Positions 1-40,972 of a DNA stretch of 40,972 nt are shown in pieces. The stretch is from assembly GCA_000934665.2 (NCBI GenBank), contig JYFJ02003520.1:1-40972 (forward strand). Reading direction: 5' to 3'. The DNA is from Catajapyx aquilonaris. Taxonomy: Eukaryota. Within the stretch, counting starts at the first letter, position 1. Each line of letters opens with the position of its first letter. The position numbers and the translations under genes were made by a program. Under the pieces are notes generated by a model. That model had not been told where the DNA came from, made no database searches, and worked only from the letters and a program-made list of their open reading frames with translations.

Positions 1-270
1 ATAGAATTTTCTGGTGTAACTAGCCAAAGAGGCCTTACCACCTGTGGGCAACAAACCAACAAAGTCCGGCCCCCAGACCTTCCAGAGCCTTCTGACTAGG
101 GGAGGGTTCGATGGGTGGCCTAACCGACAGGATATTTTGTACTACATGTTTTCGGCCAATTATCTCCGTAATGAGGCTGCCCAGACATATGACTCCTATA
201 CTTAAATCGATCCTCTGGTGGCTAGGAAGGCAGTCATATACGTCGGGGCACTGAGTTCAGATACACCCTG
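1..270. mobile_element. End of a Tc1/mariner-type MITE (partial)
   Basis: Ends CACCCTG-TA. Bases 1-105 are the near reverse complement of the internal region of the MITE at 10796-11231. Confidence 0.7.
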
Positions 271-714
271 TATATGTTTAGGCTCAAACCCCGAAAACGG
301 CCATTGCGCGAAAAAACCGTCCATTCTGCAGAATGCTCATTGTCCAACCATCCATTCTGCAGAATGCTCATTGTCCAACCATCCATTCTGCAGAATGGAC
401 GGTTTGACATGGAGCATTCTGCAGAGCATTTCGGGCTCTGGCCGTTTCATTAAACCGTCCATTCTGCAGAATGGATGGTTTAATGAAACGGCCAGAGCCC
501 GAAATGCTCTTTTTAAGGCCAGAACGCTTTCCTGGGCGAAACTTACACGTCAGGACGCCAATTTCGTGTCGGGATGGCTGGTTTAGAAGACGCAGAAGAC
601 GCCCATAACTCGTTGTGGCAGTTTCCTGTTTCCCACTGTGCCATGTAGAAGCTGGAAATAAATCGCCCTATTGTTGTTTGGCAAATGGTTGAAATACTTA
701 ACATTTGATGATGC

Positions 715-1025
715 TGTTTATTTTCCAGGAACTATTACCTCCAAATATTTATTACCATTATTACTAGTAGGCCTACATCATTTCCAAGAACGGTGTTACC
801 TCCAAATATTTGATACCATTATTACTAGTAGGCTACATCATTTCCAAGAACGGTGTTACCTCCAAATATTTGATACCATTATTACTAGTACATCATTTCC
901 AAGAATGGTGTTACCTCCAAATATTTGATACCATTATTACTAGTACATCATTTCCAAGAACTGTGTTAGGCCTACCTCCAAATATTTATAACCATTATTA
1001 CTAGTACATCTTCTTCCAGGAACTC
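715..1025. repeat. Minisatellite, about 5 units of 55-60 bp, inside the Ginger-like element
   Basis: Repeats of CATCATTTCCAAGAACGGTGTTACCTCCAAATATTTGATACCATTATTACTAGTA starting at about 776, 836, 891 and 946. Confidence 0.9.
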
Positions 1026-1032
1026 CTATCCT

Positions 1033-1760
1033 TCAATTATTAGTATATTTGTTTTTGCAGGCAGTGTTCGGATGACACTAATTAGAATTGCACTTAATAT
1101 TGCTTGATCGACATTTACATTTCTTATCAGTGCAGTACTTTTTGCAACTGCAACTTATGAATCCCTGCTTACTACCTGAACTTAGAGCTGAAGCCAATCG
1201 AAGAGATACAGAACTGGCGGAAGGAACTTCGTTCAGATCTATAAAATTGGAATCAGCAGGTGTGAACTCATTGCGAGCATACAGCCTCTCTAAAATGCCT
1301 TCTTTCGTGCCCAATTGGTAGAGCCCAGATTCATTAACGTCGACAACAACCGCTAACACATTCCTAGGAGCCAAACGTCCTCGATCGACTTCAGGTACCC
1401 TAACCACGACGTTTCTCCCTATGTCGACAGGGGAAAGCCTTGAGTTGACAGAGAAATCATTTGCTCAGCTTGTTTTTTCTGATTGAATCTTGCACCTTGA
1501 CGCTTACTTTTTATACTCTCTTTCCTTAAACACAGGTTGCAAGTTATTTTCTGTCCAAACCCCTCATTTTCTTCTGTGCATTTTCCACAGATAATGTGAA
1601 CATATTGATCACATACAAAACACTTGTGAGCACCAGAAGACTCTTTCTCACTAACCGCACAGTACACTGGTTTTTCAGACACTTTCTCAGTTGCTTCACT
1701 TTGACACTCAGTGTTGGCTTCAGCTTCATCTCTTCTGCATTTCTGTATTTCGGGCTCTGG
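1033..1760 (-). pseudogene. C-terminal remnant of a KRBA2/SCAND3-like integrase-type transposase
   Basis: VRVPEVDRGRLAPRNVLAVV...YQLGTKEG...CSC..C....CKC...CNS.CH motif string and an upstream Cys/His finger. Frameshift near 1415, stop at 1078, catalytic core absent. Confidence 0.75.
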
Positions 1761-1929
1761 CCGTTTCATTAAACCGTCCATTCTGCAGAATGGACGGTTT
1801 AAAACAGTTTAAAACATCCATTCTGCAGAATGGATGGTTTGGCACAGATCATTCTGCAGAATGGACGGTTTTTTCGCGCAATGGCCGTTTTCGGGGTTTG
1901 AGCCTAACATATATATAGCAGATATCTTT

Positions 1930-2850
1930 GGTTGTGACATTCTTATGCTACTTTGCCATATATTCAATCACTTGTCATAATGCGGCACCATCTTTTGTAC
2001 GACATATGACTACCACCAGCTCTTGCTACCACATAGAAGGTTATTGCCACCTGGGTACTGAGCCAACCTATCACACACTCTTTCAGCTCTTTGTTGTTCT
2101 CATTGAACTCACTATATACACAATGCTTGTGTTTTATATAATAGCCCAGCTTTCCTGCTTCAATGTCATAAAGAGATGACCATGAAATTTGGGGGGGGGG
2201 NGGGGGGGGAAATCATAAGACACGCCAGAAATTGTGACCCGATGTGCTCCAAAACCACTCTGTTGACTTTTCAACAACAATGTCAGTCGCCACAATCTTT
2301 CCCCCTTGACCTTCCTCTAACATCATGGACATCAATTATTCGTCCTTCTTGAAATTTCCGATACAGCATCAGTGTCACTCATGCACTTTACTCCATACAC
2401 ATGACAAGATCTCCTATATGAATTTCGGCTGCATTGTGTCTTTAGCTTGGAGAAATCTAATTACAGAGCAAACATATAGCATTTGGCGGGAGCGTCGATT
2501 GTATTATAGGGTTAGAAAAGATGGTGCCATCTGCCATGTTATGACAAGTAACTTGCAATTTGGAAGGTGACTGTGGAGGAATAGCAGAAGGTTGACTCTG
2601 ACTTTTGTGAATATTAAAACATTATTGCTGTTTTTATTTCACAGCTTAATTTTAAAATAGCCCTCGTATTTAAGCTCTTGATAATGGCCGGATCAAATAA
2701 CAAATTCAGCTATGCACATATAGAAACTTAAAAAGTTGCATTTTATCAGAATTAGGTTTGACAAAGATAGCTGCTTCTGGCAGCCACCTTCTCATATCAC
2801 TGCACCTAGTACAGGCCCAAGTGTGATGGCTGGGAGAGACAGAGGATGAT
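1930..2850 (+). repeat. Unclassified interspersed repeat, copy A
   Basis: Collinear reverse-complement similarity to 26520-27490 along its whole length. Confidence 0.85.
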
Positions 2851-4132
2851 GCAAGATGGTACAGTAAGGAAAAGCAGGAAGGGGAGGGAGCGGGATGTGG
2901 GAATCCCTGAAGACATATTGTAAGAAATTAGTTGCAAGACTTCTCAACTTCAGGAAAAGCGTAAGTTAATAATAATAACAGAATGACAAAATAATGAAAA
3001 TCAAAAGTTAGTCTTTCCAGAGAAAAAGCTGCTCAGTAATTAGCTGCTTTTCTTTCATTAGGTTTCAGAATTAAGAATTATGCAAATATGAATTAAAGGG
3101 AGTTAGGGAAAGTATTTGCGATATGTATTTAAATACTCAGAAATGTATTGAAATACAGGAGAACCAATGTAGTTATAAATACATCTCTATATACCAAAAA
3201 GTAGATAGCATTCTGATAAATCATTCTGCATTCTGCATCAGCATTCTGATACATCATGATTGTCATTGATTGATAATGTGAAGAAGTGTGAAATAGGAAG
3301 GATATACTCTAACAACCGTGATGTGAAGCAGGTTGTTCACATATTGATGATCATTAGTAATTGACTGGTTTTAATAAAAATTTGGGTGATTGTTGAACCT
3401 TGTAATGAAGATTCCACTCATCCACTGGATTGACTGGTTAGAGGAAGGGTCACCTCTGCTCACCCGTCCGCGGCAATAATAATTGTTACTCGAAAGAACA
3501 TTGCAATTTCCTCTTAAAAATTGTTCTACTGTAGCCTACATAATATGATGTGTGGAATTCTTTGTGACGGTTCCATCTATTTGGTTGATCACAGACATAT
3601 TAATGGCCTAATAAGATGAGTAATGGCGACGTGGGTTGAGCCATTTTCTGTATTGTTAGGAAGCGCCAGAAGAAAATATTATATGCGCCATAATAAAAAC
3701 CTATTTATTCATGGAACTGGTTCTGTCCCTCTGGGCCTTATCTTCCATTTTCGCAGCTCCCTGCATGGGTAGCATGACGTACTGAAAATATGAACACAAT
3801 CAGCATCCAATAACATAATTTAGCAGTTAGGCCTATACTTACCGGTACCATAGACGATATATCGGGCGATATAATTTGAGCTCGTTACTTTTATAATTAT
3901 TACCCTCTATGTGTATAGTTTTAAATGTACTGCGCCAATACATTGTTGTCATTTTTATTCATACAGTAGACTACACCATTGCACTTTACAGTACAATTAA
4001 AGTGTTTATTGGACTTTCCAACCATTAAGGTTCCCAAGCCCTTACACTAAACTACTAAAGTAATACATAAAATCAACTGCAACAATATTTTTTAAAAAAA
4101 TCACTGGTAATCTTTACAGTCCTTTACAGTAC

Positions 4133-4343
4133 CAGTCGGCTAAAGGAGTATGTTACCAGACCCCTATTTTGAAATTAGCCTCCAACAGAGGTGCTGCCTA
4201 GGGGAGTGAGATTTATTGTATCAGGGGGAAGAACAGAGGTGCTGCTTCCCCCTGATACAATAAATCTCACTCCCCTAGGCAGCACCTCTGTTGGAGGCTA
4301 ATTTCAAAATAGGGGTCTAGTAACATACTCCTTTAGCCGACTG
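4133..4343. mobile_element. Foldback MITE (Tc1/mariner type)
   Basis: Near-perfect arms of about 97 bp, CAGTCGGCTAAAGG...CCTTTAGCCGACTG, followed by TA. Confidence 0.85.
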
Positions 4344-4856
4344 TACAGCATATTATAAATCTATAGACCCTTTATTTTACCCCCTCTCTCCAGTGCAGTG
4401 AACTCAAAGAACCACTCATGCAGTCTAGTGGAAGCTTGTTGCATTTTATAAATGGCGGGTGTAAAAAAGGTTTTCCCCTGTTTGTCCAAAACATACGCCC
4501 AGTTTAAAATATCTTCACTTAAAAAGTATCAGGCACAATATATGAAGGGCTCAGGAGTAAACAATGGTAAGAGCATGGGTTTTACATATCCCTTACCATT
4601 ATATTGTTTACTCCCGAGCCCTTCATATATGTATTGGTAGATGGTAACTATTTTAAAGTGGGAGCAACAGGAATCAGTCACTAATTACCTGTGGCAGTCC
4701 TAACCAACAGTTTACCTTTCACATCTGGCTTCAATTACAACTTACAATTAGAGCTAGTTGCATTGATTATGCAGAACAAGTAATTCTACACAAGCAACAT
4801 GATTCAACCACGTGTTCTGGATTTTACTCTTGTCTTGATCACACAACCAGTCCTTA

Positions 4857-5440
4857 AGCCTCTTCCACACTGGCTTATTTTCTTCCATGGAAAAGTACCA
4901 TTATGAGAGGTTGCGAGGAACTGAGGCAATGTGTAGTGTTTCTCCTATTCAATTCATGACGTCACGGACAGACTTGAAAATATATGGCTATTCCTATTTC
5001 TTGGTGCGAGCCTGTGAGAGATGTCCTCTCCCATTGGTTCCTCCCTCCACGCGTGCTCAGTACTGACCCATTGGCCACACTTTCTAAGGGTCAGCTCGCC
5101 GATTTTCTCCACTCTAATGTGGAGTGTACAGTCGGCTAAAGGAGTATGTTACCAGACCCCTATTTTGAAATTAGCCTCCAACAGAGGTTCTGCCTAGGGG
5201 AGTGAGATTTATTGTATCAGGGGGAAGAACAGAGGTGCTGCTTCCCCCTGATACAATAAATCTCACTCCCCTAGGCAGCACCTCTGTTGGAGGCTAATTT
5301 CTAGGTTAGGAGTCTGGTAACATACTCCTTTAACCAACTGTACACAAGGAAAAAATGGAAAAGGGGGGAATATGGGAATAACAGGTCAGTCCTTGGGGGA
5401 TTTTTGCTCTGACAGAAAATAACCCAGTGTGGACCTGGCT
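4857..5440. mobile_element. PIF/Harbinger-type MITE containing a nested foldback MITE
   Basis: TIR AGCC....CCACACTGG.TTATTTTCT / AGAAAATAA.CCAGTGTGG....GGCT with TTA TSD. Confidence 0.7.
5129..5340. mobile_element. Second copy of the 4133 foldback MITE
   Basis: Nearly identical to 4133-4343, TA on both sides. Confidence 0.88.
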
Positions 5441-5681
5441 TTATGGCAATAATACCCTGAGGAACACCCACCGTTCTCAATGCACATAAGGTACTGTGCT
5501 TTGGAAGTTACATGTACTGTGCAATACAAAAACATGGTAGTCTTTGCAAGGGGTTATCACAGGCTGATTTAGAATGGGCTGTAGTATGGGACAAAAGCAA
5601 GACAGCGGGCCAGGACTTCAACATGAAAATGGCTTGACTGTACAATAACACAAGAAAGAAAACCAAATGACATGTACAAGT

Positions 5682-5687
5682 TTTATT
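5682..5687 (-). terminator. Candidate polyadenylation signal of the PRAS40-like gene (3' UTR about 1.5 kb)
   Basis: AATAAA on the minus strand followed by a U/GU-rich tract. The interval 5690-7196 is free of recognisable MITEs, as expected for a UTR. Confidence 0.5.
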
Positions 5688-7196
5688 AAACTTCATTCAA
5701 AACCAAATACATGTTAATGGTAGCTAATTGGCACAAGAATTCTAAAACTGACAATTTTTCTCCCTCCTCACCATTATGTGTGTCCAACATGATTATGGCT
5801 ATTTTGCAGTTAAGAATCCCAAAATCTTGAGCTATGTAACCTACTCAACTTAACAGGCAATCGACCAATAATAATCAGTGATTAGTGAAGCTAAATCCAG
5901 TCTTTATAGTGTAATAATTGTAAGGTTTCGGGCCCCAGAAAAAAGTACATCAGACAACATAAAGCAAACCAGTCATTTATCTAGTCCCTGACCGAACAAC
6001 ATTTCATGTAATAATATAACAAAAAAGGTATTGTCTTTGACTTCAAGTACTCAAGTTGTACTTCACACTCTTTTAACCCGCATGGGGGGAAAATATCCCC
6101 TATTTCCTTCATTTGGTTTGATATGTTACCAACACTATCAGGAATTGCAAGGCAAAAAACAAGAACATTTGAACACTTAAACAAGCTTTCAAATCCACAT
6201 TTCAATGAGAAATATATGGGTTTGGCTAATCTCATGCATAACCTTCCAGGTTGCCATATCATTTGGAAGGCAAAATATTCTTTCAAAGCAACAATTATTT
6301 TGATGTACAACAAACGGGATATTGGCACCAAGTCGAGCCTTTCTCCTGATTCAATTTTTACATGACTCTGCCCTCGTGGTACATTATTATGCTTATCTAC
6401 CTTTAAACAACCCAAAGCCCTCTGATGAATTTTTCATCCACCAACATTTTCAAGAACAAGTTACATCAGTTAAAATTCACAATAGAGGATAAGTGAATTT
6501 AAACTTCATAGTCAGCAATGCAAGGCTATGTTATTCTACATTGAGATGAATCAGATAATGGCATGTGTGCATTTAAAAAAACACACACACATATATTTTT
6601 TTAGATTGGACAAATTCACATTCTGTGGGCAAATGAAAGTTTGAGTCCAACATGTGAGAACTTCACAGAACAATGAAAATTACTCACTTCAGGTAACTAG
6701 GTCATTGTCAGTAATACACCACACCAGAAAGAAAACATACATCTCATGAGGGGGTGCACAGAAAATTTTGAGACTTGACTACTATTTTCATGCTTTGTTT
6801 TTCCGCACATGACTAATTAGGTTTCATAGTAAAAAACGTAGTTTTGCATTGCCAACACAGATTCAGAGGACAACTTCAGATCCAAACCAAATAAAAACAG
6901 GAACATTCATTATCTTCATTCAACATTTTCCACCCACCCAATATTATGCTCACCAAAATGGTCACTATTTACTGAAAATGAGCACCATTTAAGGCCAAAT
7001 CTGGATATTTTACCCTACAAACAAATATTAGTGATACAAGATTCAAATGAACTTGTAAAAAATGCTCCTTATTCAAGCAGGAGCCCAAGAAGACAAAATA
7101 TGGAGTATTATGGATCCAGACTTTGCAAATCCGTTCAGAAATCACGCAATTTCAAATAGGGGCCTGGGAAACAAACACAAAACTCTTTCAAATCCA

Positions 7197-7316
7197 TCAC
7201 TGCTGATGAGTGTTGAAGCGAGGACGGGGCAGGTCACCAAAGAGGTCGCTGTCACCATGAACACTTTGGGCAAGAGCCTTGATGGATTCGGCGATGTCAC
7301 TAGGCTCATGGTGTGT
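7197..7316 (-). CDS. AKT1S1: PRAS40/Lobe-like gene, last coding exon (DIAESIKALA...FGDLPRPRFNTHQQ*)
   Basis: Acceptor CTTTCAG. FGDLPRPRFNT matches the PRAS40 C-terminal Akt site (FGDLPRPRLNT, Thr246). TGA stop. Confidence 0.93.
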   Translation of the reverse strand, partial: THHEPSDIAESIKALAQSVHGDSDLFGDLPRPRFNTHQQ

Positions 7317-7653
7317 CTGAAAGATTGAAAAGTAATAAATGATTACTTTGTGACTGGTAATAATAAGGGTGCATTGCAAAGTGCCTTTGTGCTCTGACAA
7401 CAAGACTCCAGTGCTACTTGACATTATGCAGGGTGGCCATCAAGTTTTTCTCCTTGGTTTTTCAATGTTACATCAGCAATTTCTAAGATATCACTGTGTT
7501 GCTTTCTTTTGCTTCCTTGAACATGATATAATACTGCATCCATTCATTTAGGGCGCTGGGAAAATATGACACTAGCTTCACACTACAGGTAGAGGATATC
7601 ATTCTGAGCTCAAGTCCTCTGGCATTTTGTCTTCAAAATTATGCCTCATGTGC

Positions 7654-7738
7654 TATAGCCTTGCCAATTTTGGGCAAATAGTTCTTCATACCAATTATTG
7701 GTATGAAGAACTATTTGCCCAAAATTGGCAAGGCTATA
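7654..7738. repeat. Perfect 85-bp palindrome (TATAG...CTATA)
   Basis: 42-bp arms around a single central base. Confidence 0.9.
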
Positions 7739-7847
7739 TATAATTATTATGGCACGCCGTGATTTTGTCTACATTTTGCGATGTCCAATAAGTACGCAGA
7801 AATGGGTCACTGTCCCAGTTTGCCACACAATCATGAGTCAGCATGCC

Positions 7848-7848
7848 C

Positions 7849-7910
<62 letters not shown>

Positions 7911-7917
7911 ATAATAA
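7848..7917. repeat. (TAG)n microsatellite ending in (TAA)n
   Basis: Direct reading. Confidence 0.95.
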
Positions 7918-8228
7918 TGTTTGTTGACCTCTGAGGATTACAACCCATACTTGTCCACTCTTAATCATAGCAATACAGTTGACAATTTCTTATCTGGAAT
8001 TCTGAAAACCAAAAAACAACAAAACCCAAACATTTTGTCGTGAAAGTCATGCCATTTGGATCACAGAAACCAGCAATCAAGATCATAAAACCCTCAAGTT
8101 CAGAGAGTGGCCATGACAAATACTCATGGCTATTAATGTATCCTCAATCTAAGGGTAATGTGCCTATACTGCATGTGTATACCAACTGTGCACAGGAGTT
8201 TAACGTTGGGAGATTAACCTTTTACTGG

Positions 8229-8875
8229 TATAGTAGGAATCAGATCATAATAAACTTTTGAAAAAGTGGAAGGGTTGTAAATTGCAACAGTGCAAGGTTT
8301 AGGACCCGACGGGAAAGAGGAGGGTCACTCTCAGATTAGGACGACCGGGTCCTCGCCTCGGGCTTGTACCAGCTGGGGAAGTGATGCTCCGAAAATAAGC
8401 TGATTAATTTTTTATGGGTGACTCTTTTTGCATTTTTGACAGCAAATATGAATTCTAAGGTGTCGAAAACCTATATTTTCATACTTGATTCGTATCAGGC
8501 ATGTCACAAATAGGCCACGTGCATGTAAAGAAAAACTTGATGTGCAGATGAAAGAATTTCATTTCGCAATTGCACCATCTAAGTTATATACTATTTGTGA
8601 CATGCCTGATACGAATCAAGTATGAAAATATAGGTTTTCGACACCTTAGAATTCATATTTGCTGTCAAAAATGCAAAAAGAGGCACCCATAAAAAATTCA
8701 TCAGCTTATTTTCGGAGCCTGACTTCCCCAGCTGGTACAAGCCCGAGGCGAGGACCCGGTCGTCCTAATCTGAGAGTGACCCTCCGCTTTCCCGTCCGGT
8801 TCTAAACCTTGCACTGTTGCAATTTACAACCCTTCCACTTTTTCAAAAGTTTATTATGATCTGATTCCTACTATA
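8229..8875. mobile_element. Large foldback element (TATAG...CTATA)
   Basis: Arms of about 285 bp with few mismatches and a spacer of about 77 bp. Confidence 0.85.
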
Positions 8876-9015
8876 TTTTACCAGGGTACAAGGCATGTAC
8901 AGTACACTACCCTGCATTAACCCTTTGATGGCTACGGACATCATATGACTTATTAACCACATTGCATAAATTCATTGTGCAAAAAAATGACTGTTCAAGG
9001 TAAAAATAATGTTAC

Positions 9016-9152
9016 CCTCTCATCATCACTGTCATATGTAGTATGTCTGGTCTGAGTGTAGGCAGGCACAGAGACTGGTAAGGATCTGGCCAAGTCAGCC
9101 TTTGATTGACGGCTTCTCGGGATGTGGATGCCCTCATCATGGCTTCCGGAAT
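9016..9152 (-). CDS. AKT1S1: PRAS40/Lobe-like gene, coding exon 6 (DSGSHDEGIHIPR...ARSLPVSVP...DDER)
   Basis: Acceptor TTTCAG, donor AGG|GTAAC, phase 1/0. ARSLPVSVP matches the PRAS40 AKSLPVSVP (Ser183) motif. Not in the ORF track; translated by hand. Confidence 0.92.
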
Positions 9153-9462
9153 CTGAAATGGCCAGAAGAGGTATTAATGTTTATCAGTTCTATTATTGCG
9201 GTCAAAATTATACACTGCATTAAGTAAGCCTACAAAATTTCTGAATCCCATCCAAGTTCAATTTGCTGTTTGGTGTTAGCACTGTAACAGTTTACCAAGT
9301 AGATTATGAAGATGAAAAAAATTATTATACCCACTGCTTTGTTTACTGTTACTTGAGTCAATATTGGATGATAACACCAAGCATGCCAATGAACCTGAAT
9401 CAACATCAAACTTCTGCACCCCAGCACCAATACATAGTTATTTTTAATTTGCAGTCCACACC

Positions 9463-9720
9463 GAAGCAGGTTGGTGTAGGGGTTAAGGAGCCCGACTGCT
9501 AATCAGGAGGTCCTGGGTTCGATTCCAGGGGCAGGCGATCCTGACCGTGGTTTTCTGTGGTTTTCCACGGTCCCCCCAGGATAATTCAGGGGTCGCTTCT
9601 GTATAATAGGCCACAGCCGCTTCCTTCCCTATCCTTGGCCCCATCCAATGGTGGTAATCCACCCCCCTAATGGAGCACCGATTCTCCTAATGGGGTATAA
9701 AAAACAAAACAAATAAACAA
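9463..9720 (+). mobile_element. tRNA-derived SINE
   Basis: A-box TGGTGTAGGGG, B-box GGTTCGATTCC, insect-SINE-like core GGTTTTCTGTGGTTTTCC...GGCCACAGCCGCTTCCTTCC, A-rich tail. Confidence 0.8.
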
Positions 9721-9737
9721 ATTAGCAGTCCACACAC

Positions 9738-10057
9738 CATCCGTATCAGGCTCATCTTCTGAAGGGCAGTCCCCCTGACCCTGGTCTGGTTCCATGCCTT
9801 CCATGTCGAACACGGTATGCATATCCAAGGAGTAAGTTGTCCCTGATGCTCCCCCTCCGGTTCCCATTCCGACTCCTCCCTTTCCCCCAGCCATTCCTCC
9901 TACCCCCTTTGGAGGGGTGGCCTTGGCCACTTCAGCTACCTTCCTTCTTGGTCCAGATGAGGTTGACACCTGCCTTGGTGGAATAGCAGCATCCAGTCCG
10001 GATTTGCTGGCCACGATGGACGGGTGCACATTTTGGGACTCAAGGTGAGTCAATATG
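9738..10057 (-). CDS. AKT1S1: PRAS40/Lobe-like gene, coding exon 5 (includes TOS-like VFDMEG)
   Basis: Acceptor TTCTCAG, donor G|GTGTGT, phase 2/1. TOS-like motif FDME followed by an acidic stretch. Confidence 0.88.
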
Positions 10058-10129
10058 CTGAGAATGGGAAAGAAATAACAAGAATGAAATGCACAAGTTA
10101 CACTGTATTTTGGCCACCATGTCTTCACC

Positions 10130-10355
10130 CAGCCCCCTGACACAAATACGATACGGCAGTTTAATACAAAAGGCTCCGGTAGGCAGGGAATTTGGCGCTG
10201 ATGCGCCTCCACAGCCGGCTACTGGGGGGTCGGTTCGGATTGGCCGCCCAGTAGCTGGCTGTGGAGGCTCACCAGCGCCACATTCCCCGCCTAGCGGAGC
10301 CTTTTATATTAAACAACCTTCAACACAGGGCTAGGCTGGATGTGTCAGGGGGCTG
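10130..10355. mobile_element. hAT-type MITE
   Basis: 15-bp TIR CAGCCCCCTGACACA, 8-bp TSD TCTTCACC/CCTTCACC. Confidence 0.8.
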
Positions 10356-10424
10356 CCTTCACCTATGTGCAAAAAAAACTACTCATGTTAGCTGTAGCAC
10401 ATGATGCACATCTGTGCTGTATAT

Positions 10425-11344
10425 CAGTGGTCCACAACCTTTTTATCGCCCCGGACCGGTCAACGTTTGATAATTTTACCTCGGCCCGCTGGGGGCGGTT
10501 ATAGATTGTTTTGATTTAATAATTTAAACATGGCTTCAAGATAAAATACAGTTACACCAAAAAATGAATATAAAGTGATTGAACATGTCACCTCACTAGA
10601 ATGCAATATCAATGAGAACCCTGAGCTTGTTTCTTTGCAACGAGACGGTTCCATCTAGGGGTAATAGGAGACAATGACACCCGAAGTGTGTTGCTTATGT
10701 CCAGTTTATTCCGTTGTTTTGTTGCCCTGACAACAGCGTTGGAAATACCCTGCCAAGGCCAGAAATACCGTACCACGGCCCCAGATCAGACTATACAGGG
10801 TGTTCATGAAAAACACCGACACACCTATATCACCCCCGGCCTAGGGACCAGACGATCACATTATGTAGAGGAGTGATTATTCCTGGGCCGCCTCATTACT
10901 GCGCAAATTGCCTTCAAACAGGTAGTATAAAATATCCTGGAAGTTAGGCCACCCAACGAACCCTTCCCCAGTCAGAAGGGTCTGGAAGGTCTGGGGGCCG
11001 AACTTTGTTGGTTTGTTGCCCACAGGTGGTAAGGCCTCTATGGCTAGTTACACATGTAAATTCTATTTAAAAGTCAGAAGGAGCGATTAGGCAAAAATCG
11101 CTAATCAGCAACGAGTCAATTATCTCAGTAATGAGGCGGTGTAGACATAATCACTCCTCTACATAAAATGACCCTCACGTTACCATTGGCCACTGGTTAT
11201 CAGTCTGTCGGTGTTTTTCATGAACACCCTGATATCGATAAATGTAGAAGAAGAAAAATCATGAAATGGAAATAATTGGGCGGCCCGGTACCATTTGATC
11301 CACGGACCAGTACCGGTCCGCGGCCCGGGGGTTGGGGATCACTG
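10425..11344 (-). mobile_element. hAT Charlie/Buster deletion derivative (Charlie3/MER1/OC1-like)
   Basis: TIR CAGTGGTCCACAACC / GGTTGGGGATCACTG, perfect 8-bp TSD CTGTATAT, minus-strand transposase tail KLDISNTLRVSLSPITPRWNRLVAKKQAQGSH* at about 10609-10725. Confidence 0.88.
10796..11231. mobile_element. Tc1/mariner-type MITE nested in the Charlie-like element
   Basis: TIR CAGGGTGTTCATGAAAAACACCGACA, TA on the left flank. Confidence 0.82.
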
Positions 11345-11753
11345 CTGTATATCACATACCAATACCTGTTTAGAGCCAGGTACTGTATTCAGATTCACAG
11401 TGGAAACTGCTCTGAGAGAGAAAATGAATCTAAACAAGTACCCAGCTCCAACCAGGTACTCGGGACACCCAGAGGTCCCCAAGATACCCCTCCTAATATT
11501 GTATCCTGCTCCGTAGCATCAGGGAATGGTGGGTGCCCTTGTTATATGACCAAACTGTACCCAGAATCCCATAATTGTAGGGAACGGCCATTTTCTCGCA
11601 AACAAGCATTCAGAAAAATGTTGCTAATAGAAACAAAGGGTGTTAAAAAATCCAACAAAAACTTTTCTGGGCATATCTGGGTTAAAGATGGTTCACGAAA
11701 AGATGACCCTCCAAGAGGCTCAACGGGGTATCCATTATAAATATCTGACTCAC

Positions 11754-12058
11754 TTGAGCATTTTCTGCCTGTCAGTCCTGGCCTTATCCTGCATGTTGAG
11801 GAAGTCTTGATGCTGCTGCTCGGTGAAGGCGCGTATCCTCTCCTCCATCCGCTCCTCCTCCTCCCTCAAGAACTGGCTCATACGGCTCTGGATGGCCACA
11901 AAGGCTGCCTCTGTTGAGGCTGACCGCCGGTTGGGTTGGCTGCCCTGATCGGTGGCGTGGGTGGCAGTGGCACTGGCAGGGTTGCCTCCAAGGGCGATTT
12001 GGAAGACAGGGGAGAATGCAGGGCTGCTTTGCACAGAGCTCATCGCAGAGGAGTCACT
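11754..12058 (-). CDS. AKT1S1: PRAS40/Lobe-like gene, coding exon 4 (SDSSAMSS...coiled coil...QKML)
   Basis: Acceptor TAAAG at 12060-12059 after a pyrimidine tract, donor AA|GTGAGT, phase 0/2. Encodes the coiled-coil FLREEEERMEERIRAF. Confidence 0.85.
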
Positions 12059-12585
12059 CTTTATGTTTTTTAAGAGACGGAAAAGAGATTTGTGAGTTTA
12101 GTGATGTCATGGCTACAGGGCCACTCGTGAAATTCCAGTCAAACGCACACTCAAACCTCGCATTTGCTCGCTCATTGTAGTGCCTTCCCCGTTGTTGGGG
12201 GGAGTCTGATTAACTGTGCAGTCCAGTGTCGGACGTGATATGCCTGCGCAGAGAGGATTAGTAGCACCTCCAAAATGATCAACAAATGAGTGATTCACCA
12301 CACATCTATTAGGGATTTATGTAGCACATGGACTGGGTAAGGTGAGGATGAAGGTAGAAGGCAGAAAAGGATTGGCTCATGTGACAAGAAGTGGTTTGGG
12401 GGGTGGGGGGGGGGGGGAACTATTTTTAAGACACTGCAAGGAATATACCTTATTTACTTGCAAATCTAAAGTAATCATAAGTTTGCTCTATTTATAAAAT
12501 ATACCCTGAATGTTCTATGCAGTAAGTTAACTGTTTGGTCAGTAACTCACATAAAATGGTCCCAAAGGGTGATTCCTTAACTATA

Positions 12586-13030
12586 CAGGGTGAAGGGAAA
12601 CTCGCGGACAATCGCCACGTAGACTGATAGTAGGCTACTCGCAAACCTAATATAGGGATGTGCAATTAGATTTGGGCGCCGTTGCGTACGTAATGCGTTC
12701 GGCGCCTTTAAAGTGTAGAGGGCCGGATGGTAAAATATGTGGTAAAAATGACAAAGTGCATGGGTGTCGCACCCAGATTCTTACTCTGATGGGATTTGAT
12801 CACCTATTGCACATGGACGATGTGTTAGGGGACCAAAGCTGGATTGTTCGGAGGCCCTCGAGCTGGCTTTTGCTTCTTTGAAGCTGGCGGAACGGATGTG
12901 ATGTCATGAAACTTTCATGGCGCCGTACGCATTAACTATGCAACGGCGCCCAGAAGTAATTGCACATTCCTATATTAGTTTTACGAGTACTATCAGGCTA
13001 CCTGTTGTCTGCAAGTTTCGCTTCGCCCTG
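12586..13030. mobile_element. Tc1/mariner-type MITE, copy 1
   Basis: TA-CAGGGTGAAGGGAAACT...CCCTG-TA, similar to 15373-15814. Confidence 0.85.
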
Positions 13031-13255
13031 TATAATCCTAAGACCAAAAAACTATACATTATATTGTATATGGCTGGGAGATATTGTTATGCTTTACTAC
13101 GGCAATTAAGTTTTGCTGTCAGCGACTTATTATCCTAAAAGAGAATATACTGCTGATTATATTACCTTTCCATCACCTGTGGAATCTGAGTGCTCTATTC
13201 AGCAGTACATTCCCTATGATTCATGCAGGACAAAACCAAAACTGAATTGATAATA

Positions 13256-13820
13256 CAGCCAAATCCCGATACCTCGAATACCAATAACTCGAAATTCTCG
13301 ATAAGTCAAAGAAAATCTTGGACTTAGCGGATTCCCCATATACTGCAATGCACATTGAATTTCGATAACTCGTATTTGTATAACTCGGTTTTCTCGATAA
13401 GTAGAATATATTTTGTGAACTCCGCAGCACTTTCACTATTAATAAGTCGAATTTTGTCAACACCGGGGAATTTCCAAGTTGGGCAAACATATGGTATGAT
13501 TATTTCTTGGAGATTTCCACCCCAGCTGGTTAATTCTTGATAAGCCGGGAAGGAATGCACAAAACCCTGTGAAAGCCACGTGTTTTAAGCTCCCTTTCCT
13601 GTAGTAGGTAGTGACTCATGCATTCCTTTGCGGTGGTGACATGCCTTTTGCCTCATAGCAGTCAGAGGCCCTAGTCTACAGTTGTCTAGCGGTCACTTGC
13701 AATCATGTCCCAGTAGCGAGACCCATACTGTAGGCTACACAGTAAGCTCGAGACTACACTGTACTGCACAGTACAGTTATCCTCTGTCCCATGGTGGTTC
13801 GAGTTTTCGGAATTTGACTG
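13256..13820. mobile_element. pogo/Tigger-like MITE
   Basis: TA-CAGCCAAATCCCGATACCTCGAA...TTCGAGTTTTCGGAATTTGACTG-TA with ATAACTCG subterminal repeats. Confidence 0.75.
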
Positions 13821-13847
13821 TATTACATGTATTATAATACATGTATA

Positions 13848-14283
13848 TGGTAGGCTCAAACCTTGAAAACGGTCATTGGCTGAAACAAAAATACCTCACC
13901 TAGGAGAGCTCGTCTTGAACCAGCCATACCTAGGTCTGGTTGCCTTCAAAACAGCCAGACCTAGGTCTGGTCATTTCCAAACTAGCCAGTCCTAGGTGTG
14001 GTTGTTTCAACCCAGGCAGACCTAGGTCTGGTCGTTTTAAAACAGCCACAGCTAGTTCTGGTCATTACTTCTTACTCACCATCCATCACCCCATCACCTC
14101 CATATACATAGGCATATTAATAAGCAGAAAAGACCAGAACTAAGCTGTTGCTGTTTTAAAATGACCACACCTAGTTCCGGCTGGTTTGGAAATGACCAGA
14201 CATAGGTTAGGCCATTTTCAAATGACCACGGTATAGTAGTTTTTTCCCCGGCCAATGGGCGTTTTCGGGGTTTGAGCCTAACG
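13848..14283. mobile_element. MITE of the same Ginger-like family as 275-1909
   Basis: Shares the TAGGCTCAAACC..GAAAACG TIR and TATA TSD. Internal palindromic repeats AGACCTAGGTCT. Confidence 0.8.
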
Positions 14284-15372
14284 TATACATCTCATCCATA
14301 GCTTATGTAGAGCATTATGATCTTGGAAGATGTCATGGAATACCCCATCCTGCCCTTAGTGCAGCAGTTACTGACAATATGTATACAGCATGGCTTGTAA
14401 TTGGATGTCTGCAAGTATAGGGGAGGGCCTGGGTAATGCTGGTCACCCCTAAATATGGACACTGGCTCGCATGACAAGAAGCTGCGCTTGCTGAAGGGAT
14501 GTTTACGATGTTTTGAGCTAGTGAGTCAGTTGAGAAAGTTTATATCTGCCATCACGTTGGTGCCATAGCAAGTGGAAATTTTTTTGCATCCTCCTTGTAA
14601 TTTTCGCAGCAACATTTATTGGAGAAAAAAAGTCAGGGTTTTTATTTTTCTCCACTCCCTTTTTGGTGTGCATTACAATAGCCATAATGCGTCTAATCCT
14701 CGTACAGTGAAAGAAGAAAATTTCTATGCAGTCAGTGTAGGTGTGATAATGTGTTTCTACAGGGCGGGCCACAAGTCCGTGTACCACTCACAGTATGGCG
14801 AAGGTATAATTATTTCATTACTTATAATAATATTTTGCGACTTCTAGAAGTGGAGAATTGTTCCAAGCATATTCATAGTGTACAGTATGAACGCGTAAGT
14901 AAAGCGCTCTGTTATTATTTGTAAAATATCTTGTCCGCAGCTTGAGTATGTGCAAGTTGAACAGAAGCAAATCTCATCGCCTAGATCTGGTACCGAAGGG
15001 GTTAACCCTTCTATGACAATTGATTGGTACAGTGATAACAGAAACCTCAAATGCAAAAAAGCACTTACTGAGCCCTATCAAGATCAAAACAGTTCTTCAG
15101 AAAAACATAGTTACTTTAAAACTGACCCAGGCAGAACATATCCTTCATGTGACTCATAAAATGCAGGGGTCTTCCAAATATAAAGTGACTAATCAAGACA
15201 CAACAGTGTCTAAACTGTGAAAATAAGACTTTACCTTTGCAATGTTGAGGCACACCAACAGAAAAGGTGTCAGTGCCAAATACCTTTTCCTCGAAAAAAA
15301 CTTCCAAAAATGTCCAAAAACATAATGTATTATTTCATTGTGTAACATGCCACATAAATACAGTTTGATATA

Positions 15373-15814
15373 CAGGGTGAAGGGAAACTTGCGGATAATC
15401 ACCAGGTAGATTGATAGTACTTGCAAAACCAATATAGGGATGGGCAATTAGTTTTGGGCGCCGTTGCGTAGAATGCTTACAGTGCCTTTAAAATGTAGAG
15501 GGCCAGATGGTAAATTATTAGGTGAAAACGACAAAGTGCACGGGTGTCACACCCGGATTCTGACTCTGATGGGATTTGATCACCTATTGTACATGGACAA
15601 TGGGTTAAGGACCTAAGGCTGGATTGTTTGGAGGCCCTCAAGCTGATTTTTGATTCTTTGAAGCTGACGGAGAGGATGTGACGTCACAAAACTTTGAAGG
15701 CATCGTACGCATTAACTACGCACAGACGTCCAAAACCAATTGCACATCCCTATATTAGTTTTGCGAGTACTATAAGTCTACCTGGCGGTTGTCCACGAGT
15801 TTCCCTTCACCCTG
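15373..15814. mobile_element. Tc1/mariner-type MITE, copy 2
   Basis: Same family as 12586-13030, TA flanks. Confidence 0.85.
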
Positions 15815-15999
15815 TATTTATGTACAAAAAAAAATTACTTGAACCGATTAGTCCAGAACTACAAGTTTTCAGACTATATGAAGACCTTGGGGGGAAAATG
15901 ATCAAGGCCCATTTTTTGTCAAAAATGAGTTACATATCTCAGAAGATAGTTTCAGTAGCGTATGATATGATGGTTTGGTCATGGTTGTGGAGTAATGAT

Positions 16000-16363
16000 C
16001 GGCGTGGTGGCCGAGATGGTAACGTCTCGGCATGCTATGTGAAAGGTCCCGGGTTCGAACCCCAGCTGGGAGTTCCCTTTCACCAGTGTCAGGAGGGTCT
16101 CTGACCCACGCCTTGGAGGCATCTGACAACCTAACCTCCAGGGAGACTGCACATGACCCTTTTTCAGACATTGCACCTGCCCCTGTGTCTCCTCCCCAAA
16201 AATCCCCATTTTTACGCCCTGTCCTTTCTTCCCTGCATGAAGTTAGAAGAAAAAACACGAAAATCGAATGGAGAATATGATGGCGTTCCACTACCATAAG
16301 AGGGCCTCTGGCCCTCTCTCTATCACGGGGTAATAAAAAATAAATAAAGTAAAATAAAATAAA
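16000..16363 (+). mobile_element. tRNA-derived SINE
   Basis: A-box TGGCCGAGATGG, B-box GGTTCGAACCC, 3' CTATCACGGGGTA and an (A)nT tail. Confidence 0.75.
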
Positions 16364-16490
16364 GATCATAGTCCAATATGGAAGGCCCCTAGAGTGGGAT
16401 TTACAATAGAACCTTATGGGCCTTCGAAATTTAAAATAGGAATATCTCAGTTTCACCTGAGGTGGACTTTGATCATTCTTCCCCTGAGGT

Positions 16491-16551
16491 TTGGTTTGGT
16501 TTATTAGGAAGAAGCCAAAGCAACTATGGCTATCTGGCTGTAAGAAGAAGC
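16491..16551 (-). mobile_element. Extremely 5'-truncated retroposon tail (61 bp)
   Basis: 14-bp TSD TCTTCCCCTGAGGT. Minus strand ends AATAAACCAAACCAA. Confidence 0.75.
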
Positions 16552-17373
16552 TCTTCCCCTGAGGTCTTCATATGCAAGTAAGACTGGGTTGATATACCAA
16601 AAATATTTGCACTGACTTTTCAGTCAAATGCATGGGATTCAGACACTGATACACTGCAGCATAATGTAAATGTTACAAAGGATAAATGTGCACATAATGT
16701 ATGTGAAGCTGAATGAACGTCTTGATATTTTTAAACCTTTCAAATTATTATACTAGAGCAATCATACAAAACACTTTTGACTAATCAAAATGCAACAAAC
16801 ACCTTTTGATTAGCGAAATCACAACTCCAAAATAGACCAAGTTTTTAAACAGGTACAGGCATTCCTTGTAAGTGTGTGAATGGTTGAACATCTCAGCTAA
16901 GAGAGGCTTGTTGCTGCCAGCCAGTATTGTTTCTCTGATATTGCAAGCATTTTAAGGATAACAGGTTTTAGTGAATTACATATAATTACTTAGACTGAAA
17001 AATGTGCATTTGATGACTCACTCCACCTTCACCCCATGCCACTTATTATCACAATCAAGACATTCTCCCCCTCTTTCCCATCAAATGACATCATCATTAG
17101 CACTTCACTTTCCCACTTTCATTACCTTCCTAACAATTCTGTACCAACACAAAGTACCATCTGCATCATCAATTCTCATGACACATGCAAAAACCCTAGC
17201 TTACTTCCTATTGAAGCTGTAGGGTTTATACATGTGGCATCAGGCTTGTCTTCATTGAATGGACATCCTCCCCCTTCTATGGTGTTGTCACTTAACACCT
17301 ACACATTGGGCCTATTCAGGAGAAGTTAAAATGAGGCAACAAGAATAGCCAGACATATCATCATTAAATATAC

Positions 17374-17576
17374 CAGGGTGTTCCAAGTTAGTGGGTCACT
17401 TTTTGATATCTGATATTGCCTGATAACAGTTATTTTTGTAGCTTGTGCCCCATTCTAGGCCCCATTCTACAACTACTACTATAACTATAGGTTAGGGGCA
17501 CAACAAGCTACAAAAAATAACTGCTATTGGGGAATATCAGTTATCAAGAAGTGACCCACAAACTTGGAACACCCTG
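17374..17576. mobile_element. Tc1/mariner-type foldback MITE (diverged)
   Basis: CAGGGTGTTCCAAGTT.GTGGGTCACTT / AAGTGACCCAC.AACTTGGAACACCCTG, arms of about 70 bp. Confidence 0.78.
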
Positions 17577-17738
17577 TTATTACATCACCTCATGTGTGCT
17601 ACAAGCAGTCCTCATTACTATTGCTGAGATTACATTATGAAAATTTCAACATGTATGAAAACAACGTAAATACTTGGGTCACATTGTGCAATATTGTCAG
17701 CCTACCCTGCCCTCTATCCAGTATCAGTACTTGTATAA

Positions 17739-17950
17739 GGGCATTTCCATGATGCATCCGCCCGTTCGTAACACAAGTTTTGTCTACGTGCACAACTGTA
17801 TTTTATTATAACAATGACAGGATGCATGCACTGCATGCTTAATGCATTTCATGCAATGTGTGCGTATTGTTACAATAAAATATGCTAGTACATGTCTGCA
17901 AAACCTGCGTTACGAACGGACAGTATGTCTGTGTTTGCGTGGAAATGCCC
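17739..17950. mobile_element. Harbinger-type MITE (diverged)
   Basis: TIR GGGCATTTCCA / TGGAAATGCCC, TAA-like flanks, internal imperfect symmetry. Confidence 0.65.
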
Positions 17951-18603
17951 ATAAGGTGATCTATTATGCAATGGAAAGGCATATTATGCACATTACAAAG
18001 AAAAATTCACCCAAACAGTAGGAGAAAATTCTGTACTGTTTGGTGCAGCAGAGCACAATATGTGCAAACTGCAGAGCAATAGACTATATTATTAGAAGTG
18101 CAATTCTGAGAAGTGAGTTATTGTTTCCACTACTGCGTAAGACGGTAAGCATATGTTCCCTGAATAGAGTGAAGCAGAGATGGTCGGGCAACACTTTGAC
18201 TCATCAGTTGAGCTGGAATGACCCTATAGTGACATAATAATAATGTATACAGGCTGTTTCATTCAGTCCCCCACAACTCCCTCCTCATTTGTGTGTGTTT
18301 AATGAGTCTCTACCACCCTAGATTTAGCCCTGCTGGTGCTCCACCGTCACGTACAGATTTGGGTGGCTGGTGGAGAACTGTGAATGTGCTCTGGACCCAG
18401 CTGCAGGGGAAAGGACAGTTTGGGTTGGTTCAGAAAGCGTCCCCCGGAACACTTTATGACAGTGGAGTGACTGCAGTGCCAAATCCAGGGTAGCGGAGAC
18501 TTGTTAAGCGCACAGTAATGTTGTCTCCTAGGGTAGAAGTTGCGGGGGGCTATATCTGAACTGGCCAGCAATCTTTCCGCTGCTTATTCTTATGCAGTTA
18601 CTA

Positions 18604-18862
18604 ATAATGGATACCCCGTGATAGGCCCCTTGGGCCTCTTAGGGGATCATCTTTTAATAGACCGACTTTAATCATTTGCCTGTAATGTGATGGATTTTGA
18701 TAGTGGGAGGAAATGGGAGAACCCCGAGAAAACCCACGCGAACACGGAGAGAACCCATCGAAACTCTATCCACATAAGTATCCTCCGTCCGACCCGGGGA
18801 TCGAACTCGGGACCTTACAGGTGGAAGGCTGCGGCGCTAACCACTCGGCCACCGTGTCGCCC
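18604..18862 (-). mobile_element. Full-length tRNA-derived SINE with V/Meta-like core
   Basis: A-box TGGCCGAGTGG, B-box GTTCGATCC, core GGGTTTTCTCGGGGTTCTCCCATTTCCTCCCAC, 15-bp TSD CTTATGCAGTTACTA. Confidence 0.88.
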
Positions 18863-19238
18863 CTTATGCAGTTACTATCCTTTATCATTTGCATACAAAC
18901 TGTTCAACCTAATATTTGTAGCTAATATTTTTGACAGCACATAACATTAATTATTCAAAACTGTGTATATAAGTAGCTTAGTGCCAAAATATCACTAACT
19001 ACTACAATTGAAACACTATTCGTAGGATGTTTCATATATTGAGCTCACACCTCTGTCAGTTGAAATTCTGTGGACTCTCCTAGGCCAAGTTGGTATTCCT
19101 GAGTCTGCCAAATTTTAGTCAGGCAGAACAACCAAATGCACACCCTCCCTGTACTGTACAACTCAGGTACAACTACTTCCTTCTCTTTCCTATCACTATT
19201 TCCTACCACTCAGGGTTCAAACAAGGTTTCTAGGTGTA

Positions 19239-19520
19239 CAGTGCTGGATATTAATTCCGTCATACTGCTAGCGACATTTTCCTATCGGCAGAAGTGCAAA
19301 TCGAAGTGATAGAGTGCGAGCTGTGGGAGTAAGAAATGGTAGGCCTTGGGTGACGTCACCAGCTTGGGAATAATTGAGAGGTGGGTTGTCCTCAGCCAGT
19401 GACGTCACCCAAGGCCTACCATTTGTTACTCCCACAGCTCGCACTCTATCACTTCGATTTGCACTTCTGCTGCATCGGAAAATGTCTCTAGCAGTACGAC
19501 AGAATTAATGTCCAGCACTG
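19239..19520. mobile_element. Foldback MITE with TA TSD
   Basis: Arms of about 120 bp, CAGTGCTGGA...TCCAGCACTG. A related, interrupted copy lies at about 24218-25320. Confidence 0.85.
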
Positions 19521-20121
19521 TACATGACATTTTTGCCAATACAGATGTGAGCTAAATTATGAAACGTGCAGTAGAACATGATAGGTAATGAGGACTGTCT
19601 ATACTGGCCTTTCAGAGAAAATAATAACTGTTTAATAACAAGCTTTTCTATACCATGTGTTTCTGAATTAGGTCATACTGATGTCATTCAAAATTTTATT
19701 GATGTTCGTCTTGGTTGCCTCACCTTCATCTTTGTAATGTAGCTATGTATGCCATTGGAAAGCCTCTTAAATGAGCTTATCAATGATCTACATAACTTAT
19801 TTCCATACTTGCAGGTGAGGCAAGGTATGTTGCACAAATCTTGCACGGAACTCCTACTGACAATGATAATATTAGCAACACAAAACTGGACAAGAATCAA
19901 ATGGATACTGCCAGAGTATTCTCAGATTGCATTTACATGAACAGAATTAGTATATATGATACATAAATGGTGCCTATGGACTGACCACAAGTTACATAAT
20001 GCTAGTACTGTCATTGCTGTGAGGAAAAGAAATGTTTGCTGGAAACCCAGATATATCTGACTCCCTGCATATTTCAGATGCACTACCTGCCTCTGGGACT
20101 TTCATTGTGAGTACCATTTAC

Positions 20122-20536
20122 AGGGACACTCCACTCAAAATACAAGTTGGGTTCTAAAAATCGGGCAAAAAATCCTGATTCCGAGGGTATAAGCAGTTTT
20201 TCTGAGAGATGAACGGTATGGCCAGGGTGAAAGCTGGAAGTGTGTCGTTCGAAAACCGCGCGCGGAGCAGGTGAGCGCAGGTGGCGACGCCACCAGAGGA
20301 GCGGAACTAGATCAGGGGCCTGGCCAGGCGCCTGGCGCGGCTGTTTATTGACCGCGCTATACTTCTCCGGTTTGCCGCGGGATGGTGTTGAATCGCCCTT
20401 CTTAGCAGACGACGTGTGTAGATATATGATTTTCCGTGTTACCGTTGGGCGTAGAAAAAAAACGATTGCACATTCGGAATCAGGATTTTTTGCCCGATTT
20501 TTGGGGGCCAACTAGTATTTTGAGTGGAATGTCCCT
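20122..20536. mobile_element. Kolobok-like MITE
   Basis: TIR of about 60 bp, AGGGACA.TCCACTCAAAATAC..., right flank TTAA, left flank TTAC. Confidence 0.7.
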
Positions 20537-20691
20537 TTAAGCCAGTAAGATGGCACTTGGATCTACTCCAAGGAGGTAAGTTCACTTCAATCATGGGACA
20601 AATATGCAACAAATATGTTGTTTACCTAGGTCCAGTGAGCTTACCAAGGCCACTTGCCTACAAGTCAGCAGGATGGCTGAAAGGTAGGTAA

Positions 20692-22908
20692 CATTGTTCG
20701 ACAAGGGTAAATTTTCCCGGGTTATGATATGTGGTTCAATAAGTGTTTCTGCTACTGATTCCAAATCTGCAATTAGAATTGTGCTGTCAGGCACAGTTTG
20801 AGATATATCGTGTTAAAGTTTGGAACAGTTTACTAGGGGTCTTTCTGAATCAAGTGGGCCTAATGTTGCTAGACCGCCTCGGATCTTGGTGAAAATAATC
20901 ACAGATGTACTCACCTACTCCTTAATGCTACTTATAAAGTTTCAGCCATATTGCGAAATGCCATGATGAGGAAAAAAATCGCAAAAATATTAAAATGGCT
21001 GAAAATTAGGCCTTTTTTGGAGAATTTTTTTCAGTTAGTGGAAGTGATCAAAACCCAATGACCATATATATCAAAAGAAAGAGAAACACCAGGAAAATGC
21101 GTCTATGGAATAATTAGGTTTCCTCTAAAATGTAAAAATAACCTTTTATAACATTTCCTTGGTCACTTGCTCAGTCACATGCCCAAGAATTGTGACCTCA
21201 ACAATTAGTGATGTATTTGTGTTACATCAGTCATATTCAAAGAGTTCTGCTATAATATATAATATACCTAGAGAGAGCACTCTGGGTGAAATGTGAGGCA
21301 GGCAACAATATTACCTGAGTAAAGATGACATTATTGGACTAATTGTTGTCCCAGTGTTGTCATTATTGATTGTTGTCCCAGTTGCTAGACACCTGTTAGA
21401 ACAACAATATTACCTGAGTAAAGTTGGTGGCTGCTCAGCCTGGCTAATAGGAAAGCATAGGGAGTACTTCCTTTAGGTATATTATGTGTTATAGAAGAAC
21501 TCTTTGGTAATATTTGGTGACACTAGTTGTGACAGACATAAGGTTCAGTATGTTAAGTTTGAGGCCTGGGTAATGCATGGTTTGCGAGAAAATAATAGAT
21601 ATGTTTTGCAGATATGCCGTTAATTTCACTCTTCTACAAAAAACCTTTTTGCTCTTTTTGAGATGTGAATAGTGATTCTTATAGTACTTTTCTTCCTGAT
21701 TCCAAATCCGCACTTAAAATTGTGCTGTCAGGAACAGTTTTTGAGATATACTGCATTAACTAATCGACTATCTATGAGTAAAACACTAAGTTGCTGTACA
21801 CTTTGCAATGATAAGGAAGAGTTCACATTGTTCCATATGATGTTTAACTGTAGTTTTTATACCGAGAAAAGGATCCATATGCGAGAGTTCAGGAGAGTAC
21901 CGATCGACAAAATTCACTTGCTGTTTTTGGATATCCCCCCACAAATGATGTTTTCTTTATACAAGTTTTTTTTATGGCAGTTCAAAAGCTGCAGTTGTGT
22001 AACATTGTATTGTAGTGTGTAAAATATGGTAATGATGAAGGAGGGTGGTGTCTTTCTATGTACTCTGTACGATAGAAATAAAGAATCTATCTATCTATCT
22101 ATGAGTAAATGCAGTATATCTCAAAAACTGTGCCTGACAGCACAATTTTAAGTGCGGATTTGGAATCAGGGAGAAAAGTACTATAAAAATCACAATTCAC
22201 ATCTTCAGATAGAGCAAAACAGTTTTTAGTAGAAAAGTGAAATTAACGGTGTATCTGCAAAACACATGTATTATTTTCTCGCGAACCATGCGTGACCCAG
22301 GCCTCAAACTTAACATACTGAACCTTATGTCTGACACAACTAGTGTCTCCAAATATGACTGATGTAACGTAAATATATCACTAATTGTTGAGGTCACAAT
22401 TCTTAGGCACGTGACTGAGCAAGTGACCAATGAAATACTATAAAATTTTATTTTTCTATTTTAGAGGAAAACTAATTCTATAGGCGCATTCTCCTGGTGT
22501 TTCTCTTTCTTTTGATATATATGTTCATTGGGTTTTGACCCCTTCCACTAACTGGAAAAAAAATCTCCAAAAAAGGCCTTATTTTCAGCCATTTTCATAT
22601 TTTTGCGATTTTTTCCCTCATCATGGTATTGAGCAATATGGCTAAAACTTTAAAAGCAACATTCAGGAATATGTGAGTATATCTGTGATTATTTTAACCA
22701 AGATCCGAGATGGTCTAACAACATTTAGGCCCACTTGATTCGGAAAGACCCCTAGTAAACCATTCCAAACTTTAAAACTATATATCTCAAAAACTGTGCC
22801 TGACAAAAACCTTCTGAGCAGATATTCGGATTCGGCGCAGAAAGGACAATACGAATCACTATTCAAATCTTCAGAAAATAGAAAAAAGTGTTATTTTGTA
22901 GAACAGTG
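20692..22908. mobile_element. Large foldback element, Chapaev3/CMC-like
   Basis: TAA-CA(T/C)TGTTC...GAACAGTG-TTA ends. Long diverged arms (about 20755-21230 vs 22375-22830, and 21500-21760 vs 22105-22350). Confidence 0.7.
21783..22094 (+). mobile_element. 5'-truncated LINE 3' end
   Basis: ORF2-type CCHC finger CTLCNDKEEFTLFHMMFNC, AATAAA, (CTAT)n tail, 15-bp TSD CTATCTATGAGTAAA. Confidence 0.82.
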
Positions 22909-23809
22909 TTATCTGCACTGTTTTGCACAAGCTTTTTTATTTGGAGACTGTGTCACATTTCCAACAACATTACTGGTGGCCTATTTATTAAATCCATCAG
23001 TGTAGTTATCTCAGTATGCAATTGTCTAGGATATCATTGTCATTTACACTTGATGAGCAACATGTAAGCACACAAGAGAGCACTTGTCATCAATGAAGGA
23101 ACAGTACATCCCTTGGAATTCATGAGTCCAGTGCCATATGCCCTCTTGGAAACCTTTGTGTTTTCATTTTAAGTTCTTGAGAAAGATCTGCACTGTACCA
23201 GGCACAGTAATAAAGTGGACTTTGCTTTGAAAGATGCAGTCATGAGCAATGTGTGCCTAACATCCTGTACGTAGGATGCTTCTTATTAAAACTAAGAAAA
23301 AATAATTCAGGCATATCTGGGTTTAGCACATTTTCATTTGGGATTTTTTTTCTGTGAATTTTGCAAACCCGCAACACACACTAAAAGAGAGTTAACATTT
23401 CTGGAGGATTATTTCACTTCTGTAAGTCCGTGGTGATTCTATCCCTTTGTCTTACACAGGCCTCTTCCAATTTAAATGTGAAATAGGACACCATGGCAAA
23501 GCAAATTAAAGACAGCACTAAGCACTATGGAGTGGCAGTTATGTCCTCACACATGCTCTGAGATACAAATGTGTATCACCTGTCTAATCCAAGTGGACGT
23601 TTGGCAATTACTATAACTTATTACAATCTCCTTCGTGATTGGTTACAACCATAAGTAACCATGGCAAAACCCAAACTTCCGTTCCAGTCTTGGAATACAC
23701 AGACCATACGTAGCAATGAAAACAAGCAGACCTTCACATGATACCTGAATGAATTGCCTACAATGTCATATAAGTTAATTAGTTTAGCAAACAAATTCAC
23801 TTGACTGAC

Positions 23810-23986
23810 CAGAAGGTGTTTGCTAACAAGGACACATCCGGACCCTTTCTCCTTGTGCATGGCATGGGTGTCGGTGAGACAGTTGATGCAGCGAGTCACC
23901 AGCCAAACTCCCACAGTCCGCGACTGGAGGAGATACACATGCTCCACCTTTATACCTCCAAAATCCACGCTTCCCTGTACGAGATC
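23810..23986 (-). CDS. AKT1S1: PRAS40/Lobe-like gene, coding exon 3 (DLVQGS...RCINC...SKHLL)
   Basis: Acceptor TTTCCAG, donor CTG|GTCAGT, 59 codons, phase 0/0. A nearby in-frame donor 9 nt downstream is also possible. Confidence 0.85.
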
Positions 23987-24327
23987 CTGGAAAGTAGGTG
24001 AAATAAAATTAACCATTATCAATGCTGATATTATTCTAACTTCTTTTAAAATACATTGACTATGACCCCAATTCCATGTCTCATGAAATAAAACAAGACA
24101 AAAATTTAAAATTTAACTTTGCTCTGGACTGCTGCCTCACATTGCAGGCACTTGAAAAATAGGATATAAAAGAAAAATCACTAATTCTAATGACATCATT
24201 CTGCCAAAAGTACAGTACAGTCGTGCTGGACATAAATTTCGTCTCACTGCTAGCGACATTTTCCAAGGTGGCAAAAGAGTACGTTGAAGTGATAAAGTGT
24301 GAGCCTTGCGAGTAAGAAGTAATAGAC

Positions 24328-25208
24328 GGGCAATTCCACGCGTTATGTACAGACCATCGGAAGCTGCATTGAGGTGTTTAGGAGTCCACCGTGGCTAGGT
24401 ACTTGCTGTAACAGATTAACTGTTATGAAAATCAGATGTAGCGCAGAAATGTGAAGGTGAGGGACATCATGGATATTTCATTCGATGGCCATCCACGCGT
24501 GTGCGATTGTCTGAAATCTCGTTACGTACCATCCGTCATTGGACACCAGTTTCTGGGGTATATGCAACTAGGGGTAAACTCTGCGAAATTTGACAGCACA
24601 GGTTTCGAAGCTCAAGTGCATGTGGGGCAGTAGGGTGCGAGGAACCTCATCATGCCATTAGATTGGGAGAATTCTCATTTTGAACATGAAAACATTTGAG
24701 ATATCCACCCGTTACATACCACCCGGCAGCGTTACGTACAACCTACAGCGATTTACTGGGAGTAGCGTAAATTTTTGGAGATTGGAATGTCTGTGAATTC
24801 ATAATCTTATAATGGCTCCGCTGCACTGAAATAGGAACTAGGTCAGTTTTTGCCCTTTGGATACCTTTTGGTGTGGCTGTGGAAGGTCACACATTCATGA
24901 ATACAGCAAAGTGATTGCACAGATCGATGTTGCATTTTGTGCCCTTGAATTATATGAAGACGTCTGTCTCTCTTCCTTTCACATATTGGTACAGCGAATA
25001 ACCAGCTGGCAATGCGCATTAGCCGAACGGATATCACAGAGTGCACGCTTAGATACTCTGGGAATAATGTTGTTGGGAATGATACTGTCACAAACTAACA
25101 TGGCTAAGGAAACCATGGTCCACATGCTATCGGTTTTAGTCACTCAGATTCCAACTGCGTCAAGATGTAAGAACCGCACCCCATGTCTGCTCTTTCGTGG
25201 AATTGCCC
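24328..25208. mobile_element. Sola2-like non-autonomous element
   Basis: TIR GGGCAATTCCACG / CGTGGAATTGCCC, 4-bp TSD AGAC. Splits a foldback MITE. Confidence 0.75.
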
Positions 25209-25314
25209 AGACCCTGCCAATGATGTCACCCGCTCCACTCCAATGTGTGCGGCTGATGATGTCACGAGCAGGGTCTATCACTTCTTACTCGCAAGGCTCA
25301 CACTTCATCACTTC

Positions 25315-25625
25315 AATGTGTTCGCCACACGTCCTCAGTCATTGGCTGATCTTAAGGATCAGATAAGACACGCCGTGAGAAACATTTCCCTGGACATGCT
25401 GGAGCGCGTAATGAAGGGTTTCGTCCGACGGCGTTTGGAGGAATATGTGTTGCCCGCAAAGGTGGACATCTATCCGGTGTTGTTTTCAAGAAGTGACTTT
25501 TTTGGACCTTGATCCATAAATGGCATATCTTTCTCTGTGTAGTGTAATTTTAAAAATATATAATCGTTCATTACTTACGCCATGCTGCGTCGTTTTAATC
25601 CGCCCATGACTTTTGCCCCACCCTG
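25315..25625 (+). pseudogene. Tc1/Tc3-like transposase C-terminal remnant with right TIR
   Basis: VFATRPQSLADLKDQIRHAVRNISLDMLERVMKGF resembles DD34E/DD37D transposase tails. Ends CACCCTG-TA. Confidence 0.7.
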
Positions 25626-25794
25626 TATAAGAATTTTTCTAAAGCATGGTGCATGTAAAGAAAAATTGATTCGAGAATACATGGGAGTTCGAGGATTCAC
25701 TTGATTTTGCAACTATTATTTTCTTGCGAACTTCACGCTTGCTGTCCCAAATGATGCCCTCGTACAACCTAATGATTAAACCATCATCTGTCAC

Positions 25795-25905
25795 CTGCAT
25801 GAAGAAGGAATCCTTCTCATCCCTGGTGATCACCTCATCTGGAGTTGCTTCCGTCTTCAGACCAACCCTTACATTCAAGCAAGAGCAGCTTCGGGGTTCC
25901 ATCAT
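25795..25905 (-). CDS. AKT1S1: PRAS40/Lobe-like gene, coding exon 2 (MMEPRSCSCLNV...FFMQ)
   Basis: Acceptor AG at 25907-25906, donor CAG|GTGAC, 37 codons in frame with the next exon. Confidence 0.85.
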
Positions 25906-25973
25906 CTACACGAACAAAAGGAGTACAAAAGTTATTCCCTGCTTGAATGGCAATCAATTAAAAGGTCACTTAC

Positions 25974-25988
25974 CTCAGACTGACTCAT
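25974..25988 (-). CDS. AKT1S1: PRAS40/Lobe-like gene, putative coding exon 1 (MSQSE)
   Basis: AAAATG start at 25988, donor GAG|GTAAGT at 25973. A 68-nt intron ends in TGTAG directly before the next exon, phase 0. Confidence 0.65.
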
Positions 25989-26019
25989 TTTAAAATCCCT
26001 TTCCTATTAACTAAAGGCT

Positions 26020-26430
26020 ACTATGTATGATCGTTCTTCGTTGGTTTCGTTCGTGCGACTGTCGGGAGGAAAATTTGAAACCCACTCGTCTGAGTAGGTT
26101 TGTGATCAATAGTGTGTGTGTAAGCGGTGTAAAAAGCTTGTTTATCTCCAATTTTTTTCCACTACGACGTCTACGTGACGTACAGCTCGTTTGTGATTTT
26201 GTGAGTCCAGATGGCGCAGGTAGACGGTCTCTTTTTAGTCTCTTTCTCTCTTATAGGTTCTATAGGTTCTTAATCGCAATTGGCCATATGATGGGATTAA
26301 CCGTATTGACGCAAAAGTTAAGCTACCTGGTAGTGTAATGAGGCCGAATGAGGTTTTACGGGCTTCGAATATTAAAAACCATTTGCCTGCAGTCTGGTAG
26401 GATATATCAAAGATGGCGGACCTGTTTCAG
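26020..26430 (-). promoter_or_regulatory. Probable promoter/5' region of the PRAS40-like gene
   Basis: CpG-enriched unique sequence just upstream of the first coding exon, with a YY1/Pho-like AAGATGGCGG at 26410-26419. Confidence 0.45.
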
Positions 26431-26519
26431 TCAATGACGTAGAGAAAATAGACCGCTTAACTCAATGCCACTAGCCCCATCAACCTGAAGCCGAAAAACC
26501 ATTTGTTTGTCCGGATGGT

Positions 26520-27490
26520 CCGGATCCTCTCTGTCTCTCCCAGCCAGCACTCTCGGGCCTGCACTCCTGCAATGATATGAGCAGGGATGGAAAAAGTACC
26601 GCTTCCTTCCAAGAAGCGCTTCTTTTTTCCATGTGCAGGGATAGAAAAAGAACCGCTTACCGCCCAAAGAAGCGGTTCTTTTTCCATCCCTGGATATGAG
26701 GATGTGGCTAACAGAAGCAGCTATCTTTGTCAAACCTAATTCCGAGAAAATGCCACTTTTCTAAGTTTCGATATGTGTCTACAGCTGAATTTGTTATTTG
26801 ATCCTGCCATTATCATGAGCTTAAATACGAGGGCTATTTTAAAATTAAGTTCCGATGAGCTGTGACATAAAAACAGGAGTTGAATAATATTTTAATATTC
26901 ACAAAAGTCAGTCAACCTTATTATTGCCATTCCTCGACATAGTCACCTTCCCAATTGAGGTACTTGGGTACTTGTCATAACATGGCACCATCTTTTCTCC
27001 CGCCCAATGCTACATCTGCTCTGTAATTAGATTTCTCCAAGCCGCTCCAAGCTAAAGACACAACACAGCCGAAATTCATAGATCGTGTCATGTGTATTGC
27101 GTAGAGTGCATGAGTGACACTGCTGTATCGGAATTTTCAATGACGAATTGATGTCCATGTGGAAGGTCAGGGGGAAAGGTTGTGGAGACTGACATTGTTG
27201 TTGAAAAGTCAACACAGAGTGGTGTTGGAGCACATCGGGTCACAAATTCTGGCCTGTCTTATGATTTCCCCCCCAAATTTCACGGTCATTTCTTGATGAC
27301 ATTGTAACAGGAAAGCTGGGCTATCACAAGCGTTGTGCATATAGTGACGATCGAGTTCAAGCACAACAAACAGCTGAAAAAGGGTGATAGGTTGGCTCAG
27401 TATCCAGGTGGCAACCTTCTATGGGGTAGGCATAGGCATACAAAATATGGTGCTGCATTATTATGACAAGGTAGCATAAGAATGTCGTAG
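26520..27490 (-). repeat. Unclassified interspersed repeat, copy B (inverted relative to copy A)
   Basis: Matches 1930-2850 and carries an extra insertion at 26582-26692. Confidence 0.85.
26582..26692. mobile_element. Miniature hAT-type MITE, tandem dimer of about 55-bp hairpins
   Basis: CAGGGATGGAAAAAG...TTTTTCCATCCCTG, 8-bp TSD GATATGAG, empty site in the paralogous repeat at about 2791. Confidence 0.85.
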
Positions 27491-28047
27491 CTAACTTTTG
27501 TACATATTTAATTTGGTTTCATCACTTGCATTTGATTCACAGCTCATAGGAACTGAACATTTAAAAAAGCCCTTGTACTACTACCTGTCATGATTGATGG
27601 AATGGAACAAAATCAGGCTTCTTGACTTAGACATTGTGCCTGAACTGAAATTTGAATATCCTGAAATAGACAAATTGCACCAAATATATCCATCCTCTGC
27701 ACGCCTATTCGCCATTGTGTTTATCTACGAACATCACTTCCTTTCTCTGAACAGTGACTGGGGTTTGTGTTCTTACACACTAACTTCTCCTTAATTTCTG
27801 TCTACTGCATCTACCCCCACCAATGTCCCTGTCATTGGCAGAATTGCATTCACAGGGAAAACTCTAGAAAAAAAACCAATGGGTGTCCTCCATCTGGAAC
27901 GATGCAATACTATAATTGGCTGAATTCTGAGTGCCTGTTGTGGCCATTTAAAATGCACAAAAATATGCAAACTCTCACTTCAAGTCCAGGTTTTCACTAC
28001 TCAGAACAGATACCGAATACCTGAGTTTCACGTTTTCATATCATTAA

Positions 28048-28334
28048 CCCTGGAACCATGCCGTGCCTGAGAGTATTACAGCAACAGTGCCGTGGGGTCT
28101 TTTTGGACTCCCACTCCACCACATTTTAATTTTGATTTATTATGTAATAATTTTCATGTATTGGCTATATACGATAATTCTTTGAACAATACCTAAAATG
28201 ATCCCTAATTCAAAATAAACCTGCACTTCCCGTTACATACTGTAAAAAAAAATGGCAAAAGTTCACTGTAATTATCATTTTAATGAATTTTTTTCCCTTG
28301 GGGTCCAAAAAGACCCCACGGTACGGTTCCAGGG
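28048..28334. mobile_element. piggyBac-type MITE
   Basis: TTAA-CCCTGGAACC...GGTTCCAGGG-TTAA with subterminal inverted repeat CGTGGGGTCTTTTTGGAC. Confidence 0.88.
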
Positions 28335-28469
28335 TTAAGAACAACTTCCACCAAAATTACTGTGCCATTCACACAGACTTAGTAAATGACAAGGAAAACC
28401 ATAAGGAATAATCGTCAGATGGCAATATTTTATTTATTTATTAGCACCCTCAGGTAAAAGTGCCTGCAA

Positions 28470-28675
28470 TTAGGCCTGTGGGAACATGTCAAGTGGAATG
28501 GTGACAACTTGCTGCATGCTATCCTTGACGTTGCTGAGGTTCTCTCTCCAGGCTTGCAGTTCATCCCTCAATTGTTGCCATTGCTGACGACCAAAGGTGC
28601 GGTGCATTGTGCTCGATATGTGCACCTTGCGTGCACTCTGATCCATGCGGGCACGAACCAGTTTTGTCCTCAGGA
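28470..28675 (-). CDS. EIF3M: eIF3 subunit M, last coding exon (VLRTKLV...[12 protein letters not shown]...QA*)
   Basis: Acceptor CTGCAG, HRTFGxQQW motif, TAA stop, with overlapping AATAAA signals at about 28428-28442. Confidence 0.96.
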
Positions 28676-28853
28676 CTGCAGAGAGAGTGATCATTCAATA
28701 TTTCAAAGCCACACAATATATCTTCATTTGAATTGTATACAAAAACAGTTATAACCTAAATTCAGTGACACAGCTGAAGCTAATATGCAAATTGGGAAAA
28801 AAGGCAAGAGTTAATTGGCAAACATTCACACTTGATATGGAATAAAAACTGAC

Positions 28854-29199
28854 CATCGATGACAAATTCCTCAACTTGCTCCTCTTCCAACTGCAGCTCC
28901 TTGGCCACTATCTGGAACCCAATCTCTGTGTGCGTCTCTGCCATCTGCATGAAGGTGAGGAGGCGCATCTTCTTCAGGTTCTGCTCGTGTGAGAGGCCCA
29001 GAGAGTTGACAAATTCCCGGTGTTCAGTGTAAAACTTGATGTAATTGGGCAGTTTCTCAGACACAAAAATTGTCAATAGGTCATGGATCAGCTGTCCTTC
29101 CAGGAACTTCACAGGCTTCAGGGTCAGCAGGTGGTCAAGCAGGAAAGTATTGGGATCAGCAAGAGATGCTATGATGCAACGCTGAGCATCCTCCCGTGC
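28854..29199 (-). CDS. EIF3M: eIF3 subunit M, coding exon 5 (AREDAQRC...PCI domain...EFVID)
   Basis: Acceptor AACAG, donor [28 protein letters not shown] and [11 protein letters not shown] are characteristic of eIF3m. Confidence 0.96.
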
Positions 29200-29370
29200 C
29201 TGTTCAAGAGATGCAGAATGAACTTTTCTTACAAGCTGATCATATTACTCCTTCTGTTAATAAAAGTCATAAATTGCTTAAGTGTACATAAAATAAAATC
29301 TTAACACTGCTCAACTGAAAAAATGTGGCTTAGGCAAATTACTGACTCAAGAATTAACAGAGTTACTTAC

Positions 29371-29656
29371 TTGAGATGCATTTTCACTGGTGTACGTTCC
29401 AAGCAGTTCTACCATAACCCTGGAGGCATCCTTGCCCTTTCCACAAGAGATCAAGGCCTCATGGAGTAGTCTCAACAGCTTCTGCATCTGGTCGCTGGAG
29501 GGTGGACATCCTGACAGCTGCTGTCTCACCCCCTCGACGCCATTGTTGAAGATTGTTCCAACTTGGCCCACACGCCCAGCTACTGACACCAGGTGGTAGT
29601 ATATGTGGTAGCGCATGGGAGACCTTTCTTCCAGAGAGTGAAACAGAAGCCACAGC
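29371..29656 (-). CDS. EIF3M: eIF3 subunit M, coding exon 4 (LWLLFHSL...VMVELLGTYTSENASQ)
   Basis: Acceptor ATTAG, donor CAA|GTAAGT. Conserved VMVELLGTYT motif. Confidence 0.95.
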
Positions 29657-30560
29657 CTAATCAAGGGGTTAAATAATGAAATTCTGTTAGTCTCTGTGTT
29701 TAGATATATTGCTTGCATGTGAAAATGCCTGATGCAATGTTGAAAGAAACGTACAGACTAATGCCTCATTCAGATGTGCTACTTTTTTGTTGTTGTTGTT
29801 GTTGTTGTTGGATAAACTCTACCAAGCTCATACACTTTCAGCTAAAAATCCAGGCCCAATACCTGCCACCTTCATGCAAATTTTGGGATTGGGCAGCCTG
29901 TGTCAAGTTTGTTTGAACTTAATACCAGCTGTCCAGGCTGTTAAGAGGCTTAACAATAACTTTTGGTATACCAATTTCAGCATAGTAATTTGTAAATACA
30001 GTAGGTACCCATTTTACGCTGTTAATTGGTTCCACCAACATAGCAGAGTAAAGTGAATAGGTGTAAAACGAGACATTATAATAATGTAACTGAGATAGAT
30101 TCCAAAATTTCCCCGTAGACGCTACTAATATTGCTGTTTTTAATGCTGAATATTTGAAACAGATATTACACCCATTTAATGGGAAGTTCCAGGTTGAGGG
30201 TCGTGTTCTGAGGGCTCCATTCCCTTGTATGGCAAGGCTTGCAGTACACATAGGGTATTTAAAAACGGTTCGAGTACTTCAGGGAGTGCCAAGACAAACA
30301 ATACTGTACTGTATGTATCGATAGACCCCACCACAAGAAACTAAATAAGAGCCTTTATGGTCATGTGTTTAGACTCAGAAGTGTTGCAGTGATGTATTGA
30401 GATTTATTTTTTTAAGATCTTGCTGTTAACTGCAAAATTTTCATAATTTTCCGCTGAAAAATTCCAAATGCAATAATTTTCAAACTAGCATTAATGTGAA
30501 ACGGCGTAAAACGGGTACTTACTGTACATGTTTTTCTCATCTATCACATGGTGCCGAAGC

Positions 30561-30695
30561 TACTGTTGCTTGCCTAGCCTGGTTTCTAACCCAACAATGA
30601 GTTAGATACAATTGGCAAAGTCAAGCTTTATGCTCTCCCTAGTTGTACACCTCTCCTAAGATGTAGTAACTCAAAAGAGGCGTCAAAACTAGGGC
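30561..30695 (-). ncRNA. Candidate box H/ACA snoRNA in eIF3m intron 3
   Basis: Sense to the host gene, about 135 nt. Hairpin 1 (CCCUAG/CUAGGG; CCUCU/AGAGG), H box AGAGCA at 30636-30631, hairpin 2 (GCUUG/CAAGC; UCUAACUCA/UGGGUUAGA), then an ACA box at 30566-30564 plus 3 nt. Confidence 0.7.
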
Positions 30696-30942
30696 TTTCC
30701 AAATTGATGTGCATCACTGCACTCAGTTTCTGGATAGCAGCCTATTATTGCTGATATCCAACCTTTAAATTGACAATTACTTTATTATAATTAATCATCT
30801 GCCAATGTAAAGCATAATTACAGAAAGAACAAGCACTCAGCTATGTGCTTAGATATGCTCCCATAATACAATGCTATCCAGCTTGAACATCACTGATGCA
30901 CATAAGCATTACTCTTAATTCAACACTTTATAATATACTCAC

Positions 30943-31037
30943 ACGTGCAGGCAGACCAATGCTAGCTTGTTGTTTGGTGCCTTGGCTAATTTCTCACCAA
31001 AAGCAAGGATCAAATTCTCTGACCGCTCAGCTGGAAT
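30943..31037 (-). CDS. EIF3M: eIF3 subunit M, coding exon 3 (IPAERSENLILAFGEKL...CLHV)
   Basis: Acceptor TGCAG, donor GT|GTGAGT, phase 0/2. Confidence 0.92.
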
Positions 31038-31219
31038 CTGCAAGCATTTTTATTTTATTACATAATTACCACAATGCCAACTAGTAGCAAGCCATGACAA
31101 TACACCTGTGTTAAAAGCATTCGGCCAAGATCAATGTCACATATGACTCAATGCTTAAAACGCATGAGATGTCACCTACATGGCTTGCCAGGCATTACAA
31201 AATTATGATAATACTATAC

Positions 31220-31399
31220 CAAAACTAGCATCGAGACAATTCCATTGAGCACGCCTTCAATCTCTGTCTCATTTCCTTCCTTCAGGCAGGCATCACAAAC
31301 GCCAATGATCTTGTGCAGGTCATCCTCTATTCCTTTCGAGCTCTTCTCCTCTGATATCTCTGCACCAAGGCTCTTCAGGTATGACCTAAGCTCCTGGGC
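31220..31399 (-). CDS. EIF3M: eIF3 subunit M, coding exon 2 ([18 protein letters not shown]...SMLVL)
   Basis: Acceptor TGTAG, donor TTG|GTATAG, 60 codons, eIF3m-like sequence. Confidence 0.93.
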
Positions 31400-32129
31400 C
31401 TACATTTGCAATGGAGAGATGATGAAACTAAGTGTTACGCTTAAAATTAGAGAATCAACATGGCTCCACTAACTTTAAATACATTTTCAAAATGTAGCAA
31501 AAAAATTATTGATGTCATGTCCATTCTCTGGTTGCATCACTAACATAGGGAACACAGGTGGAAAGTTATTCAGCCAAATTGTCCCTGCATTTTAAACCAC
31601 CCATGTACAAAAACAGTGAACAAAGTACAGACACCACGTCGAAATGTTATAACACATGGGGGTGACCTCGGGGGTGACATTAAACCAACCACTATGTACT
31701 GAATTCGAGTCCACTTGTTCAGTTCAGAGCCCAGGAAGGGAAGGATGTAATGTGCGATCTGATCGCAGCACAAGAGGGAGTCTTACTGCTCCTCCAGTTC
31801 CTCCTGGTGTGTCAAGGAAAAAAAACTCCACCTTTCTGACCCTGGACATTGTCTACTCTTGTCCCACCTGTTCTTATTGATTTGTTTTGAATGTGAAATT
31901 CGAAAGGGGGCATGGGATGGTGGGGGTGGGTGGAACAACAGTGGAGGGGAGGGAGGATGGAGGAGTTGATGGGCAGAGGGGGATGGGGGCTTTTCTGGCG
32001 GGAATGGAATGGTGGGGCTGGAGGTGGCAGTGGGAAGAGGGCGATGTGACCCCTTTGGCTGTCAGAGAAGGAATTTACAATTTTCCGGGCAACTCAACAG
32101 AGGAATTGTTTACACCCCATTGTGCATGA

Positions 32130-32332
32130 TTAGAACGCGGGCCAATGTCCCGATGTCCTTTTCGCCTCCTGCGGCCAAGGATGACCTCGGAGGTCAAGTC
32201 CAATGTGCTTATGACCTTCCCAGTAAAAAATTACCCCTAATGATAACCCTGGGGCATATGTTGAGGCCTCCGTATGGATTTGCATCGGGATCAGACAGTC
32301 AGACAGACACACGCTGAGAAATATGTATTAGA
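32130..32332 (-). mobile_element. Non-autonomous Helitron
   Basis: Minus strand: A|TCTAATAC..., (TGTC)n, 3' hairpin CGGGACATTGGCCCG then CTAA|T, no TSD. Confidence 0.65.
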
Positions 32333-33368
32333 TTTGCAGATATTTTCGTAATGAACGCACGTCTTGTCATTGTCCTGGCTAATACACAACAGAAGGATTA
32401 GCATGAAACCTTTCTGCAGGACAAGAAGGTTAATAACTATTTCAGATCTGCATATTGTACTTGAAAGGTGTTCTGCTTAGGACTGGTGACTGTATAGTTT
32501 TGTCGCTGCAAGTTCACAAACAATTCTACAGTGTTGTCAACATTAGCGGGTTTTCGATCATTCTAGAACCATGCTTCCCAATCTTTTTTGTTGGCGATCC
32601 CAGAAAATAGATGTGCAAAATTCGCGACCACCACTTCCAATTCAACCCTGAGACCCCCTCGGTGGTAGTTAATTACAATAATCGCTAAATTAACATATCT
32701 CATTTACGGGCAGATTTTCCTGAGAGATCGAATCAATTTGCATAAATAACTAGTTACCCTTCCTCCCGACTCCAAATTTTGGGTCGCAGCCGCAAAAGGA
32801 AAAAGACCACATAGGACAGTGCAATGTGTATGTGACAAGTTCATTTCCAGGGACAAGTCATGCTGCCCCCACCTACTTGCCACCCGGGGCAAGTACCTAT
32901 TTGTTCTGCGGGTGGTGTAGTGTAAGGGCCACTGGAATGCCATTACAGTGTAAGCTGGTGTACACCAGCCTAGCAATCTCCAACCCAAGGATGCACCAGA
33001 GCCTACTCCAGAATAAAGAAATGCAGTGTAGCTAGGCCACACCCTTTACTCTCCCTGTACTGGAATACACGAATGCAGTGTTTATGCACATGTTACACCA
33101 GGGCTCTGCCAGCCGATAAACGAACAGGCCAATTGCCATTATCATCATTATTATAAACAGTCCTTAAACTTTTCAATATAAAGTTCCCATAATGTAGTTA
33201 GCAAAATACCAAAATACATGTGCACGATTACAATACTCACAAATTCGTGCAACATCAATTACTCTTAAAACGTTGTAAACAAATTCAGGTACTGTACAAG
33301 TGATACCAGTATGTAGCCTACACCACATGGTAAGGTCCCACGCCCCTACTTTTAGTTCCCAAACGTAC

Positions 33369-33410
33369 CTGGTCATCCATGGAGATATCTATAAATACTG
33401 GAACGTTCAT
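33369..33410 (-). CDS. EIF3M: eIF3 subunit M, coding exon 1 (MNVPVFIDISMDDQ)
   Basis: CCACCATG start, donor CAG|GTACGT. Matches the eIF3m N-terminus. Confidence 0.92.
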
Positions 33411-33539
33411 GGTGGATGCGAAATATGTCAAGTGGGTGTAAATGTGGTAATACTTCACGCACAGTACAAAAAATATAACTCATAGATGGGAAAAACACTC
33501 AGCCATGCAGTTGGCTGTATCTGCTGAATGCGACTGAAT

Positions 33540-33950
33540 AATGAAGGGCCAAAAAAAGGGGGCGGGGGGGTGCAAAGTTCCGGCCACGCGGACGTGTTAC
33601 CAACAGCACAATTATTATATACGCATATTAAGCATTTGTACTATAGGATTTTAACTGAATTTAGTATACTATGGTGATACTATTCGTAAAAGTGTTAATT
33701 CTCCTTTATTTCTTAAAATTGTGCCATGTGGCATATACAGGTTCACGTGCGTTCACGTGTTATTACATCGCGCATGATCAGAAAGGAGTTGAGAGCATTA
33801 AAATGTTTAAATTCGGTTCACAATGTGCTCATGACATTGACATAGCGAATTGATTATTTAATCTCTCACTTTTAGGGCATATAATTGATGTAAACTTTAT
33901 AGTGCTCTTGATTTTATTGATGTAATATTACTATCGCGCATGCGTAATAA
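33540..33950. promoter_or_regulatory. eIF3m promoter region, possibly bidirectional
   Basis: Pyrimidine tract on the minus strand (33543-33570), two CACGTG E-boxes (about 33744 and 33754), and an NRF1/Ewg-like CGCGCATGCG (about 33935). Confidence 0.45.
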
Positions 33951-35360
33951 GATTGCCAGTGAAGCTTCAAACGTAGTTCTCCGATAGTGCTGCCAGCTGT
34001 CTTCGACATTTTCAGGTAGGGCCGGGTAGCAAATTTATTATTTTATTTTTTAGCTATTACAGACTATTAACTGCTACTCAGCAGTAGTTATTGCTATGCT
34101 GCTACTCGCTACTCGCTATTCGCTATCCGCTATCTTGCTCAATAGGGTTGGCCATAGATGCCACGAAGCCCATGATTGCCATGGTGGAAAAAGCCATGGT
34201 GGCAATCACGGGCTTCGTGGCATCTATGTGCCCGGGTGCGAATGGCATCAGCTGTCATGCCGGTGGGTAGGGACATTCACAGTTTCACACCGACGCGAAC
34301 CGCAGCAACATGAGGGATGGAGTTGCCCTACATCGTCACCATGGTGACGATGTATGGCTTTATGTTACCGCAACAATGGGGAAGTAGCCTTGGTCTGGGA
34401 TTTGGGATTTTTGTTCATAACTAGCTAGACCATGCCTGTAAACATACATTCCATCACTCTGTTGCATCAAAATGACATTACTGGATAAATTACGGCACAT
34501 TTAAAAGTTCCTTCAAAATTGGCGGGAAAAACGGGGCAGCCGGGTGGTGCCAATCAAAAGGGTACACTGAAATGCCTGGTTGACTGCGAGATATGAGGAA
34601 TTTGACTTTGAATTAACCGCGGACACGACGGAAAGCATTCGCAAGGCGGCTGTAGGCCATCGAGGTGGAGAAAAGGGACCTTCATGTGCCGAATTCGGGT
34701 GACAGATAATTCCCACCAGTTGGCACCACTGTCAGCACAGAAGCGACTTGAGCGGCCTGGAATAAATACGCGCCCCGGCCGCTATCTTGCTCACGGAATG
34801 GGACGGTTGCTAACAACAGCGAAGCATTTTACAACAATGACGGGGCGCGTTCTATAACACCATTTTTGCGTTCATTTCACTTCGCGTGACGTCAACATTT
34901 TCTAGGGAAACAGTGACTTCACAATTTCCCTACATAAAAACCCCAATATCTCCGGAACTGAAACTGATTTCTTAAAACGGAATATGCCAAAAAAATCCAA
35001 AAAATATGGGCGAATTTATTATGTAGTTTCCAAAATGAAGGCTACTTCCCCATACTGCCCTTTGTTGTGGCCCCGCCAGGCACGGTTCGTCGCCCTGCAG
35101 GATATTTTTAGTTAATGCGGAGCGTCAGAACAGTGGCCTAGCGTGGGTTGATAGCGCCCGGGGAGAGGTAAGTATTGCCCCCCCCCCCCCNCACGTATTG
35201 CGCGCATTTTATGAAAATACTGATGTAATCAAAGCATTTAATGCGAATGTCAAGGAATGAATTCTCGGAAGGGAGAAAAATTATATGTTTCCAAAGAAAG
35301 TAGAGTAAAGATGAGGGTAAATACAAGATATAGAACGAGTTTGCTGCATTAATAACGATA

Positions 35361-35564
35361 TGAGGGGTCTCAGATCAAAGGCGGCTAAGTCCAGTTTTGG
35401 GGAGTGCAACACAAATACGTCCAGGTCCAGCAATAATGTATTTTAATGTCATTGGGTATTAATTGCACATTTGCGTATGTAGCTGAGCCGTGGCAACATA
35501 TGGACGCAAAAAGCAACAAGATATAGTGAAAGTAATCAGCAGTTTTTGCTCATTTTACGACCCG

Positions 35565-35615
<51 letters not shown>

Positions 35616-35648
35616 GTTACTTAGCCGCCTTTGATCGTAGACCCCTCA
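35361..35648. mobile_element. mariner-type MITE containing an (ATT)n microsatellite
   Basis: TA-TGAGGGGTCT..GATCAAAGGCGGCTAAGT and its inverse, TA flanks. Confidence 0.75.
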
Positions 35649-35838
35649 TATGCAGTGTTTCACAAGGTAGTCCGCCCTTGGTCACACTCGGCACCATTGA
35701 AACGCATTGCAGTGGTGTGAGGACACGGCGAAAAATCCGACCTGGAGCAACACACTTACATAGCGGCCCCGGGGCCGCCCCCGGGCCGCCCCAAACTACA
35801 GTTCGCCCTTGCTGGTCACACTCGACACCATTGCAATT

Positions 35839-36084
35839 GAAGAGCACAGGGGGAAAACGAGGAATGTCCAATTCCGTTGGGGTTCCTGCCAAGTGCACAG
35901 TACAATAGTAGCATAGGTGACACTTATACCTGGAGGCTTTCCATGGGTACAAGAGGGACAGTTGCATATAATGACATGAAGATATCCCTATTATTCTTTA
36001 TACACGTGAAGAAATAAAGCTATTTCTTCGATTTTTCATGGACATTTTTTGTGTGACATTCCCCGTTTTCCCCCTGTGCTCTTC
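35839..36084. mobile_element. MITE with AATT TSD (Sola1-like)
   Basis: 30-bp TIR GAAGAGCACAGGGGGAAAACG.GGAATGTC flanked by AATT on both sides. Confidence 0.75.
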
Positions 36085-36620
36085 AATTCATTGCATTGAT
36101 GTGAGGACACGGCGGAAAATCCTACCTGGGGCAACGCACTTACAAAACTGCCTTAGAATACTAACATAATAAGGTCTGGTCACTCNGGGAACTGATATCT
36201 TAAAACGGAATATGCCAAAAAAATCCAAAAAATATGGGCGAATTTATTATGTAGTTTCCAAAATGAAGGCTAGTTCCCCATTTTAAAATAACTAATCACC
36301 GACTGTCTCTCCCCATTGCAGTATTAGCCACAAGCACGAGAGAAACTCAAATAATTTAAGAGCGGCCAACAAAATCAACACGTTTCATTCATTTCAATTT
36401 TTTTGCCAGTTGGAACTACTTCCGACTTGATTTTCGCCCGATGTTTGCGACTTGAGCAGGTTCAAAATATTTAGCGTTGATGGTAGGTGTCTGTATGAAC
36501 TGGGAGATAAGTATATGAACGTAACGAGGTTTTGATGTTCCCCGTCGCGTCGTTATCAAACCATCCAGACACGACGCTTTGTAAACCATGAATCATCCAC
36601 CATAATCATGCTGCAGCTAT

Positions 36621-37000
36621 ATAATAAATAATAATAATAATTTGTGGGTAAAAGTAAAAGGGTAATGCTTTCACCCCTTCCGGGGTATATAGCATGGACC
36701 TTTATTGTATTTTGAATTGTTCAGTACATTGTACATGGTGCCTATTTAATGCAAGCCCGGGCCCACGGGCAGGGTGGCAGGAGGGGATGTGCAAAGTGCA
36801 ATGCTGTAGCTAATGTCATTTTGTGAACTCCCCCGGGTGGATTAGTCTAAGGAAATTCCACCCAAGACGAAGCCAGAGATGGCCCAACTCTGCGCGAGAT
36901 GGAAGGGCTGGGATCACACCCGGGACCTTAACATCCGTAGGCGCATACCTCACCGCAGCGCCTCTCCGTCTCCTCCGCTGCAGCTATACTTACCATCTCA
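36621..37000 (-). mobile_element. Degenerate SINE; related core at about 38900-39020
   Basis: Degenerate B-box (GGTGTGATCCC), (TTA)n tail, and a domain of about 110 bp shared with 38910-39020. Confidence 0.6.
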
Positions 37001-37665
37001 TTGCGTGCATTTTGTCAGGACCCTTTCGGATTATCTGGAAGACCTCTGTAAATTGTTGAGGAACGCAGGTTTTTGATTGTGAAGCAACCAAGTGTTAATG
37101 TGATAAACCAACTCATTATTGGGTTTAATTATACAAAATATGGGCAGTAACCCCTTACACCAGAACAATGCCGGCCAAAATCTGAAAGACTTTGCTACAA
37201 TCAGTAAGTCAAAGTGGCATAATCATCAGGGCGGATCTTCTTGGGACACAAGCATGTTTGGCTATGATGGCAAGTTGTCCATCCTTGTGCTTCGGCAGCC
37301 AGTGCAGATCATCCGGACACAAGTACTGGACATCACTGTCATCAAACAAGACAAAATTAATGTCTGAATATTTTAGAAAATGGGGGGTTGGGGGTAATTG
37401 TTGGTGTAGTTGTTGGCATTGTTTATTTATTTATCATACCCCGATGGGCCGTACAAGCCTTGGGGGGGGAGACAGCATCAACAGCCAGTTACCGTTGATT
37501 TTATTTCATCACAAGTTACATCACATGAAATTTATACGCTTACTCACGTTGTGCATGAAGTTAGTTGTTGGCATTGTTGAAGGCATTGTGACGTTTTACT
37601 GACTACGTACACTTCTAATATACAGTCCATATGAAAATTGCATACACACTACTGATTAACTTTAA

Positions 37666-38627
37666 GAGCGCGCTCTAGGCTACGCTATTCATTGTTGCGG
37701 GTAGCCCGTCGCGGGCCGGCCCGTGAGTTTGACACTTCTTCTTCTCGCTGTCACGGCCGCAAATATGGAGGTATCGGCATGAAACTGGAGTATATGGACG
37801 CGAAAGGGTTGCACTTTGAGATGGTGCGCTTATTTTTCTCCTGGGGCGATATTTGCGGCCGCCGCGGCCAGGTACATTTTTTAAATTTTTATCCGCAATT
37901 ACTCCTTTCCATGTCGGTATCTGTGAAATTCGAGAGCGTCAGCTTGTTTCTACGCCGAATTACCGTAAGTCTGTGAAACGGCACGAGTGTGGGACTCTTG
38001 GTTTGGCCAAACTTTGGGATTGAAAATACCCCCCTCTATGAGCAATAACAACTCGCACGAAGAAAGGGACGATCTGGCAGCGCCGCGCTGACTGCTAAGA
38101 CACAGCGTTACCAACTGTGCCACCCTTGACTTGTTTACATCGTTTTAATAATTATTAGCGCTCTACTTTATCCGGCCGTCGCCGTGGTTACCGAACTGGC
38201 AGTCGGCGCGGCGCTGCCAGATCGTCCCTTTCTTCGTGCGAGTTGTTATTGCTCATAGAGGGGGGTATTTTCAATCCCAAAGTTTGGCCAAACCAAGAGT
38301 CCCACACTCGTGCCGTTTCACACACTTACGGTAATTCGGCGTAGAAACAAGCTGACGCTCTCGAATTTCACAGATACCGACATGGAAAGGAGTAATTGCG
38401 GATCAAAATAAAAAAATGTACCTGGCCGCGGCGGCCGCAAATATCGCCCCAGGAGAAAAATAAGCGTACCATCTCAAAGTGCAACCCTTTCGCGTCCATA
38501 TACTCCAGTTTCATGCCGATACCTCCATATTTGCGGCCGTGACAGCGAGAAGAAGAAGTGTCAAACTCACGGGCCGGCCCGCGACGGGCTACCCGCAACA
38601 ATGAATAGCGTAGCCTAGAGCGCGCTC
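37666..38627. mobile_element. Sola3-like non-autonomous foldback element
   Basis: TTAA TSD, GAG...CTC termini, near-identical TIRs of about 430 bp, spacer of about 100 bp. Confidence 0.85.
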
Positions 38628-39619
38628 TTAATACGTTACTTTTATATATTTTAAAAATCATACGCAAATTATGCCCATAAAAGGAAATAGTTAATATGCC
38701 ATGATTACCTCATCTACGATGCCACTCAACGGTCTTCATCGCCAGAATCACACGTGCACTGTGCGATTGAGCTGAGTTTATCCTGGAAGTCATCTGTCCG
38801 TGAGAGCAAGAGAGATTGAAAGGTATATAGGAGGTGGTGGATATTACCACCATTGGTATTTTTGGAGCGTGTTAAGATGGAATCTTATTAGTGTACTCCA
38901 AGGGTTGGTAGGAGGGGATGTGCAAAGTGCATGTGCGCTGTCGTTAATTGGTCATTTTGTGAACTCCCCCGGGTGGATTAGTCTTTAGGAAATTTCCACC
39001 CGAAATGAAGCCAGAGATGCCTGCCGAGGAGTTTTGCAGCGGGTGCTCACCTGAGAGCGCCATGAGACATTTCCCGGATCAATTATGTGGCGACCCTACC
39101 GGACTAGGCTGAACTTTATATGTACAAAAGGGAAGCGCTACATTGGGGGACCCAACATCGGCGCCGGCGGCCATGTTGGGCCCGCATGTAGCGCTTCCCT
39201 TTTGTGGAGACCCCCAGAATATCACCGTTACAATGGGGACATGTCCCCACTATTTCGCTTTGCAGGGTTTCACAAAAGTCCATTTCTCTCAGCCTAGGTT
39301 AGTTAGGGTAGGGTAGGGTAGGGTAGGGTAGGTTAGGTTAGGTTAGTTTACACTCGCTACGAAAAGTTCAGTTTCCACGTCCCCACACCTTAGTGAAGAC
39401 AGGTCGGTGTGATCTCGTGTGTTATTTACCAATTCTCCTATGAAAATAACCGGTTATTCTATAGAATAACCGATTAATCTAAAATAACCAGTTAATCTAA
39501 AATAACCGCTAACCGGTTATAACCGAGGTTATTTCAATAACCGATAACCGGTTTCCAAATTCAATAACCACACCCTAGAGCAGACCCTATCTGCCCTGCC
39601 AAGCAAGAACGCAGGAACT

Positions 39620-39810
39620 AACACTTCGGCGGGAAATGCTTACTGCGTTCTTGCTTGGCATGGCAGCTATACCATATAGCCTTGAGCCCATAACCTGATG
39701 GCAAGTCCAACACTGTTGCATCAAGTCTTCCTTGGCACGGGGGAAGGAGAAGAACATCATATCCTTGTCCTTTCGCCCACACACCACGCAGCATCGCCAC
39801 ACAGGTTGCT
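39620..39810 (-). pseudogene. Frameshifted THAP zinc-finger remnant (transposon-derived)
   Basis: CCVVC...MFFSFP...W in one frame and SKHFPP in another, surrounded by repeated AATCGGAC/GTCCGATT motifs. Confidence 0.55.
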
Positions 39811-40972
39811 TCCTGGCTTTGAGCATTAGTGTTGTCCGATTGATTGCACTGGTGTAGCCAGTGTACACTCGTGCAGGAAAAAGCGTCCGATTCACCGGGA
39901 GCAGCGTGTCCGATTCGCCAGTGTAACTGCACCAGTGCAAGCGGGGGGCTGCACTCGCTGCACCAGTGGAGAAGGTGGGGCAGGCGGTGTAAGGCGCGAA
40001 GACGGGCTGGCAAGATGGCGGCGGATGGAGGGTGATTTGAACCTGGGACCTTACGCTTGGCTGGCCAGTAGCCCCTGGACTGGCCACTAGACCACCGTGT
40101 CCCCTAGCGTGCAAGTATTAATTGCTCGTCGTTATAAAGAGCTAAAAAAGGTCAAACCGCCAAGGTGCCCACGATCCTGTGCACCTCTTTCCACCATGCT
40201 GTGCACGATCCTGTGGAAATCCTGCTGTCGGCCATCTTGGGTTGCACTGGAGGTGTCCGATTCGAGGCCCCAGTGCTGGGTCACACTCGCTGCACTGTGA
40301 CGTCACCTCCCTACACCGAGTGTAGCCGGTGCAGTGTCAATCGGACAACACTGTGCTTGAACTACTACCCGAGAATAGACACGTGACCAGTGCAAAATGC
40401 AGCCACACTTGTCTGCCACTTGCCTGGAGCACTAGCACTACTATCGATATCCTCTCCCACCTTCCCTCTCCCTTCCCAGGGTCCCCTACATGGTTGCCTC
40501 CCCCACCCTAACCCGGGTATTGTCTTCACCGTGGTCTTCACGTAGTCCTTATGCAATCAAGTTCCAATATGGCCGCCCCATGCTGCAGGATAGGGAATTG
40601 GCAAGCGATTCGGTTTTGTTTTTTTCAATTGTTTTTTTTCCTATGCAATTTTCCTATCTGATTTAGTTCCAATATGGCGGAGAGACAATACCCTGTCTAG
40701 GTGGGGGAGGCACTCATGTAGGTGACCCTGTCCCTTCCTAGTTCAAAATCCAGCCATTTCCTAGTTCAAAAATGGGCTCCGCGGCTAAGGCAATCCCATT
40801 GGGCATCTCGGGGGATCTCGTCGTCTTCCCAAGTTACCGGGAGCTCCACAGGGGGCGCTGGCGGCATGGCTGGCGTAAGGTGACTAGATAGAAAAGGTGG
40901 CGTCAACTTCGCTTTTGACGCCATCTTGGGTCGAAATCGGCTGCCCGCCACTATGGACCCTTTATGCACAAC

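Follow-up and report, generated by a model that had tools for sequence, protein, structure and literature searches.

This locus raises the question of whether an intron of the eIF3m gene of Catajapyx aquilonaris encodes a box H/ACA snoRNA and, if it does, which uridine that RNA would guide to pseudouridine. The window analysed here is the whole stretch of 40,972 nt of contig JYFJ02003520.1, and all positions refer to it. The initial annotation had proposed an element of about 135 nt with the order hairpin, H box (AGAGCA), hairpin, ACA and three further nucleotides, located in an intron of a translation-factor gene and directed by its 5' hairpin to 28S rRNA. We consider it probable that the candidate is a genuine intron-encoded box H/ACA snoRNA that guides 28S pseudouridylation at the base of the helix adjoining the P-loop. 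The snoRNA call and the target prediction stood up in every test that was run. The target site is not new, and the gene belongs to no Rfam family.

Structure of the element and its host intron

The predicted H/ACA snoRNA was delimited by its boxes and its fold to 30561..30695 on the minus strand (135 nt, with nt 1 at window position 30695). The minimum free energy (MFE) and centroid structures obtained with ViennaRNA both consist of a hairpin, a hinge, a second hairpin and a tail, in agreement with the layout proposed initially, and the element is read from the minus strand. Hairpin 1 (30637..30694, minus strand, nt 2-59) comprises an 8 bp lower stem, a pocket, an upper stem of 11-14 bp and a 9 nt loop, as seen in the MFE fold and in a fold with the pocket held open. 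The pocket is formed by the 5' strand UUUGACG (30681..30687, minus strand, nt 9-15) and the 3' strand UGUAC (30645..30649, minus strand, nt 47-51), exactly as described before. The H box AGAGCA (30631..30636, minus strand, nt 60-65) fits ANANNA and is unpaired in the hinge of the MFE structure. Hairpin 2 (30568..30626, minus strand, nt 70-128) has, in the same structure, a lower stem with a bulged A, an internal loop and a 9 bp apical stem. In the sequence, its base is followed by one A, by the ACA box (30564..30566, minus strand, nt 130-132) and by the predicted tail GUA (30561-30563, minus strand), which sets the predicted 3' end.

The pair at the top of the pocket, C16:G46, is separated from the H box by 13 nt (nt 47-59), the same count as in the initial annotation, and the target uridine would accordingly be placed 14 nt upstream of the box. 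Canonical H/ACA RNAs keep a distance of 14-16 nt between the target uridine and the downstream H or ACA box, a spacing rule that is said to originate with Ganot et al. and Ni et al. in 1997; the 13 nt spacer of the candidate is at the short edge, that is at the lower bound, of this range. Features of the H/ACA class found here are two hairpins joined by an unpaired hinge with an ANANNA H box, a bipartite pocket that leaves the uridine and the next base unpaired (with surrogate eukaryotic LSU rRNA) and a target uridine 14 nt from the H box, the last at the lower bound.

The fold has an energy of -56.1 kcal/mol, compared with a mean of -32.8 kcal/mol (s.d. 3.3) for 200 dinucleotide shuffles (z = -7.11), and 0 of the 200 shuffles folded as well as the candidate. 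For the complementary strand z was -2.83. Three pairs within the pocket (A13:U49, C14:G48 and G15-U47) are closed in the MFE structure; holding pocket 1 open cost 6.5 kcal/mol (giving -49.6 kcal/mol) and left the remaining fold unchanged.

A UGAG motif (30670-30673, minus strand, nt 23-26) is present at the top of the upper stem of hairpin 1, where it adjoins the 9 nt apical loop. It resembles what we take to be the CAB box of Cajal-body H/ACA RNAs. The motif is closed by weak pairs alone (G-U and A-U), and it could equally be there by chance.

The rarity of this architecture was assessed by a scan for hairpin-ANANNA-hairpin-ACA with loose energy limits on both strands of the 41 kb window (82 kb of sequence). 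Nine matches were obtained, among which the candidate was second by summed energy (-55.0) and the sole one with both hairpins at or below -25 kcal/mol. The top match, at 7658-7832(+), combines one hairpin of -65 kcal/mol with a weak one and was set aside as a probable inverted repeat. The third match and next best plausible one, at 9901-10033(+), reached a z score of only -1.64 when folded whole. A blastn search showed the candidate to be single-copy in the window, with no other match longer than 22 nt.

Several other features of the window were recorded during the scan of its open frames. At 7658-7832(+) the hairpin of about -65 kcal/mol is followed by a run that translates as poly-Val, and the whole is probably a long inverted repeat or a transposon end. 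Open frames on opposite strands at 37656-37973 (+) and 38371-38709 (-) have in common a long stretch of residues (...RARSRLRYSLLRVARRGPAREFDTSSSRCHGRKYGGIGMKLEYMDAKGLHFEMVRLFFSWGDICGRRGQVHF...) that appears identical, corresponding to an inverted duplication of roughly at least 230 bp with its copies about 400 bp apart. Peptide motifs (...SILQNG.FNETARARNA... and ...RPFCRMDGL...) recur at 206-667 and 1655-1915; they are read in several frames from both strands and point to copies of a single interspersed repeat. A long trinucleotide microsatellite at 35550-35645 reads, depending on the frame, as poly-Tyr, poly-Ile, poly-Leu or poly-Asn, and single N bases occur at 2201, 35191 and 36186.

The host gene was identified on the minus strand from its coding exons. 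Exons at 31214-31399 and 28861-29244 match residues 15-73 (E = 1e-13) and 196-312 (E = 3e-44), respectively, of human eIF3m from the Protein Data Bank, and the exon immediately downstream of the candidate (29360..29656, with an exact start and an approximate end, within 29347-29757, minus strand) matches residues 100-200 (E = 8.7e-18). Among protein clusters, an exon of eIF3m matched generic PCI-domain clusters only. An upstream exon of 95 nt (30943..31037, minus strand) was placed independently of homology: its frame is open, it has AG/GT borders (preceded by AG, followed by GTGAGT) and its junction with the exon starting at 29656 is in frame. The 36-residue piece translated from 30943-31037 gave no eIF3m match at E values of up to 10, being too short.

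With these putative splice sites the host intron extends over 29657..30942 (minus strand, 1286 nt), in accordance with GT/AG borders and continuity of the reading frame. It begins with GTGAGT and has a CTAAC some 30 nt ahead of its terminal AG. The candidate starts 247 nt past the predicted 5' splice site and ends 904 nt ahead of the next exon. As judged from the gene sequence, it is located between eIF3m coding exons and on the sense strand even if the 95 nt exon is wrong; the match of coding exons on both sides to human eIF3m bears out the sense-strand position in a translation-factor intron that had been claimed. According to the initial annotation eIF3m is not a known snoRNA host, and the titles retrieved in a literature search likewise contained no record of it as one. 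Four sequencing runs contain this stretch, all recorded as DNA and all from one study, three of them possible sources of the DNA analysed; a fifth run, of unrecorded kind, has next to none of its words. One of the DNA runs with this sample code contained no more than 0.81 of the words sampled from 30400-30850, so that a variant haplotype of this part of the intron probably exists.

The predicted target in 28S rRNA

With C16:G46 as the closing pair, the H/ACA pairing rule selects 5'-GUACA-U-N-(C/U)GUCAAA-3' as the target of pocket 1. The 5' strand of the pocket would pair with UGUCAAA of the rRNA, 3' of the target uridine and the next base (7 bp, one of them G-U), and the 3' strand would pair with GUACA, 5' of the target uridine (5 bp). 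Surrogate rDNA was collected by scanning metagenome contigs with the 18-mer given in the initial annotation, with Y at the target position; the surrogates are unrelated environmental eukaryotes picked by the motif itself. The scan yielded at least 97 loci and at least 105 matches. Among the matches listed, 103 have T and two have C at the target position, and with 150 nt taken from either flank they fall into 84 distinct contexts, of which 82 have T. A strict LSU flank pattern is fitted by 78 of these 82 among the matches listed, and the two contexts with C clearly do not come from rRNA.

One of these loci, L004, contains complete 18S, 5.8S and LSU genes as annotated with Rfam models. On its rDNA unit pocket 1 has a single match, GUACA[U]C-UGUCAAA at LSU position 2806, with 7+5 bp and one G-U pair, and four alternative closing pairs gave nothing comparable on the same unit. 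In 80 distinct oriented rDNA loci (534 kb) from the matches listed, no second recurrent site was found for pocket 1; the recurrence of the main site in those 80 loci is circular, the loci having been chosen by the motif. The Rfam LSU model has ...CUGGGGCGGcACAuCuGuUAAA... for this segment; the helix that comes next after the P-loop helix has the target u as its second base, paired with g in the consensus. Counted from the second G of the P-loop GGGG, the target uridine is 10 nt further 3'. The string predicted in the initial annotation is a real segment of LSU rRNA, directly 3' of the P-loop helix. Judging by the contexts and the Rfam consensus, eukaryotic LSU rRNA commonly has U at this position; human 28S rRNA presumably has C.

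The same string had been called 'invertebrate-type', a description that holds in part. A crustacean small-RNA read listed in one study, GGGGCGGTACATCTGTCAAACGA, carries the target string and maps without mismatch to Daphnia (PMC3309017), so that the exact variant matched by the guide exists in animals. Drosophila, on the other hand, has CUCUCAAA, and the string is not universal in invertebrates.

The complementarity was examined with two controls on the L004 rDNA. When the 12 letters of pocket 1 were shuffled 5000 times, four of the 5000 shuffled pockets reached at least 12 bp with at most one G-U pair; 16 of the 5000 gave at least 11 bp to a U of this rDNA, and 161 reached at least 12 bp if any number of G-U pairs was accepted. 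In a more liberal control 400 random 135 nt pieces of the window were used, every MFE pair being tried as the pocket top and the geometry being ignored. At least 12 bp with at most one G-U pair to a U of the L004 rDNA were found for 16 of the 400 pieces, and at least 11 bp for 51. Complementarity alone corresponds roughly to p = 0.001 to 0.04, according to the freedom allowed. The case rests on complementarity, architecture, geometry and the pseudouridine of Drosophila (see below) in combination.

For hairpin 2, to which no target had been assigned, none that is convincing was found here either: in the 80 distinct rDNA-bearing loci from the matches listed, no target recurred that had 11 bp or more and no more than three G-U pairs. 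The longest match (7+6 bp, five G-U pairs, closing pair C82:G117) is to 18S rRNA at UUCUUAGU[U]GGUGGAGUGA, which we take to be a conserved modified position, Psi1290 in yeast and Psi1347 in human. On L004 it centres on the second U of AGUUGG in the 18S rRNA, at SSU position 1296. This match is kept as a lead only; its five G-U pairs fail the filter of at most three, the lower stem would have to be partly melted, and only 12 nt remain to the ACA box, without a proper upper stem.

Related families and the Drosophila guides

The comparison with Rfam that had been suggested as a check did not come out in favour of a known family: no Rfam 15 family reaches its gathering score anywhere in the window. 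Under relaxed conditions the best match was SNORA13 (RF00396), which scored 17.7 bits (E = 2.2), its gathering score being 53. Model positions 1-134 of SNORA13 align full-length to 30561-30695(-), and the two-hairpin layout and the box positions are shared. The consensus pocket of SNORA13 is GUGUUg / GU.CAAA, compared with UUUGACG / UGUAC in the candidate, and SNORA13 presumably guides an 18S site. As far as the alignment indicates, the likeness is one of class and not of family. Other relaxed matches in the intron (mir-280-like, SNORD36-like and Me28S-U3344-like, with E values of at least 1.4) were treated as chance, as was a SNORD121A-like match at 30822-30879(-) (18.7 bits, E = 1.4), in the alignment of which no C box was seen.

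A two-block pattern of 25 bases taken from the candidate gave 0 matches in metagenome contigs and 0 in prokaryote-genome contigs. Compared with box H/ACA snoRNAs in general, the candidate displays no structural difference. It has the same succession of hairpin, H box, hairpin and ACA, a bipartite pocket and a uridine about 14 nt from the box, and like them it lies in sense orientation within an intron of a gene related to translation.

The predicted target corresponds to a site mapped in the fly. Table S3 of a D. melanogaster Psi-seq study lists site 6423 of M21017 with the flank GGGCGGTACA[T]CTCTCAAATA and the alias 'Ofengand site' (PMC9997552). The CMC termination ratio given there is 0.47-0.57 for this site, compared with 0.006-0.009 in the mock samples, and the site has rank 1 in all 11 sample columns; the alias stands for a set of 57 LSU pseudouridines that primer extension had located in 1997 (PMC9997552). 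The calls of this study are liberal, since 735 rRNA sites were called in total (PMC9997552), yet site 6423 has rank 1 and is also a primer-extension site. The target uridine is, in Drosophila 28S rRNA, a validated pseudouridine that has been known since 1997.

Guides for a fly site of this kind have also been annotated. In a listing of fly snoRNAs, snoRNA:Psi28S-3091a (135 nt) and snoRNA:Psi28S-3091b (133 nt) are entered as FlyBase FBgn0082979 and FBgn0082978, respectively, both on chr3R, with 159 TPM for Psi28S-3091a and 898 TPM for Psi28S-3091b in S2 cells; snoRNA:Me28S-G3081a is also listed (PMC13228274). Counting back 10 nt from site 6423 in the fly flanks leads to the second G of the P-loop GGGG. 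We take this G to be the conserved 2'-O-methylated one. Because the names G3081 and 3091 differ by 10, which matches the offset of site 6423, we infer that the fly position '3091' is the target uridine. The fly Psi28S-3091 snoRNAs were reportedly described by Huang et al. in 2005; the name Psi28S-3091 and its variants are absent from the searchable main texts of the literature. The guide had been presented as one for a lineage-restricted pseudouridine, and this novelty is weakened, the same uridine being a pseudouridine in Drosophila with annotated and expressed fly guides, if the position is numbered as we suppose.

The flank in Drosophila is CUCUCAAA and not CUGUCAAA, a difference of one base that creates a mismatch with C14 of the guide. 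Judged by base pairing, the guide fits the CUGUCAAA variant and not that of the fly. The candidate and the fly guides, named for 28S position 3091, would act on the same uridine and are alike in length (135 nt, compared with 135 and 133 nt in the fly). They differ in the target flank, the fly guides facing CUCUCAAA and the candidate being complementary to CUGUCAAA, and in the host: the candidate is within eIF3m, whereas in the fly eIF3m maps to chr2R and the guides to chr3R. In function, the candidate appears to correspond to the fly Psi28S-3091 guides.

Alternative explanations and the proposed role

A chance pair of intronic hairpins with box-like motifs, which would give no stable RNA and have no function, is an unlikely explanation. 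It would be consistent with the lack of a matching Rfam family, with the lack of a homologue of the two-block pattern in the metagenome and prokaryote-genome collections, and with the finding of nine H/ACA-like architectures in the window under loose criteria. Equal complementarity in 16 of the 400 random 135 nt pieces with geometry ignored and the partial self-pairing of the pocket in the MFE structure also point in this direction. Chance is, however, difficult to reconcile with a z score of -7.11 and no shuffle as good among 200, with the position of the element on the sense strand of an intron in a translation-factor gene and with its being the sole architecture match that has two strong hairpins. 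The pocket is moreover at the canonical distance from the H box, and its one strong target is a uridine proven to be a pseudouridine in Drosophila, where the 57 known LSU sites make up, by a rough estimate, a small share of the 28S uridines.

We regard as improbable a real H/ACA RNA with some other role, be it an orphan, a guide for an snRNA or for another rRNA site, or a relic whose target base in the 28S rRNA has changed. The pairing is known from surrogate rDNA rather than from Catajapyx 28S rRNA, hairpin 2 has its 7+6 bp match in 18S rRNA and UGAG at nt 23-26 resembles the CAB box, all of which would suit such a role. The 18S match contains five G-U pairs, has poor geometry and is excluded by the filter of at most three G-U pairs, while the match of pocket 1 is far better and unique; a changed target base is made less plausible by U being common at this position in the Rfam consensus and in the 82 contexts among the matches listed. 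Very improbable in our estimate is a pseudogene, a snoRNA-like copy that arose from a repeat or by retroposition and has lost its function. Retrocopies of snoRNAs are common in animals and the window is rich in repeats and inverted duplications, but the element is single-copy in the window by blastn and its boxes, stems and guide are all intact. An unsystematic look at the flanks also revealed no poly-A tail or target-site duplication.

For the preferred reading, a box H/ACA guide of the P-loop-adjacent uridine, we infer expression and processing of the RNA, its ends, a U with these flanks in the animal's own 28S rRNA and the modification itself. The gene, about 135 nt long and situated in the second of the eIF3m introns mapped, would be co-transcribed with the host pre-mRNA, and the RNA would be released by splicing, debranching and exonucleolytic trimming to a two-hairpin core, protected by the dyskerin, Nhp2, Nop10 and Gar1 proteins. 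The pocket of the 5' hairpin would then pair with 28S rRNA on either side of one uridine. This uridine and its 3' neighbour would stay single-stranded at the pocket top, about 14 nt ahead of the H box, and dyskerin would turn the uridine into pseudouridine there. The 3' hairpin would probably serve for assembly and stability only.

A more tentative proposal, which we think possible but doubtful, concerns the history of the site. The candidate may be orthologous to the fly Psi28S-3091 guides or may replace them functionally; the modification would then be an old one in animals, perhaps older, with a guide that moved between host genes, and vertebrates would have lost both guide and modification on the change from U to C in 28S rRNA. 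If this were true, the change from U to C in vertebrate 28S rRNA would turn a U-G wobble into a C-G pair, and the site would provide a clean case of joint loss of a guide and its target base.

The candidate leaves the view of how H/ACA RNAs work unchanged. If it is real, the catalogue of a non-model animal would gain a snoRNA gene that had escaped annotation, with eIF3m as a new host gene, and a P-loop-adjacent pseudouridine so far documented in Drosophila would be guided in a second lineage. The antisense strands of the guide would track the lineage's own rRNA variant, and the candidate would be of use in annotation and in tracing the co-evolution of guides and rRNA targets near the peptidyl-transferase centre.
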